Shown here: positions 1 through 64,000 of the stretch, one piece after another
Numbering within the stretch: the first letter of the stretch is position 1
Layout: the number at the start of each line of letters is the position of its first letter
Program-made: the position numbers and the translations under genes
The notes under the pieces: generated by a model
The model's database searches: none
The model's input: only the letters and a program-made list of their open reading frames with translations
What the model was told of the DNA's origin: nothing
From: Bacteroidota bacterium
GTDB taxonomy: Bacteria; Bacteroidota; Bacteroidia; Flavobacteriales; Flavobacteriaceae
Length of the DNA: 64,000 bases
Reading direction: 5' to 3'
NCBI GenBank assembly: GCA_031431275.1
Contig: JANPDC010000156.1
Span: 28,345 to 92,344 of the forward strand

Positions 1-2
1 TA

Positions 3-1817
3 AATCGGTATGATAAAACAATCAATTCTAATGCTGATTCTGCTTTTTACTACATCAATAAAGCGACAAAATTGAGTACAGCATCAAAAAATGATTTTTT
101 ATTATCTCGTTGTTTTACAAAATTGGCCTTGTACTATAATTTAAAAAATGACTTAAAAAAAGATCGCGATTACGTTTTAAAATCATTAATTCTTTCGAAA
201 AAATGTAACAATTATAAAACATTATCTTTTTGTTACAATCATCTTGGAGTATTAGAAATGGATAAAGGAAGCTACAATTCCTCTTTGAAATATTTACTCT
301 ATTCTTTAGAAATTGCAACCAAACATAAATTACCAGAGAACAGTTGTTTTGCATTAAACAACTTGGGTAACCTTTATGATTTACAAAAAGATACTGTAAA
401 AGCTCTTGAGTATTTTAAATTAGATGAGAAAATCTCATTAGAAAACAAACTCGATAAAAACTTAATGTATGTTTATTCGAGTTTAGCACTTCTACAAAAA
501 AATTCTAGGAAAAATGAAGCGATTAATTATTATAACAAATCACTCGTTTTAGCAAAAAAATTAAAAGATGAGAATCAACAATTTTCGATTCTTATTAATC
601 TTAGTGCTTTTTATTTGCACGAAAACAAGAGGGAATCCAATCAAAAAGCATTGGACTGTTTAAATCAAAGTAAATCTTTAGCTCTGAAACTAAAAAATTC
701 GATTAATCTTTTTTATGTCTATTTCAATATTGGCGGTTATTACAGTAAAAATAAAAACTATGATTTAGCACTTGAGAATTATCAAAAAGCTTTAGACTTG
801 GCTCCAATGATTGGAGACAATGAGCAAGTATTAAATATTTATAAAACACTGAGCTACACGTACAAAGAAGACAAAGAATTTGAAAAAGCCTATTTTTTTC
901 AAGAAAAATTCCACAATTTACAAGATAGTATTTTTAGTGTTAGTAAAAACAATGCTTTTAACGAAATTCAAACCAAATACGAGGTTGAAAAAAAGAATTT
1001 AAAAATTAGTTTACTATTCAAAGAAAAACAAATCGAAAGTAATAAAAAACGAACTGTAATTTATGGAAGTATTGCTGTTTTACTTCCCATGTCGTTTCTG
1101 TTACTTTTTTATAAAAACCGAATAAAACTTCAAAAAATAATTCGTGAAAACGAAAACAAATTATTTGTTCAAGAAAAACAAAAATTACAACAAGAACAAG
1201 AAATAAAAAGAATTTTAGGGGTTGTTCAAGGACAAGACGAGGAGCGAAACCGAATTGCAAAAGAAATTCATGATGGTGTTGGTGGAACGCTTGCTGGAAT
1301 TAAATTAAATTTAACTCAAATAAATTCTAATATAAAAAATGAAAAGATACATGTAATTATTTCACAATTATCTTCATTGTTTCAAGAATTGCGCGCCATT
1401 TCTCATAATTTGAGTAGTAATTTTATAAAAGACAAAAAATTTACAAATTTACTATTTGAATTAAAAGAAGAATATGAATACCGAAAAGAGTTTGAAGTTG
1501 AACTGACAATTTATCCTGAGAATAGTTTTGAAACAATTCCTGAAAATACCAAACATCAGATTTATAGGATTGTTCAGGAATTATTGACCAATATTTCTAA
1601 ACATGCCAAGGCAAAAAAGGTTGCTTTGAATTTAACCGAACATACAGATTCTTTAAACATTATTATCGAAGATGATGGTATTGGTTTTGAATCTAATGTA
1701 CGTAAAGGAATTGGACTAAAAAATATTGAGGAACGATTAAAAACGATAAACGGAATATTTAATATTGAATCTAAAGTTGGTGAAGGAAGTTGTTTCATTA
1801 TTGATATCGAAAAATAA
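3..1817 (+). CDS. TPR-repeat sensor histidine kinase (NarL/LuxR-partner type), probably 5'-partial
   Basis: The frame is open from nt 3 to the TTG at 72, so the N-terminus likely lies upstream of the window. TPR-like repeats fill the N-terminal half, followed by one TM segment (VIYGSIAVLLPMSFLLLFY). H-box EIHDGVGGTLAGIKL. HATPase motifs ELLTNISKHA, EDDGIGF and GIGLKNI. Confidence 0.9.
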   Translation, partial: NRYDKTINSNADSAFYYINKATKLSTASKNDFLLSRCFTKLALYYNLKNDLKKDRDYVLKSLILSKKCNNYKTLSFCYNHLGVLEMDKGSYNSSLKYLLYSLEIATKHKLPENSCFALNNLGNLYDLQKDTVKALEYFKLDEKISLENKLDKNLMYVYSSLALLQKNSRKNEAINYYNKSLVLAKKLKDENQQFSILINLSAFYLHENKRESNQKALDCLNQSKSLALKLKNSINLFYVYFNIGGYYSKNKNYDLALENYQKALDLAPMIGDNEQVLNIYKTLSYTYKEDKEFEKAYFFQEKFHNLQDSIFSVSKNNAFNEIQTKYEVEKKNLKISLLFKEKQIESNKKRTVIYGSIAVLLPMSFLLLFYKNRIKLQKIIRENENKLFVQEKQKLQQEQEIKRILGVVQGQDEERNRIAKEIHDGVGGTLAGIKLNLTQINSNIKNEKIHVIISQLSSLFQELRAISHNLSSNFIKDKKFTNLLFELKEEYEYRKEFEVELTIYPENSFETIPENTKHQIYRIVQELLTNISKHAKAKKVALNLTEHTDSLNIIIEDDGIGFESNVRKGIGLKNIEERLKTINGIFNIESKVGEGSCFIIDIEK

Positions 1818-1824
1818 ATAAAAA

Positions 1825-2427
1825 ATGATAAAAATAGTTGTTGTTGACGATCATAAAATGTTTCTTGAAGGAATAGTTTCAGTACTTTCAAATGAGGCGA
1901 ATATCGAAATTTTATTTTCAGATAATAGTGCTATTTCTGCCCTAAAAAAATTAAAAAATAATCTACCCGATTTGATTATTACCGATATTTCTATGCCTGA
2001 AATGAACGGTTTAGAATTTATAAAAATTTTAAAAAATGACTTCCCCGAAATAAAAATACTGGTGTTGAGTATGTTTAAAAACCTAAACTCTTTTAAAGAC
2101 ATTAATGGTTTTTTACTTAAAGAAACTGATTCAGTAACCCTTATTAAAACGATACATGATATTGTGATTTTTAACAAAAAACAGTTTGAAGGCAGCGAAA
2201 ACAATTTAGATGTTTTAGATTTTAAAAAATCTATTTTAAGTAGTCGCGAAAAAGAAATAATTCAATTGATTGCTCAAGAATTGACTACTGATGAAATTGC
2301 TGAAAAATTATTTATCAGCAAACATACTATTGAGGCACATCGCAAAAACATTTTTATGAAGTTAAAGGTCAAAAACATTGGAGGCTTGGTTAACGTTGCT
2401 TTGAGGCTTGGTGTAATTATTCGATAA
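1825..2427 (+). CDS. Response regulator, LuxR/NarL (FixJ) family
   Basis: Receiver motifs VVDDH and ITDISMPEMNG. C-terminal LuxR HTH (SSREKEIIQLIAQELTTDEIAEKLFISKHTIEAHRKNIFMKL). Starts 8 nt after the kinase stop. Confidence 0.93.
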   Translation: MIKIVVVDDHKMFLEGIVSVLSNEANIEILFSDNSAISALKKLKNNLPDLIITDISMPEMNGLEFIKILKNDFPEIKILVLSMFKNLNSFKDINGFLLKETDSVTLIKTIHDIVIFNKKQFEGSENNLDVLDFKKSILSSREKEIIQLIAQELTTDEIAEKLFISKHTIEAHRKNIFMKLKVKNIGGLVNVALRLGVIIR

Positions 2428-2657
2428 GTTTATAATTTGAGTTTATCACAACTAAATAGTTTACTTTTTAAAATTTACTTTTTGATTTTAAAAGAATTGA
2501 AACATATTATAATATACTTGGTTTATTCTTTTTTCAAAGTATTCGCAAAAAAAATCTGAAAATTACTCAAAACGTGATAGTAATTTGGTTAAACCAAAAT
2601 TTCCGAAGTTGCGGTTTTAATTTAAAACATAAAATACTCTGATTGAATAAAAATCAT

Positions 2658-3830
2658 TTATTTGACTAATAAATCTTTAAATATTTTTTCAAAATGATTA
2701 ACATGGCTTATTAGAGAAAATGTATTTAAAACTCTTTCATATCCGTTTATTCCGAATGATTTTCTTAATTCTGTATTTTCAATAAGTTTTTGAATTGATT
2801 TTGATAACTCAATTTCATTATTTGGTTCAAACAAAAGCCCCGTTACTTCATCGATTACAATCTCTGTTGGTCCTCCATGATTTGATGCAATTACAGGTTT
2901 TTTTGCAAGCATTGCCTCTATAACTACCATCCCAAAAGGTTCTGGTTCTGTTGATGGAACAATTGCTATGTCAATTGAATTCCAAAATTTACTAATCTCT
3001 TTTTGAAAAGGAATAATAATAACTTTTTCTTCTAATTGATATTCTTTTATTTTATTTTTTAAATCGATTTCAAAATTTTCTTGATTTGGAGGTGCTGACC
3101 CTAGATAAACAAGTTTTATGTTTTTATTTGCTTTTGATAATATGTTAAACGAATTCAATAACAATTGTTGTCCCTTCCAACTGTTTATTCGTCCTACCAA
3201 AGCAATTATAATTTCATCTTTGTTAGATAAAAAAAAGTCTTTACGAACTTCTAATATTTCTTCCTGAGTGAACGTTTGAATATTATTTGTTTCTATTCCA
3301 TTCCAAACGGCTTCTGATTTTGATGCTAATTTTTTGTTGTCATGTATCCAAAAATTCATTGTTGCAATGGAATCATAGACAACTTTATGATTACAATTTA
3401 ATGAAAGTAATTTTTTAAAAGCAATATTAAAAACCTTTGGCTTTGCAATAATTTCTTGAACGTGCCATAAATGTTTTATTTTTCGTTTTTTAGCAAAAAT
3501 AATTCCAATTAATGCTGCTAAAGTATGTGAATAAACTAATCTAAAATTATATTCTTGATTTAATTTATCTAGTTTCCTGATGCCTTCTTTATATTCTCTA
3601 AAAAATTTAATTAGGTTACTTGGTGTAAACATTTTTCTGTACAACTTCAATACAGGTGCTATAACAACTTTGATATTGTTCTTTTCTAGTTCTATTTTCA
3701 AAGGACCTTCAAAAGGTAATACAATTACTGGTAAATACTTCGTTTTGTCTAACTTTGAAAGAAAGTATAGCATTGTTTTATCTGAACCATATAGTTCAGC
3801 AGATTGATGAATAAAAAGTATACTTTGCAT
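2658..3830 (-). CDS. Glycosyltransferase family 4 (GT-B)
   Basis: C-terminal GT1/GT4 signature PSTEPEPFGMVVIEAMLAKKPVIASNHGGPTEIV. Confidence 0.9.
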   Translation of the reverse strand: MQSILFIHQSAELYGSDKTMLYFLSKLDKTKYLPVIVLPFEGPLKIELEKNNIKVVIAPVLKLYRKMFTPSNLIKFFREYKEGIRKLDKLNQEYNFRLVYSHTLAALIGIIFAKKRKIKHLWHVQEIIAKPKVFNIAFKKLLSLNCNHKVVYDSIATMNFWIHDNKKLASKSEAVWNGIETNNIQTFTQEEILEVRKDFFLSNKDEIIIALVGRINSWKGQQLLLNSFNILSKANKNIKLVYLGSAPPNQENFEIDLKNKIKEYQLEEKVIIIPFQKEISKFWNSIDIAIVPSTEPEPFGMVVIEAMLAKKPVIASNHGGPTEIVIDEVTGLLFEPNNEIELSKSIQKLIENTELRKSFGINGYERVLNTFSLISHVNHFEKIFKDLLVK

Positions 3831-3831
3831 T

Positions 3832-4506
3832 TTAAATTTCCTTAATTAATTTTGCGGGTATTCCACCAATCAGTGAATTCTTTGGGTAAATTCCATTTAC
3901 AACAGCACCAGCGGCAACAATCGAATTATCTCCAACTTGGCAACCGTCAAGAAATGTTACTTTCGCACCAACCCAAATGTTATTTCCTATTTTTATACCT
4001 TTTGAATTAACTCCTTGTTCTCTAATTAGTTTTGTTTGATCTGAAAAATTGTGGTTTTCTGAGTGAAAACTCACATATGAACCCATTATGACATCATTAC
4101 CAATCTCTAAACCACCTGTAGCTCCAAAATGAGTAAAATCTCCAACTGCAGAATTATTTCCGATTCTTAATCCAACACCATAGGTTCCTAAATGACTTGT
4201 TGAAAGTAATTTAGAATATGATCCTATTTTAACTCCATCACCGAATATAATTTTATTTTTTGCATATCCGTCTATAATAGAATTACTTTCTATAGTAACA
4301 TTTTTTCCGAATTGAATGTTAGATTTGTTTGTGATAATACAATTTTTTCCAAGATAGATTTTTTTTCTTGTCAAAATCATTCCTCTTAATAACATAATAA
4401 GTCGATTAAATAATGTTTGATATAACAATTTGTCTGGTATTTCGGAATCAATTGAATAATTTTTTCCAGACTTTTCTAGTAACTTTTGAAATATACTTTT
4501 AATCAT
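3832..4506 (-). CDS. Hexapeptide-repeat (left-handed beta-helix) acyl/acetyltransferase
   Basis: Repeated [LIV]G-x4 hexapeptides (IGNNSAVGDFTHFGATGGLEIGNDVIMGSYV; IGNNIWVGAKVTFLDGCQVGDNSIVAAGAVV). Confidence 0.85.
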   Translation of the reverse strand: MIKSIFQKLLEKSGKNYSIDSEIPDKLLYQTLFNRLIMLLRGMILTRKKIYLGKNCIITNKSNIQFGKNVTIESNSIIDGYAKNKIIFGDGVKIGSYSKLLSTSHLGTYGVGLRIGNNSAVGDFTHFGATGGLEIGNDVIMGSYVSFHSENHNFSDQTKLIREQGVNSKGIKIGNNIWVGAKVTFLDGCQVGDNSIVAAGAVVNGIYPKNSLIGGIPAKLIKEI

Positions 4507-5746
4507 TTGATAAAATTATTTTAATATTAGTTTTTTCGTCAAAAAATAATAATGCCCCTAAAAGTATCATGAGTGCATCATTACTATTATTAATCCCTAC
4601 TGTTACCAATGTTGTTACTATATAACTTAGTCCAATAAAGGAGATGAAAATTGAAATAAAATTTTGATGCTGATATATTTTAGAATACAATTTGATTAGG
4701 AAAAATAAATAAAAAAATATTCCTATTATACCTGTTTTGTACAAAATATACAAGTAGCCATTGTGCAACTCCGAGATATATTTCATTCCTTTTATATCAT
4801 CTTTTGAAAGTGGTGCGTATAGTTTTAGATTAACTAAGGACCCGTAGCCACAACCAAATATATAAGATACAGGTTTTTCATTTAATAATGCCACTGCTCT
4901 ACTTGCTTCATAACCTCTCCAATGATCCCAAAGATCTGCGTGGTTTTCTCTATCAACTTTTGATTTAAAAACTTCAGCCGGTGCATTTTTTAGTTTATAT
5001 AAAAATGATTCAACTCCACCTTTATTTCTATTTATGTTTATGGAAAATAGAAATATGTAAAAAAGAATTGTGAAACTCAATAAAGCAGAAATGACTTTTA
5101 TCGTTTTTATTGTAATTGTAGTATATCCATAAATTGTTAGTAACGCAATAAATGTCATGATAAACATTGTTCTTGAAAAATACAAAACACTTGAAATGAT
5201 GATGGTAAATAAAAGAATACGCCGCAAAAGCGTATTTTGAAATAAGTTTTCTTTTTCAAATTTTTTGTAAAATAATAAAAACAATACCGCCATTAATTCA
5301 ATAAAATTATCTGTTCCTTGTGATCTTAAATCAGCAACATTATAAATTTTTTGGATAGAAAGAATCAATAAGAAATGTACAATTGATGATAGAAAACCTG
5401 TTATTACAATTGTTTTTACAAATAACTTTAAATTATTTATTTTCTTGTAAAAAAAATAACCTAAAATAAAACCAAAAATTGTTTTAATAAAATTTAAAAT
5501 ATCTTTGTTAATATTATAAAATTGGTATCTGTAAATAATCATTCCTAAAAGACCAATTGCAAATAAATAAATTATTGGTACGATTGTTTTTAAAAAACGT
5601 AATGAAATTGTATTTCTCTCTAAAATAAAAAAAATTGAGAGTACAAATAGTTGAATAAAAATTGTGATTTTAAATGTAAAATATAATTGAGTGAATATTA
5701 CAATCACAAAAAGTATTGTGTAGAATTTGATAGCATTAATTTTCAT
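4499..5746 (-). CDS. wzy: O-antigen polymerase / O-antigen-ligase-family membrane protein (Wzy-like)
   Basis: About 10 hydrophobic helices with a large loop (NRNKGGVESFLYKL...RENHADLWDHWRGYEASRA). Lies inside the polysaccharide locus next to wzx-like and GT genes. Confidence 0.7.
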   Translation of the reverse strand: MKINAIKFYTILFVIVIFTQLYFTFKITIFIQLFVLSIFFILERNTISLRFLKTIVPIIYLFAIGLLGMIIYRYQFYNINKDILNFIKTIFGFILGYFFYKKINNLKLFVKTIVITGFLSSIVHFLLILSIQKIYNVADLRSQGTDNFIELMAVLFLLFYKKFEKENLFQNTLLRRILLFTIIISSVLYFSRTMFIMTFIALLTIYGYTTITIKTIKVISALLSFTILFYIFLFSININRNKGGVESFLYKLKNAPAEVFKSKVDRENHADLWDHWRGYEASRAVALLNEKPVSYIFGCGYGSLVNLKLYAPLSKDDIKGMKYISELHNGYLYILYKTGIIGIFFYLFFLIKLYSKIYQHQNFISIFISFIGLSYIVTTLVTVGINNSNDALMILLGALLFFDEKTNIKIILSND

Positions 5747-5757
5747 TTATAATTGAA

Positions 5758-6534
5758 TTACATTCTACCTAAGATTGCATGAGTAATTTTATTTTTGAAT
5801 ATCCTTATAAATGAAAAATAGTATTCAAAATAACACTGTAATCTAGAATTTCTTTGATGATTTAATTGAATCTTTAATGTTTCTTTAAAAACTTTCTTTA
5901 CGTTGTTATTACTAATTCCAGTATTTAGCATTCTTGCAGTTACCTCATTTATGTAAAGACTTTTGATATCAAGTCCACATTTTAAAAAGAAATCATAATC
6001 AGCCACTATTTTATAACTAGTATTAAAATTACCATGTTTCTCAAAAAGTTCTTTTTTATGAAATGATCCAACATGGGCAATATTCATGTATCGATTCATT
6101 TGATTATATTCGTATGGCTTGCCAATTATCATCAATATATTTCCATCTGAATTGATGTACTCCACTTTACTTGATACATAATTAATATTTGGATATTTAC
6201 TAATTTCTTTGTTATATGTATCTAATGCACTTGGATAATAGGTGTCATCAGAACCCAAAAAGGAAATCCATGAAGAATTTACTTTTTTTAGAGCTTTGTT
6301 CCAAGCATCATAAATTCCTGAATCTTTTTCGGTTGACCAAATATAGGGTATATTTGAATCTATAAATCTTTTTTCGTTACTTTTAATTATGTCAATTGTA
6401 TTGTCATTGGAAAGTCCATCTACTAAAATAACTTCAAAATTTTTATATGTTTGTAACAATAAAGAATCTAATGTTGCTTGTAATGTTTTACCAGAATTAA
6501 ATGTAGCAATAATAATTGATTGTGTTACAGTCAT
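5758..6534 (-). CDS. Glycosyltransferase family 2 (GT-A)
   Basis: N-terminus IIIATFNSGKTLQATLDSLLLQTY...VDGLSNDNT, and the acidic motif GSDD. Confidence 0.88.
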   Translation of the reverse strand: MTVTQSIIIATFNSGKTLQATLDSLLLQTYKNFEVILVDGLSNDNTIDIIKSNEKRFIDSNIPYIWSTEKDSGIYDAWNKALKKVNSSWISFLGSDDTYYPSALDTYNKEISKYPNINYVSSKVEYINSDGNILMIIGKPYEYNQMNRYMNIAHVGSFHKKELFEKHGNFNTSYKIVADYDFFLKCGLDIKSLYINEVTARMLNTGISNNNVKKVFKETLKIQLNHQRNSRLQCYFEYYFSFIRIFKNKITHAILGRM

Positions 6535-6550
6535 TTGAATATATCTCTTA

Positions 6551-7315
6551 TTAAAGATTTTTGCTAATAAATGTTTTATACATAAAATTCAATGCCTTGT
6601 AAAGTATTCCTGTCTTTTTTAAATGATAGTTTATATAATATTTTGAAAGTTTTAATTTTGAATTAAATCCTAAATTGAGTTTTTTGTTTATGAAAAACAA
6701 ATCACATTTCCATATAAACAGAAACACAAATCCTTTGGATTTCATGTAATTTATGACTTTTTGTGGCTCACAATTATCTTCTATTGAAAGAGTTGAAAAA
6801 TAATTTTCATCAAAATTTATTGTTTTTAAAATTTCGAATTCTCCACCTTCTGTATCAATACTGCAATAATCTATTTTATTGATTTTATTTTCTTTTAATA
6901 TATCGTCCAAAACATACGTTTGGACTGGAATTGACTCTGATGCGCTATCTTTTTGATTTTTTAATTCATCTTCGATTCGAAAGAGTTGTTCTTCGTTAAA
7001 GAAATCAGAAAAACCACTCAACATTTCTAACTCTTGATTTCCAGAAAAACGTTTGTAAGTTAATGTAGAATTTTTAACGCTTACTCCACCATTTACCAAT
7101 ATGGAATTTCGGGCTTTAGATAAATCTTTGAAAATTATTGGGTTTGGTTCAAAACAAACTCCTGTCCAGCCATTAGATTTTTCAAAAAAATTTGAATTTG
7201 AATATGTTATTCCATCATATGCTCCGATATCAACGAAAACACCTCCTTTTTTATTCTCTAAAATTATATTAATGATTTCGTCTTGATTAAATTGCGAAAA
7301 AAATATTTGTGACAT
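6551..7315 (-). CDS. FkbM-family SAM-dependent methyltransferase
   Basis: VFVDIGAYDGITYSNSNFFE...GVCFEPNP, typical of FkbM. Confidence 0.8.
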   Translation of the reverse strand: MSQIFFSQFNQDEIINIILENKKGGVFVDIGAYDGITYSNSNFFEKSNGWTGVCFEPNPIIFKDLSKARNSILVNGGVSVKNSTLTYKRFSGNQELEMLSGFSDFFNEEQLFRIEDELKNQKDSASESIPVQTYVLDDILKENKINKIDYCSIDTEGGEFEILKTINFDENYFSTLSIEDNCEPQKVINYMKSKGFVFLFIWKCDLFFINKKLNLGFNSKLKLSKYYINYHLKKTGILYKALNFMYKTFISKNL

Positions 7316-7357
7316 GAAATATGGTTTAATTCTATAATAAAATATTTAAAGTAAAGT

Positions 7358-8047
7358 TTACTGTCTAAAGAAAATAGCATCTATTTCAAATAGTTGACCT
7401 GTCTTTTCGTCTTCAAAACCTTCCTCTACAGAAAATAATGTAAACCCAGAATCTTCTAAAATTTTATAAATTTCCTTAAACCCTGGAGCTCCGTCATAGG
7501 ACGGTTTTATAGCTAGTTCTATTTGAATTCCTTTAATTTTTTTTAATGACTCTTGTGCTCCATTCAAAATATTTTTCTCGTAACCTTGTGTATCTAACTT
7601 GAGAAAAACTACATCGTTTGAATCACAAATAGAATCAAAAATACTATCTAAAACTTTTATTTCAACCTTTTCTTCACTAATATATTCTGTATATTTGGCA
7701 CTTTCATCTAAATGTTTTGCTCTTGAAAAAAAAGAACTTGAAGCCAGATTTTTTGAAATGTTTATAGTTTTTGTTTCGTTTTTATCACCAAGTGCAAAGT
7801 TTTTGAAACTACATTTAGAGTCGGCATTTAAGTTTTTTTTCAAAACTTCAAAAACGCTACTTATTGGTTCAAAAACAACAATTTGTCCTTCGAATTTTAT
7901 TTTCCTCAGTTCAGTTGCATATTGCCCAGTATTTGCTCCAACATCTAAAATTTTTGTAATTCCAAAATGACTTAATAATTTTTTTCTCCTCTTTAAAGGT
8001 TTATTCAGTTTATCTTTAATTTTGTTTTTTATAAACTTAATTATCAT
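7358..8047 (-). CDS. FkbM-family SAM-dependent methyltransferase (second copy)
   Basis: ILDVGANTGQYATELRK...VVFEPISSVFEVLKKN and FLKLDTQGYE. Confidence 0.8.
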   Translation of the reverse strand: MIIKFIKNKIKDKLNKPLKRRKKLLSHFGITKILDVGANTGQYATELRKIKFEGQIVVFEPISSVFEVLKKNLNADSKCSFKNFALGDKNETKTINISKNLASSSFFSRAKHLDESAKYTEYISEEKVEIKVLDSIFDSICDSNDVVFLKLDTQGYEKNILNGAQESLKKIKGIQIELAIKPSYDGAPGFKEIYKILEDSGFTLFSVEEGFEDEKTGQLFEIDAIFFRQ

Positions 8048-9344
8048 TGTTATTCTTTATTTTTTTATTTATTATATTAAATGTTTGAATTGGAAGTACA
8101 ATTGTTGTTGGTAAAATACTTATACAAGTACCTACTACTATTCCTGAAATACCAAAATCAAATTTAATTAGTAAAAGACATATTGGAATATTAATTACTG
8201 CTCCTAATATTGTAAGGTACAAAGTTACATTTATTTTGTTGATTCCATTCAAAAAATAATTATACATAGCAGTAAAGGCTCTCATTGTTACATAAAGAGA
8301 AATTGATATTAAAAGAGATATAGAAATTTCTATTTTAACATTAACCCATAAATAAATTATTTCATCAATAATTAAAGTCAAAATTACTATTCCAGTTATA
8401 AACACAATGAATGAGATATTATAAATTACCAATGTTTTTTTTATCCACAAGTATTTTTTTTCTACATAAGTTTTAGAAAAAATAGCCCAAAATGGTGATA
8501 ATCCTGCAATTACTAATAACATTGGGGTCTGAAAAATTTTTAGGACAATATCATAATTCGCAACTTCTTTTGTTCCAAAATATTTAGTTATTAATAAGTA
8601 ATCCGTTGAATAAATTATAATCATACAAGCCTGAATTATAAAATATTTAAGCCCTAATTTTGCATTTGTTTTCAATATATCTAAATCAAAATATTTGAAA
8701 GAAATTTTTATGTTTTTAGTTTTAGTAAAAAAATAGACCGTAAATATTAATCCAATCAAGAGGTTTGTTAACCCAAAAACATAGGAAATAATTGTAATCT
8801 TGTAAATGTTTTCAAATAAATCGAATTTTAATACTATATAAATAGAACAAAAAACAAATATCTGAATTATCATCATTGAAAATTCTACAATATGAGTTTT
8901 TAAAGTCCCTGCATACAAAGACTTATAATTTCCTATTATTAAAATTAAAGATGAAAAAAATAAATTCAAAAATAAAATAGCATTAAAATTGCTACTATTT
9001 ATGTTAAGAAAATTACCAAATGACAGAAACAGTTGTAAAATTGAATATAATAATAAAATAGTTAGTGATACTAAACCAAGACCAATATAGACTGTTGATA
9101 TTAAAGTACTTTTTTGGTTATCATTGTCTTGAAGTAACGTAGGCAATTTTGTTTTTATTACATTTGAAAATCCAAAATCTAAAAAATAAACCCAAGAAAT
9201 AATAGAATATATGGTAACCCAAATACCATAGTCACTATTTTCAAGATACTTAAATGTTATTGATGTGGTTAAAAACACCATAATCATTGAAATAAGTTTG
9301 AAAATAAGACTATAAATTAATTGCGAATGTACTTTTGTTTTCAA
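8037..9344 (-). CDS. wzx: Polysaccharide flippase (Wzx / MOP superfamily)
   Basis: 435 aa with about 12 TM helices. Locus context; overlaps the downstream methyltransferase gene by 11 nt. Confidence 0.8.
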   Translation of the reverse strand: MKTKVHSQLIYSLIFKLISMIMVFLTTSITFKYLENSDYGIWVTIYSIISWVYFLDFGFSNVIKTKLPTLLQDNDNQKSTLISTVYIGLGLVSLTILLLYSILQLFLSFGNFLNINSSNFNAILFLNLFFSSLILIIGNYKSLYAGTLKTHIVEFSMMIIQIFVFCSIYIVLKFDLFENIYKITIISYVFGLTNLLIGLIFTVYFFTKTKNIKISFKYFDLDILKTNAKLGLKYFIIQACMIIIYSTDYLLITKYFGTKEVANYDIVLKIFQTPMLLVIAGLSPFWAIFSKTYVEKKYLWIKKTLVIYNISFIVFITGIVILTLIIDEIIYLWVNVKIEISISLLISISLYVTMRAFTAMYNYFLNGINKINVTLYLTILGAVINIPICLLLIKFDFGISGIVVGTCISILPTTIVLPIQTFNIINKKIKNNNDN

Positions 9345-9361
9345 TTTATGAATAATCTATA

Positions 9362-9395
9362 ACAAAAAAAACAAATCTAATAGATTTGTTTTTTA
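9362..9395 (-). terminator. Rho-independent terminator after the lipoprotein gene; separates two transcription units of the polysaccharide locus
   Basis: Hairpin acaaatct-aat-agatttgt (9371-9389), flanked by an A-run and a T-run. Confidence 0.6.
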
Positions 9396-9413
9396 ATATG
9401 GGTGTTTTGAAAA

Positions 9414-9941
9414 TTAACCTTTTGTTATTATTTCTTTCAATTTACTTGTCAAAGCAACTTGAGGATAAAGAATTGGACCAGATTCTTGATCTTTTTTTAA
9501 TCTTTCTAAAGTAGATGTTCCTGGGGCAATTTTAGTATTCGCTTCCATTGGATAAAAATATTGTAAAATCGAAACACCACTTACTTCAAAATTTTTGGCA
9601 AAGTAATTAATTTTGAATGTTTTTAATTCTACATTTGATTGTTCTAAATTTTTTCCTGAACCAAAATCAACTCTAACATGTGTTGGAACAGCATCTTCTG
9701 GTAATTCAAAAACAACGCTTTGAACTGCATCACTTCCCTTTACTGTTGCCCAAACTGTACTTTTTTCATCAAAGTTTAAAGTTCCGTCTTGAGTGAAGTA
9801 TAGGTGCATTTTATCATCTTTTTTAACAATTAATTCAAAAGATATTTTTACTGTGTTCTTTTCTTTAACAGGTTCAACTGTTTTTTCGTTTTTACAACCA
9901 AATAATAAAACTGAAAGAAACAAGATACAAAAATTTTTCAT
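9414..9941 (-). CDS. Lipoprotein of unknown function
   Basis: Signal peptide with lipobox (LSVLLFGC). Confidence 0.6.
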   Translation of the reverse strand: MKNFCILFLSVLLFGCKNEKTVEPVKEKNTVKISFELIVKKDDKMHLYFTQDGTLNFDEKSTVWATVKGSDAVQSVVFELPEDAVPTHVRVDFGSGKNLEQSNVELKTFKINYFAKNFEVSGVSILQYFYPMEANTKIAPGTSTLERLKKDQESGPILYPQVALTSKLKEIITKG

Positions 9942-9998
9942 TTTTAAAATATTTATTTTTAATTTTGTGCAAAGATAGTTTTTTTTATAAAACCAATA

Positions 9999-11852
9999 TT
10001 ACTTTTCCAAAAATTTGTCCGTTAATATTAGACCTTCCTTGTTAGTTTCACTGTTTTTGATGTAGATTGCCAATTGATATTTACCACTTACTAATTTTGA
10101 AGTATCAAATGTTGAAGAAAAACCAGAATTGTCAGCGTTGAAATCACATTTAAAATAACTGGTAACATCTGGTCTGTTTACTTTTTGTGTTATTAATCTT
10201 TCTGCTTTACCGTCTTTGATAAATACAATTCCAATATTTGTTTTTTCCGAGCTTTGTTTATCAAAATAGGCCCATCCAGAAGTTTTTACTATATTATTTG
10301 AATTTTCATAATTTTCAATACTGTACAAGAATATATCTCCATTATTCTGCTTTAGATCTTTAAATTTTGTTATATCAATAGTTGTTGGGACGTCTTTTAA
10401 TAAAATATAATGCTTACCCCAAGCATCATAACCATCAAAATTGTTTTCTACATAGAAATTATTATTAACAAATTGTTGGGACGCTTCGGATAAAATAAAA
10501 GGTCTACCATGTGCGTCTATATACCAAAATGGCTTTATTTTTGACGGATCGGTCATCATTTCAGTAAAAATTGTCTCAAGTGATACCTTTTCTATTGTGT
10601 CGATTTTATTTTTTTTATTAACTAAAAAATAGTCAAACCAATATTTTAAACTAGTATAAACCGTTTCATTGTTTTTATTATTTTCGATTATAAAATTAGA
10701 GACTTCTCTAAATTGTGAATTGTGATAGGAACTGTAATAATTTCTAACGTATAAACTTGTAACAGTAAAAAAAATAATACAGAATAAAGCGATGTATTTT
10801 GAAAAATTTTCTCTTATATAATGAATACTAATTCCTAAAACTAATGGAAACATAACAGAAATACTACAAAAATATCTAGGTAATGCATATGATACTTCTC
10901 CATAAGACTTTAGCATTAAAAAAGAAAAGAAAAAGAAAAACCAAACAAACATAATCACGAAACTAAAAACTTGTTTGTTTTTAACAACATTTTCGTAACT
11001 AAATTCCATTTTTTCTTTTGATTTAAAAAGTTGAATGAAATAAAAGATTAATATTGGAATTATTATAAAAAAAGTCATGTCAGACTCTCCTATAAACGTT
11101 TTTAAAATTATTGTGAAACTATCAGACTTTGGAGCAGGAACCCAAAATGATTTTATTGATATTAAATTAATTAATTTTTGATAGTTTGGAAGAGCTAAAA
11201 GAAGAGCAAATATGCCCGATATCATGTAATTTTTAAAATCAATTAGTCTTCTTTTACTTGGCAACAAAAAAATATAAAATAAAATAATTAAAATTTGTGA
11301 GAGTACATTAATGAAACCAAAAAAATTTGTATTCAATAATAAACCAACAGACAATCCATAAATTAATGCATTTTTTCTATTGTTTTCTTTGATTAATTTC
11401 GCTAAACATAAAAAAGTTAAAATCACAGAAAAAATATAGAATGTGTAAGGTCTTGCGTCTTGAGAAATTGAAATGTTATATTCGTTAACAGATAGAATAA
11501 TTGCTGCAAACAAACCTGCATTTTTAGATATCAATTCTTTTCCTAATTTATAAATAGTAAATACACTTAAAACTCCAAATAGTGCTGAAAACCCTCTTGC
11601 TACAAAATCTGAATATCCAAAAATACTAAATAGTATTTTTAATGAAATGAAATATAAGTACGGAAATCCTTCAATTGCATTTACTTCAGAAATGACTTTT
11701 CCAAAAGATTGATTTGGATTAGAAACATTCATGGTGTAAATTTCATCTAACCATAAACTTTGAAAACATAAATGATAAAATCTCAAAAAGATAGCGGTTA
11801 TCATTATCATTATTAACCATTTATTCTTTTTTATTAAATCTATGTATTTCAT
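9999..11852 (-). CDS. GT-C fold polyprenyl-phosphate-sugar-dependent glycosyltransferase (ArnT/PMT, GT39/GT83-like) with a C-terminal soluble domain
   Basis: Multi-TM N-terminal ~400 aa with an acidic first-loop motif (SLWLDEIYT). The last ~200 aa are a beta-rich extracytoplasmic domain. Confidence 0.75.
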   Translation of the reverse strand: MKYIDLIKKNKWLIMIMITAIFLRFYHLCFQSLWLDEIYTMNVSNPNQSFGKVISEVNAIEGFPYLYFISLKILFSIFGYSDFVARGFSALFGVLSVFTIYKLGKELISKNAGLFAAIILSVNEYNISISQDARPYTFYIFSVILTFLCLAKLIKENNRKNALIYGLSVGLLLNTNFFGFINVLSQILIILFYIFLLPSKRRLIDFKNYMISGIFALLLALPNYQKLINLISIKSFWVPAPKSDSFTIILKTFIGESDMTFFIIIPILIFYFIQLFKSKEKMEFSYENVVKNKQVFSFVIMFVWFFFFFSFLMLKSYGEVSYALPRYFCSISVMFPLVLGISIHYIRENFSKYIALFCIIFFTVTSLYVRNYYSSYHNSQFREVSNFIIENNKNNETVYTSLKYWFDYFLVNKKNKIDTIEKVSLETIFTEMMTDPSKIKPFWYIDAHGRPFILSEASQQFVNNNFYVENNFDGYDAWGKHYILLKDVPTTIDITKFKDLKQNNGDIFLYSIENYENSNNIVKTSGWAYFDKQSSEKTNIGIVFIKDGKAERLITQKVNRPDVTSYFKCDFNADNSGFSSTFDTSKLVSGKYQLAIYIKNSETNKEGLILTDKFLEK

Positions 11853-11884
11853 TTTATTACTTTTTATTACTTTTTATTTTTTTG

Positions 11885-11892
11885 CAAATTTA
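11885..11892 (-). promoter_or_regulatory. Possible Bacteroidota -7 promoter box (TAAATTTG) for the ArnT-like gene
   Basis: Plus-strand caaattta is the reverse complement of TAnnTTTG. It lies 33 nt upstream of the ATG, inside a 198-bp intergenic gap. Confidence 0.3.
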
Positions 11893-12050
11893 TAAAATTA
11901 TATTTAACAGTGAAGGCAATGTTTTTATTGACCTTGAAACTTACTGTTTTAGTTATTTATTAAATCCGAAAGATTTAGTTTAGGTATAGTAAATCTTTAT
12001 TTTTTTACTTTTTTTCTAAAATTTAACAATAACTTTAATTCCTGTGAAAT

Positions 12051-13172
12051 CTAACTTAAAAATCCTTCAATAACTAAATTACTTTCCAACTCAAAAAACA
12101 ATGGCAAACGCAACAAACAATCTGTAAATCGATCTGTTTCTGGTAAATTTCTACCATCATGTTTATCTTTAAAATATGGGCTTGAATGTAGACTTATGTA
12201 ATGAAAAACAGGATGAATATCTTTGGTTTTTAAAGCGTTTATGATTTTGGTTCGTTGTTCTATGGATTCACAAGTTAAATAAAACATGTGTCCATTATTT
12301 GTAGCATAGTTTGGAACTGACGGCAACTTGACATTATTTGAAATTGCCCAATCACGAAGTTTCAAATTATAGCTATCCCAAATAGCTTTTCTTTTCTTTT
12401 GAATTTGCTCAAGATTCTCGAGTTGAGCCCACAAAAATGCAGCAACAATTTCTGATGGCAAGAACGAACTTCCAATATCAACCCAACCGTATTTATCAAC
12501 TTCACCACGAAAAAAAGCAGATCGATTCGTCCCTTTTTCCCATATTACCTCCGCTCTATCACAAAATTGTTTATCATTTATCGCCAACATACCTCCTTCT
12601 CCAGAAATAATATTTTTAGTTTCATGAAATGAAAATGCTGCTAAATGTCCGATCGAACCTAATGCTTTTTTTACACCCTCTTTTCCAGTGTAAAAACTAT
12701 CTATTGCTTGTGCAGCATCTTCGACTACAAACAAATTATGTCGTTTTGCTATGTCCATAATCACGTCCATATTACACGCAACTCCAGCATAATGCACGGG
12801 AACAATTGCCTTAGTTTTTGAAGTAACCAAAGATTCTATTCGATTCTCATCAATGTTTGGATGATCTTTTCTTGAATCAGCAAAAACAATTTTCGCACCA
12901 CGCAAAACAAATGCATTTGAGGTAGAAACAAAAGTGTAACTTGGCATAATTACCTCATCACCAGGTTGAATATTAATTAAAATTGCTGCCATTTCGAGAG
13001 CATCTGTACAAGATGTCGTTAGCAAACATTTCTGAAAACCATAGTTTTCTTCAAAGAAAGTTTGGCATTTTTTGGTATAAATTCCATTACCAGAAATTTT
13101 ACCTGATTTTACAGCTTCTTCAATATATTTTGTTTCGTTTCCTGAAAGGTAGGGTTTATTAAATGGAATCAT
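12051..13172 (-). CDS. wecE: dTDP-4-amino-4,6-dideoxy-hexose (Fuc4N-type) aminotransferase, WecE/RffA-like (DegT/DnrJ/EryC1 family)
   Basis: Long collinear matches to E. coli WecE as I remember it: MIPFN.P, GDEVIMPSYTFVSTSNAFVLRGAKIVF, VPVHYAGVAC.MD, HNLFVVEDAAQ, FSFHETKN, EKGTNRS.FFRG.VDKY.W.DIGSS. Confidence 0.88.
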   Translation of the reverse strand: MIPFNKPYLSGNETKYIEEAVKSGKISGNGIYTKKCQTFFEENYGFQKCLLTTSCTDALEMAAILINIQPGDEVIMPSYTFVSTSNAFVLRGAKIVFADSRKDHPNIDENRIESLVTSKTKAIVPVHYAGVACNMDVIMDIAKRHNLFVVEDAAQAIDSFYTGKEGVKKALGSIGHLAAFSFHETKNIISGEGGMLAINDKQFCDRAEVIWEKGTNRSAFFRGEVDKYGWVDIGSSFLPSEIVAAFLWAQLENLEQIQKKRKAIWDSYNLKLRDWAISNNVKLPSVPNYATNNGHMFYLTCESIEQRTKIINALKTKDIHPVFHYISLHSSPYFKDKHDGRNLPETDRFTDCLLRLPLFFELESNLVIEGFLS

Positions 13173-13173
13173 A

Positions 13174-13806
13174 TTATCTTATAAATTTTGCTGGATTACC
13201 GACGTAAAGTCCTTTTTTTACTATGTTTTTAATAATAACTGCGCCCCCACCAATCTGTGTATGTTCGCAGATGGAAATATTATCAATAATTGTCGAATTT
13301 ATCCCTATGATACATTGCTCATTTATATTTACAAATCCAGCAATTGCAACGCATGGTGACAAAAAACAATGTTTACCCACAGTTGTATCGTGAGCAATCG
13401 TTGTTGCAATATTCAAAATTGTATTTTCTTGAATAACAACATTTGCATCTAATGAACATCTTGGATAAATAACACAACCATAATTAACTCTTGCAGTTGA
13501 GTCAAGCCAAGATGTTGAGTGAACTATTTTTCCAAATGGAATTAAATCACAATATTTATTGAATATTTCTTTTCTAACTTTCAAATGCTTATATCCAATT
13601 CCAATAATTATTTCGTCAAAAAGTTTTTGCTTAAAAAGTATTTCGATATCTTCCGTTTTTCCAATAACTTTATACCCTAAAATAATTTTTTCTGTAATAA
13701 AATCATCTATAAAAACTACATCTTTATAATGATTGTCAGTTATAGCATAATGTGCTATTTGCTGTCCTAAATCACCTGCACCAACAATCGCAAGTATTTT
13801 ATTCAT
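13174..13806 (-). CDS. NeuD/PglD-family sugar N-acyltransferase
   Basis: N-terminal Rossmann-like ILAIVGAGDLGQQIA followed by a C-terminal hexapeptide beta-helix. Confidence 0.8.
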   Translation of the reverse strand: MNKILAIVGAGDLGQQIAHYAITDNHYKDVVFIDDFITEKIILGYKVIGKTEDIEILFKQKLFDEIIIGIGYKHLKVRKEIFNKYCDLIPFGKIVHSTSWLDSTARVNYGCVIYPRCSLDANVVIQENTILNIATTIAHDTTVGKHCFLSPCVAIAGFVNINEQCIIGINSTIIDNISICEHTQIGGGAVIIKNIVKKGLYVGNPAKFIR

Positions 13807-14725
13807 ATATTTTCTTAATTATTGCGTTAGGTCTTCCTTGAACTTGTCTAAAAATTTTATATATGTAGATTCCTATGATTCCTAAAAATGTAGAAATTAC
13901 CCCTAAAATTAAAACATTTATTGCAATAATCGATGTCCAACCAAGTTCCACTTCATCTTGTTGAACAATTTTCCTAATGCCTAAATAAACAATAAACAAA
14001 ATACTTGTAAAAGAAATAATTAACCCAAAATAAAATAGCCATTCCAAAGGTTTTCCTGAAAATGAAGTTATTGCCTGAAGCATTAATTCGGCTCTTCTTT
14101 TCATTGAATAGGTTCCCGAACCTTCACGTTGTCCTTTTTTAACGGCAACTCCTTTTTGGTTAAAACCAACCCAATACATCATTCCACCAAGAAACAAGTT
14201 TGCATCTTGCATTTTTAATAATGCATCGACATATTGTTTGGTCATTAATCGCTCTGTAAGAATATTGTGTGGTATTTTTGTATCTGATAATTTATTTATC
14301 AAAACCCAAAAGATACTTCCTGAATATTTTTCAATAAAGTTTCCTTTTCTAACTTCTTGATATCCATAAACAACATCTATTTCACTATCTTTTTTTATTT
14401 CTTTGTAAAACTCAACTAAAATACTTGGAGGAGTTTCTAAATCATTGTCAATCAGAAAAATATAATCCCCAGTAGCATAATTCAACCCCGCTTGAATGGC
14501 GTAGTGATGCCCAAAATTTCTTGATAAATCTATAATTGAGATTTCTGGTATAATTTTCTTTTTATCAATTAGAAACTGCAAAGAATCGTCAGGAGAGCCA
14601 TCGTTTACAAAAACAAGTTCATAATTTGTACATTCAATAGCATTTAACGCTTCTTGAATTTCAAAAACAAATTGCTCAAGAAATATTTTAGATCGATAAA
14701 GTGTTGTTACAACCGCTATTTTCAT
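13799..14725 (-). CDS. GT2 polyprenyl-phosphate glycosyltransferase (ArnC/GtrB/DPM1-like)
   Basis: GT-A head (VVTTLYRS...FVNDGSPDDS, LIDNDLE) plus two C-terminal TM helices (WLFYFGLIISFTSILFIVYLGI; IIAINVLILGVISTFLGIIGIYIY), as in ArnC/GtrB. Confidence 0.8.
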   Translation of the reverse strand: MKIAVVTTLYRSKIFLEQFVFEIQEALNAIECTNYELVFVNDGSPDDSLQFLIDKKKIIPEISIIDLSRNFGHHYAIQAGLNYATGDYIFLIDNDLETPPSILVEFYKEIKKDSEIDVVYGYQEVRKGNFIEKYSGSIFWVLINKLSDTKIPHNILTERLMTKQYVDALLKMQDANLFLGGMMYWVGFNQKGVAVKKGQREGSGTYSMKRRAELMLQAITSFSGKPLEWLFYFGLIISFTSILFIVYLGIRKIVQQDEVELGWTSIIAINVLILGVISTFLGIIGIYIYKIFRQVQGRPNAIIKKIYE

Positions 14726-15831
14726 ACTAATTGAATCTTTTTTGATGCTTTATAAATCAAATATCCTGATCTATCATTACTATTTGTAATTTTTTTAAAT
14801 GCTAAATTTTGAATTTCTTTTTCAATTTCAAAATCATTATACTTTTCAAAGTAAGGCAATAAATTTTTAGTTTCTTCACAAAGAAAATAAACTCCAGAAA
14901 AACTATTGTATTTAATAGTTGGAACTTCAAATTGATTTAAAGCAATATCGATTACTGCTTTGACAAAATCATATCCTGTTGACAATTCTACTAAATGAGA
15001 TCCAATAAAATCACCACCCATTCTTGCGCCTACTTCAATAACAAAAACTTCACCTAAATCATTTATCTTAAATTCTGAATGGCTTGCTCCAAACTGAATT
15101 TGAATAGCATTTAATGCTAAAATTGTTTGCTCTTTTATTTTATTCTGAATTTCAAGAGGTAAATTACTTGGCTGATGATGTGCTAATTCGACAAAATTTG
15201 GGCTTCCAGTGGTTGTTTTATCAGTAATTGCTAAAATATAATGTTTACCATTCCAAGAAATACTTTCGACACTAACCTCTTGACCTTCGATGAATTCCTC
15301 TACGATTGCTTTTTTAGTAAATGATTCTTCAATGGCATTTTTAACCGCATCTTCTAAATTTGATTTTATTTCTACTTTATTTACTCCACGACTTCCAGAG
15401 CGATCAACTGGTTTAACAATTACTGGAAAATTAAAACTATCTAGATTTATTTTATCGTGTCCAGAAATAACAAACTTAATACTATTACAATTATTCTCTA
15501 AAAATGCTTGACGCATTAATCCTTTGTCCGTTGCAATTAATGCTGTTTTAGAACTATTTGAAATTAAATTCATTTTTTCAGCAACATAACAAATTGTTGG
15601 TACTGCCATATCTGTAGCAATTGTAGTGATACCATCAATTCCAATTGCTAAACATTTTTCTAAAATTTCTTCTTTTTCTAAAATCGAAATAGGATAAAAA
15701 AAATCAGCAACATTTTTGCATACCGCGCCTTCTGACCAAGCAAAACAATGAGTCTCTATTCCCATTGTTTTAGCCTTCTCAACTAAAGCTAATTGTAAAT
15801 AACTGGCTCCAATAATGGCTAATTTTTTCAA
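14722..15831 (-). CDS. ATP-grasp domain enzyme (carboxylate-amine ligase type)
   Basis: VIVKPVDRSGSRGV, EEFIEGQEVSVE and VIEVGARMGGDFIG. 4-nt overlap with the downstream GT2 gene. Confidence 0.8.
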   Translation of the reverse strand: MKKLAIIGASYLQLALVEKAKTMGIETHCFAWSEGAVCKNVADFFYPISILEKEEILEKCLAIGIDGITTIATDMAVPTICYVAEKMNLISNSSKTALIATDKGLMRQAFLENNCNSIKFVISGHDKINLDSFNFPVIVKPVDRSGSRGVNKVEIKSNLEDAVKNAIEESFTKKAIVEEFIEGQEVSVESISWNGKHYILAITDKTTTGSPNFVELAHHQPSNLPLEIQNKIKEQTILALNAIQIQFGASHSEFKINDLGEVFVIEVGARMGGDFIGSHLVELSTGYDFVKAVIDIALNQFEVPTIKYNSFSGVYFLCEETKNLLPYFEKYNDFEIEKEIQNLAFKKITNSNDRSGYLIYKASKKIQLV

Positions 15832-15840
15832 TGTTGTTTT

Positions 15841-16731
15841 TTATATTTTTATATTTTCAATACTTTCTTCCCATGATTTTAGTACTATTCCAAAAGTATC
15901 TATAATTTTCGATTTATCTAAAACACTATATTTTGGTCTTTCGGCTGGTGTTGGATAACTTGTTGTTGGAATCGGTTTTAAATCTATATTAATTTTATGT
16001 ATTTCAAATATTTTTTTTGCAAAATCAAACCAAGAACATTGTCCTAGATTGGAGAAATTGTAAATTCCAAAAAGCCCAATAACCCCCGAAGGTGGAACAG
16101 AACAATAAAATAAAATTATTTTAAGTATGACTTTTGCTAAATCAACTGCGTTAGTTGGTGTTCCAATTTGGTCATTTACAACCGATAAAGTTTCTCTTTC
16201 TGAACCCAACCTCAACATGGTTTTTAAAAAATTATTTCCAAATTGGGAATAAACCCATGATGTTCTGATAATTATATGTTTTTTTAAAATGGCTTGAATT
16301 GCTTTTTCACCATCGAGTTTGGTTTGTCCATAAACACTTTTTGGATTGGTAATATCCGTTTCAGAATAACCTTTCGACTGCGCTAGGGTTGACAATAAAT
16401 CATAATTTCCATCAAAAATAAAGTCTGTTGAAATATGAATTAATGTTGTATCGAATTCTTTGCAAACTTCTGCAAGGTTTTTTGCTCCAGTTACATTTAT
16501 TGCAAATGCTTTTTCTGGTTCGGATTCTGCTTTGTCAACTGCTGTATATGCTGCTGTATTGATGCAAAAATTTGGTTCATATTCATCAAAAAAGTGTTTT
16601 ACATTTTTTTGATTTGTAATGTCGAGAGTTGAAGAATCACAAAATTTAAAATCAATATCAGGATAATTTCCAGCAATATACTGCAAACTTTGTCCTAATT
16701 GACCATTGGCTCCTGTAACTAAAACTACCAT
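15841..16731 (-). CDS. rfbD: dTDP-4-dehydrorhamnose reductase
   Basis: VLVTGANGQLG, YGQTKLDGE and TSWVYS motifs. Confidence 0.9.
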   Translation of the reverse strand: MVVLVTGANGQLGQSLQYIAGNYPDIDFKFCDSSTLDITNQKNVKHFFDEYEPNFCINTAAYTAVDKAESEPEKAFAINVTGAKNLAEVCKEFDTTLIHISTDFIFDGNYDLLSTLAQSKGYSETDITNPKSVYGQTKLDGEKAIQAILKKHIIIRTSWVYSQFGNNFLKTMLRLGSERETLSVVNDQIGTPTNAVDLAKVILKIILFYCSVPPSGVIGLFGIYNFSNLGQCSWFDFAKKIFEIHKINIDLKPIPTTSYPTPAERPKYSVLDKSKIIDTFGIVLKSWEESIENIKI

Positions 16732-17288
16732 ACTTTCTTAGAGTTTTCTATATTTGGTTGAACCAAATCTTTTTCGGAAATCAATAAATCATTTGTTGGA
16801 AATTTCCAATCGATATTTATTGTTTTATCATTATAAATCAATCCACCCTCTGATTCTTTATTGTAAAAATTATCGCATTTGTAGAAAAAAGTTGCTGTTT
16901 CTGATAAAACCAAAAAACCGTGAGCAAAACCTCGTGGTACAAAAAATTGTGTTTGATTTTCAGCAGAAAGCATAATAGCTTCGTATTGACCAAAAGTTTC
17001 AGAATCTGGACGAATATCAACTGCAACATCTAAAACCTCACCTTGTAAAACGCGAACTAATTTTGCTTGGGCATGAATTCCTGTTTGATAATGCAAACCT
17101 CGCAAAACGCCTTTTGATGAAAAAGATTGATTGTCTTGAACAAAATGAACTTCTTGTTCAACACCCTTTTGAAAAGTTTTTTCATTGAAACTTTCCATAA
17201 AATAGCCTCTATCATCTTTAATGATTTTAGGTTCAATAACGAAACAACCTGCAAGTTTTGTTGGTATAAAATTCATATCTGTTGGCAA
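16725..17288 (-). CDS. rfbC: dTDP-4-dehydrorhamnose 3,5-epimerase
   Basis: DDRGYF.E, RGLHYQ and PRGFAHGF motifs. The likely true start is the internal MNFIPTK. Confidence 0.92.
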   Translation of the reverse strand: MPTDMNFIPTKLAGCFVIEPKIIKDDRGYFMESFNEKTFQKGVEQEVHFVQDNQSFSSKGVLRGLHYQTGIHAQAKLVRVLQGEVLDVAVDIRPDSETFGQYEAIMLSAENQTQFFVPRGFAHGFLVLSETATFFYKCDNFYNKESEGGLIYNDKTINIDWKFPTNDLLISEKDLVQPNIENSKKVW

Positions 17289-17297
17289 AGTGTTTCG

Positions 17298-18161
17298 TTA
17301 TTCATTAGCAACATCAAGCAATTGTGTGCCATAACCACTTTTTAAAAGCGGTTCTGCTAATGCTTTTAATTGTGTTTTGTCTATAAATCCCATTCTAAAA
17401 GCGGCTTCTTCAATTGAACCGATTTTTAATCCTTGTCGTTCTTCTATGACTTGAACAAATTGTGACGCTTGCATTAATGAGTTGAAAGTTCCAGTGTCAA
17501 ACCAAGCGGTTCCTCGATCAAGAATACTGACTTTTAATTTTCCTCGACGCAAATATTCTTTATTAACATCTGTAATTTCTATTTCGCCTCTATGGCTTGG
17601 TTTTATATTTTCAGCGATTTCAACAACATCATTGTCATAAAAATAAATTCCAGGAACTGCAAAGTTCGATTTTGGATTCTCAGGTTTTTCTTCAATTGAT
17701 AAAACTTTTCCATGTTTATCAAAATCTACCACGCCATAACGCTCTGGATCATGAACATGGTAGGCATAAATTATTCCTCCATCTGGGTCATTGTTGGCTT
17801 GTAACAAATCTGCTAAACCTGTTCCGTAAAAAATGTTATCTCCTAAAACTAGAGCAACTTTATCTTTTCCGATAAACTTTTTTCCGATTATAAATGCTTC
17901 AGCAAGACCGTTTGGATGTTCTTGAACTTCATATTCAAATCTGCAACCATACTTTTTTCCATCGCCAAGTAAAGTTCTGAAAAGTGGTAAATCATGTGGC
18001 GTTGAAATGATTAATATTTCATTAATTCCAGACCAAATTAACGTTGATAATGGATAATATATCATCGGTTTATCATAAATTGGCATAAGTTGTTTACTCA
18101 CAGCAATTGTCAACGGATGCAATCTTGTTCCTGAACCACCTGCTAATATTATTCCTTTCAT
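17298..18161 (-). CDS. rfbA: Glucose-1-phosphate thymidylyltransferase
   Basis: [17 protein letters not shown]...[18 protein letters not shown]. Confidence 0.95.
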
Positions 18162-18163
18162 GA

Positions 18164-19168
18164 TTATTGATTTAATAATTTTGCTGCTTGTTTTCTATAA
18201 AAAGCCATAAATAAACCATAACAAACAAATAAGAAACAAAAAAGTATTGGTAAAACAAATTTCATTTTATTATTTGTTCCTTTATCGTTTTTTATATTGA
18301 GAGTTTTACTAATGTCTTTAATTATTTTGCTTAAATTTACTAAATCTATTTTTTGACTACCCATTTCTGTTATCAATCTGTCTTTTGTAGATATAATTTC
18401 GTTTAATTGGGTATTCTCATTGTAATAAACTAATTTATCACTTTTTTGATTGTTAGAGGTTGAATTCGAAAACTGATTTAACAAAGCGTTAATTTGTGAA
18501 ACAATTCCAATGTTTTCTTGCATTTTTACACTAATGTTGTTTACTTGAACTTTTCTAACATCTTGGAAATATTGATTTTGCTCTAAATAATTCAAAATTG
18601 GTTGAATGGTTTCTGTATCTGAAACTTTTTTAGTTGATGTTAAATGAATTGAATGATGAGCATAGTTTTTACTAGTTAATTTGTCCTTGATAACTTTTTT
18701 GATATCGCCATCTTCTGCAAATAATTTCACTAATTCAAAATTTTGTGTGTTAGTTGCGTTGGCAGCACTAGTTGAATTATTTACAAAACTATAAATATCT
18801 ACAATTGGTTCTATTTCAATTACTGCAATGTCATCTGGATTTTTGATTCCGATTGATTTCAAAAAAACAGTGTCTCCATTTTTTACTTTTGATTGCAAAA
18901 GATCGATTTTTGAATACAAATAATCTGTTGTTCCAAAATTTGGTGCAACAATAACTTCTGAATCATACGAATTTGAGTTGATATCTAAAAAATATCCTAA
19001 AACTGCACCAAGAACAAATAAAATTCCAAATTTTACAATATTCTTTTTTACAAAAAGTATACATTTAAAGATATACATAGAAATTCCCTCGAAAAAACTA
19101 CCTATTTTCTTGGTCAATAATGACAAATCAATTTCTTGATCTTGATTGTTTGGTGTGTTTGCACTCAT
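18164..19168 (-). CDS. Wzz-like polysaccharide chain-length determinant
   Basis: N- and C-terminal TM helices bracket a ~250-aa helical region. Sits at the upstream end of the rfb operon. Confidence 0.6.
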
Positions 19169-19172
19169 TTTT

Positions 19173-20855
19173 TTAATTATTGATATTGAAAATTTGTTCT
19201 AATATTTTAATTGTGATCAAATACGTTGGTTTTACACCTGTTGTTCCTAATCCGCCAGAAGCCAAAGTGCTTCCAGTTTCTAATGGATTATCCGATGCGT
19301 AATAGGCATAACGGACTTTTACATTTGGATTAATACTTTTACGTATTTTTGATGCTGATTGAATTGCTTTTTGATAATAACTTCCTTCCATTTCAAGACC
19401 AATGGCTCCCCAAGTTGATTCGTGGAAAAACTTCAATAAATCTCGATTTTGCAACGATGTTCCAAAAACCGTAACCATTGTTCCTGCTATTACAGGAATG
19501 TCATTTCCTTTGAACATGTCTGCAGTTAATTCGTTATGAAACGTATAATTATCGGCGGTTCCTTCATTGATGTGTGCACTTGGAATCATGATGTCGCCTT
19601 TTCCGCCTTCGAGGATTCCTGCTTTACCCATTATTGAAACTGATTCTACGTTTATAAAAACTTCTTTTTTATAAGGTTTTAATAATTCGTCAATGGTTTC
19701 GTAAGCCTGTTCACCAAAAGCATAATCCATGACGATTATAACTGGTGGTTTGTCTCCAACTTTTGCTTTTGTGAAAGATGTTTTTGACCAATCAATTTTG
19801 GCTGTATCAAAAATTTGAACATCAATATTAGTTCCTGAACTGTCTGGCAAAGAAAACATTCCGTGTTTCAATGCAACTTCTTCTACTTTATCTCGAACAT
19901 CGTGAGCACCAGATTTGCTTAGTTCTTCATAAATAAAGAAATCTGATTTGTCTTTGAACTTTGTTTTCAACACATTCGTTGCGAAAATTGAATTCATAAC
20001 TGAATGCATATTCGCTGAAATAACGTGAATTGGTCGATCAAAAAGATTATTTTCTTCTAAAACTTTCTTGATATTATTTGCCCAAATTTCACCATGAATG
20101 TGATGGCCTAATCGTTCTCTAAGAATTGGAGAAAAAGTGATTGTTCGTTTGTTATTGTCTAAAACTTCTTCTAGTGCTAATTTCCCTAACCAATATATTA
20201 TATGTAAAAAACGATCTGGTTGACTCGTGTTTCCAAATGCATCATAAATGTCTAAAACCTCCGAAAAAGTTCTTCCTAAAATATTTGCTGTGTGAGAAAT
20301 CGCTTTTTCTTTTTCAACTAATGTTAACTTTTTAGTCAACAATGCAAATTGCTCGAGTTTTTCCCAATCGCGTGAAACTTTTCCTTCGTCGTCAATTAAA
20401 ACTCGGTTTTTAATTTTATGTGATTCGATAAAAATAAAGGTCAAATGTGTCAAAATATCATAAATGTCTGATCGACCACGAGTGATTTCGATGTTCATTT
20501 GCTCATCGTCAATTCGGTAACAATTTCGACGACGTTTTGGTGGAACAATTGCTTGAAAGTGAGATTTTGAATATCCTTCGTCTGATGTTAAATTAATATA
20601 TCTACATTCTTCAATTCCAACAGGAAGTCTTTCTATGACATATAATAACCCTGATAACTCAACTTTTTCTTCAGCGATACTTCCATAAATTTCTGGTCGT
20701 AATGACAACAATGCTTCGCGCAATGTTTCTCCTGAAACACCCATTGGTTTATAAAAACCTCGGTTAAAAAGGTGTCGCATTGTGATATATAATTTCTCGA
20801 TTGCAGCTGAGGATTCTTGAGCTCGCGAACGAGATATGTATTTAGTTTCTTTCAT
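19173..20855 (-). CDS. Conserved 560-aa protein; the C-terminal third resembles the nucleoside phosphorylase / AMP nucleosidase (PNP_UDP) fold
   Basis: C-terminal pattern IVMDYAFGEQA...MGKAGIL...GDIMIPSAHINEGTADNY...IGLEMEGSYY resembles phosphorylase-I family motifs. The N-terminal ~370 aa are unassigned. Confidence 0.5.
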   Translation of the reverse strand: MKETKYISRSRAQESSAAIEKLYITMRHLFNRGFYKPMGVSGETLREALLSLRPEIYGSIAEEKVELSGLLYVIERLPVGIEECRYINLTSDEGYSKSHFQAIVPPKRRRNCYRIDDEQMNIEITRGRSDIYDILTHLTFIFIESHKIKNRVLIDDEGKVSRDWEKLEQFALLTKKLTLVEKEKAISHTANILGRTFSEVLDIYDAFGNTSQPDRFLHIIYWLGKLALEEVLDNNKRTITFSPILRERLGHHIHGEIWANNIKKVLEENNLFDRPIHVISANMHSVMNSIFATNVLKTKFKDKSDFFIYEELSKSGAHDVRDKVEEVALKHGMFSLPDSSGTNIDVQIFDTAKIDWSKTSFTKAKVGDKPPVIIVMDYAFGEQAYETIDELLKPYKKEVFINVESVSIMGKAGILEGGKGDIMIPSAHINEGTADNYTFHNELTADMFKGNDIPVIAGTMVTVFGTSLQNRDLLKFFHESTWGAIGLEMEGSYYQKAIQSASKIRKSINPNVKVRYAYYASDNPLETGSTLASGGLGTTGVKPTYLITIKILEQIFNINN

Positions 20856-20981
20856 TTAAAATTTATTATTTTATTTTTTAGGTCAAATGTAATTTTCAAA
20901 AAACACTTTTTAACGATAAGAATTTTATCTAAAGATTTTCTTTTTTTTATTTACAACCTGCAAATATAGGTATTTTATGGT

Positions 20982-21848
20982 TTAGTTGGTTAAAATCAAT
21001 TTTATTGCTGGTTCAAAAATCATCATTTTACTATTGGAATTAGCGGTTTGTTTATTCCATTTTCCGCCAGAAAAGATAAATTGAAACTCGCTTTCCACTC
21101 GATTATACATTGCAAAAGGATAGTAGGTAAACTGTTGTTTTGAAGTTTTTGTTTCTGTATTTATAATTGTTTTCTCTGATTTGTTTTTTTCTATTATTAA
21201 TTTCTCAAAACCAACAAAAAGTCCTTTTAAAGGCATTGTTAAACTCAATTCTGTGATATCAAAAATTGTATTGATAGTTCCTTTTTTTACAGTTACTATA
21301 AAATCTTTTTTCAACATTTCTTCGCCAGGGAAACCATTGATATCCACTTTATAAAAATGAATTTTAATAGTAGCATTATCAATTCTACTGTCTGTGTAAA
21401 TAGTTATGTATTTTATAAATTTTGTTTTCTTGTAAATAGGAAGATTTGGGAAAAATTTAATGTCAATTCTAGGTCCATTATCAAATGCTTGACAAATTTG
21501 ATTTTTAGTTTCACCTATTACTTTTTCCTTTGTTTCAAATCTTTTAGCGATTATAACCTCATCTAATTGAAATTCTTTTAATTTTAGTTTGACCTCAAAC
21601 GATTCTGATGCTTTGACAGTTTTCTTTTCGTAACCTAAAGCCGAAAAAATTAAATTCTTGTTTTTATCAGATAAATTGATCTTGAATTCGCCATTTTCTT
21701 CAGATGTTGATCCACTATTTTCATTTTCAACTGCAATGTTCACAAACGAAATTGGTTGGTTTTTTTCGTCAATAACTTTTCCTTTTATTTGAGAAAAGAG
21801 AGAAATGCTAAAAAAAAGCATTGATATTAAAAATCTTTTTTCTAGCAT
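20982..21848 (-). CDS. Secreted protein with an N-terminal carboxypeptidase-regulatory-like domain
   Basis: Signal peptide, then IKGKVIDEKNQPISFVNIAV...SALGYE. Confidence 0.6.
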   Translation of the reverse strand: MLEKRFLISMLFFSISLFSQIKGKVIDEKNQPISFVNIAVENENSGSTSEENGEFKINLSDKNKNLIFSALGYEKKTVKASESFEVKLKLKEFQLDEVIIAKRFETKEKVIGETKNQICQAFDNGPRIDIKFFPNLPIYKKTKFIKYITIYTDSRIDNATIKIHFYKVDINGFPGEEMLKKDFIVTVKKGTINTIFDITELSLTMPLKGLFVGFEKLIIEKNKSEKTIINTETKTSKQQFTYYPFAMYNRVESEFQFIFSGGKWNKQTANSNSKMMIFEPAIKLILTN

Positions 21849-21855
21849 TTTAATC

Positions 21856-23343
21856 CTATTCTGTTTTTAATTCATCCACAATTTTTCTGTCATTAGAAAG
21901 TCTAGGAACTTTATTTTGACCGCCCAATTTCCCAATCGACTTCATATAATCTTGAAATCCATTTTTAGGAACTTTTGTGATAACTAAATTTTTCAAAACT
22001 TTACCAACTACCAAATCGTCGTAATAAATGTTTTGTTTACGCATTTCATCATTAATCAATAATGCGAATTTTTGAATATCAAGGGGTTCTTTTTCGAATT
22101 CAATAAACCATTCGTGATAGGGCAAACCAGAAATTGGTGTGATTTGAGGTGCTACAGTAAATTCATTTATCGAAATGTTGGTATTTAACATGGCTTCTTT
22201 GATAGCAAATTCAACTTCTTTGCCAATTACGTGCTCTCCAAAAGCCGAAATATAATGTTTGATTCTACCTGAAACTATCACTCGATAGGGTTTTAATGAC
22301 GTGAATTGTACTGTATCGCCAATATTATATGCCCAAAGTCCCGCATTCGTGGAAATTATCAAAACATAATTCACATTTAGTTCCACTTCGCCAACTGTGT
22401 AACGTTTAGGACTATCAGAGAAAAATTCTTCTGATTTTATGAATTCGTAAAAAATTCCCGAATTTAATAGTAACAACATTCCTTTTTCTTTTTGAGAATC
22501 TTGGTAAGCAAAAAATCCTTCTGATGCTGGAAAAAGTTCAATGGAATCTACTTTTCTGCCAATTATGTTTTCAAATTTAGCGCGATAGGGTTCAAAATTT
22601 ACGCCACCATAAATAAATAGATTAAAGTTTTTGAACAATTCTCCAACTGGTTTTTTGGTTTTGATTTGTAATTTTTCAAAATACATCTGAACCCAAGAAG
22701 GAATTCCAGAAATCACTGTCATATTCTGATCAAACGTTTCTTCGACAACCGCATTTACTTTTGTTTCCCAATCTTCAATGCAATTTGTTTCCCAACTTGG
22801 CATTCGGTTTTTTTGTAAATATTTTGGAATAAAGTGTGCTACAATTCCTGATAATCTGCCAATTTTAATTCCGTTTTTTTCTTCCAATATTGGACTTCCT
22901 TGTAAAAAAATCATTTTTCCATCAACAAAAGCAGATTTTTTTGTCTCATGAATATACAACAAAATCGCTGTTCTTGCCGCTTGAATATGAGTTGGCATTG
23001 ATTCTTTAGTCAAAGGGATGTACTTGGCGCCAGAAGTTGTTCCAGATGTTTTAGCAAAATAAATTGGTTTCCCGTTCCAAAGAATGTCTTTTTCACCAGC
23101 CACAACTCGATCAACATAGGGTCTCAAAGCTTCATAATCTCGAATCGGAACTCGTTTTTGAAACTCATCATAAGTTGTTATTTCAGAAAAAAAATGATCT
23201 TTACCAAACTCAGTGTTTTTTGCTTGACGAACCAAATCCAAAAAAACTTTTTGTTGAGTTGCTATGGGATTATTCGACCAAAGTTGCGTTTGATTATAAA
23301 CCCGCCTGGCATAAATTTTAGATAAAAAAGTTTTTAAAGACAT
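21856..23343 (-). CDS. GH3 auxin-responsive-promoter family protein (acyl-adenylate-forming fold)
   Basis: Typical Bacteroidota GH3 N-terminus (NPIATQQKVFLDLVRQAKNTEFGKDH), SGTTSGAKYIP, and length. Confidence 0.85.
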   Translation of the reverse strand: MSLKTFLSKIYARRVYNQTQLWSNNPIATQQKVFLDLVRQAKNTEFGKDHFFSEITTYDEFQKRVPIRDYEALRPYVDRVVAGEKDILWNGKPIYFAKTSGTTSGAKYIPLTKESMPTHIQAARTAILLYIHETKKSAFVDGKMIFLQGSPILEEKNGIKIGRLSGIVAHFIPKYLQKNRMPSWETNCIEDWETKVNAVVEETFDQNMTVISGIPSWVQMYFEKLQIKTKKPVGELFKNFNLFIYGGVNFEPYRAKFENIIGRKVDSIELFPASEGFFAYQDSQKEKGMLLLLNSGIFYEFIKSEEFFSDSPKRYTVGEVELNVNYVLIISTNAGLWAYNIGDTVQFTSLKPYRVIVSGRIKHYISAFGEHVIGKEVEFAIKEAMLNTNISINEFTVAPQITPISGLPYHEWFIEFEKEPLDIQKFALLINDEMRKQNIYYDDLVVGKVLKNLVITKVPKNGFQDYMKSIGKLGGQNKVPRLSNDRKIVDELKTE

Positions 23344-23408
23344 TTTGAAATTTAAAGAATTTGGAATTGGGATTCTAGAATTTTGTTCAACTCTAACAGT
23401 TTTTAGAA

Positions 23409-23912
23409 TTATTTAGTTTTACTTTTATTTGGTTTTGGATTTGCAAGTTTCTCCTCTTCTGATAGTAAGTTTCTTAATTTAGTATCAGCATCATTTTTTT
23501 GAACGTCGTTTATTTGAGGAACTTCCGTTTTTGAGGCTAAAATTGAATCTTTATTGACTTTTTGATGTTCTAAATCTCCATTCAAAACTTTAACGACTGA
23601 TTGCAAATAAGCCTCATTTTTCTTTAGAGCATTTGATAATGAATCTGATTTTAAAGCCAAGTCAATGGCATTTTGCCTCAATCCTGATGAAGCATAGCCT
23701 GGAATATATTCTCGAAGCGGAGTAAAAGCTATTAAAAAAGTAGTCATTGTTATGATGATTACTGTTCCTAATGAGGCAAATACAAAAACATTCATTAGAT
23801 TTAATTTTAATGAAAATGTTTCCTCAAATGTATCTTCATTGAGAATTATTAAACGTCTTTTTGTAAAGAGTTTTTTTTTTAGTTTTTGTCGTTTGAGTTG
23901 CTTTTTAGACAT
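23409..23912 (-). CDS. Membrane-anchored coiled-coil protein resembling only the N-terminal part of Flavobacteriia M23 peptidases
   Basis: Basic N-terminus, one TM helix (VFVFASLGTVIIITMTTFLIAF) and a helical region. It ends at 167 aa with no LytM/M23 motifs. Confidence 0.45.
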   Translation of the reverse strand: MSKKQLKRQKLKKKLFTKRRLIILNEDTFEETFSLKLNLMNVFVFASLGTVIIITMTTFLIAFTPLREYIPGYASSGLRQNAIDLALKSDSLSNALKKNEAYLQSVVKVLNGDLEHQKVNKDSILASKTEVPQINDVQKNDADTKLRNLLSEEEKLANPKPNKSKTK

Positions 23913-24008
23913 TTTAACTGTTTAATATCACAAATATATAAATTTATAACAGTTTTATGAATGATATATTTTTTTGTTGTTATATTTGTAGCATTAAATC
24001 ATACTAAA

Positions 24009-24203
24009 ATGAAAGCACTTACAATATTTTTAGGAGAAGTTGGTCCAATGCAAATTATTTTGGTTTTGGCGATTATTTTATTGCTTTTTGGTGGTAAAAA
24101 AATTCCAGAATTAATGCGTGGTTTGGGTAGTGGCGTTAAAGAATTCAAAAACGCAGCTAAAGGCGATGAGTCTACTGATAAAAAAGAAGAAGAAAAAAAA
24201 TAA
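24009..24203 (+). CDS. tatA: Twin-arginine translocase subunit TatA/E
   Basis: [34 protein letters not shown] chose the internal ATG at 24009 over the longer ORF start at 23961. Confidence 0.9.
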
Positions 24204-24230
24204 ATTAAATTTTAATTGTTATTATTATAT

Positions 24231-24266
24231 CCCAAATTCTAAAACTTTTAGAATTTGGGATTTTTT
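24231..24266 (+). terminator. Rho-independent terminator of tatA
   Basis: cccaaattctaaaa / ttttagaatttggg inverted repeat followed by a T6 run. Confidence 0.75.
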
Positions 24267-24370
24267 AGTAAAATTACTGTCATAATATCCTTATTTTAAA
24301 AACAAATATTTGAAAGTAGTAATCTAAAAAAACTATCCTATATTTGTTTTAACAAGAATTAAAACCCTTT

Positions 24371-27142
24371 ATGTCAAAAATCAACATAGTAATTACAATA
24401 TTATTCCTTTCTTTTTCCACTTTCTCCCAAAAATCTAAACTTACTGGAATTGTTGCTGATAGTGAAAAAATACCTGTTTATAATTCCGTAGTAGCGTTGT
24501 TAACTCCAAAGGATTCTATTTTATACAAATTTGTTCGTTCAGATAAAGATGGGAAATTTGAAATTAAAAATTTAAAATCAGGAAAGTTTATTTTAATGAC
24601 TTCTCACAGTCAATACGCAGATTATACTGATGAAATTTCGATTGAAGAAAACCAAACTAAAATAGAAAACATTGCTTTAATTAGCAAAAGTAAATTATTA
24701 CAAGAAGTAATTATTAAAACGGGTTCTATAAGAATTAAAGGCGACACAACTAGTTACAGAGCCAGCGATTTTAAAGTTGGCGCCAATGCAAATGTGGAAG
24801 AGTTACTCAAGAAACTTCCAGGAATTCAAGTTGATAAAAACGGAGAAATAAAAGCCATGGGAGAAACTGTTAAGAAAGTTTTGGTCGATGGCGAAGAGTT
24901 TTTTGGTGACGATCCTGGCATGGCAGTAAAAAATTTAAGAGCCGATGCAGTTAAAGAAGTTCAGGTTTTTGACAAAAAAAGCGACCAAGCAGAGTTTACG
25001 GGTATAGATGATGGCAATAATCAAAAAACCATCAATCTTAAACTAAAAGACGATAAAAAGAAAGGTTATTTTGGTAAATTGGATTTAGCCAATGGACCAT
25101 TAACCGAAATAGATTCAAGATACAACAGCAATTTACTAATTAGTTCTTTCAAAGGAAAAAGAAAAATTTCTGGCTTTTTGCTTAATGGAAATACTGGTCA
25201 AGACGGATTAGATTGGCAAGATAATGACAAGTTTGGTGGCGGAAATGAAAATGTTTCTATGAATATGGATGACGATGGAAATGTAAATTACCAATGGACT
25301 GGTGGCAATAATGATGATGAACCGCAAGTTGATACTCAGAATGGATTTATAAAAAACACTAATGCTGGCTTGCAATACAGCAATAAATGGAATGACAAGC
25401 ACAATTTGAACCTAACGCCAAAATACAACAATCAAATTTACACTAACAACAACAGAAGTTCAAATAAAACTCCATTTGGAATCACACAAATCAACGAAAA
25501 CACTAATAAAGTTAGTAACATTTTTCGAAGTAATTTCAAATTAAATGCTGTATATGATGTGAAGTTAGATACTATGAATTCACTGAAAATTACCACAAAG
25601 GCTAATTTTTATAATACAGAAAGTAGTGAATTTACAGATGGTAAAACGACAGATGAAAATGATATTCTAAAAAACAAACGTCAGATAAACACAAGTTCTG
25701 ATATTGATAAAAAAAGTTATTTTGCTAGCTTTTTATACAAACATAAATTCAAAAAAGCACGACGTACATTGGCTGTAAATTATACTTTTAATTCGCTAAA
25801 TAGCAATACGACAAATGTTTTAAAATCAGAAAATGAAAGTTATAATTTAGGTGTTTTATCAAATACTATAAACCTGAACCAAAATAGAATTGGTGAAAAA
25901 GTAAATAATAACAATAGTGTTAATTTGACTTATTCTGAACCGTTAACGAAGAAATTTACACTTCAAATAGGCTATGAAATCAATCGTAATCAAGGAAAAA
26001 ACAATCAATTGACTTATGATTTTAATCCAGTTTCAAATAATTATGATGTTTTAGCAAACGATTTATCTAACCAATTCAAACAAACAATTACAGTTCATAA
26101 ACCAAATGTAAAATTAAATTATACCGCAAAAAAAATCAATTTTAGTATTGGCAATGGACTTGGTTTTACAAGTTTTGACTTACTGGATCAAACTTTAAAC
26201 AAACAATACAATCGCAATTTTACCAATATTTTTCCATCGGCAAATTTTAATTATAAATACAAAAGCAATTCAAACTTGCAAATTAGTTACAACGGTGCAA
26301 CAAAACAGCCAACAATTGACCAATTGCAACCTTTGCGAAATAATCAAGATTTTTTCAATCAAGTAATTGGAAATCCAGATTTGAAACAATCGTTTTCGAA
26401 CAACATCAATATTTCTCAAAACAGTTACAATGTTTTATCAGATTCCTATATCTATCAAAGCATAAATTTTAGAACAACAAGCAATTTAATTTCATTCAAT
26501 CGAGATATTGATTTAGAAAACGCCAAAACAATAACAAAGCCAATCAATACAAATGGTAATTTTTCGGGTAGTTATTATTTAGGATATGGTTTTAAAATAC
26601 CAAAAATAGATTTGCGAATAAACCTAAATCCGTCAATAAATTTTAGTAAATCAAAGAATAGCATCAATAATATTGAAAACACTTCGACCAATATAAATTC
26701 TAGTTTTGGAATAAACCTTTCTAAAGAAAAGGAAAAAGTATACAATTTTTCGATAAGTAATGATTTTTCGAACAGTAGAAATTCAACAAGTCAAAATAGC
26801 GAAATAAAATCATTTAACACTAACAATTTGAGTCTAGAAATTGGAGTTTTTATTAAAGAAAAATGGAAGATATCGACTGATTATAATTTATTTATACGTC
26901 AAAAAACAGCCGATTTTCAAGACAATTTAACCAATCAATTGTGGAATGCTAGGTTGCAACGCACCTTTAGAAATGATGAATTCACGGCTTATGTTTTAGT
27001 TAGAGATATTCTGAATCAGAATATTGGAATACGACGTTTTAATTTCGAAAACACAATTGCCGAAGTACAAAATGATAGACTAAAAAGATATGCTATGATT
27101 GGCTTCACGTGGAACTTTAAAAATAAAGGCAATGTCAAATAA
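24371..27142 (+). CDS. Outer-membrane beta-barrel protein, TonB-dependent-receptor-like, with an N-terminal CarboxypepD_reg domain
   Basis: Signal peptide, LTGIVADSEK...VVALL, and a plug-like VEELLKKLPGIQVDKNGEIKAMGE. Long N/S/T-rich beta-strand region that ends in an aromatic-rich strand. Confidence 0.8.
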   Translation: MSKINIVITILFLSFSTFSQKSKLTGIVADSEKIPVYNSVVALLTPKDSILYKFVRSDKDGKFEIKNLKSGKFILMTSHSQYADYTDEISIEENQTKIENIALISKSKLLQEVIIKTGSIRIKGDTTSYRASDFKVGANANVEELLKKLPGIQVDKNGEIKAMGETVKKVLVDGEEFFGDDPGMAVKNLRADAVKEVQVFDKKSDQAEFTGIDDGNNQKTINLKLKDDKKKGYFGKLDLANGPLTEIDSRYNSNLLISSFKGKRKISGFLLNGNTGQDGLDWQDNDKFGGGNENVSMNMDDDGNVNYQWTGGNNDDEPQVDTQNGFIKNTNAGLQYSNKWNDKHNLNLTPKYNNQIYTNNNRSSNKTPFGITQINENTNKVSNIFRSNFKLNAVYDVKLDTMNSLKITTKANFYNTESSEFTDGKTTDENDILKNKRQINTSSDIDKKSYFASFLYKHKFKKARRTLAVNYTFNSLNSNTTNVLKSENESYNLGVLSNTINLNQNRIGEKVNNNNSVNLTYSEPLTKKFTLQIGYEINRNQGKNNQLTYDFNPVSNNYDVLANDLSNQFKQTITVHKPNVKLNYTAKKINFSIGNGLGFTSFDLLDQTLNKQYNRNFTNIFPSANFNYKYKSNSNLQISYNGATKQPTIDQLQPLRNNQDFFNQVIGNPDLKQSFSNNINISQNSYNVLSDSYIYQSINFRTTSNLISFNRDIDLENAKTITKPINTNGNFSGSYYLGYGFKIPKIDLRINLNPSINFSKSKNSINNIENTSTNINSSFGINLSKEKEKVYNFSISNDFSNSRNSTSQNSEIKSFNTNNLSLEIGVFIKEKWKISTDYNLFIRQKTADFQDNLTNQLWNARLQRTFRNDEFTAYVLVRDILNQNIGIRRFNFENTIAEVQNDRLKRYAMIGFTWNFKNKGNVK

Positions 27143-27164
27143 AAATTTCAAAAAATTAAATATC

Positions 27165-27923
27165 ATGAAACAATTACTTTTCATATTTGCATTAACGTGT
27201 TTTAAAACTCCTTTATTCTCTCAACAATTTATTGAGAAAGCCACAATTGAATTTGAAGTAACGACCAATTTAAAAAAATCTATGAGCAACGATAGTTGGG
27301 CAGAAAAAATGAAAGATAACATGTCTGATTTAAAAATATCTTATTACAACTATTCATTTGCAAACAACAAAAGCATTTATAAGTTTGAACGTTGGAGTCC
27401 AAAAACTAAAATTGCAAAGTACGAAAAAGACGAAGATGAAGAGAATATTTGGTTTTATGATTTTACTTCAAAAACGATGAATAGCCAAAAACAAATTGCA
27501 GGTACCGCCTTTGTGATGAACGACAGTATTGGCAATATAGAATGGAAAATTACCAACGAAAATCGAGAAATTGCAGGTTATAATTGCCGCAAAGCGGTAG
27601 GCAAAATATTTGATGATGTTTATGTTTTTGCTTTTTATACAGACGATATTACTATTTCTGGCGGACCATGCTCCATAAACGGTTTACCTGGAATGATTCT
27701 AGGACTCACAATACCAAGATTATACACGTCGTTTATTGCTACAAAAGTAACTACATCAATAATTAGCGATGATATAAAACCAGTACTGGCTAAAAAAACA
27801 TATAATTCTAAAGAATTAAAAACAACCTTAACCGAAACCACCAAAGATTGGTTTAGTTGGGGCGATGACAAAGAGGAAAACAAACGGCAAAAAAACCTTT
27901 TCTTTTGGAACGCTTTTTTATAG
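27165..27923 (+). CDS. GLPGLI family protein
   Basis: Signal peptide from the internal ATG (MKQLLFIFAL), the motif INGLPGMILGL, and the usual pairing with the preceding barrel protein. Confidence 0.85.
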   Translation: MKQLLFIFALTCFKTPLFSQQFIEKATIEFEVTTNLKKSMSNDSWAEKMKDNMSDLKISYYNYSFANNKSIYKFERWSPKTKIAKYEKDEDEENIWFYDFTSKTMNSQKQIAGTAFVMNDSIGNIEWKITNENREIAGYNCRKAVGKIFDDVYVFAFYTDDITISGGPCSINGLPGMILGLTIPRLYTSFIATKVTTSIISDDIKPVLAKKTYNSKELKTTLTETTKDWFSWGDDKEENKRQKNLFFWNAFL

Positions 27924-27945
27924 TTTTATAACTTCTTGAATGATA

Positions 27946-28251
27946 TCAAGAGTTCCATAAGTTCGGGAACAACTGTTTGTGTTTGTAACATCTAAATTCT
28001 TGTTTGTTAATATTAAAAATTGCAGATAAATAAGAAAGTGTAACAGCATCTAAACTTCTTAAATTTAACGAAACCTCTTTTATAGTTTCTAATCCATAAA
28101 ATTCATTTAGCATTTTCCAATCTTGCCAGTTTCCATATTCTAATACTTTAGCAATAAACTGAACATTATATTTTTTTAAGTCAAAATTATCTTTATCCAC
28201 ATCCCAAAAAAGATGTTTAGAAAAGTCGTTAATAGTGATTTCTTTGTTCAT
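27946..28251 (-). CDS. Small DUF6922-like protein, of the kind usually found with AbiEii-type nucleotidyltransferase toxins; here without a partner
   Basis: Pattern LFWDVD...(Y).F.I.KVLEYGN..DW..L...YG...IKE......R.LD..TLS.L...F.I....FRCY, as I recall it for that family. No toxin gene is adjacent. Confidence 0.45.
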   Translation of the reverse strand: MNKEITINDFSKHLFWDVDKDNFDLKKYNVQFIAKVLEYGNWQDWKMLNEFYGLETIKEVSLNLRSLDAVTLSYLSAIFNINKQEFRCYKHKQLFPNLWNS

Positions 28252-28256
28252 AGTTA

Positions 28257-28371
28257 CAAAAATACAAAATTTCTACAAAACCATCGTCAACTGAATTCGT
28301 TTTCTATCTTCGTCAACCTCAACTACTTTTACGGTAACGTGTTGGTGGAGTTTTACAACTTCGTTTACATC
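28257..28371. repeat. Left direct repeat: displaced copy of the tex 3' end (last ~32 codons, stop, and 16 bp)
   Basis: Hand alignment to 31369-31483 at an offset of 3112. It is identical over 28257-28359, then shows 2 mismatches in the last 12 nt. Confidence 0.95.
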
Positions 28372-30183
28372 TTAAAAACTAAACCCAAACAGTGTTCCTT
28401 CTTCACTTTTGTCATTTAGTCTCAAAACAATTTGATTGTCTTCAAAGTAAACAATATCTTCCTGTTCATCAATAGGTAAATCCGATTTAATTACTGATAA
28501 AATATACTGAATATTAAACTCTTTTAAAAGTTTATCAAGTAATTCAAGTAATCTTAATTTAATTCCATTATCTTGGGTTGAAAGTACATCGTCATGATAA
28601 ATAAATCTAAAAAAAGATTGACTGTTATAACTTGTTAATATTGCTAAATCAAAAGCTACACACAATATTTTTTTATAAGTTGTTCCTTCATCTTTTGCAG
28701 TATTTCTATTAGAACTATCTAATACTTTGGGTGGGGGAAATTCAATATTGTTATTTGTATTTAAGTGCCAAGAAATATTTGCACTTTCATCCATAATGGA
28801 TTTGTAAAAAGAATGAAACTTTTTTCTTATATCATCATATTTCTCGTTCAGCTCTGTATTTCTTGATAAAAATTTTAACTTATCAATAGTGCTTTCAATA
28901 TCACTTTTCTTATCTTCAATTTCATCTTCTTTTGAAAAAATTAAATCAATATAATTAATTTTAGAATTAACAATGCTAAGCTCTTCTTCTTTTTTTGCTA
29001 ACGATTTTTGATATGTTTTAAACTTTTTAAAAGTATCTGTGTCTTGTAAAACAGATAAAAGGTCTTCTTTCTTCGAATTTAATTCAATTAATTTTGAATT
29101 TATTAGTTCTAATTCTTTTTGCTTATTCGATAAAATCTTTTTGATTAACTTATTTCTTTCAATTGTAATTTTAGAATTAAATTCTAATAATTCTTGGTAG
29201 TCCTTTTTGATTTGATCTCCAAAATAAATTCCCGTCTCTTCAAAAACTTTTTGAACTTTGTTTAATTCAAATGCAAAATTATTTTGAACTGATTTGTTTA
29301 ATTTGTCAATTTCATAATTCAAATTATATGATAATGAATTATATTCACTTATTGAGTTTTCAATGTCTAATATACCGTTTTGTATAAGTTTTTTATCTTG
29401 TTCATAAAAATTAAAAGCGTCTATTTTCTTTTCAATTTCTAAATTATTTTCTTCAATTGATCTTTTTTCAGCAATTAATGAATCTCTATCTTTCTTATCA
29501 ATTTTATATTCTTTTCTAAGAGTTCCAATAAATCCATTTAACTCATCTATTTCATCATCGTTTTCATATTTTTTAAGTAATAAATCGCCATCAAACCCTA
29601 ATAGATCAAAAATAAATGGCTTCCAATATTTGTGTTTGCCATTTGAAAATTTAGATAACTGAAAAACATCTTTGTAATCGTCAGGAGGCGTTCTTAGGCT
29701 ATAACTTAACACTTTTCTATAATCATAATTTTTATCGAAGAAAAAGGCGTAATTTAAAGATTCTGATAAAATTTGCTTGGCTTTATCAATTGAAATATTG
29801 TCGTAGTAAAAATTTAATGGGGGTTGAAAATCTTGACTTCTTACTTCTGAAATATTAAATGATATTTTAGTATTATTATCTATTCCTCTTTTTATAGTTA
29901 AAAATTGTCCTTCATTGAGTTCTATTTCTAAATAGAAAATATATTCATTAAAAATCGATTTATTATCGGCATCAATAAGTTTTAAAAGAAAATCTTTTTT
30001 ATCAATTTTTTTTAACAACAAAAAATCTATTAATTCAGCAACTTTAGTTTTACCAAGATCGTGAGAATTTTTTTTATCTTTTAAATCTGTTTGAACATCA
30101 GCATAAATCACATTTAATCCATTTAAATTGAATGAAATTTTTTTAAAATTTTCTTTGTTACAATATAATTTACTTAACTTCAT
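28372..30183 (-). CDS. ABC/SMC-like ATPase with a long coiled-coil insert (DUF2326 / ABC-3C / LmuB-DdmC-like)
   Basis: N-terminus MKLSKLY...ISFNLNGLNVIYADV, then a degenerate Walker A NSHDLGKT (aa 39-46) followed by ELIDFLL. Heptad-rich K/E/L/N region at about aa 215-470. C-terminal Walker-B-like FIYHDD (aa ~527-532) and a QYILSV strand. Confidence 0.75.
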   Translation of the reverse strand: MKLSKLYCNKENFKKISFNLNGLNVIYADVQTDLKDKKNSHDLGKTKVAELIDFLLLKKIDKKDFLLKLIDADNKSIFNEYIFYLEIELNEGQFLTIKRGIDNNTKISFNISEVRSQDFQPPLNFYYDNISIDKAKQILSESLNYAFFFDKNYDYRKVLSYSLRTPPDDYKDVFQLSKFSNGKHKYWKPFIFDLLGFDGDLLLKKYENDDEIDELNGFIGTLRKEYKIDKKDRDSLIAEKRSIEENNLEIEKKIDAFNFYEQDKKLIQNGILDIENSISEYNSLSYNLNYEIDKLNKSVQNNFAFELNKVQKVFEETGIYFGDQIKKDYQELLEFNSKITIERNKLIKKILSNKQKELELINSKLIELNSKKEDLLSVLQDTDTFKKFKTYQKSLAKKEEELSIVNSKINYIDLIFSKEDEIEDKKSDIESTIDKLKFLSRNTELNEKYDDIRKKFHSFYKSIMDESANISWHLNTNNNIEFPPPKVLDSSNRNTAKDEGTTYKKILCVAFDLAILTSYNSQSFFRFIYHDDVLSTQDNGIKLRLLELLDKLLKEFNIQYILSVIKSDLPIDEQEDIVYFEDNQIVLRLNDKSEEGTLFGFSF

Positions 30184-30412
30184 TGAAAATAAAAGTATCT
30201 GTTAATTCTTGATATTTGATTTTATCTAATATGAATAAAAAATTCAAAGCATAGGGATAATTTTCCTTTGCTTTTTCACCTAGTTCATTTATAACTTTTC
30301 TTTGTAATTTGTCATACTCAATATTATACTGCGCTCTTAATAATTTTATTATATATGCGCTAATATTTATTACCGAATAATCTGGATTAGTATGTCGATT
30401 TGGTTTTATCAT
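30170..30412 (-). CDS. 80-aa adaptor (ABC-3C middle-component / LmuC-DdmB-like)
   Basis: Its size and position between effector and ATPase, with overlaps on both sides (ATGA at 30409-30412; 14 nt at 30170-30183). Helical pattern SVINISAYIIKLL...YALNFLFILDKI. Confidence 0.6.
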   Translation of the reverse strand: MIKPNRHTNPDYSVINISAYIIKLLRAQYNIEYDKLQRKVINELGEKAKENYPYALNFLFILDKIKYQELTDTFIFNEVK

Positions 30413-31371
30413 TTTAATCCTATTTCACAATTCATATACATATAATGTAAAAATGTAAATATATGTCTTTTTCCTCCTTTTAATTCTTTATTTCCGTCTG
30501 CTATTTTTTGATAAATAAAAATAAAAACCTCATCAAACAAATCAAAGTTATCTCTTTTCAAAGTAATCAACCCGCTTAATTCTGAAGTTATATCAAAATA
30601 ATAGTCTCTTAAATCTGAATTTTTGTCGTCTTCTAAAAAATTTTGAATCTCTATAAATTCTGAATAAGATTTCAACAAAATTTCGTTTTCATAATATTCT
30701 TTACTTAATAAATTCTTTTTGTTTTTTTCGTCTATTTCTATTTTATCAAAATCATATTTAACTTCTTCAACTTTTGCTTTAATATCTTCGGCAATCTTAG
30801 ATAACTGTTTTTTAAATTCTAAAATAATTTCTTTTATTTCTTCGTCAGAAAAATCAAATGGGATATGATGTTTATCTAAACCGAAAGCCTTTATAATATC
30901 TCTGTTTTGATTCAAATATCGATTATTAATAGTCTCTTTTCCTAAAATTTCTATATTTGTTAAACCTGTTTTCTTCTTTATATTATTTAAAAGTCTTTCC
31001 CCTTTTATCCCAGTATATTTTCTATTAGTGAATATTAAATAATTATCAATTTCATTGTTATCTTTTAACTTTTTTATTTTTGGAATTTCAATATTTATTA
31101 AGGTTTCAAACTCTTTGTCTGAACACGAAGCTTGAGAATTACTTGTAAATTTAGATTGAATAATAAATTTTCCTTTCCAAGATTCAGATTCAGATGGAAA
31201 ATGATTAGCCGTTCCTGAAAATTTTCCATCTCTTCCTCCATCTTTTCCCTCGGAAAATTCAATGATACCAATACCTAATATTTTTTGACAAATTGTATTT
31301 ACTAAATCTTCAAATTTTTTATCTTCAAGTTGTTCTAATCTGTAATCCATTAACTTTATTAATTTTTTCAA
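30409..31371 (-). CDS. Effector: N-terminal Mrr-cat-type PD-(D/E)xK nuclease fused to a helical C-terminal domain (LmuA/DdmA-analogous)
   Basis: FEDLV (aa 20-24), GKDGGRDG (aa 42-49) and FIIQSK (aa 69-74) match the restriction-endonuclease Mrr_cat layout. The track start is a TTG; the ATG at 31350 (MDYRLEQ) is the more likely start. Confidence 0.7.
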   Translation of the reverse strand: MKKLIKLMDYRLEQLEDKKFEDLVNTICQKILGIGIIEFSEGKDGGRDGKFSGTANHFPSESESWKGKFIIQSKFTSNSQASCSDKEFETLINIEIPKIKKLKDNNEIDNYLIFTNRKYTGIKGERLLNNIKKKTGLTNIEILGKETINNRYLNQNRDIIKAFGLDKHHIPFDFSDEEIKEIILEFKKQLSKIAEDIKAKVEEVKYDFDKIEIDEKNKKNLLSKEYYENEILLKSYSEFIEIQNFLEDDKNSDLRDYYFDITSELSGLITLKRDNFDLFDEVFIFIYQKIADGNKELKGGKRHIFTFLHYMYMNCEIGLK

Positions 31372-31376
31372 AAATA
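31369..31376 (-). promoter_or_regulatory. Possible -7 box (TATTTTTG) upstream of the islet operon, lying inside the duplicated segment
   Basis: Plus-strand caaaaata is the reverse complement of TAnnTTTG, 19 nt upstream of the ATG at 31350. The same octamer at 28257-28264 precedes the DUF6922-like gene. Confidence 0.3.
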
Positions 31377-31483
31377 CAAAATTTCTACAAAACCATCGTC
31401 AACTGAATTCGTTTTCTATCTTCGTCAACCTCAACTACTTTTACGGTAACGTGTTGGTGGAGTTTTACAACCTCGTTAACATC
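31369..31483. repeat. Right direct repeat, which forms the functional 3' end of tex
   Basis: See the left repeat. It includes the tex stop at 31385-31387. Confidence 0.95.
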
Positions 31484-33511
31484 GCTCACAAAACCTGCTT
31501 TGAGTTGTGAAATATGAACCAAACCACTTTCTTTGGTGCCAATATCTACAAAACAACCAAAAGCAGTAATGTTATTGACAATTCCGGGCAAAATCATTCC
31601 GGTTCGAACGTCTTTTATGGTTTTTACATTTGGGTCAAATTCGAAGACTTTAGCAGATTTTCTTGGGTCTAAACCTGGTTTTTCGAGTTCTTTGATGATA
31701 TCTTTTAAGGTTAATAAACCAATTTCAGGAGTTGTATAATTTTCTGGTTTTACCAAAGCCGTTTTTTCTTTATTGGCAATCAAATCATTGACAGAAAGTT
31801 TTAAATCTTTTGCCATTTTCTCAACAATTCCGTAGGCTTCTGGATGAACTGCAGAATTATCTAAGGGATTTTTTCCGTCTTTGATTCTGATAAAAGCCAC
31901 GCCTTGTTGATAGGCTTTGTCGCCCAATCTTGGTACTTTTTTGAGTTGTTTTCTGTCTTCAAATGGCCCATTGTCAGATCGGTATTGAACGATATTTTCT
32001 GCCAACTTCTCCCCTATTCCACTTACATAACTCAGCAAATACTTGCTTGCCGTATTAATGTTTATTCCAACCGAATTTACGCAACGAATAACGGTCGCAT
32101 CTAATTCATCTTTCAATTTGCTTTGGTCAACATCGTGTTGGTACTGCCCTACTCCTATTGCTTTTGGGTCTATTTTTACTAATTCTGCCAACGGATCTGA
32201 TAATCGTCGACCAATCGAAACCGATCCACGAACTGTAACATCATAATTAGGAAATTCGTCTCGAGCAATTTTACTGGCAGAATAAACCGATGCTCCAGCC
32301 TCAGAAACTACAAAAACCTGAACCGGTTTATCAAACGTAATTTTCTTGATAAAAAACTCAGTTTCGCGACTTGCAGTTCCGTTTCCGATAGAAATTGCAT
32401 CAATTGAATAGGCATTTACCATTGAACGAATTTTTTTCATCGCCATTGCATCTTCTTTTTGTGGTGCGTGCGGATAAATGGTTTCATTGTACAACAAATC
32501 ACCTTTTTCGTCTAAACAAACAATCTTACAACCGCTGCGAAAACCTGGGTCAATTGCCAAAATTCGCTTTTCGCCCAAAGGTGGCGCCAATAACAATTGC
32601 CCCAAATTGGTGGCAAAAACATTGATTGCAGTAACATCTGCTTTGGCTTTGGCTTCTTGCAAAGTTTCGTTTGAAATGGCAGGATTTAATAATCTTTTAT
32701 ACGAATCTTCAATTGCCAATTGCACGTGCGAGATTGCTGGCGAATTGCTGTTTTTAATGATTAAATTATCAATTAAATCATAGGTTTCATCTATATCGAC
32801 TTCGATTTTTAACTTTATAAATCCTTCGTTTTCAGCACGAAGCATTGCTAGTAATCGGTGCGAAGGCGTTTTTGCTAAATTTTCTGACCATTCAAAATAT
32901 TGTACAAATTTTTGTGCCGCTTCTTCTTCGGATTTTTTCTTAACAACTTTGGTTTCTATAACCGATTTTCGTTGAAACAAGCGTCGCAAACTTTGTCGAA
33001 CGGCAATATTTTCATTTATCCATTCGGCAACAATATCTCTTGCACCTTGCAATGCTGCATCTTCGTTAATAACATTTTCATTGATATACTGTGTTGCCAA
33101 GAAATCGACATCATCATTATTCTGTGCTAAAATTAATTTGGCTAATGGTTCCAATCCATTTTCACGAGCGACATCGGCACGGGTTTTTTTCTTCTTTTTA
33201 AACGGCAAATAAATATCTTCGAGTTCTTGCAAATCGAAACTATTTTCAATTTTAAGTTTTAAATCAGGCGAGAGTTGACCTTGCTCATCAATACTTTTTA
33301 AGATTGATTCTTTTCGTTTTATAATTTCATCGAATTGCTTATTTAACTTTGCAATTTGCTCTATAAAAACCTCATCAAGATTGCCAGTTTGGTCTTTTCT
33401 GTATCTAGAAATAAACGGAATCGTGCAATCTTCGTCTAATAATTTTACGGTTGCTTCGATATTTTTGGGCAAAGTTGCTACTTGTTTGGCTATGAATTGT
33501 ATGTTGGTCAT
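31385..33511 (-). CDS. tex: Tex-like transcription accessory protein (YqgF/HHH/S1 domains)
   Basis: N-terminus ATVKLLDEDCTIPFISRYRKDQTG, a YqgF-like region (ILAIDPGFRSGCK), and a C-terminal S1 domain (GIVNNITAFGCFVDIG...GLVHISQL). Confidence 0.95.
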   Translation of the reverse strand: MTNIQFIAKQVATLPKNIEATVKLLDEDCTIPFISRYRKDQTGNLDEVFIEQIAKLNKQFDEIIKRKESILKSIDEQGQLSPDLKLKIENSFDLQELEDIYLPFKKKKKTRADVARENGLEPLAKLILAQNNDDVDFLATQYINENVINEDAALQGARDIVAEWINENIAVRQSLRRLFQRKSVIETKVVKKKSEEEAAQKFVQYFEWSENLAKTPSHRLLAMLRAENEGFIKLKIEVDIDETYDLIDNLIIKNSNSPAISHVQLAIEDSYKRLLNPAISNETLQEAKAKADVTAINVFATNLGQLLLAPPLGEKRILAIDPGFRSGCKIVCLDEKGDLLYNETIYPHAPQKEDAMAMKKIRSMVNAYSIDAISIGNGTASRETEFFIKKITFDKPVQVFVVSEAGASVYSASKIARDEFPNYDVTVRGSVSIGRRLSDPLAELVKIDPKAIGVGQYQHDVDQSKLKDELDATVIRCVNSVGININTASKYLLSYVSGIGEKLAENIVQYRSDNGPFEDRKQLKKVPRLGDKAYQQGVAFIRIKDGKNPLDNSAVHPEAYGIVEKMAKDLKLSVNDLIANKEKTALVKPENYTTPEIGLLTLKDIIKELEKPGLDPRKSAKVFEFDPNVKTIKDVRTGMILPGIVNNITAFGCFVDIGTKESGLVHISQLKAGFVSDVNEVVKLHQHVTVKVVEVDEDRKRIQLTMVL

Positions 33512-33596
33512 TTTTTGATTTAGGAATTAGGATTTTTCGAATTAAGATTTTCAAATTCACTGACAAAAATAATATCTTTACAGCAATTCAAAAAGT

Positions 33597-33869
33597 ATGT
33601 CTGGTATTTTAATTTATTTTTTTACTATCAATTTTATTGGGTTTATTGTAATTTGGTATGATAAAAATAAAGCAATTAAAAATCAATTTCGAATTCCTGA
33701 AAAAACACTTTTAATTTTTGTTGCTGTTGGCGGAAGTCTTGGTTCAGGTTTGGGGATGGTTTTGTTTCGTCATAAAACCTCCAAAACTTCTTATTTATTG
33801 AAGTTTTTTGGGATAGTTGTGATTCAAATATTAATTTTAATCCTGAACAATAAAATCTTTAGAATCTAA
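33597..33869 (+). CDS. DUF1294 family small membrane protein
   Basis: WYDKNKAIKNQFRIPEKTLL..VAVGGSLGSGLGMVLFRHKTSK. Confidence 0.8.
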   Translation: MSGILIYFFTINFIGFIVIWYDKNKAIKNQFRIPEKTLLIFVAVGGSLGSGLGMVLFRHKTSKTSYLLKFFGIVVIQILILILNNKIFRI

Positions 33870-34736
33870 TTTTTGATATTCGGGTTGAATATTAATATGA
33901 TTTATTGAGAATTTTTCTAATAAAATCTGTTCTATTTTTTCTAATAAAACATTAAATTCACTCATTTTCATATCATTAGAACAATCCAAGTGCGCTTCAA
34001 GATGCAATTCGTGTTCGTTCAAATGCCAAACGTGAATGTGATGCAATTTATTAACACCAGAAATTTGATGTACTTCACGAACAATTTCTTTAATATCAAT
34101 ATTCGAAGGAGTAAAAAGCATTAAAATTCTAGTAGATTCTATCAATAAATCGTAACCAATATAAATGAGATAAATCGCTATTGCAAATGTCAAAACACTA
34201 TCAATCCAATAAATTTGGTAATATTTCATTAAAATTCCGCCAACTAAAACCGCCACCGAAGCCATCATATCTGTAAAAAGATGAATGTAAGCCGATTTCA
34301 TATTCAAGTTGTGATCAGCATCTTTTTTGAGTAATAATGCCGATAATCCGTTGGCAACAATTCCTAATAACGACATCCAAATAACTAAATTTGATTTAAT
34401 CGGTTCTGGATTCGAAAATCGTTGAATGGCTTCGAATATTAAGAAAACTGCAACAATCATTAGTGAAATTGCATTGACAAATGCTGCAATAATTTCGGCA
34501 CGTTTGTAGCCAAATGTTTGATTGATTGATGCTTTTCGTTTTGATAAAATATTGGCAATATAACTGAAAATCAATGACAAAACATCTGAAAAATTATGTA
34601 AAGCATCCGAAATTAATGCCAAACTTCCTGAAAAAATGCCACCAACAATTTGTGCAACCGTGATTACAATATTTAAAACTATTGAAAATAAAAGATTTTT
34701 ACCTTTTACTTCGTGATGTGCGTGGTTGTGTGACAA
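33837..34736 (-). CDS. Cation diffusion facilitator (CzcD/ZitB-like) metal efflux transporter
   Basis: His-rich N-terminus (HNHAHHE), SLALISDALHNFSDV, HLFTDMMASV, and a C-terminal cytoplasmic domain. Confidence 0.9.
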   Translation of the reverse strand: MSHNHAHHEVKGKNLLFSIVLNIVITVAQIVGGIFSGSLALISDALHNFSDVLSLIFSYIANILSKRKASINQTFGYKRAEIIAAFVNAISLMIVAVFLIFEAIQRFSNPEPIKSNLVIWMSLLGIVANGLSALLLKKDADHNLNMKSAYIHLFTDMMASVAVLVGGILMKYYQIYWIDSVLTFAIAIYLIYIGYDLLIESTRILMLFTPSNIDIKEIVREVHQISGVNKLHHIHVWHLNEHELHLEAHLDCSNDMKMSEFNVLLEKIEQILLEKFSINHINIQPEYQKLDSKDFIVQD

Positions 34737-34739
34737 AAC

Positions 34740-34994
34740 TTAATTTTTCCGTTTTTCGATTTCTTCTCGAACTTTCTTTAAATCGCCACCAAATTTTGCC
34801 ATAAAAAATAACGCAATCAATATAGACCACGAAGACCATAATCCTGTTGGTGATTTTTTATAAACTTGAATCAAAACTGAAAAAGTACAAATCACACAAA
34901 AGACAACCGATACTTTTTGAAAATTTTTTAATTTCAATTCTTCTTTTACTAATTCTTCTATAGAGAATGATGAATATTTGTTTTCTATTGCCAT
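34740..34994 (-). CDS. Small two-TM membrane protein
   Basis: Two hydrophobic helices. Tightly spaced between rpiB and the CDF gene. Confidence 0.5.
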   Translation of the reverse strand: MAIENKYSSFSIEELVKEELKLKNFQKVSVVFCVICTFSVLIQVYKKSPTGLWSSWSILIALFFMAKFGGDLKKVREEIEKRKN

Positions 34995-35003
34995 AATTTA
35001 TTT

Positions 35004-35432
35004 TTAACACATTATTTTACCAACTCGTGTTGCGTGTCGTCCGCCTTCGAAATCCGTTTTAAGGAAAGTATCTACCATTTCTAAAACTTGTGGAATCGAT
35101 GTAAATCTTGCTGGAATACTTATAATATTTGCATCGTTATGCTGTCGTGCCAAACTGGCAATTTCTTTAGTCCAACACAAAGCCGCTCTCACATTTTGGT
35201 GTTTGTTTGCACTCATTGCAATGCCATTTCCGCTGCCGCAAATAATGATTCCAAAATCGACTTTTGCATCGTTTACGTCTTTTGCAACGGCGTGACCAAA
35301 ATCTGGATAATCAACAGAATCTATTGAATCAGTTCCATAATTGGTGATTTCGTGACCATTTGCCTCGAGCATTTTTACGATTGCAAATTTATATTCTGGA
35401 CCAGCATGGTCGTTTCCTATTGCGATTTTCAT
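35004..35432 (-). CDS. rpiB: Ribose-5-phosphate isomerase B
   Basis: MKIAIGNDHAG, GIIICGSGNGIAMSANK and ARQHNDANI. Confidence 0.92.
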   Translation of the reverse strand: MKIAIGNDHAGPEYKFAIVKMLEANGHEITNYGTDSIDSVDYPDFGHAVAKDVNDAKVDFGIIICGSGNGIAMSANKHQNVRAALCWTKEIASLARQHNDANIISIPARFTSIPQVLEMVDTFLKTDFEGGRHATRVGKIMC

Positions 35433-35559
35433 TCTAATTTATCTTTAAGTTCGTTTTCTATTTCTTCTATATATACAGGACGAAATATCTTTTTGAAATT
35501 AGTCAACAAGTTGTTGACCAATTTCAATTTATTATCTTTACAAAAATAATCATTCTATA

Positions 35560-36084
35560 ATGAATTTTACTGCAAATATTTCAAGATTTGAAGGTAGCGA
35601 AATTTTCTGGACTTCGATCATCATTATTCCTAATGAAATTTATCAAGAAATGATTGTGCTTGCGCCAAACAAACGCATTATTTGTACTATAAATAATGAT
35701 TTGACTTTTCATTGTGCGATGATTCCGAAAAAAACATTTCATTACATTATGTTGGGTCGTGATAAAATTAAAACTTTAAAGTTAGATCCAAACGAAGAAT
35801 TTTTAGTTGAAATTATTCCTGATACAAGCGAACTTGGTTTCGAAATTTGCGAAGAACTACAAGAAGTTTTATTTTCTGATCCTGATGGAAATTCGCTATT
35901 CGAAAAACTAACACCTGGACGCAAAAGAAGTTTCTTGGTTTTTATTTCAAAGACTAAAAATTCGCAACTCAAAATAGAAAAATGTTTTGTTTTTTTAGAA
36001 CATTTAAAACGAAATAAAGGCAAGTTCGACCCAATTGTTTATCAAGAAGATTGCCGAAAATTTAGAGCACAAAATTCTTTCTAA
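35560..36084 (+). CDS. DUF1905 / YdeI(OmpD-associated)-family protein
   Basis: The C-terminal pattern F.KLTPGRKRSFLVFISKTKNSQ.KIEK resembles the YdeI family. Confidence 0.55.
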   Translation: MNFTANISRFEGSEIFWTSIIIIPNEIYQEMIVLAPNKRIICTINNDLTFHCAMIPKKTFHYIMLGRDKIKTLKLDPNEEFLVEIIPDTSELGFEICEELQEVLFSDPDGNSLFEKLTPGRKRSFLVFISKTKNSQLKIEKCFVFLEHLKRNKGKFDPIVYQEDCRKFRAQNSF

Positions 36085-36652
36085 TTTTAAATACTCAAAC
36101 TATTCATTAACAAATGTTTAGTTTTTATAATATTTATAATTTATTTACAATCAATAACTTATAAATAATATTTTTCTAATGTTCATAAAAAACTGCAAAT
36201 CGTTGACTATCAACCAAACTTAATTTAACAACTTTTGTTCATAACTTTAGATAGATTTTTAGAACTATTTTTTAGTTGTATTGATATAATTCGTAGTGCA
36301 AAAATCGCAACTAGAAATCCTAATTTAGTTTGCATTATTTTTAGAAAACTTATCAATATAAAATTCTAGTTTATGAACAAGTTTTTTATAAAATCTTATT
36401 TACAATTATTTACTTTTTTAGGTTATCAACCATTGTTTATAAAGTTTTAAAATTGCTTTAAAATGAAACATTTATAACCTGAAAACGATGTTCATAAATC
36501 ATTATAAAAAATCAAAAACTATAAATTTGTTTAATTTCTAATTTTTTATTCTAACTATTAACACGCTATCATAACCATCAAAAATTTAATTTTTTAAATC
36601 TTTTTTTATTTTGTTTTTATTAAATGTTGAAAACTTTCAGAATTCAAGATTT
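36085..36652. other. 568-bp AT-rich non-coding region between convergent genes, with repeated TTATGAACA-type 9-mers (candidate origin, iteron region or ncRNA locus)
   Basis: No ORF of 60 aa or more in any frame. TGTTCATAA at 36180-36188, 36236-36244 and 36489-36497. Inverted TTATGAACA at 36371-36379. Variant TGTTTATAA at 36434-36442. (T)TATCAACC at 36208-36215 and 36423-36431. Confidence 0.4.
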
Positions 36653-36886
36653 TTAAACAATTTCCATTCTATTATTCAAATCATCTAAAATTGATTGAAC
36701 AATTTCGAAATCGTTTTTATGAATTTTTAGAATAATACCACCGTAAGCAAAACTTGCAAAAGGGTCAATAGAAACTAAATTTTCATTTTGAAATAAAAAT
36801 GGAATTCCTTCGTTTTGTAAAATTGATTTTAAAACCACAATTTCGTGAGTATAATTAAAGGTTGCAATAGTTTGAAAATCTTCCAT
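36653..36886 (-). CDS. DUF2007-like small protein
   Basis: 77 aa with the pattern A..LKS.L..EGIP....NE......P........I.L.V...D. Confidence 0.6.
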   Translation of the reverse strand: MEDFQTIATFNYTHEIVVLKSILQNEGIPFLFQNENLVSIDPFASFAYGGIILKIHKNDFEIVQSILDDLNNRMEIV

Positions 36887-36993
36887 ATTTTATTTTTTTG
36901 TAAATATACAAAGTTATTATTTCGATAAATCTTAATACTTAATTCTAATATCTTAATACTTCTTTGTAATTTAGCCAATATTAGAAAAGAATT

Positions 36994-39171
36994 ATGAGTA
37001 AAAAACCAAGAAAACCGAGCAATAATACTAAAGATTTCTCGAATAAAATTATAAAAATTTTAACCCAAAATAGCAATAAAGCATACAATTATAAACAAAT
37101 TGCAGCCATTTTAGATGTTGACGATACCAAATCGAGAAACGAAATAATTCACGATTTGAAGATTCTTGCAGCATCGAAAATGATTATAGAATCTGAGCCA
37201 GGAAAATATCTTGTAAAAGCAATTTCCGAGGATTATTACGAAGGAACAATCGATATGACGGGTCGAAAAACCGCTTATTTTATTTGTCCAGAATTTGGCG
37301 AAGATGTTTTTATTCCGACCAATAATTTGAATCGAGCATTAGATAAAGATAAAGTCAAAGTTTATATTTATAATCGTAGAAAAGGAAAACGTCCAGAAGG
37401 TGAAGTTATTGAAGTTGTAGAACGACACAAAACAGATTTTGTTGGAGTTATAAATATGCAACCAAACTTTGCATTTGTAAGTACAGCAAATCCTAAAATG
37501 TATACTGATATTTTTATATCAAAAGATAATTTTGGAGAAGCAGAAAATGGCGATGTAGTTTTGGTTCACATTGACGATTGGCCAAAAAAAGCCGATTCTC
37601 CATTTGGAAAAGTAATAAAAGTTCTAGGAAAACCGGGCGAACACAATACTGAAATTCACGCAATTTTAGCAGAATATGGTTTACCATCAGAATTTCCGAT
37701 AGAAGTCGAAACATTTGCGCAAAATATTGATACTTCTATTCAAGAATCTGAAATTGCAAAACGTCGTGATATGCGACAAACTTTAACTTTTACTATCGAT
37801 CCTAAAGATGCAAAAGATTTTGATGATGCACTGTCTTTCAAAGTTTTAGAAAACGGAAATTATGAAATAGGAATTCATATTGCCGATGTTTCGCATTATT
37901 TACAAGAAGGAACAATTCTTGACGACGAAGCCTATAATCGTGCAACATCAGTCTATTTAGTAGATAGAGTTGTGCCAATGTTGCCCGAAGTTTTATCTAA
38001 TTTTGCTTGTTCGTTGCGACCAAATGAAGAAAAATATACGTTTTCGGCAATTTTTGAATTAGATAAAAAAGCAACAATAAAAAACCAATGGTTTGGTCGA
38101 ACGGTTATCGATTCGAACCAACGATTTTCGTATGAAGAAGCGCAGTTTATAATTGAGACTAAAGAAAATATAATTCCGTTAGAAACTTCAATTACTGGTG
38201 CATCTTATAAAGTTTCAGACGAAATTGTTTTTGCAACTTTAAAACTCGATGAATTAGCCAAAATTATGCGTGAAAAACGTATGAACGATGGTGCAATTTC
38301 ATTTGATAAAGTCGAAGTTAAATTTAATTTATCCGAAACTGGAAATCCAGAAGGTGTTTATTTCAAGCAAAGTAAAGATTCTAATCATTTAATTGAAGAA
38401 TTTATGCTTTTGGCAAATAAGAAAGTTGCAGAATATATTGGCAAACAAAAAAAGACTTTTATTTATAGAATTCACGACGAACCCAACGAAGATAAATTAT
38501 TGGCAATGTCAGAATTGATTAAGAAATTTGGATATTCTGTCGATTTTAATTCAGGTTCGGTAGCTCATGCTTTGAATGAATTAATGAAAGAAGTTCAAGG
38601 CAAAAAAGAACAAAACTTGATTGATACATTAGCGATTCGTTCTATGAGTAAAGCCGTTTATTCAACCGAAAATATTGGTCATTACGGATTATCATTCGAT
38701 TATTATAGTCATTTTACATCGCCAATTCGTCGTTATCCAGATGTTATGGTGCACCGTTTATTGCAATTTTATTTAGATGCTGGAAAATCTGTTAATCAAG
38801 AATTGTATGAATCTAAATGTTTGCATTGTTCACAAATGGAAGGTTTAGCAACCAAAGCCGAACGCGATTCTGTGAAATATATGCAAATAAAGTATATGAA
38901 AGACCATATGGACCAAGAGTTTCTTGGTGTAATTTCTGGAGTTACTGAATTTGGAATTTTCGTAGAAATCATTGAAAATAAATGCGAAGGAATGGTTCGA
39001 ATTCGTGAAATAAAAGATGATTATTTTGTATTTGACGAAAAACAATATGCGCTTGTTGGACAAACCACTAAAAATATTTTACAATTAGGAGACGAAATTT
39101 ACGTTAAAGTAAAAACTGCCGATTTAGTCAAGAAACAATTGGATTTTTATTATTTGAGGAGAAGTAATTAA
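36994..39171 (+). CDS. rnr: Ribonuclease R
   Basis: Cold-shock-like N-terminal domains, the RNB core (TIDPKDAKDFDDALS; HIADVSHY; HYGL....YSHFTSPIRRYPD..VHR) and a C-terminal S1 domain. Confidence 0.95.
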   Translation: MSKKPRKPSNNTKDFSNKIIKILTQNSNKAYNYKQIAAILDVDDTKSRNEIIHDLKILAASKMIIESEPGKYLVKAISEDYYEGTIDMTGRKTAYFICPEFGEDVFIPTNNLNRALDKDKVKVYIYNRRKGKRPEGEVIEVVERHKTDFVGVINMQPNFAFVSTANPKMYTDIFISKDNFGEAENGDVVLVHIDDWPKKADSPFGKVIKVLGKPGEHNTEIHAILAEYGLPSEFPIEVETFAQNIDTSIQESEIAKRRDMRQTLTFTIDPKDAKDFDDALSFKVLENGNYEIGIHIADVSHYLQEGTILDDEAYNRATSVYLVDRVVPMLPEVLSNFACSLRPNEEKYTFSAIFELDKKATIKNQWFGRTVIDSNQRFSYEEAQFIIETKENIIPLETSITGASYKVSDEIVFATLKLDELAKIMREKRMNDGAISFDKVEVKFNLSETGNPEGVYFKQSKDSNHLIEEFMLLANKKVAEYIGKQKKTFIYRIHDEPNEDKLLAMSELIKKFGYSVDFNSGSVAHALNELMKEVQGKKEQNLIDTLAIRSMSKAVYSTENIGHYGLSFDYYSHFTSPIRRYPDVMVHRLLQFYLDAGKSVNQELYESKCLHCSQMEGLATKAERDSVKYMQIKYMKDHMDQEFLGVISGVTEFGIFVEIIENKCEGMVRIREIKDDYFVFDEKQYALVGQTTKNILQLGDEIYVKVKTADLVKKQLDFYYLRRSN

Positions 39172-39241
39172 AAGAAGGTATAGTTATTGATCTTATTTGA
39201 TTGAGGTAATTTATTATTATAACTTTTTAAATATAAATACT

Positions 39242-39913
39242 ATGAAAAAGATATTTTTTATAACTTTTACAGTAATTTTTAATTACAGTTTTAGCCAAAT
39301 TACTAAAGATATTGGTGAGTTTAACAAAGTAACCTCATTTGATAAAATTGACGTTTTACTAATAAAATCTGATGCAAACAAGATTATCATAAATGGATCT
39401 GATGCAAACGAAGTTGAATTAATAAATAAAAATGGAGAACTAAAAATTAGAATGCCATTATCAAAATCTTTTAATGGAGATAATATTTCTGCAACAGTTT
39501 TTTATACTAATTTAGATTCTGTTGAAGCCAATGAAGAATCTAAAATTGCTTCTGAAGAAACTATAGAATCTATTGATTTTATGATTATTACTAAAGAAGG
39601 TGGTGAAGTTGATCTAAAAATAAATACTGAAAAAATAAATGCTAGAGCATCTTCTGGATCACGAATTATTTTAGAAGGAATTGCAAAAAATCAAGATATA
39701 GTATTGAATTCTGGAGGAATTTATAAAGCAAGTAAATTACAATCAGATCAAATCATAATAGCAGTAAATGCTGGAGGAAGAGCAGAAATAAAGGCAAAAA
39801 ATCTTGTAGACGCAAAAGTGCGTGCTGGAGGAAAAATAATTATTTATGGCAAGCCTAAACAAATTAATCAAAAAACGTTTCTTGGAGGTACTATAGAAGA
39901 GTTTAAAAATTAA
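39242..39913 (+). CDS. DUF2807 / head-GIN-domain protein (secreted beta-helix)
   Basis: Signal peptide from the internal ATG (MKKIFFITF). Repeated strands (IDVLLIKSDANKIIINGSDA.., RIILEGIAKNQDIVLNSGG, AEIKAKNLVDAKVRAGG). Confidence 0.7.
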   Translation: MKKIFFITFTVIFNYSFSQITKDIGEFNKVTSFDKIDVLLIKSDANKIIINGSDANEVELINKNGELKIRMPLSKSFNGDNISATVFYTNLDSVEANEESKIASEETIESIDFMIITKEGGEVDLKINTEKINARASSGSRIILEGIAKNQDIVLNSGGIYKASKLQSDQIIIAVNAGGRAEIKAKNLVDAKVRAGGKIIIYGKPKQINQKTFLGGTIEEFKN

Positions 39914-39947
39914 TTTAGTATTTTTGATATAATTCAAAAGAAAAAAT

Positions 39948-40643
39948 ATGGTTCAAGATGTACTTATGGCGATTCCTTTAGGAGTTTTGTTGTGTTTTTT
40001 AGTAGGTCCTGCTTTTTTTATAGTATTAGAAACGGCTGCAACAAAAGGATTTAGAGCGGCATTAGTTTTTGATTTAGGAGTTGTAACGGCTGATTTTGCC
40101 TTTATTGCAATAGCCGTTTTTTCGAGTTACAGATTGATAAATTCTATAAAAGACGAACCAGCATTGTATATTTTTGGAGGTTTAATTATGATAACTTATG
40201 GAATAATATCGTATCTAAAACTGAAAAAAAACTCAAAAAACAATGATGAAAGTGATGAAAGTATTCAACTTGAATTAGTTAAAAAAGATTATCGAAGTCT
40301 TTATTTTAAAGGCTTTTTCTTAAATTTTATAAATGTCGGAGTTCTTGGTTTTTGGTTTTTAATATTTCTAACTTTTGGACCTGTTTTAGAGTTAAAAACA
40401 TCAAGATTATTATTATTTTTTTCTTCGGTAATTATAACCTATTTATTAGTTGATATTGTAAAAATGGTTTTAGCTAAAAAATTAAAAAGTAAAATGACTT
40501 CATCAAATATTTTAAAAATAAAAAAAATAACTAGTCTTTTATTAATAGTTTTTGGAGTTTCTATAATGTTACAAGGTTGGTTTCCAAGTGACCAAAAATT
40601 TGTAAAAAAAGCATTAGAGAAAATTGAACCAAAAGAGAAATAA
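39948..40643 (+). CDS. LysE-family amino-acid exporter
   Basis: Six hydrophobic helices. N-terminus GPAFFIVLETAATKGFRAAL is typical of LysE/RhtB. Confidence 0.78.
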   Translation: MVQDVLMAIPLGVLLCFLVGPAFFIVLETAATKGFRAALVFDLGVVTADFAFIAIAVFSSYRLINSIKDEPALYIFGGLIMITYGIISYLKLKKNSKNNDESDESIQLELVKKDYRSLYFKGFFLNFINVGVLGFWFLIFLTFGPVLELKTSRLLLFFSSVIITYLLVDIVKMVLAKKLKSKMTSSNILKIKKITSLLLIVFGVSIMLQGWFPSDQKFVKKALEKIEPKEK

Positions 40644-40693
40644 AATTTTTATATTTGGAATAAAATGTTATTTTTGCAATCCGCTATTATAAT

Positions 40694-40764
40694 GGCGTCG
40701 TGGCCGAGCGGCTAGGCTGGGCTCTGCAAAAGCTCCTACTCCGGTTCGAATCCGGACGATGCCT
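40694..40764 (+). tRNA. tRNA-Cys (GCA)
   Basis: Folded by hand. Acceptor GGCGTCG/CGATGCC (one G-U pair). D arm with a G13-A22 mismatch. Anticodon stem GGGCT/AGCTC with loop CTGCAAA. T arm TCCGG-TTCGAAT-CCGGA. U73 discriminator. No encoded CCA. Confidence 0.93.
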
Positions 40765-40766
40765 CT

Positions 40767-40796
40767 AAAACCTTCAAAGAAATTTGAAGGTTTTTT
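40767..40796. terminator. Bidirectional rho-independent terminator (tRNA-Cys on + / folB on -)
   Basis: aaaaccttcaaa-gaaa-tttgaaggtttttt. Confidence 0.75.
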
Positions 40797-40827
40797 GTTT
40801 AGTGTTAAAATTTTAAAGATAATTTTT

Positions 40828-41190
40828 TTAAAATTTCCTAAATCTTTCAATTTCAATCGTAACTTCTTGAACATCGCCACCAATGGGAGGATTTAATTTA
40901 GAAACAGCCACCTTTATAAAAGTTAAACTTGAAATTTTATCCATTGAACTATCAATAATTCGTCTAGCAACATTTTCTAATAAATTGGCTCTTATCGACA
41001 TTTCATCGACAACAATTTGATTTAAAAGTACATAATCGACTGTATCTTTGAGATCATCAGAAATTTCCGATTTTGATAAATCAGTTTCGATTTCAAGATC
41101 TACACGATAGTTTGAACCTATTTTGCTTTCTTCAATCAAACATCCATGATAAGAAAATGTACGAATGTTTGATAGTTTTATTTTGCCCAT
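40828..41190 (-). CDS. folB: Dihydroneopterin aldolase
   Basis: 120 aa; HGC..EE...G....VDL.......S...DDL.DTVDY. Confidence 0.85.
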   Translation of the reverse strand: MGKIKLSNIRTFSYHGCLIEESKIGSNYRVDLEIETDLSKSEISDDLKDTVDYVLLNQIVVDEMSIRANLLENVARRIIDSSMDKISSLTFIKVAVSKLNPPIGGDVQEVTIEIERFRKF

Positions 41191-41317
41191 TTTTAAGTTT
41201 ATTTTCTTGTTATGTCATAGAGTTATTTGATTTTAAATCATTTTTTATCAAATAACCAAATTAACGATTAACCAAATTAACAACATTTATTTATCTTTGC
41301 TAAAATAAAACAAAATA

Positions 41318-43417
41318 ATGTCTACAGAAGATAAATCTTTAAATTTCCTTGAACAAATAATAGAAGACAGTTTATCAAGTGGTTTTCCTCAAAATAAATT
41401 ACGTTTTCGTTTTCCGCCCGAGCCAAATGGATATTTACACATTGGTCACGCCAAGTCAATTTGCTTGAATTTCGGTTTAGGAATCAAGTACGATGCGCCT
41501 GTAAATCTGCGTTTTGACGATACTAATCCAGCAAAAGAAGAGCAAGAATATGTAGATGCAATCAAAGAAGATTTACAATGGTTAGGTTTCAATTGGGCAG
41601 AAGAACGCTATGCATCTGACTATTTCCAACAGTTGTATGATTGGGCTGTTTTGATGATAAAAAACGGAAAAGCCTATGTAGATTCTCAATCTTCGGAAGA
41701 TATGGCAAATCAAAAAGGAACACCAACACAACCAGGAGTTGATGGACCTTTTCGCAATAGATCTATTGATGAAAATTTGACTTTATTTGAAGCAATGAAA
41801 AATGGTGATTTCGAAGAAGGAAAACACGTTTTGAGGGCCAAAATCGATATGAGTTCTAAAAATATGTTAATGCGTGATCCATTGATTTATAGAGTTTTGC
41901 ATCGTCATCATCACAGAACTGGAAATGATTGGAAAATTTATCCAATGTATGATTTTGCCCATGGCGAAAGTGACTATATTGAACAAATTTCACATTCTAT
42001 TTGTACTTTAGAATTTGTGATGCACCGCGAATTGTATAATTGGTTTTTGGATCAGATTTATGATGATAATAAAGTTCGTCCAAACCAATATGAATTCGCT
42101 CGCTTGAATTTGAATTATACAGTAATGAGCAAACGAAAGTTACTACAATTAGTTCAAGATAAAGTAGTTAATGGTTGGGATGATCCTAGAATGCCTACCA
42201 TTTCTGGTTTGCGTCGTCGTGGTTATACAGCCAAATCTATCAGAAACTTTTGTGAAACAATTGGAGTTGCCAAACGTGAAAATATTATTGATGTATCGCT
42301 TTTAGATTTTTGTTTGCGTGAAGATTTGAATAAAACTGCACCAAGAGTTATGGCAGTTTTAGATCCAATAAAATTGGTAATCACTAATTATCCAGCAGAT
42401 AAAGTTGAAATTCTTGATGCTGAAAATAACCAAGAAGATGAAAGTGCAGGTTTCAGAAAAGTACCATTTTCAAGAGAATTATATATTGAAAAAGAAGATT
42501 TTCTTGAAGTTGCACCAGCCAAATTTTTCAGGTTGAGTGTTGGTAACGAAGTGCGTCTAAAAAATGGTTATATCATTAAAGGAGAATCGGTTACAAAAGA
42601 TTCTAATGGAAACATTACCGAAATTCAAGCATCTTATGACCCAGATTCTAAATCAGGAAGTGGCACCGAAGCCAGTATGCGACGAGTTGCTGGAACCTTG
42701 CATTGGGTTTCAATAAATCACGCTATTGAAGCCGAAGTTCGATTATATGACAGATTGTTTATTGACGAAGCACCAGACAGTCACAAAGAAAAGAATTTCT
42801 TGGAATTTATGAATACATCTTCGTTAGAAACCGTAAAAGGATTTGTAGAGCCAAGTTTGGCTGATGGAAAAGTTGGCGACCAATTTCAGTTTCAACGTTT
42901 GGGTTATTTTATTGTTGATAAAGACACAACTACTTCAAAATTAGTATTTAACAAGACAGTTGGACTCAAAGACGCTTGGGAAGAAAAAGGTAAAAAAGAA
43001 GAAAATTTATTGATGAATTCTTTAAAAGAGATTAATAAATATTTTAGACTTGATTATAAAGAAAGAAGAGTTATACAAAACACAATTAAAGAAAATATTA
43101 AAAGCATTCAAAATTTTAGTTTACTAATAAATTCAATCAACAAAAATATTAGTAATAATAAAAGTTCATTGTTGTTTGCAAATTTTATTTTGAAATATTC
43201 TGATAAAATAAAATATTCTGATTTAGAAGAAGAATCTATAATTAAATTATATAACATGTCTATTAAGAGTGAATCCTCTTTTGTTAGATACGAAGGAATT
43301 AAAAATTTAAAAAGTGATTCAGAAAATTTGAAAAATTTTCAAACGCAACTTTCTGAATTGAAAAATTCGGAGAAAAATGATAAAGTTTTAGAATTGTTAC
43401 AAAATATAAAGACATAG
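41318..43417 (+). CDS. glnS: Glutamine--tRNA ligase with a ~135-aa C-terminal extension
   Basis: RFRFPPEPNGYLHIGHAK (HIGH) and VMSKRKL (KMSKS). The canonical C-terminus ...FNKTVGLKDAWEEKG falls at about aa 560, but the frame stays open to aa 699. Confidence 0.95.
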   Translation: MSTEDKSLNFLEQIIEDSLSSGFPQNKLRFRFPPEPNGYLHIGHAKSICLNFGLGIKYDAPVNLRFDDTNPAKEEQEYVDAIKEDLQWLGFNWAEERYASDYFQQLYDWAVLMIKNGKAYVDSQSSEDMANQKGTPTQPGVDGPFRNRSIDENLTLFEAMKNGDFEEGKHVLRAKIDMSSKNMLMRDPLIYRVLHRHHHRTGNDWKIYPMYDFAHGESDYIEQISHSICTLEFVMHRELYNWFLDQIYDDNKVRPNQYEFARLNLNYTVMSKRKLLQLVQDKVVNGWDDPRMPTISGLRRRGYTAKSIRNFCETIGVAKRENIIDVSLLDFCLREDLNKTAPRVMAVLDPIKLVITNYPADKVEILDAENNQEDESAGFRKVPFSRELYIEKEDFLEVAPAKFFRLSVGNEVRLKNGYIIKGESVTKDSNGNITEIQASYDPDSKSGSGTEASMRRVAGTLHWVSINHAIEAEVRLYDRLFIDEAPDSHKEKNFLEFMNTSSLETVKGFVEPSLADGKVGDQFQFQRLGYFIVDKDTTTSKLVFNKTVGLKDAWEEKGKKEENLLMNSLKEINKYFRLDYKERRVIQNTIKENIKSIQNFSLLINSINKNISNNKSSLLFANFILKYSDKIKYSDLEEESIIKLYNMSIKSESSFVRYEGIKNLKSDSENLKNFQTQLSELKNSEKNDKVLELLQNIKT

Positions 43418-43430
43418 TTTTTATATATCA

Positions 43431-43457
43431 AAAAATCCACTTTTGAGTGGATTTTTC
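43431..43457 (+). terminator. Rho-independent terminator of glnS
   Basis: aaaaatccac-ttttga-gtggattttt. Confidence 0.7.
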
Positions 43458-43632
43458 TATTATTGATTTTTTCTATTTGAATTTAAAAAAGAATCAGTTT
43501 TTCTTTTAAAAACGGCTTTCATATATCAATTTTAAAACATTTTCAAAAAAGGCTAAAGTGTTTTTATGTTTTTAAAAACATCTTTTCTTTAATCGCTTTA
43601 TTTGAGTTTTTGATTAAGTTTTGAATAAAACC

Positions 43633-43672
43633 AAAAAAAAATTCGTTCCGAGATTCCGAAACGAATTTTTTT
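43633..43672 (-). terminator. Rho-independent terminator of the SPFH gene
   Basis: aattcgtt...aacgaatt stem with a T8 run on the minus strand. Confidence 0.6.
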
Positions 43673-43689
43673 ATTTAATCTAAAGAAAA

Positions 43690-44676
43690 TTATTCCTTAA
43701 TTTCATTTGCTTCAGAAGTATCACTCGGATTGTAATCAGTAGCAGTATGATCTTTTGATTTCACTCTTTTAGGCTGTTTTTTCATTTGCTCACCAATAAT
43801 GTTTGAAGTTGTAAAACTTGTAACCATGGTGTTCAACATGTCGCTAGCCGCTTGCGGAGAATTTGGCAACAAAATCAAGTTTGAATTAGTGTCTGCACCA
43901 ATAGCTTGCAAGGTATCATAATGCTGAGTAATTACAATTAACGCTGATGCTTCTTGAGAATTGATTCCCACTTCGTTTAAAACTTCCACACTTTCTACTA
44001 ATCCACGAGCAATTTCACGACGTTGGTCCGCAATACCTTGACCTTGTAATTTTTTACTTTCAGCTTCAGCTTTTGCTTTTGCAACAATTCTAATACGTTG
44101 TGCTTCAGACTCAAACATCGCTGCAGTTTTTTCTCTTTCAGCAGCGTTAATTCTGTTCATCGCATTTTTTACTTGAATGTCTGGATCAATATCAGTTACC
44201 AAAGTATTTATGATATCGTAACCATAGGTCGTCATGGCCTCGTTTAATTCGCGTTTCACAGCAACTGCAATATCGTCTTTTCTCAAGAAAACATCATCAA
44301 GAATTAGTTTAGGAACTTCAGCACGAACTACATCAAAAACATAGGCAGTTATTTGGTCGTGCGGATATTCTAATTTGTAAAAAGCGTCATAAACATTCTC
44401 AGTTAATACTTTAAATTGAACCGAAACTTTCATTTTAATAAAAACATTATCTTTTGTTTGAGTTTCAATAATAACATCTAATTGTTGAATTTTTAGATTT
44501 ACACGACCAGCGATTTTGTCAATAACTGGTAATTTGAGTTGCAATCCAGATTGTCTGATGCCGATAAATTTCCCGAAACGTTCCACAACAACTGCTGTTT
44601 GTTGTTTTACCGTAAAAAAACTTGAAAAGAAGATGAATAGTCCGAAAACTAAAAATGCAATTAAAAATGGATCCAT
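43690..44676 (-). CDS. SPFH/Band-7 (stomatin/prohibitin-like) membrane protein
   Basis: N-terminal TM helix, then VVERFGKF......GL....P.ID, an A/E/K-rich helix, and a polar tail. Confidence 0.9.
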   Translation of the reverse strand: MDPFLIAFLVFGLFIFFSSFFTVKQQTAVVVERFGKFIGIRQSGLQLKLPVIDKIAGRVNLKIQQLDVIIETQTKDNVFIKMKVSVQFKVLTENVYDAFYKLEYPHDQITAYVFDVVRAEVPKLILDDVFLRKDDIAVAVKRELNEAMTTYGYDIINTLVTDIDPDIQVKNAMNRINAAEREKTAAMFESEAQRIRIVAKAKAEAESKKLQGQGIADQRREIARGLVESVEVLNEVGINSQEASALIVITQHYDTLQAIGADTNSNLILLPNSPQAASDMLNTMVTSFTTSNIIGEQMKKQPKRVKSKDHTATDYNPSDTSEANEIKE

Positions 44677-44815
44677 GATTTATATTTATTTGTTTATAGT
44701 ATTTATACGCAGGAATTATAAAAAAGTTACAAAAACAAAATAAAGCCGAATATTTAATCGTTTAGTTGTTTTTTATAAATTAAATTTGCCAAAAATATTT
44801 ATTAAAAATATACAA

Positions 44816-46255
44816 ATGAAAAAAATTGCATTAATTACAACATTGTTTATTTCGGTTTTGGCTTCTGCACAAACCACAATTGTTGAAGAAAAAATCGAAA
44901 AAGGGAAAAACCCATCTTTTTTATTTTTAGATCAAACGAATCAATTTATGATCACCAAAGGATCAAATTCAACTGGATTGGCTGTTTATAGTGAATTTAC
45001 TGAACTAAATTCTTATGATGAAACAGGTTCTAAAAAGGAGATTATAAAAAACGAAAAACTCATGGGTCTTTTTTTATCAACTTCAGAGAAAGCGATTTTA
45101 TCAGTTGATTTATCAGATGGACTTTATAGCTCTAAATGTAAATATTTTATTGACGGAAAAACTAGAGTTCTAAGTAAAGCGGAACTAAAAGAATCTAAAA
45201 TCAATATTTTATCTGGGAAAACTACATTTAATTCTAAATATGAGTATAATCTGCAAAATCAGAAAGGTAATCTTGATATTGACCTCAAAAAAGATGAATT
45301 AAATTTTGTTGTAACCGATATTTTTTCACGAAAAGCCAATACTTATAAAATAGAAAAACCAAGTTTAGATAAACTTATTGGTGAAAACTATATTAAACCA
45401 GAAGAGAAACTAGGTTGTATTTTAGTTTCAAATTTTGATGAAACTGTTGATTTGGTCACAAAATCAATCTCCAAGGACTACACAAAAACTATTTTATATA
45501 AAACTAGAATATCAAATGAAGGAAAGAAAGTAAATGAGGTGGCTTTTGAAATGTCTATTCCAAATCAAGCATTTATATATTCGTTTAACAATGGTGGTTT
45601 TATTACATTTGGTGGATATGGTGGAAAATTTCTACATTTTTATGATGATTTATGGATTAATAACTTCATTGAGGACAAGAATAATGGAGATATTTACATC
45701 TATGGTTTATTTTCAGATAAAGCGACTAAACTCAACGGAAATGCAAAACCCAAAGGATATTATGTGTTTAAATTTGATAAAACAGGAAAAAAATTGTGGG
45801 AATCAATAAATAATTTAGTAGATAATGATTTTAATAAAAGTCACACTGTGACAACAGTTTTTGTTGACCTACATGTATTGAATAATAATGTATGTTTAAA
45901 TATACAAGTTAACGGATTAGGTGATTTTTATAATTATAATATTATTGAAAAAACTTCTGGAAAAATTATTAAAACTGAAAATATTGATATCAACGAAACT
46001 TTTTCTGACATTTCTAGTAAAGCAGATTTATTTAAAATTAGTTCAAAGTTCAAAGAAGCAAAAGAATTTAAAAATAAAAAATTTAATTTTCAAAGTTTAG
46101 TTGCTATAAACTCAAATAGTAAAATCGAAGAGTATGTAAAAAAAGTAAACTCTAAAAATGATTTGATTTTCAGTTCTTCATTTTCAGATAAAGGAGTTTG
46201 GTTGTATGAAACGGATAACAAGGAGTATTATAAAGTAACATTGTTTAAAGAGTAA
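44816..46255 (+). CDS. Secreted protein of unknown function
   Basis: Signal peptide MKKIALITTLFISVLASAQ from the ATG at 44816; the track ORF begins at an upstream TTG. Confidence 0.55.
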   Translation: MKKIALITTLFISVLASAQTTIVEEKIEKGKNPSFLFLDQTNQFMITKGSNSTGLAVYSEFTELNSYDETGSKKEIIKNEKLMGLFLSTSEKAILSVDLSDGLYSSKCKYFIDGKTRVLSKAELKESKINILSGKTTFNSKYEYNLQNQKGNLDIDLKKDELNFVVTDIFSRKANTYKIEKPSLDKLIGENYIKPEEKLGCILVSNFDETVDLVTKSISKDYTKTILYKTRISNEGKKVNEVAFEMSIPNQAFIYSFNNGGFITFGGYGGKFLHFYDDLWINNFIEDKNNGDIYIYGLFSDKATKLNGNAKPKGYYVFKFDKTGKKLWESINNLVDNDFNKSHTVTTVFVDLHVLNNNVCLNIQVNGLGDFYNYNIIEKTSGKIIKTENIDINETFSDISSKADLFKISSKFKEAKEFKNKKFNFQSLVAINSNSKIEEYVKKVNSKNDLIFSSSFSDKGVWLYETDNKEYYKVTLFKE

Positions 46256-46256
46256 C

Positions 46257-46286
46257 AAAAAAAATCCCGCAATTTGCGGGATTTTT
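46257..46286. terminator. Bidirectional terminator between convergent genes
   Basis: aaaaaatcccgc-aattt-gcgggattttt. Confidence 0.8.
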
Positions 46287-46300
46287 AGCATTACATAATT

Positions 46301-47371
46301 TTAGTTTACAACAAATATTGAATTATAGAAAATTTGTGAGTCATTGTATATAAATGAACTATCTCTCCATATTTTTTCCCAGCCTCCAGTATATATATTT
46401 CCTTGATTAGAGTAAAATACACATGTTCTTCCTCCATTGTACGTTCCAAGTATACTTACAAGATTAGTTAACTTGTTCATTTTCCATAATCTACCATCAC
46501 TTGAACCACCGCCAACACCTCCTGCTATATAAACATTTGTACCATCTCCTGTTATTCCATCTGCATGAGAATAGTTACCAACAATTGATGGTAAATTAAT
46601 TTGTACAGAATTCTTCCAAACTTTAGCTTGTCCATCAATAAAACCCGCTACATATACATCTGTAGAATCCACATAAATTGATCTACCTCTCAGAAGACCA
46701 GCATCTGTACTGGTTTGTGGAAATACATTAATGACAACGCCATTTTTCCATACTACTACTGCCTTACAACTTGTTATTCCAGTAGCATAAACATCAGAAT
46801 TATAAACGTAAATACTTTCAGCTGAACACGAATAACCAGCATAGGGAGTACCAGCAGTTGATAAAGCATACAATAAAGCATTATTTTTATAAATATCTTT
46901 ACCAGTAACAAAATATACATCATTATTATCTGTAACAATTGAAGTTACAGCAGGTGATCCAACTGGAAGCGAAAAATAATTTGTACCGTTTTTCCAAACT
47001 TTTGCACCTGATTCATCCCAAGGAGAAGAACTATTGTTTTCAAAACCTCCTACATACACATCACTCGTGTTAGATACAGAAACACTTAGTGCCCCAGAAT
47101 TATTTGATGTTGAAAGTGATGTTGTTGTTCCCTGTATTCTTAATTTTGCTGTTGGATTAAATGGCGCAACGCTAGGCATATTTGTATAAACAGCATATAA
47201 TATTTGTTTTATTGATGAAATAGGACCAGTATTAGGGTTCATCATTCTTGATGTTGAATTGTTTTCTGTAATAGTTTTTTCTGAATTAATTATAGATTCA
47301 TTAGTACAAGAAGAAAATGTGCTAATAAAACTAAGAACTAATAAAAGTTTAAAGAATTTTGAATTTCTCAT
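46301..47371 (-). CDS. Lipoprotein with ~5-6 internal repeats (VY[VA]xG ... [VI]WKNG), probably a beta-propeller
   Basis: Lipobox FSSC. Recurring units DVYVGGF..AKVWKNGT, DVYATG..VVVWKNGV, DVYVAGF..AKVWKNSV, NVYIAGG..RLWKMN and NIYTGGW.KIWRD. Confidence 0.55.
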   Translation of the reverse strand: MRNSKFFKLLLVLSFISTFSSCTNESIINSEKTITENNSTSRMMNPNTGPISSIKQILYAVYTNMPSVAPFNPTAKLRIQGTTTSLSTSNNSGALSVSVSNTSDVYVGGFENNSSSPWDESGAKVWKNGTNYFSLPVGSPAVTSIVTDNNDVYFVTGKDIYKNNALLYALSTAGTPYAGYSCSAESIYVYNSDVYATGITSCKAVVVWKNGVVINVFPQTSTDAGLLRGRSIYVDSTDVYVAGFIDGQAKVWKNSVQINLPSIVGNYSHADGITGDGTNVYIAGGVGGGSSDGRLWKMNKLTNLVSILGTYNGGRTCVFYSNQGNIYTGGWEKIWRDSSFIYNDSQIFYNSIFVVN

Positions 47372-47401
47372 TTTTGTTTTTTGTTTTTTGTTTTTTGTTT
47401 T
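47372..47401. repeat. Heptanucleotide tandem repeat (TTTTTTG)n, i.e. (CAAAAAA)n on the coding strand, abutting the lipoprotein start codon
   Basis: Perfect units at 47377-47383, 47384-47390 and 47391-47397, with partial units on both sides. The start codon is at 47369-47371. Confidence 0.9.
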
Positions 47402-47415
47402 AGAATTAATTTTTG

Positions 47416-47423
47416 CAAAAATA
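47416..47423 (-). promoter_or_regulatory. Possible -7 box (TATTTTTG) for the repeat-preceded lipoprotein gene
   Basis: Plus-strand caaaaata is the reverse complement of TAnnTTTG, about 45 nt upstream of the ATG, with the heptamer repeat in between. Confidence 0.3.
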
Positions 47424-47466
47424 CATTATTTTAACAAATTTCCTCCTATTTTTTATTTTATTATTT

Positions 47467-48972
47467 TTACAAATTATCAATCGCTCTTTCAATCCGATTT
47501 GTTGTTTCTTCTTTCCCAATAACTTCAACAATATCAAATAAATGTGCTCCTTTTAAAGCGCCTACTAAACTCAAACGAAAAGGCTGCATGATTTTTCCCA
47601 TTCCGATTTCGTTTTCTGTCATCCAATTTTTAACAATGTTTTCGATATTTAATGAACTAAAATCTTCGATAGAATTCAATATTTCAATTAATTTTTTCAT
47701 TAATTCTGGCGTTTCATCCTTCCAATTTTTTGATGCTTTTTCATCATATAATTTCGGTGCTTCAAAGAAATAATCACTCATTTCCCAAAACTCCGAAACA
47801 AAATTGGCTCGTTCTTTAATTAACGAAACAATTTTTACCAGTTTGTCATTATCAACTGCAAAACCTTTTTCTAATAGAATAGGAGCAAAGTCATTTGCCA
47901 AACTCGCATTATTTTGCTTTTGCAAATATTGATGATTGAACCACTTGTTTTTTTCTGGATCAAATTTGGCTCCAGCCTTATGAATTCTCGATAAATCGAA
48001 TTTTTCTACCAATTCATCTAATGTGAAAATTTCTTGTTCAGTTCCATCATTCCAACCCAAAAGCGCCAGAAAATTAATCACGGCCTCTGGAAAAAAACCA
48101 ACTTCTTTGTATCCTGGGGTTAATCCAGATTCGGTTTGCCATTCTAACGGAAATACAGGAAACCCAAGTTTATCGCCATCACGTTTAGATAATTTTCCGT
48201 TTCCAACAGGTTTCATTATCAATGGTAAATGGGCAAATTCAGGAGTTTCCCACCCAAATGCACGGTATAACATCACATGCAATGGCATTGATGGCAGCCA
48301 CTCTTCGCCACGAATTACATGACTGGTTTCCATTAAATGATCATCTACAATATTGGCTAAATGATAGGTCGGCATTCCGTCTGATTTGAACAAAACTTTG
48401 TCGTCCAACAAACCAGTTTCAAATTTTATATCGCCTCGAATAATATCTGTCAAATGCAAGGTTTCATCAATTGGAGTTTTGAAACGAATGACAAAATCTT
48501 CGCCAGCTGCTATTCTTTTATCTGTTTCTACTTCAGAAATCACTAATGAAGTATCTAATTTTTCACGAATCGTGTGGTTGTAAATAAATGTTTTCCCTTC
48601 TGATTCGTGTTGTTTTCTCAATGCATCTAAAGCTTCTGATTTGTCAAATGCGTAATAAGCATTTCCAGATGCTATCAATAAATCAGCATATTGTTTGTAT
48701 AATTCTTTACGTTCGGATTGCCTGTATGGACCAAATTTTTCGTTCTTTCCAATAGTTTCGATTGGAGCAATTCCCAACCAATCTAAAGCATCAAGAATGT
48801 ATTTTTCTGCTCCTTCAACGAATCGGTTTTGGTCAGTATCTTCAATTCGTAAATAGAAAACTCCATTATTTTTTTTGGCAAATAAATAGTTGAATAATGC
48901 AGTACGAACACCACCAATGTGCAATGCTCCAGTAGGACTTGGTGCAAATCGCACACGAACTTGTTTTGACAT
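47467..48972 (-). CDS. gltX: Glutamate--tRNA ligase
   Basis: VRVRFAPSPTGALHIGGVRTALFNYLFAK (HIGH) and KLSKRDG (KMSKS). I chose the start at the internal ATG, 48972. Confidence 0.95.
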   Translation of the reverse strand: MSKQVRVRFAPSPTGALHIGGVRTALFNYLFAKKNNGVFYLRIEDTDQNRFVEGAEKYILDALDWLGIAPIETIGKNEKFGPYRQSERKELYKQYADLLIASGNAYYAFDKSEALDALRKQHESEGKTFIYNHTIREKLDTSLVISEVETDKRIAAGEDFVIRFKTPIDETLHLTDIIRGDIKFETGLLDDKVLFKSDGMPTYHLANIVDDHLMETSHVIRGEEWLPSMPLHVMLYRAFGWETPEFAHLPLIMKPVGNGKLSKRDGDKLGFPVFPLEWQTESGLTPGYKEVGFFPEAVINFLALLGWNDGTEQEIFTLDELVEKFDLSRIHKAGAKFDPEKNKWFNHQYLQKQNNASLANDFAPILLEKGFAVDNDKLVKIVSLIKERANFVSEFWEMSDYFFEAPKLYDEKASKNWKDETPELMKKLIEILNSIEDFSSLNIENIVKNWMTENEIGMGKIMQPFRLSLVGALKGAHLFDIVEVIGKEETTNRIERAIDNL

Positions 48973-49003
48973 TTTAATTAAATTTTTATGCAAAGATAAA
49001 TTA

Positions 49004-49071
49004 TTAACCACAAAGTTCACGAAGAAGGCACAAAGTTCACTAATTTGTTTGTGAATTTTGTGCCTTTATAT
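49004..49071. repeat. Direct repeat copy 1 flanking the Fic gene; contains a 12-mer array and a 14-bp-stem hairpin
   Basis: Aligns to 49959-50026 at an offset of 955, with 2 mismatches; weaker similarity continues to ~49092. cacaaagttcac at 49009-49020 and 49029-49040, with an inverted copy at 49051-49062. Hairpin ggcacaaagttcac/gtgaattttgtgcc at 49027-49064. Confidence 0.9.
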
Positions 49072-49123
49072 TTTCTTATTCCTTGTGAAAAAATTTGCTT
49101 TACCTGTGATAGACTTTTTAAAG

Positions 49124-49933
49124 TTATAAAACAAATCTAAATCCTTTAAAATCTTTATTGATTTTTGTATGAGATTCAATTGCTAAATTTATTTTATCAG
49201 ATAAAGTCTTTATGATATAATTTTTAATTAAACCTTGTTTTGAATCATAATATTGTTCCACAAGTAAACTGTTGTAATTTGACTTTTCGTTATTGAAACT
49301 AAATAATGGATAACCATTTTTCATTAATAAGAAGTTGATTAACAATCGGCCAGTTCTTTTATTTCCATCTACAAATGGTTGATGAATCCAGATTTCTTGA
49401 GCAAGAAAAACACATTTATCCAAAACGTTTTTGTCAGAATCATTAATTGATGAAATTAAATTATTCATGTTATCCCAAACATTTTCTGGTGAACTTAAAG
49501 GAATAATTTTCTCGATTTCGATATTATTTTTCTTAATAGAAATTACGTTTTGGCTAATTTTAAATTCGTTGGCTTGCTGACCTTTTTCTTTTGCTGAAGC
49601 ATAATAATCTTCGTTCCAAAGACTTCCGATAGATAACCAATTCAATTCTAAAATTAATTTCAGCGATAATTCTTCTTCATTTTTAACTGCTAAAATCATT
49701 CTCTTCAACGCTCGATACATTCCTTTTTGTTCTAGAATATCAGAATTTCGAATATTATTTCCAGAAATTGTGTCACTTTTAAATAATTCTGTCGTTTGAA
49801 TTAGAGACAGTTGATTGCCTTCTAATTTATTTGTTGCGTAAACATATTCATACAATTCTGCTTGCTCTTCCTCTAAAGCAGGAATAACATTTATTGAATT
49901 GTATTGTTTTAATAAGTTTTCGAGACTTTCCAT
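49124..49933 (-). CDS. Fic/DOC-family protein (probable AMPylase) with an N-terminal auto-inhibitory motif
   Basis: Fic motif HQPFVDGNKRTGR (HxFx[DE]GNxRxxR, with K in place of the usual G). An upstream TNKLEG matches (S/T)xxxE(G/N). I chose the start at ATG 49933 because the longer ORF start lies inside the repeat. Confidence 0.88.
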   Translation of the reverse strand: MESLENLLKQYNSINVIPALEEEQAELYEYVYATNKLEGNQLSLIQTTELFKSDTISGNNIRNSDILEQKGMYRALKRMILAVKNEEELSLKLILELNWLSIGSLWNEDYYASAKEKGQQANEFKISQNVISIKKNNIEIEKIIPLSSPENVWDNMNNLISSINDSDKNVLDKCVFLAQEIWIHQPFVDGNKRTGRLLINFLLMKNGYPLFSFNNEKSNYNSLLVEQYYDSKQGLIKNYIIKTLSDKINLAIESHTKINKDFKGFRFVL

Positions 49934-49958
49934 TAATGTAAAAGTAAGTAATTTTAAT

Positions 49959-50026
49959 TTAACCACAAATTCCACGAAGAAGGCACAAAGTTCACTAATT
50001 TGTTTGTGAATTTTGTGCCTTTATAT
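49959..50026. repeat. Direct repeat copy 2 flanking the Fic gene
   Basis: See copy 1. Confidence 0.9.
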
Positions 50027-50062
50027 ATTTGTGTGTTTTGTGAAAAACGTTTTGTGTTTTGG

Positions 50063-51094
50063 TTATGAAATCATTTCAACTGGAACTCGCTTATTCATAA
50101 CAGCAAACCAAAGTGGCGGAAAAAACGACATTACCATGCTAGTAGGATAACCATAGGGCATTTGTGGCGAAACATCGTGGTATTCTAAAATTTGATATTT
50201 TCGCTGAGATTTGTAATGATGATCGCTGTGACGCGTTAATTCATAAAGAATAATTCTCCCAAGAACGTGGTTCGAATTCCAAGAATGCTTTTCAGAAACC
50301 CTTTCGAATCTACCCGAAGCCAATTGATTGCGCTTCAAACCATAATGCTCAATATAATTAATGGTTTCTAGCAAAAGAAAACCAACAATTCCTGTAAAAA
50401 CTACAAACAATAAGCCGGTAAATCCAAAAAAGGAATAAGCCAAAATTAAATATGTAATTTGAATTATTGTAAACCAAAACATATCATTTTTCAGAGAAAA
50501 TAAATTCGTGTTATTGACTTCATTCAATTTTTTCTGAATTTCCCAAGCTTTTACATAAGTTCCAGAAACTGTTTGCCACCAAAAGGCATATAAATTTTGA
50601 TTGTATTTTGCAGTTGAAGGGTCAGTAGGAGTGGAGACATGCAAATGATGACCGTGATTGTGCTCAATAAAAAAGTGAGTATAATGACTTGGAATTAATA
50701 ATGCTTTCCCAAGAATTTTTTCAAACAATGATTTTCTGTGACCCAATTCGTGAGCAACATTGATTCCGTTGGCGCCAAAAATTACCCCCAAACTCAAAGT
50801 TAAACCAATGATCTCATAAGTCGATAAATCAATGGTTGTTATTTTTATTAATGAATAAATCAATGCTCCATAAACAATTGGTACATTCAAATACAAAAGT
50901 AAATCGTAAAATTTATTTTTTAAACGATTACTAGTGTCTTCCTCACTATAGTTATCTTCATTTGTTGGAAGCATCAATTCCATTACAGGAATGAAAACAA
51001 ATGCAAATACAAATGCACCAAAACTATAAATCCCGCCAAAATAGATTCCTAAAATTCCGATTACTGGAATCGAATATGCCCATAAATATTTCAT
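50063..51094 (-). CDS. alkB: Membrane di-iron alkane-1-monooxygenase / fatty-acid-desaturase family protein (AlkB-like)
   Basis: His boxes HELGHR, EHNHGHH and RHSDHH, plus multiple TM helices. Confidence 0.8.
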   Translation of the reverse strand: MKYLWAYSIPVIGILGIYFGGIYSFGAFVFAFVFIPVMELMLPTNEDNYSEEDTSNRLKNKFYDLLLYLNVPIVYGALIYSLIKITTIDLSTYEIIGLTLSLGVIFGANGINVAHELGHRKSLFEKILGKALLIPSHYTHFFIEHNHGHHLHVSTPTDPSTAKYNQNLYAFWWQTVSGTYVKAWEIQKKLNEVNNTNLFSLKNDMFWFTIIQITYLILAYSFFGFTGLLFVVFTGIVGFLLLETINYIEHYGLKRNQLASGRFERVSEKHSWNSNHVLGRIILYELTRHSDHHYKSQRKYQILEYHDVSPQMPYGYPTSMVMSFFPPLWFAVMNKRVPVEMIS

Positions 51095-51313
51095 ATTTGT
51101 AGATTTTTATTTGTTATTTGTCGAATGTGTATCGCACTTTTATTGGAATATTTTCAAAAAATTTACTTTCTGCTATTACAAAATCTAATGATTTTAAACA
51201 AAAATACTGATTTTATTAACACTTTTCGTTAGACATTTCCTAAAATTCTACATTGTTGTAATTACACAAGATAAATTTGTACATTTATCAGTTATAATTC
51301 AATTATCAACAAC

Positions 51314-54300
51314 TTGGAAAATTCGAATATCATTTATCAAAAACTAGAAGATTTTATAAAGAAATTTTATAAAAACGAATTGCTACGTGGAACAATTTTC
51401 TTTGTTGGAATTGGTCTTCTATACTTTATTTTTACGCTCTTTGTCGAATATTTTCTTTGGTTGAAACCATCTGCAAGAATTGTTTTGTTTTATACGTTTG
51501 TAATCGTAGAACTTTTTCTCCTTGGTAGATTTATACTTTTTCCGTTATCGAAATTATTCAAACTTCAAAAAGGAATAAATTTTAACGATGCTTCTGCAAT
51601 TATAGGAAATCATTTTTCTGAAGTTTCAGACAAGTTGACAAATTTTCTTCAGTTGTCAAAAGACGAAAACAAATCAGAATTGTTATTAGCTTCGATTGAG
51701 CAAAAAGCTAATTCGTTGCAACCCATTCCGTTTTCAAATGCTATTAATTTTAATAAAAATAAAAAATATTTACCATTAGCAATTTTACCAATTTTGTTTT
51801 TTCTATTCTTTTATTTGTCTGGAAATTCAAAATACATTTTTCAGAGTTTAAATAGAGTAGTGAACTATGAACAACAGTTTATTAAACCAGCACCATTTCA
51901 ATTTTTAATTCTAAACAAAGATTTACAGACCGAGCAAAATAAAGATTTTTTACTTCATGTAAAATCTGTTGGTAACATTGTTCCTGAAACCACACAAATT
52001 TTTATTGGTTCAGAAAGTTATTTCATGGAAACCATCAAGCCAGGAGAATTTCAATTTAAACTCGAAAAACCAACAGAAAACATACAATTTCATCTTCAAG
52101 CAAATGCCGTTTCGTCTTTAGATTATGAATTGAAAGTTATTATAGTTCCGTCTATTGCAAATTTCGAAATGATTCTTAATTTTCCCTCGTATCTAAATAA
52201 AAAATCTGAAGCGATTAAAGGAAATGGAAATGCTATCATTCCTGAAGGAACGAATGTTACTTGGAAAATGAATACCCAAGCGACTCAAAATGTAGATTGG
52301 ACTAACCAAGTTTCTAGTTTTCCGTTTTCCAAATCAGATAACACATTTAGTTTAACTAAAAATATATCTCAAAACACAGAATATCAGATTCTTACTTCTA
52401 ATTCTAAAGTCAAAAACTACGAAAAACTGAATTATCAGATTTCAGTTATTAAAGATCAGTATCCTACCATCAATGTTGACAATGCACCTGATAGTTTAAA
52501 GGTCGAAAAAAACTATGTTTTGGGTAAAATTTCTGATGATTATGGATTATCTAAACTTCAAATTATTTATTACGAGAAAGATAAACCAAATACTGCAAAA
52601 CGTGGAATCATTCAATCAAAGCATGATGTTTATGATCAATTTGTTTTTTCGTTTCCAAGTTCTTTGCCAGTTCAAGAAGGAGTTTCGTATGAATTTTATT
52701 TTGAGGTTTTCGATAATGATGCGATTCATCATTATAAATCTACAAAATCATCTGTTTTCTCAAATCGAATTAGTACCGAATCAGAAAAGCAAGATCAGGT
52801 TTTGCAACAACAAAATGATAATATAAATAGTTTGTCTAAGTCTTTAAAAAACCAAGACAAACAACTATCTGAGTTAGATAAACTTCAAAAAACGAATAAA
52901 GAAAAATCTAATTTAGAATTTAAAGACCAACAAAAAATCAATGATTTCATCAAAAAACAAAATCAGCAAGACGAAATGATGAAAATGTTTGCTGAGAAAA
53001 TGAAAGAAAATTTAGAGAAATCTAAATCAGAAAAAAAAGATGAATTGAATGAAGCGCTACAAAAGCGTTTAGAAAATGTAGATAAAGATTTAGAAAAGAA
53101 TAAAAAGTTGCTCGAAGAGTTAAAAGATTTGAACAACAAAATTGATCAAGAAGAACTTTCTGAAAAGATGGAAAAGTTCAAGCAAAATTCTAAAAATCAA
53201 ACAAAGAGTTTAGAACAATTGGTGGAGTTGACAAAAAGATATTATGTTCAGAAAAAAGCAGAAAACATTCAAAACAAATTAGATAAACTTTCTGACAAGC
53301 AAGAAGAACTATCGAATAAAGAAAAAGAGAATAATGCAGAAAAGCAGGAAGAAATCAATAAAGAATTCGATAAAATTCAAGAAGATTTAAAAGATTTAGA
53401 AAAAGAAAATAAAGAACTCAAGAAACCTTTAGACATTCCAAACGATAAAGAAACTGAAAAAAGTATTGATGAAGATCTAAAAAAAGCATCAGATGAATTG
53501 CAGAAAGATAAAAAAGCAAATGCCAAGCCAAAACAAAAAAGTGCTGCAAAGAAAATGAAATCCATGTCTTCTAAAATGAAGTCTGATATGGAAGGTTCAG
53601 AAAGTGAACAACTCGAGGAAGATGTAGTGATGCTTCGTCAAATTCTAGATAATCTTTTGGCATTTTCTTTTTCTGAAGAAGATTTAATGGGACAATTTAA
53701 AACTACTAAAAATGGATCGCCATCATTTAGTAAGAACCTAAAAACTCAACAAAATCTCAAACTTCAATTCACTCACGTAGATGATAGTTTATTTGCTATG
53801 TCTTTGCGAAATCCAAAAATTAGTGAAAAAATAACTAAGGAAATTGGTAATGTACATTATAATTTAGATAATTCTTTAGAAACTTTTGTTGCCTCTAATT
53901 TTTCTAAAGGAATTGTTCATCAACAATATTCAATTGCTGGGGCAAACACATTAGCTGATATGCTTGCAGATGTTTTAACCGCAATGCAAATGTCAATGTC
54001 AGGATCTGGTAAAGGTGGCAAGCCAAAACCAGGTCAAGGCGACGGAATGCAACTTGGCGACATTATCAAAAAACAAGAAAGCCTTGCAGATAAAATGAAG
54101 AAAGGGATGAAACCTGGATCAAAGCCTGGAGAAGGAAAAGATGGAAAAGGTCAAGAAGGCAAGGGTGAAGGTAAAGGAGAAGGCAAAGACGGGAAAAATG
54201 AAGGAGGCAAATCTGGTAAAGAAGGAAAAGGCGATAGTAGTAAATCAGGAAAAGACGGGAAATCTGGAAGTGGCAGTTCAGGTTCTGGCGAAGGAAAAGA

Positions 54301-54736
54301 GGGAGAAAACGGTCAAGACGGAGAAAGTAATGCTAAAGAAATTATGGAAATTTTCAAAGAGCAACAACAACTTCGCGAAGCATTACAAAATGAACTCAAT
54401 AAAAAAGGAATAGGTGGACAAGGTCAAAATGCACTTAATCAAATGAAAGATATTGAAAAGCAATTATTGAATAAAGGATTTAAAAATGAAATTCTTCAAA
54501 AAGCCTTGAATGTGAAACAAGAACTTTTGAAACTAGAAAATGCCATTCAAGAACAAGGGGAAGAAGAAAAGCGACAATCAGAAAGCAATAAAAAAACTTT
54601 TAATGCACCAACAACTGCTTTACCAAACGCGTTAAAAGATTATTTAAAATCTATTGAGATTTTAAACAGACAAACATTACCTTTGCGCTCGAATTTTAAT
54701 CAAAAAGTTCAACAATATTTTAAGACAAATGATTGA
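51314..54736 (+). CDS. Large membrane-anchored coiled-coil protein (DUF4175-like) with a G/K/E/S low-complexity tract
   Basis: TTG start. N-terminal TM helices, a long K/E-rich coiled coil (aa ~490-760), and a GKGEGKGEGKDGK... tract encoded at about 54000-54330. Overlaps ybeY by 8 nt. Confidence 0.6.
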   Translation: MENSNIIYQKLEDFIKKFYKNELLRGTIFFVGIGLLYFIFTLFVEYFLWLKPSARIVLFYTFVIVELFLLGRFILFPLSKLFKLQKGINFNDASAIIGNHFSEVSDKLTNFLQLSKDENKSELLLASIEQKANSLQPIPFSNAINFNKNKKYLPLAILPILFFLFFYLSGNSKYIFQSLNRVVNYEQQFIKPAPFQFLILNKDLQTEQNKDFLLHVKSVGNIVPETTQIFIGSESYFMETIKPGEFQFKLEKPTENIQFHLQANAVSSLDYELKVIIVPSIANFEMILNFPSYLNKKSEAIKGNGNAIIPEGTNVTWKMNTQATQNVDWTNQVSSFPFSKSDNTFSLTKNISQNTEYQILTSNSKVKNYEKLNYQISVIKDQYPTINVDNAPDSLKVEKNYVLGKISDDYGLSKLQIIYYEKDKPNTAKRGIIQSKHDVYDQFVFSFPSSLPVQEGVSYEFYFEVFDNDAIHHYKSTKSSVFSNRISTESEKQDQVLQQQNDNINSLSKSLKNQDKQLSELDKLQKTNKEKSNLEFKDQQKINDFIKKQNQQDEMMKMFAEKMKENLEKSKSEKKDELNEALQKRLENVDKDLEKNKKLLEELKDLNNKIDQEELSEKMEKFKQNSKNQTKSLEQLVELTKRYYVQKKAENIQNKLDKLSDKQEELSNKEKENNAEKQEEINKEFDKIQEDLKDLEKENKELKKPLDIPNDKETEKSIDEDLKKASDELQKDKKANAKPKQKSAAKKMKSMSSKMKSDMEGSESEQLEEDVVMLRQILDNLLAFSFSEEDLMGQFKTTKNGSPSFSKNLKTQQNLKLQFTHVDDSLFAMSLRNPKISEKITKEIGNVHYNLDNSLETFVASNFSKGIVHQQYSIAGANTLADMLADVLTAMQMSMSGSGKGGKPKPGQGDGMQLGDIIKKQESLADKMKKGMKPGSKPGEGKDGKGQEGKGEGKGEGKDGKNEGGKSGKEGKGDSSKSGKDGKSGSGSSGSGEGKEGENGQDGESNAKEIMEIFKEQQQLREALQNELNKKGIGGQGQNALNQMKDIEKQLLNKGFKNEILQKALNVKQELLKLENAIQEQGEEEKRQSESNKKTFNAPTTALPNALKDYLKSIEILNRQTLPLRSNFNQKVQQYFKTND

Positions 54737-55154
54737 TTTTAATTACGAATCTGATTTCGAATTACCCAATGAAACTATGGTTTCTGAATGGATTTCGAAA
54801 GTAATTTTATCTGAAAACAAAACCGAAGGAGAAATAAATTATATTTTTTGTGACGATGAATATTTAGTTCAAATCAACGAACAATATTTAAAACACGATA
54901 CATTAACGGATATCATCAGTTTTGATTATTCTCTTGGAAACGAAATTTCTGGAGATATTTTCATATCTGTAGAACGTGTTCAAGATAATTCAAAAGATTT
55001 TAAAACCACATTTGACGATGAATTGCGACGAGTAATTATCCACGGAATTTTGCATTATTGTGGTTTTAAAGACAAAACGGAATCTGATGAACTAATAATG
55101 AGAGACAAAGAAAATGAAAAACTTTTAATGTTTCACGTGGAACAAAACGATTAA
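54729..55154 (+). CDS. ybeY: rRNA maturation RNase YbeY
   Basis: Zinc-binding motif IHGILHYCGFKD (HGxLHLxGYDH type); 141 aa. Confidence 0.9.
   Translation: MIDFNYESDFELPNETMVSEWISKVILSENKTEGEINYIFCDDEYLVQINEQYLKHDTLTDIISFDYSLGNEISGDIFISVERVQDNSKDFKTTFDDELRRVIIHGILHYCGFKDKTESDELIMRDKENEKLLMFHVEQND
55130..55143. promoter_or_regulatory. 14-mer GTTTCACGTGGAAC (palindrome family copy A, inside the ybeY 3' end)
   Basis: Read directly; one mismatch from a perfect palindrome. Confidence 0.35.
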
Positions 55155-55230
55155 TAAATCGCAATTCGTAGATTTCTAATCTTATATTTTTCATGCCTTT
55201 CGTCAAATAGTAATTAAAATTTAATAAATA

Positions 55231-55244
55231 GTTCCACGTGGAAC
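55231..55244. promoter_or_regulatory. Perfect 14-bp palindrome GTTCCACGTGGAAC, 64 nt upstream of mnmG
   Basis: Read directly. Confidence 0.4.
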
Positions 55245-55307
55245 ACAGTTTACAGAAAATGGTTTTGATTAAATTCAACAATCCTTAATCTCAAATTCCG
55301 AATTAAA

Positions 55308-57179
55308 ATGTTTCAAGAAACATATGATGTAATAGTAGTTGGAGCAGGTCATGCAGGTTCTGAAGCAGCAGCGGCTTCAGCAAATTTGGGTGCGTCAACT
55401 TTGTTAGTAACAATGAGTTTGCAAAACATCGCTCAAATGTCTTGCAATCCTGCAATGGGAGGAATTGCTAAAGGTCAAATTGTTCGAGAAATAGACGCTA
55501 TGGGCGGATATTCTGGGATAGTATCAGATAAAACGGCTATTCAATTTAAAATGTTGAACAAGTCGAAAGGACCAGCAATGTGGTCTCCAAGAGTGCAATC
55601 TGATAGAATGCGCTTTGCAGAAGAATGGCGAATGATGCTTGAAGGAACCCCAAACCTTGATTTCTATCAAGAAATGATTTCAGGTTTAATCATAGAAAAT
55701 GACAAAGTAAAAGGAATAAAAACATCTCTCGGTTTAGAAATCAGGTCAAAAACTGTCGTTCTAACTAATGGAACTTTTTTAAATGGATTGATTCACATTG
55801 GCGAAAAACAACATGGTGGAGGTAGAGCAGGCGAGAGTGCTTCATACGGAATCACCGAGGATTTAATAAAAGCAGGTTTTGAAGCAGGAAGAATGAAAAC
55901 AGGAACTCCGCCAAGAGTAGACGGAAGATCATTGGATTATTCAAAAATGAATGAAGAAAAAGGAGATGAAAGACCAGATAAATTTTCATATTCAGATCAA
56001 ACTAAACCTTTAACTCATCAGAAATTATGTCACATGACGTATACATCGCTAGAAGTTCATGATATTCTGCGTGAAGGTTTCGATCGTTCGCCAATGTTTA
56101 ATGGTCGAATCAAATCACTTGGACCAAGATATTGTCCATCTATTGAAGATAAAATTAATCGTTTTGCAGATAAAGACAGACACCAACTATTTATAGAGCC
56201 CGAAGGTTGGAATACTTGCGAGGTTTATGTAAATGGTTTTTCCACTTCGTTACCCGAAGATGTTCAATTTAAAGCATTACGTTCTGTAGTTGGTTTCGAG
56301 AAAGTGAAATTTTTCCGTCCAGGTTACGCTATTGAATATGATTATTTTCCTCCGACACAATTGAAGCATACTTTAGAAACAAAACTTGTCGAAGGTTTAT
56401 ATTTTGCTGGGCAAATTAATGGCACAACAGGTTACGAAGAAGCAGCGTCTCAAGGCCTCATGGCGGGTATAAATGCAGCATTGAAAGTTCAAGAAAAAGA
56501 GCCATTAATTTTGAAACGAGATGAAGCCTATATTGGAGTTTTGATTGATGATTTAATCACAAAAGGAACGGAAGAACCTTACAGAATGTTTACATCACGT
56601 GCTGAATACAGAACACTATTGCGACAAGATAATGCAGATTTTAGATTGACACCAATGGCTCATAAAATTGGATTAGCGTCTGAAAAGCGTCTTCGAAGAA
56701 TGGAACATAAATTAAATGAATCTGAAAAAATGGTTGCGTTTTATAAAAACACCAGTATTTCGCCTGAGGAAGTTAACCCAATTTTAGTTGCTAAAGAAAC
56801 GGCAGAAGTAAACCAAACAGATAAAATTTTTAAAATATTATCGCGACCTCAAATAGATTTAGTAGACATGCTACAGCTCGAAAAGGTTTCTGATTATATT
56901 GCATCAAACAATTTAGATCAAGAAATTTTGGAGCAAGCCGAAATACAAGTAAAGTATTCAGGATATATTGAAAAAGAAAGAAATAATGCCGATAAATTGA
57001 CTCGTCTTGAAGATGTGAAAATCCCAGAGTTTTTTGATTATGATAAAATCAAATCGATGTCAATAGAAGCAAAGCAAAAACTTTCTAAAATTCGTCCAGT
57101 TACAATTTCACAAGCCTCAAGAATATCTGGAGTTTCGCCAAGCGATATTTCGGTATTGTTGATTTATATGGGACGTTAG
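55308..57179 (+). CDS. mnmG: tRNA uridine-5-carboxymethylaminomethyl(34) synthesis enzyme MnmG (GidA)
   Basis: YDVIVVGAGHAGSEAA, SCNPAMGG.AKG and GPRYCPSIEDK; 623 aa. Confidence 0.97.
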   Translation: MFQETYDVIVVGAGHAGSEAAAASANLGASTLLVTMSLQNIAQMSCNPAMGGIAKGQIVREIDAMGGYSGIVSDKTAIQFKMLNKSKGPAMWSPRVQSDRMRFAEEWRMMLEGTPNLDFYQEMISGLIIENDKVKGIKTSLGLEIRSKTVVLTNGTFLNGLIHIGEKQHGGGRAGESASYGITEDLIKAGFEAGRMKTGTPPRVDGRSLDYSKMNEEKGDERPDKFSYSDQTKPLTHQKLCHMTYTSLEVHDILREGFDRSPMFNGRIKSLGPRYCPSIEDKINRFADKDRHQLFIEPEGWNTCEVYVNGFSTSLPEDVQFKALRSVVGFEKVKFFRPGYAIEYDYFPPTQLKHTLETKLVEGLYFAGQINGTTGYEEAASQGLMAGINAALKVQEKEPLILKRDEAYIGVLIDDLITKGTEEPYRMFTSRAEYRTLLRQDNADFRLTPMAHKIGLASEKRLRRMEHKLNESEKMVAFYKNTSISPEEVNPILVAKETAEVNQTDKIFKILSRPQIDLVDMLQLEKVSDYIASNNLDQEILEQAEIQVKYSGYIEKERNNADKLTRLEDVKIPEFFDYDKIKSMSIEAKQKLSKIRPVTISQASRISGVSPSDISVLLIYMGR

Positions 57180-57222
57180 TATTCAGTTTTTTAGTTTCAA
57201 TATTTTTAACACTGAAAATTTT

Positions 57223-57236
57223 GTTCCACGTGAAAC
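57223..57236. promoter_or_regulatory. 14-mer GTTCCACGTGAAAC (palindrome family copy C, 44 nt downstream of mnmG)
   Basis: Read directly. Confidence 0.35.
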
Positions 57237-57294
57237 TATTTTATCAAATGTTGAATTTATTAAGAAAATTGTAAAAATAAAATTATTTCAATAT

Positions 57295-57332
57295 CCTAAC
57301 AGGTTTTCAAAACTTGTTAGGTATCATTTTTT
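57295..57332 (+). terminator. Possible terminator of mnmG
   Basis: cctaacagg-ttttcaaaa-cttgttagg hairpin. The T6 run begins 5 nt after the stem. Confidence 0.45.
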
Positions 57333-57341
57333 AGAATCAAA

Positions 57342-58190
57342 ATGAATTTAGAAAACAAAACACATTATCTAAAAGTCAAAGACCATTCAGTTTCGCAAGA
57401 AATTTTTGATTTGTATTATGACAAATCTTTAGATATGCTTGTCACGCATCCACAACCCGATGCCGATAATTTAGGTAAATATTACGAATCAGATGATTAT
57501 ATTTCACACACGGACGGAAAGCGATCTATGTTCGAAAAGTTATATCATTTTATAAAAAATATTGCACTAAAAAATAAACTCAATCTCATCGATACTTTAT
57601 CAGAAAACAAAGGAAGATTGTTAGATATTGGTGCAGGAACTGGCGATTTTCTTTTTGTAGCAAAACAAAATGGTTGGCAAACAATAGGAGTAGAGCCAAG
57701 TCAAAAAGCAAGATCAATAGCAGAAAAGAAAGGAGTGAGTTTTGTAAATGAAACGTCAAACTTAGAAAATAATTCGTTTGATATTATTACTATGTGGCAT
57801 GTTTTAGAACATGTTCCAGATTTAGAAAATCAGATTAAAGAATTAAAAAGAATACTCAAACCAAATGGAACACTTTTGGTAGCAGTCCCAAATTTCAAGT
57901 CCTATGATGCAAATCACTACGGAAAATTTTGGGCTGCCTTTGATGTTCCAATTCATTTTTGGCATTTTTCAAAAACGGCTATTAAATTACTTTTTCAAAA
58001 ACACGAAATGAAACTCGAAAAAGTAGTACCCATGAAATTCGATGCTTTTTATGTAGCTCTTTTATCAGAAAAATATAAAACTGGGAAAATGAATTTTGTT
58101 AGAGCATTTTTTGTTGGCTTGAAATCAAATCGCAAAGCAAAGTTAACTTTAGAGCATTCTTCTCATATTTACATCATAAAAAACGGTTAA
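57342..58190 (+). CDS. Class I SAM-dependent methyltransferase
   Basis: Motif I LLDIGAGTGDF and post-I/II FDIITMWHVLEHV. Confidence 0.85.
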   Translation: MNLENKTHYLKVKDHSVSQEIFDLYYDKSLDMLVTHPQPDADNLGKYYESDDYISHTDGKRSMFEKLYHFIKNIALKNKLNLIDTLSENKGRLLDIGAGTGDFLFVAKQNGWQTIGVEPSQKARSIAEKKGVSFVNETSNLENNSFDIITMWHVLEHVPDLENQIKELKRILKPNGTLLVAVPNFKSYDANHYGKFWAAFDVPIHFWHFSKTAIKLLFQKHEMKLEKVVPMKFDAFYVALLSEKYKTGKMNFVRAFFVGLKSNRKAKLTLEHSSHIYIIKNG

Positions 58191-58423
58191 AAACTCAAAT
58201 TAGACGATTTAAAGCGATTTTTGACTATCAAATGCACAAACTATTTAGATGAAAAAGATTTTTATTTAAAAGCAACGCTAGAAAGTCATTTTTAATAAGT
58301 TCAAATTATCGAAAAACTCATTGTAATAAGAAATTCTTATACTTATAAAAACCATAAAAATTTAAACTTTTTTTTCAAGAACTTAAAAAAAGTTTACTTT
58401 TGTTAAAATTTAAAAAAATAAAA

Positions 58424-58978
58424 ATGAAAAAGTCATTTCTAATAATTGCCATTGCATTTTCGATTTTTGCATGCAATAAAGAAAAAGTAAAAACTGAAGT
58501 CGCCGCAGCAAAAGAATATAAAACTGCATTTGTAGATACCTCGGAGTTAATGAAAGAATATTCAGAAGCAAAAGAGGTTGAAGCGAAATATAAAGCAAAA
58601 TCGGTAACAATGGAAAATCAATTAAAATCTCAAGCCGCTCGTTTGAAGGCTGACGAAGATAATTTTCGAAAAGTTGCAGAATCAAAAGGACAGCAATGGG
58701 CTCAAGAAAATATGCAAGCCTTGCAGAAGCGTGAACAACAATTGCAAGGTGCTCAACAACAAATGATGCAGGAATTACAACAAGGTAGCGGAACAGAAAT
58801 GGATACAATTGTAAAAAGTGTAAAAAAGTTCATTAAAGATTACGGAAAAGAAAAAGGGTATGATTACATTTATGGAACTGGCGAGGCAGCGACCGTTTTG
58901 TATGCTCAAGACAAATATGACCTGACTAAGGAATTAATTAAATTGCTGAACGATAAATACGCAGCAAAAAAGAAATAA
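58424..58978 (+). CDS. OmpH/Skp-like periplasmic chaperone lipoprotein
   Basis: Lipobox IFAC from the ATG at 58424. Q/E/K-rich coiled coil, and a C-terminus VKKFIKDYGKEKGYDYI. Confidence 0.78.
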   Translation: MKKSFLIIAIAFSIFACNKEKVKTEVAAAKEYKTAFVDTSELMKEYSEAKEVEAKYKAKSVTMENQLKSQAARLKADEDNFRKVAESKGQQWAQENMQALQKREQQLQGAQQQMMQELQQGSGTEMDTIVKSVKKFIKDYGKEKGYDYIYGTGEAATVLYAQDKYDLTKELIKLLNDKYAAKKK

Positions 58979-58994
58979 TTTAGTTTAAATCTTC

Positions 58995-59031
58995 AAAAAA
59001 CCTTCAATTTGAGTAAAATTGAAGGTTTTTT
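58995..59031 (+). terminator. Rho-independent terminator of the ompH-like gene
   Basis: aaaaaaccttcaatt-tgagtaa-aattgaaggtttttt. Confidence 0.8.
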
Positions 59032-59091
59032 GATTTGATTCGTTTATAAATCTAAATAAAAACAATAATTTTATTGACTTAAAAATTCTCT

Positions 59092-61365
59092 ATGCAAGAC
59101 ATTTCCGAAGCGGCTCAATACACACTGAAATTTATCAATCAAACTCAAAGATCTATCTTTTTGACAGGAAAAGCGGGTACTGGAAAAACTACATTGTTAA
59201 GAGAAATTATTGAAACTACACATAAAAACTGTGTGGTTGTCGCTCCCACAGGAATTGCGGCTTTAAACGCAGGTGGAGTAACCATTCATTCGATGTTTCA
59301 GTTGCCTTTTGGCGGATTTATTCCTGATAATTCCATGCCTGATTTTACAGAGAACATTAAGTTTGATACCAAAGCAACATTACGTAAAAACTTTAAGATG
59401 AGCGGGCTCAAAAAAGCCGTTATCAAAAACATGGAGTTGCTCGTTATTGATGAGGTAAGTATGTTACGAGCAGATTTGCTTGATGCGATTGATTTTATGA
59501 TGCAGAATATTCGTAAATCGAATCAGCCCTTTGGTGGCGTTCAAGTTTTATTTATTGGAGATCTATTGCAGTTACCACCTGTCGTTAGAGAGGAAGAATG
59601 GCGTACTTTGAAGAATTTTTATAAAGGAAAATTCTTTTTTCATTCACATGTAATTCAGCAAAATCCACCTTTATATATTGAATTATCAAAGATTTTTCGT
59701 CAAACCGACGATCGTTTTATTTCGGTGCTAAATAATTTAAGAAATAATCAGATTACTCAAAATGACCTAGAGATTCTGAATGAATTTGTACAACCAAATT
59801 TTGATTTAAAAGCAAATAAAGGCTATATTACTCTAACGACTCATAATGCCAAAGCAGATGCTATGAACGCTCAAGCATTAGATGATTTGAAAGGAAAACT
59901 ACATATCTATAAAGCGGTTACAGTTGATGATTTTCCAGATAAAATTTTCCCCGTGGAACAAAATTTGCAACTTAAAATCGGTGCGCAAGTCATGTTTGTA
60001 AAAAATGATTTATCGTTCAATAAAAACTATTTCAACGGAAAAATGGGAATTATAGAATCCTTATCCGAAAAAGAAATCATGGTTCATTTTCCAGATGAAA
60101 ATAAAACAATTGAAGTTGAAAAATATGAGTGGCAAAACATTCGATTTACGGTAAATGCAAATACAAAAGAAATTGAAGAAGAAGTTTTGGGGACATTTGT
60201 GCATTATCCAATTAAACTAGCATGGGCAATAACGGTTCATAAAAGTCAAGGTTTGACTTTTGATAAAGCGGCTTTAGACGTTTCACAAGTGTTTATGCCT
60301 GGTCAAGCCTATGTTGCACTTTCTCGATTACGATCTCTAGAAGGGCTTGTTTTACTTTCGCCAATGCGAATGAACGGGATTTCTAGTGATCAAGATGTGA
60401 TGGATTATGCCATGAACAAAGCCAGTGAAGAATTACTCAAGAATTCTTTGCAACTAGATTCAAAGAATTTCATTCTCAATTACCTCACGTCTAGTTTCAA
60501 TTGGACTGACTTGGCTCAAGAATGGCGAAATCATCAATTCAGTTATAATACAGATTCAGAACTGTCAGAAAAATCAAAACACGCCAATTGGGCTAAAAAT
60601 CAAACGCAAATAATTGAGGCTTTGATTGATCCGTCTCGAAAATTTATTTCACAATTAAATTCGCTTTTCGCAAAAGAAAATGTTGACTTATTTTTTATTC
60701 ATGAGCGAATTAAAGCAGCGTTTGCCTACTTTTTAGTTCCTATGGATAATTTGGTTCACGAAATATTATGGAAAATCGAGGAAATTCAACAAATAAAAAA
60801 AGTAAAAACTTTTTATGATGAATTGGTTGTTTTAGAAGATTTGCAAACCAAAATGGTTCTTAAATTAATGAAGGCCAAGTTATTGATCGAAACACTTGTA
60901 ACTGGTGAAACAATATCAAAAGAAAAATTAACGTCTGATGAAATTAAATTTTACAAAACTCGAAAAGTAGAATTGATTCATAAAAAATTCAAAGAATTAA
61001 ACATCACATTGATAGAGAACTATGATGATGCAAAACGATATGTTAACAAACCTAAAGAAAATAAAGAATTAAAAAAATCAACAGTTCAAATAACTTACGA
61101 TTTATGGCTTGAGAAAAAATCAATTCTCGAGATTGCATTGATTCGAAAATACACAACCGATACGATAATTGGGCATTTAACTAAATTGATACAAGCCAAA
61201 ACTATTACAATTCAGGATGTTTTACCAGCAGATAAAATAAAAGAATTAGCCGAAGTTTTCCATGGATATAAAGAGGAATCAATTTCGCCATTAAAAGAAT
61301 TGCATGGTGATAAATTTTCTTGGGAAGAGTTACGAATGTACAAGGCAAGTTTAAATTTGAACTGA
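59092..61365 (+). CDS. Pif1/RecD-family SF1 DNA helicase with a C-terminal helical/HTH extension
   Basis: Walker A GKAGTGKTT, Walker B LVIDEVSM, GD..QLPPV and AITVHKSQGLTFD. Confidence 0.85.
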   Translation: MQDISEAAQYTLKFINQTQRSIFLTGKAGTGKTTLLREIIETTHKNCVVVAPTGIAALNAGGVTIHSMFQLPFGGFIPDNSMPDFTENIKFDTKATLRKNFKMSGLKKAVIKNMELLVIDEVSMLRADLLDAIDFMMQNIRKSNQPFGGVQVLFIGDLLQLPPVVREEEWRTLKNFYKGKFFFHSHVIQQNPPLYIELSKIFRQTDDRFISVLNNLRNNQITQNDLEILNEFVQPNFDLKANKGYITLTTHNAKADAMNAQALDDLKGKLHIYKAVTVDDFPDKIFPVEQNLQLKIGAQVMFVKNDLSFNKNYFNGKMGIIESLSEKEIMVHFPDENKTIEVEKYEWQNIRFTVNANTKEIEEEVLGTFVHYPIKLAWAITVHKSQGLTFDKAALDVSQVFMPGQAYVALSRLRSLEGLVLLSPMRMNGISSDQDVMDYAMNKASEELLKNSLQLDSKNFILNYLTSSFNWTDLAQEWRNHQFSYNTDSELSEKSKHANWAKNQTQIIEALIDPSRKFISQLNSLFAKENVDLFFIHERIKAAFAYFLVPMDNLVHEILWKIEEIQQIKKVKTFYDELVVLEDLQTKMVLKLMKAKLLIETLVTGETISKEKLTSDEIKFYKTRKVELIHKKFKELNITLIENYDDAKRYVNKPKENKELKKSTVQITYDLWLEKKSILEIALIRKYTTDTIIGHLTKLIQAKTITIQDVLPADKIKELAEVFHGYKEESISPLKELHGDKFSWEELRMYKASLNLN

Positions 61366-61366
61366 T

Positions 61367-61750
61367 TTATCCTAACCAATACACAGCTATAATCGCTGGA
61401 ACGAAATAAATTGCAATTGTTCGTGCTCCATCATAATCGCGAACAAGTCTTTGTCCAAAAAGCAGACAAATTAACGAAAGGCAAGAAAAACAAGCACCAT
61501 AAAAGCCAAAAACACGTTCTCCGTTTATAGCAAGTTGAATGCTTCCAACAGCACTAAATATTCCAGCAAGAAGTTCAAGAATAATAATTGAAACAAGTGT
61601 CACAGGAGTAAAAAAACGCAGAAATGTTTTAGAAAAAAGACCAGTTATCCACGAAAGTGTCTCTTTCCAGTTGAAAATTTTGTCATAAGCCGACTGAATA
61701 AAAGTTACTGTTAAAAAGATTAAAACTAAAATTGGAGCAACATTGTTCAT
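61367..61750 (-). CDS. Small four-TM membrane protein (DoxX-like)
   Basis: Four hydrophobic helices; AYDKIFNW resembles the DoxX family. Confidence 0.5.
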   Translation of the reverse strand: MNNVAPILVLIFLTVTFIQSAYDKIFNWKETLSWITGLFSKTFLRFFTPVTLVSIIILELLAGIFSAVGSIQLAINGERVFGFYGACFSCLSLICLLFGQRLVRDYDGARTIAIYFVPAIIAVYWLG

Positions 61751-61755
61751 AACTT

Positions 61756-62904
61756 TTATTTTTTATGGATTAATCGAGTGAGTCTAATTGATAAATCAGT
61801 AAATATTATTTTAGCATTTCCGTTTCTTTCAATATGATATTGTGCGTCAGAAATCTCTTTAAAGATATCATTTATGTTGTTTCCATTAACAAAAGGCGCA
61901 AAGTTTTCGAGTTTAAACTTTTCAACGTTTGGCTCTAAAAAAACTAATTTATCGGCTTTATAGTTCAAAAGTAGTGCTTGTCGAAACATCTCAGTACAAT
62001 AATTCAAAAACATTTTTTGAGTTTCTCTACCTAAATTTGCGATTTTTTCACTCCAAGAAATCAAGTCTAAAATAGACGAGGCGTTTCCTTTTGCACGAAA
62101 TGCAGCACGAACCCATTGAACAAACCATTCTCCAAATGGAAAATCTTCGGTATTTCCTTCAAGTAATTGTAATGCTTTGTTATAATTTCCTTGCGATTGT
62201 TGTGCAATTTTTGTTGCAGTTTTAATATCAACACCGTGACTTTTCACCAATGAATCAATAATATCTGAATCAGAAAGTCTAGCGAAATGCAATACTTGAC
62301 ATCGAGAACGAATGGTTTGAATAATAGCTTCTTCGCTTTCAGCAATCAAAAGAAACAATGTTTTTTCTGGAGGTTCTTCTAGTAATTTTAATAATTTATT
62401 TGAGGCAGCAATATTCATTTTTTCAGCCATCCAAACAATCATAATTTTGTATCCACCTTCGTATGATTTTAGTGCTAATGTTTTTAGAATTTCTTGCGAA
62501 TCATCTACTCTAATTTCGCCTTGTTTATTTTGAACTTCTAATGATGAATACCAATCAAACAAACCGCCATAAGGTTTTTCTTTCAAAAAAATCTTCCAGT
62601 TTTTTATAAAATCAATACTTTTTGGCTTTGTTTTAACATTATCAGTGCTAACAGTTGGATAAATAAAATGTAAATCTGGATGTGATAATGAATCAAATTT
62701 TAGATTGAAAGATTCATTTTCCTGAATGTTCTTTTGATCTATATTTTTCAATAAAATCATTTTAGAGTAATTCATTGCAACAGTCATTGTACCAGCACCT
62801 TCTGGCCCAACAAACAATTGAGCATGAGGAATTCTCTCAGCATTTACGCCTCTTTTCAAATGATGAAGTATAGATTTTTGTCCTATGGTATCAAAAAAAT
62901 TCAT
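61756..62904 (-). CDS. holB: DNA polymerase III delta-prime subunit (clamp-loader AAA+)
   Basis: HAQLFVGPEGAGT, LKLLEEPPEKT and the SRCQ motif (IRSRCQVLHF). Confidence 0.8.
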   Translation of the reverse strand: MNFFDTIGQKSILHHLKRGVNAERIPHAQLFVGPEGAGTMTVAMNYSKMILLKNIDQKNIQENESFNLKFDSLSHPDLHFIYPTVSTDNVKTKPKSIDFIKNWKIFLKEKPYGGLFDWYSSLEVQNKQGEIRVDDSQEILKTLALKSYEGGYKIMIVWMAEKMNIAASNKLLKLLEEPPEKTLFLLIAESEEAIIQTIRSRCQVLHFARLSDSDIIDSLVKSHGVDIKTATKIAQQSQGNYNKALQLLEGNTEDFPFGEWFVQWVRAAFRAKGNASSILDLISWSEKIANLGRETQKMFLNYCTEMFRQALLLNYKADKLVFLEPNVEKFKLENFAPFVNGNNINDIFKEISDAQYHIERNGNAKIIFTDLSIRLTRLIHKK

Positions 62905-63169
62905 AAATCAAAGATACATTTTTAGAATAATTACAATCATAATTTAGTTGTTTATTTTTAATTCATTTTTGCTTACATTGAAAATGATATTAACATTATT
63001 CTTTTTTGGCACGATTTTAGTTGCTTATGAATTGAAATTGATTTTTGCTTAAAACAAAATTGTTAGAAAAACAATAGCGAAAAAATATTTACAAAAAAAG
63101 TTATTATAAATTTGTTAATCTAAAACAATTAGTTATCTTTGAGGTTCTAATTCAATTAAATCTAAAATC

Positions 63170-63619
63170 ATGAATAGAAAAACTATTTTATTAAGTGTAT
63201 GTGTAATGATGTTTTCTGCAGTTTCATTTGCACAAGGTCCAGATGGTAAAAACAGACCTAAAAGTATAATTAGTACCACTGCATCAGTGAAAAACTTTTT
63301 TGATCAAACGGCATTACAGGCAATGAACAAAAGAGCGTTGCTAGATTTGTATGTTGAAAGATTAAGAGTTATTACTTACACAATACCAAACATTGCATTG
63401 ACAGTTAAGCCTGGTGTTACCTTAGAAGATTTGGGTGTTCCGATGGAAGAGAAAAACACATTGGCATTAACTAAATATCAAGAGGCTACAACTGCATACA
63501 TTCAAAATGGCGAAGCGTTTATCAATTTGATGATGCCATATGCTGACAAAGCCGAAATTATTCAAGGTATTTTATTTTATGACAACATAATTAAAAGTAT
63601 TAAAACCGCAAAAGATTAA
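63170..63619 (+). CDS. Secreted protein of unknown function
   Basis: Signal peptide (LLSVCVMMFSAVSFAQG). Confidence 0.5.
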   Translation: MNRKTILLSVCVMMFSAVSFAQGPDGKNRPKSIISTTASVKNFFDQTALQAMNKRALLDLYVERLRVITYTIPNIALTVKPGVTLEDLGVPMEEKNTLALTKYQEATTAYIQNGEAFINLMMPYADKAEIIQGILFYDNIIKSIKTAKD

Positions 63620-63636
63620 CTTTAAAAACTCCCTAT

Positions 63637-64000
63637 ATGATAAAATCAATACAATTAACTTTTGTTGCTGTTGTATTAATTGCAACAAATAGTTTCGGAC
63701 AACAAGAAAAAGGTATAGTTGGATCGTCTAATTGGCTAAATAATTGGACAGATTTCAAACCTCTCAAAACAGAGTTAAATGAAACTAATTCAATATTAGT
63801 TGGTAACATATCCACAAATACTACGTTGACAAAGAACAATACCTACCTGTTACAAGGAAGTGTATATGTAATTAACAATGCTGTATTGACAATTGAAGCG
63901 GGTACTGTTATCAAGGGAGACTTTGACACAACTGGAACTTTGGTAATAACTAAAGGCTCTTCAATAAATGCTGTAGGGAAAGATACAGATCCAATAATCT
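63637..64000 (+). CDS. Secreted protein, 3'-partial at the window edge (not in the supplied ORF track)
   Basis: Hand translation from ATG 63637 gives MIKSIQLTFVAVVLIATNSFGQQEKGIVGSS...NNAVLTIEAGTVIKGDFDTTGTLVITKGSSINAVGKDTDPII, open to the end of the window. It has a signal peptide and a beta-helix-like pattern. Confidence 0.6.
   Translation, partial: MIKSIQLTFVAVVLIATNSFGQQEKGIVGSSNWLNNWTDFKPLKTELNETNSILVGNISTNTTLTKNNTYLLQGSVYVINNAVLTIEAGTVIKGDFDTTGTLVITKGSSINAVGKDTDPII

Follow-up and report, generated by a model that had tools for sequence, protein, structure and literature searches.

ABC-three-component (ABC-3C) systems, reportedly defined on computational grounds by Krishnan, Burroughs, Iyer and Aravind in 2020, combine a coiled-coil ABC ATPase, a middle gene of an MC family and an effector bearing a C-terminal domain (CTD) in a linked operon of accessory distribution, and are covered by the Pfam families CTD1-12, MC1-8 and DUF2326. 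The partner effector in the YydB-YydC-YydD system of Bacillus subtilis, YydB, which we take to be a metallophosphoesterase-like protein, is unlike the effector described here. YydD is the founding DUF2326 protein and figures in an integrative YydD-YydB model (9a6c); the literature searched yielded no functional work on yydBCD in a defence role. Type II Lamassu/DdmABC systems (Vibrio cholerae and Salmonella LmuACB; 9uxh, 9hqu, 9hqx, 9nyg, 9nxx) likewise consist of three genes, which encode a Cap4 effector carrying CTD7, a small middle protein of the MC3 family (VcLmuC; 10.1101/2025.06.23.660979) and an SMC/Rad50-like ATPase. An LmuB dimer keeps LmuA sequestered in monomeric form; when DNA ends are sensed, LmuA is released and assembles through its CTD into a tetramer, and the Walker A lysine of LmuB (K37/K40) is required (10.1101/2025.06.23.660979; 10.1101/2025.04.02.646746). 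In contrast, type I Lamassu (Bacillus LmuAB) has two genes and lacks a middle component, and its Cap4 effector is reported to carry CTD12 (BcLmuA; 10.1101/2025.06.23.660979). Lamassu systems with Mrr effectors protect against phages by abortive infection, for which the ATPase, the effector and LmuC are all needed (Millman et al. 2022; 10.1101/2022.05.11.491447).

Within the 64,000-nt stretch of DNA analysed here (the window), part of a Flavobacterium chromosome, three overlapping minus-strand genes follow each other in the order A (effector), B (middle component) and C (ATPase). The open reading frames span 30409-31371 (320 aa from a TTG), 30170-30412 (80 aa) and 28372-30183 (603 aa), and both overlaps on which a sequence-only reading had founded their coupling are present: the stop and start codons of A and B share the ATGA at 30409-30412, and B and C overlap by 14 nt at 30170-30183, from the B stop codon (30170-30172) to the ATG of C at 30183. 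Judged from its relatives, gene A almost certainly starts at the ATG at 31350, because its homologues are 311-316 aa long and begin with MDYRL; the upstream TTG falls within a repeat of the tex tail (see below). We consider it likely that this locus is a three-gene immune cassette of the ABC-3C/Lamassu family, belonging to the DUF2326 (YydD) clade and operating by an LmuACB-like release mechanism.

The 313-aa product of gene A (30409-31350, minus strand) fuses a Mrr-like PD-(D/E)xK domain (~aa 1-160) to an ABC-3C CTD12 domain (~aa 162-311), the latter recognised by Pfam with an E-value of 5.8e-18 and in 30/30 homologues. The Mrr-type head previously proposed for this protein holds at the family level: Pfam Mrr_cat was matched at E≤0.1 by 27 of the 30 homologues (best 7e-6), and a homologue on a viral contig exceeded the gathering cut-off of 21 with 22.1 bits, whereas gene A itself scored 13.6 bits (E 0.075). 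The motifs FEDLV, GKDGGRDG and QSK are indeed present, and E14, D37, D41, Q65 and K67 are invariant among the 30 homologues at 58-87% identity (313-aa numbering, in which the residues earlier counted as D44, D48 and K74 become D37, D41 and K67). The PADLOC model PDC-S73 matched the N-terminal domain (4.6e-13), and none of the PADLOC LmuA models matched gene A at E≤1. In the AF2 model (pLDDT 80) an alpha-beta-beta-beta-alpha-beta core is predicted (H10-25, E31-34, E40-47, E59-67, H79-97, E103-108); the structure search with this model returned weak, non-significant matches, the best of them to LmuA (9nxx_D, E 0.042), and sequence profile searches with the products of genes A and C matched no solved structure.

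Gene B (30170-30412, minus strand) encodes an 80-aa ABC-3C middle component of the MC8 family (Pfam E 8.2e-8, over the gathering score; MC6, 4.5e-5) and occupies the position of LmuC, as does an 80-aa MC8/MC6 gene between A and C at every related locus examined. Its product shares 31% identity with that of the Agrobacterium gene labelled 'middle component 8', and it matched no PADLOC model, LmuC included.

Gene C (28372-30183, minus strand) encodes a 603-aa SMC/Rad50-like ABC ATPase of the DUF2326/YydD clade (Pfam DUF2326, 1.7e-20). The Pfam families foreseen for the three proteins were thus all recovered, namely DUF2326 for the ATPase, an ABC-3C C-terminal domain for the effector and an ABC-3C middle component for the 80-aa protein. 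Over its full length, C also matched the PADLOC models PDC-M68B (9.7e-50) and, in keeping with the anticipated LmuB-type SMC protein, LmuB (6.3e-7). Among 54 diverse members of the family, the LmuB model PDLC03859 was matched by 36 (best 5.7e-14) and PDC-M68B, a separate candidate model that fits far better than LmuB, by all 54; yet neither A nor B matched any PDC-M68A model of the candidate system PDC-M68. The AF2 model of C (pLDDT 82) presents an ATPase head split by a ~265-aa coiled coil, its long helices covering residues 199-464 between the two half-heads, which agrees with the long coiled-coil insert read from the sequence. Foldseek placed this fold closest to YydD (9a6c, 1.4e-23, TM 0.54) and then to Lamassu LmuB (9uxh_F, 1.7e-15; 9hqu_A, 5.8e-14; 9hqx_B, 1.6e-13; 9nyg_B, 6e-10), with SMC, Rad50 and JetC ranking below both; the LmuB chains matched come from DNA-bound and nuclease-sequestering LmuACB complexes.

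The nucleotide-binding motifs of gene C depart from the usual pattern. In NSHDLGKT the first Walker A glycine is replaced by N, and in FIYHDD D532 stands at the usual position of the catalytic glutamate; no H-loop histidine was identified, SVIKSD lying at the position taken for the H-loop, and no CxxC zinc-hook motif is present. NSHDLGKT and FIYHDD, both picked out in the sequence-only reading, proved invariant across the family (N39, H41, G44, K45 and T46; Y529, H530, D531 and D532), and Walker A K45, at a position equivalent to the required LmuB lysine, and Walker B D531 remain so across an alignment at 27-57% identity. Because the deviations in these two motifs are shared by the whole family, we read them as family traits rather than decay. 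With such unusual motifs and no zinc hook, the protein may cycle through ATP and dimerise in another way than the solved LmuB.

Compared with the ABC-3C class, the window triad (CTD12, MC8, DUF2326) has the same effector-middle-ATPase order, gene overlaps and mobile accessory spread, and all the hallmarks by which the class is recognised; it shows no difference in kind and is one more instance. With type II Lamassu it shares the ~600-aa size of the ATPase ('short' Lamassu), the small middle protein, an effector built of an enzyme and a C-terminal adaptor and, with the Vibrio clade, an ATPase without zinc hook (10.1101/2025.04.02.646746), but its effector is Mrr-like with CTD12, its middle component is the 80-aa MC8, and its ATPase falls in a sequence clade with a PADLOC model of its own. 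The adaptor family of gene A is the one reported for type I LmuA (10.1101/2025.06.23.660979), which works with another LmuB sequence family. The Mrr-type head, the motif pattern FE ... GxxDxGxD ... QxK, the three-gene operon and the SMC-like ATPase recur in Lamassu-Mrr of E. coli O150:H5 SE15, and both effectors match approximately positions 2-60 of Mrr_cat.

Assignment of the window cassette to the Lamassu-Mrr subtype was rejected, as the domain families differ: SE15 combines CTD6 (1.5e-34), a 168-aa winged-helix MC2 protein (4.3e-54) and an AAA_23-type head. Neither BLASTP nor hhalign detected similarity between gene A and SE15 LmuA.

The cassette is an unexceptional representative of a large family of three-gene anti-phage/anti-plasmid systems, the ABC-3C/Lamassu type, which has already been catalogued. 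The gene C family comprises ~1,446 clusters at 50% identity, the same architecture being widespread across phyla, and the triad with overlapping genes is kept in Flavobacterium, Pedobacter, one viral contig and Agrobacterium plasmids, where it sits in a defence island beside an integrase, Shedu SduA and a HEPN/Toprim-associated gene. The class is defined in Pfam, homologues are named by the NCBI annotation pipeline and labelled 'YydD (DUF2326 family)' by JGI, and Lamassu relatives, a protective one with an Mrr effector among them, have been tested and solved, for which reasons the description of this locus as a likely uncharacterised variant was too strong. What stands of the accompanying claim, that an Mrr head joined to a DUF2326 ATPase was unstudied, is that the literature searched turned up no experimental work on the CTD12/MC8/DUF2326 subtype; on the other hand, Mrr-effector Lamassu of the CTD6/MC2 type does defend. 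The annotation gain is that three hypothetical Flavobacterium genes become a recognisable Lamassu-family immune system, which the profile libraries of today already capture, and the subtype would be a sensible, though incremental, choice for carrying the Lamassu mechanism over to a second ATPase clade.

The insertion site is the 3' end of tex (31385-33511, minus strand), a housekeeping gene for a transcription accessory protein (Pfam Tex_N, Tex_central_region, Tex_YqgF, HHH_3, HHH_9 and S1). The unique cassette DNA, 2,997 bp at 28372-31368, lies exactly at this end between two minus-strand copies of the tex tail. The proximal copy (31369-31483) contains the tex stop codon (31385-31387) with the ~96 nt of coding sequence that precede it and the 16 nt that follow, and the distal one (28257-28371), a pseudo tex 3' end, begins directly behind the C stop codon and stops 5 nt short of the start codon of a DUF6922 gene. 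What is new here is this bracketing of the cassette by a 103-nt exact repeat of the tex 3' end (31369-31471 = 28257-28359); with 2 mismatches included, the two copies match over 115 nt. Equivalent tex-tail copies occur 16-28 nt past the C stop codon in F. aestuarii, F. covae, F. columnare and F. branchiophilum. The triad was said to be the only cargo of an inserted, compositionally foreign islet, and this is borne out by an AT-rich composition (GC 23.5% vs a window mean of 29.2%, within the lowest 0.2% among all 3-kb windows; GC3 of 15-17% in the cassette genes vs 20-30% in genes nearby) and by an empty site in the closest tex relative, a cassette-free Flavobacterium MAG whose Tex is 91% identical. 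The cassette fills this site in six Flavobacterium lineages but lies beside tex at none of 80 species-representative tex loci (0/80, that relative included).

The DUF6922 gene (27946-28251, minus strand; Pfam 1.3e-19) is the native downstream neighbour of tex and stands here as an orphan. In the empty-site relative, tex is followed by DUF6922 (72% identical) and then AbiEii (7e-12), which together form a toxin-antitoxin pair.

Only 18 nt separate the repeat from the ATG of gene A, and a separate promoter region is absent. The consensus TAnnTTTG is the -7 promoter box of Bacteroidota, and it is matched inside the repeat by TATTTTTG (31369-31376, minus strand), 18 nt upstream of this ATG. By its sequence this box is a putative promoter of the cassette, and DUF6922 has a putative promoter of the same kind in the distal copy; the cassette is probably expressed from this promoter-like box or by read-through from tex.

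The cassette may be a recombinase-less, promoter-less unit that is gained and lost at the tex stop codon through a 75-130-nt tex-tail duplication, which offers a small, testable handle on these events. If capture and loss at one fixed site follow this route, tex would serve the immune cassettes of Flavobacterium as a dedicated docking site; in one relative a DUF6922-AbiEii pair occupies that site. In a second reading, the DUF2326/YydD clade could work unlike the solved Lamassu systems, for example with ATP binding as the switch and something else as the trigger, given the lack of a zinc hook and of an identified H-loop histidine, the D in place of the catalytic E and the 80-aa middle component. 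We regard these two readings as rather unlikely.

On the preferred reading of an LmuACB-like release system, and by analogy with LmuACB, a dimer of C together with B would hold one copy of A through CTD12, keeping the Mrr-like nuclease monomeric and inactive. Encounter of the ATPase heads with foreign DNA (ends, or structures derived from phage or plasmid replication or from palindromes) would act as the trigger, and ATP binding and hydrolysis would release A. The freed effector would then oligomerise via CTD12 and cut DNA indiscriminately, so that the infection is aborted or the plasmid eliminated.

The match of the N-terminal domain to Mrr_cat, the catalytic domain of modification-dependent restriction enzymes, would also suit direct, non-abortive restriction, by a type IV (modification-dependent) or McrBC-like nuclease for which the ABC ATPase tracks or licenses DNA while the host is spared; elimination of plasmids by DdmABC-type Lamassu could be taken the same way (10.1101/2025.06.23.660979; 10.1101/2022.05.11.491447). 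However, no modification-reading or DNA-binding domain was found in A, which beyond the nuclease consists of CTD12, and the nuclease-effector Lamassu systems tested, the Mrr type included, act by abortive infection (10.1101/2022.05.11.491447), which renders restriction improbable.

A selfish addiction or stabilisation module of the toxin-antitoxin kind, serving mainly its own retention at tex rather than host defence, could be seen in the compact build of the cassette and the potential toxicity of its nuclease, the more so as a DUF6922-AbiEii toxin-antitoxin pair uses the same site in a relative and high-level Lamassu expression is toxic (10.1101/2025.04.02.646746). The flanking repeats would nonetheless permit clean loss, many relatives evidently lost or never had the cassette, and the layout, a sensor plus an effector, is shared with immune systems whose activity against phages is proven (10.1101/2022.05.11.491447); we therefore deem addiction very unlikely. 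A housekeeping role in DNA repair, as an SbcCD or Rad50-Mre11 analogue with the PD-(D/E)xK nuclease in the place of Mre11, would be in line with the fold matches of the ATPase to Rad50 and SbcC (1e-9 to 1e-7), with the proposal of SbcCD as the ancestor of Lamassu (10.1101/2025.04.02.646746) and with cassette protein identities that track those of Tex within Flavobacterium. The patchy occurrence of the cassette (missing at the closest tex relative and at 80/80 species-representative tex loci), the direct-repeat flanks and foreign composition, the presence of the triad on defence-island plasmids and a viral contig, and an ATPase that resembles LmuB and YydD more closely than Rad50 make this role extremely unlikely. 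Equally slight is the chance of an inactive relic with intact frames, which the deviant ATPase motifs and the missing promoter region might suggest but which is at odds with the family-wide invariance of those motifs, the preserved overlaps and three full-length ORFs whose lengths are kept in relatives at 74-96% identity.

The subtype is plentiful in Bacteroidota as well as on plasmids of Agrobacterium, and fish pathogens (F. columnare, F. covae and F. branchiophilum) carry it too; it may be of relevance to phage therapy against F. columnare.

The three minus-strand ORFs that the sequence-only reading had described in the window are present with the reported overlaps: the effector gene A (30409-31371 when counted from a TTG start) shares an ATGA at 30409-30412 between its stop and the start of B (30170-30412), which encodes the 80-aa middle protein, and B overlaps by 14 nt with C (28372-30183), the gene of the 603-aa ATPase. 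The upstream TTG of A falls in a duplicated segment of the neighbouring gene. Since the A homologues are 311-316 aa long and begin with MDYRL, the ATG at 31350 is almost certainly the real start of A, yielding a protein of 313 aa. Profile searches against Pfam assigned A to CTD12 ("C-terminal domain 12 of ABC-3C systems", 5.8e-18), B to MC8 ("ABC-3C middle component 8", 8.2e-8, which exceeds the threshold) and C to DUF2326 (1.7e-20), while NCBIfam returned no match. The proposal of an ABC-3C/Lamassu-like system that pairs a DUF2326-type ATPase with an Mrr-type nuclease head is supported.

The N-terminal domain of A matched the Pfam Mrr_cat profile below threshold in the window protein (E 0.075); 27 of 30 A homologues also matched it, the best at 7e-6, and the homologue from a predicted viral contig passed the Pfam cut-off. 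Residues E14, D37, G39, D41, Q65 and K67 are invariant across 30 homologues of 58-87% identity. In an AlphaFold2 model of A (pLDDT 80), they map to the first helix, ahead of the second strand and to the third strand of an alpha-beta-beta-beta-alpha-beta succession, the order expected for a PD-(D/E)xK core. Foldseek searches with the whole two-domain model gave weak matches, headed by LmuA (9nxx_D, E 0.042) and followed by scattered PD-(D/E)xK nucleases, a weakness that probably stems from two flexibly linked domains.

The ATPase motifs of C are conserved too. Alignment of 26 homologues revealed invariant N39, H41, G44, K45 and T46 in the P-loop and Y529, H530, D531 and D532 in the Walker B strand, and both K45 and D531 persisted in a far more diverse alignment (27-57% identity); the motifs initially singled out in A and C are thus real and conserved. 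The family as a whole departs from canonical ATPases in that N replaces the first Walker A glycine, the signature-like motif reads KDEGxTY and the Walker B is a deviant HDD, where D occupies the position of the catalytic E. No H-loop histidine was identified in C, the position taken for the H-loop reading SVIKSD, and no CxxC zinc hook was found in its sequence; at the coiled-coil apex (about aa 301-322), a separate set of residues is conserved. In the AlphaFold2 model of C (pLDDT 82), long helices spanning ~265 residues separate an N-terminal from a C-terminal half-head. The best structural match of this model was the integrative model of Bacillus subtilis YydD-YydB (9a6c, 1.4e-23), followed by LmuB chains of the Vibrio and Salmonella LmuACB complexes (1.7e-15 to 6e-10) and, in third rank, by SMC heads, Rad50/SbcC, JetC and MukB. 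This order of matches places the predicted fold of C firmly within the SMC/Rad50-like ABC clade, nearest to Lamassu. The link of C to YydD and LmuB came from fold comparison only: searching PDB chains by sequence with A, B and C (single sequences and two profiles) returned nothing but coiled-coil noise. Among the PADLOC models, C matched the candidate PDC-M68B over the full length (9.7e-50) and, more weakly, LmuB (6.3e-7); PDC-M68B was matched by all 54 diverse members of the C family examined and the LmuB model by 36 of them (best 5.7e-14).

The triad of A, B and C is far from rare. C has at least 408 close matches across Bacteroidota, labelled "YydD (DUF2326 family)" at JGI, and A has 726 matches, many of which NCBI calls "ABC-three component system protein"; an exhaustive profile search of the ATPase family (E<=1e-3) collected 1,446 clusters at 50% identity, nearly all full-length at about 600 aa. 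Full triads also occur in Pedobacter, on the predicted viral contig IMGVR_UViG_3300038365_000077 (4837-7815 of that locus; 55-60% identity) and on Agrobacterium plasmids (38%, 31% and 32% identity to A, B and C, respectively). Because the viral contig carries it complete, the cassette is also borne by a phage or prophage. PGAP annotates the Agrobacterium homologues of A and B as "ABC-three component system protein" and "ABC-three component system middle component 8", and that of C as "DUF2326 domain-containing protein". On the Agrobacterium tumefaciens plasmid pAtLMG305 (14919-24718), the homologous triad lies inside a small defence island, with genes of a site-specific integrase and of the RHE_PE00001 family on one side and Shedu SduA and HEPN/Toprim-associated genes on the other. 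Recurrence in several settings, along with the database names, therefore identifies the triad as a known, catalogued architecture. Calling it a likely uncharacterised variant was an overstatement: Pfam defines the architecture, PGAP names it and PADLOC lists it as a candidate; it is widespread, and systems closely related to it have solved structures. Our search of the accessible literature retrieved no experiment on the CTD12/MC8/DUF2326 subtype.

What the sequence-only reading had not brought to light is the genomic setting of the triad, a cassette lying between repeats of the tail of the housekeeping gene tex. Between tex and a DUF6922 gene, the window has 2,997 bp of unique DNA (28372-31368), made up of an 18-nt leader and A, B and C; no other 3-kb stretch of the window is as low in GC. 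On either side of this insert lies a copy of the tex 3' end, in direct repeat, exact over 103 nt (31369-31471 = 28257-28359) and extending to 115 nt with two mismatches (31369-31483 and 28257-28371). Scanning species-representative genomes with the Tex protein yielded 80 loci, none of which has the triad beside tex, so that it is not a core operon kept at this position in all relatives. The closest relatives carry, within 0.5-3.7 kb after tex, homologues of the window genes at 23409-23912 and 21856-23343, and the nearest one, whose Tex is 91% identical, has the DUF6922 gene directly behind tex. The triad does lie directly after tex in F. aestuarii, F. covae, many genomes of F. columnare, F. 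branchiophilum and Flavobacterium sp. CF108; the position is common to a subset of lineages, yet the triad is clearly accessory.

How the cassette came to this site may be explained in two ways. An old insertion may have been inherited vertically and then subjected to precise repeat-mediated loss and gene conversion; alternatively, the cassette may have been captured repeatedly at a fixed site, in independent recent insertions. A tex-tail copy follows the C stop by 16-28 nt in four of the five lineages named above, with 87-97% identity; each copy resembles most the tex tail of its own genome, the copies are more diverged than the repeat of the window, and the identities of the cassette proteins follow those of Tex. 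The window shows no integrase, transposase or recombinase gene inside the cassette or beside it; only in Pedobacter does an ISL3 fragment lie near the triad, and only in Agrobacterium an integrase. A tRNA-targeted island was ruled out because neither a tRNA nor an Rfam family occurs near the islet. The repeat also holds a TATTTTTG box at 31369-31376, 18 nt before the start codon of A, which matches the Bacteroidota -7 consensus and might serve as a promoter element; a scan for sigma-70-type promoters and terminators performed no better than on shuffled sequence.

Experimentally studied relatives offer a framework for function. Lamassu systems with alternative effectors, including the Mrr type of E. 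coli SE15, protect by abortive infection, and protection requires the ATPase, the effector and LmuC (10.1101/2022.05.11.491447). The SE15 Lamassu-Mrr sequences, taken from the supplement of that study, join a weak Mrr_cat match and CTD6 to an AAA_23-type head and a 168-aa MC2 middle component. Neither BLASTP nor hhalign detected similarity between A and two Lamassu-Mrr effectors, and filing the window system as "Lamassu-Mrr" was therefore rejected. Given this lack of similarity to the SE15 effector, the window system is a different subtype, which has no more in common with Lamassu-Mrr than its overall plan and its nuclease superfamily.

Cryo-EM has revealed that an inactive LmuA monomer is held by an LmuB dimer, with LmuC in type II systems, and that DNA-end sensing and ATP lead to LmuA release and CTD-mediated assembly of a tetramer, the active nuclease; LmuB needs its Walker A lysine (K37 or K40), and its Walker B is naturally deviant (10.1101/2025.06.23.660979; 10.1101/2025.04.02.646746). 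Type I LmuA has CTD12 (10.1101/2025.06.23.660979). Like LmuB, C has the Walker A lysine (K45) and a deviant Walker B (HDD) and, like the Vibrio Lamassu clade, it is devoid of a CxxC zinc hook, on which grounds we favor the Lamassu mechanism as the most likely for the triad. By analogy, A would be sequestered until a comparable trigger unleashes it, with an abortive outcome. That YydD is the best structural relative of C would also make the little-studied yydBCD operon of B. subtilis 168 an ABC-3C/Lamassu-type system with a different effector; we found no defence study of this operon in the literature.

Elsewhere in the window, an AT-rich segment at about 36084-36990 (GC 0.20-0.21), between OmdA-like and RNase R-like genes, has a single short ORF of 77 aa, with no Pfam match, and no Rfam family. 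The DUF6922 gene downstream of the cassette (27946-28251) is an orphan in the window; in the closest tex relative (12145-13016 of that locus) it overlaps an AbiEii nucleotidyltransferase toxin gene directly after tex, forming a type IV toxin-antitoxin pair. With the cassette at this place in the window and DUF6922 plus AbiEii in the closest relative, the site downstream of tex hosts different defence-type modules across genomes. Between DUF6922 and the conserved orf167/GH3 genes, two plus-strand genes (24371-27923) encode a TonB-receptor-like CarboxypepD_reg/OMP beta-barrel protein of 923 aa and a 274-aa Porph_ging/PNGase-like protein; because related genomes lack the pair at this place in their tex loci, it counts as the second variable part of this hot spot.
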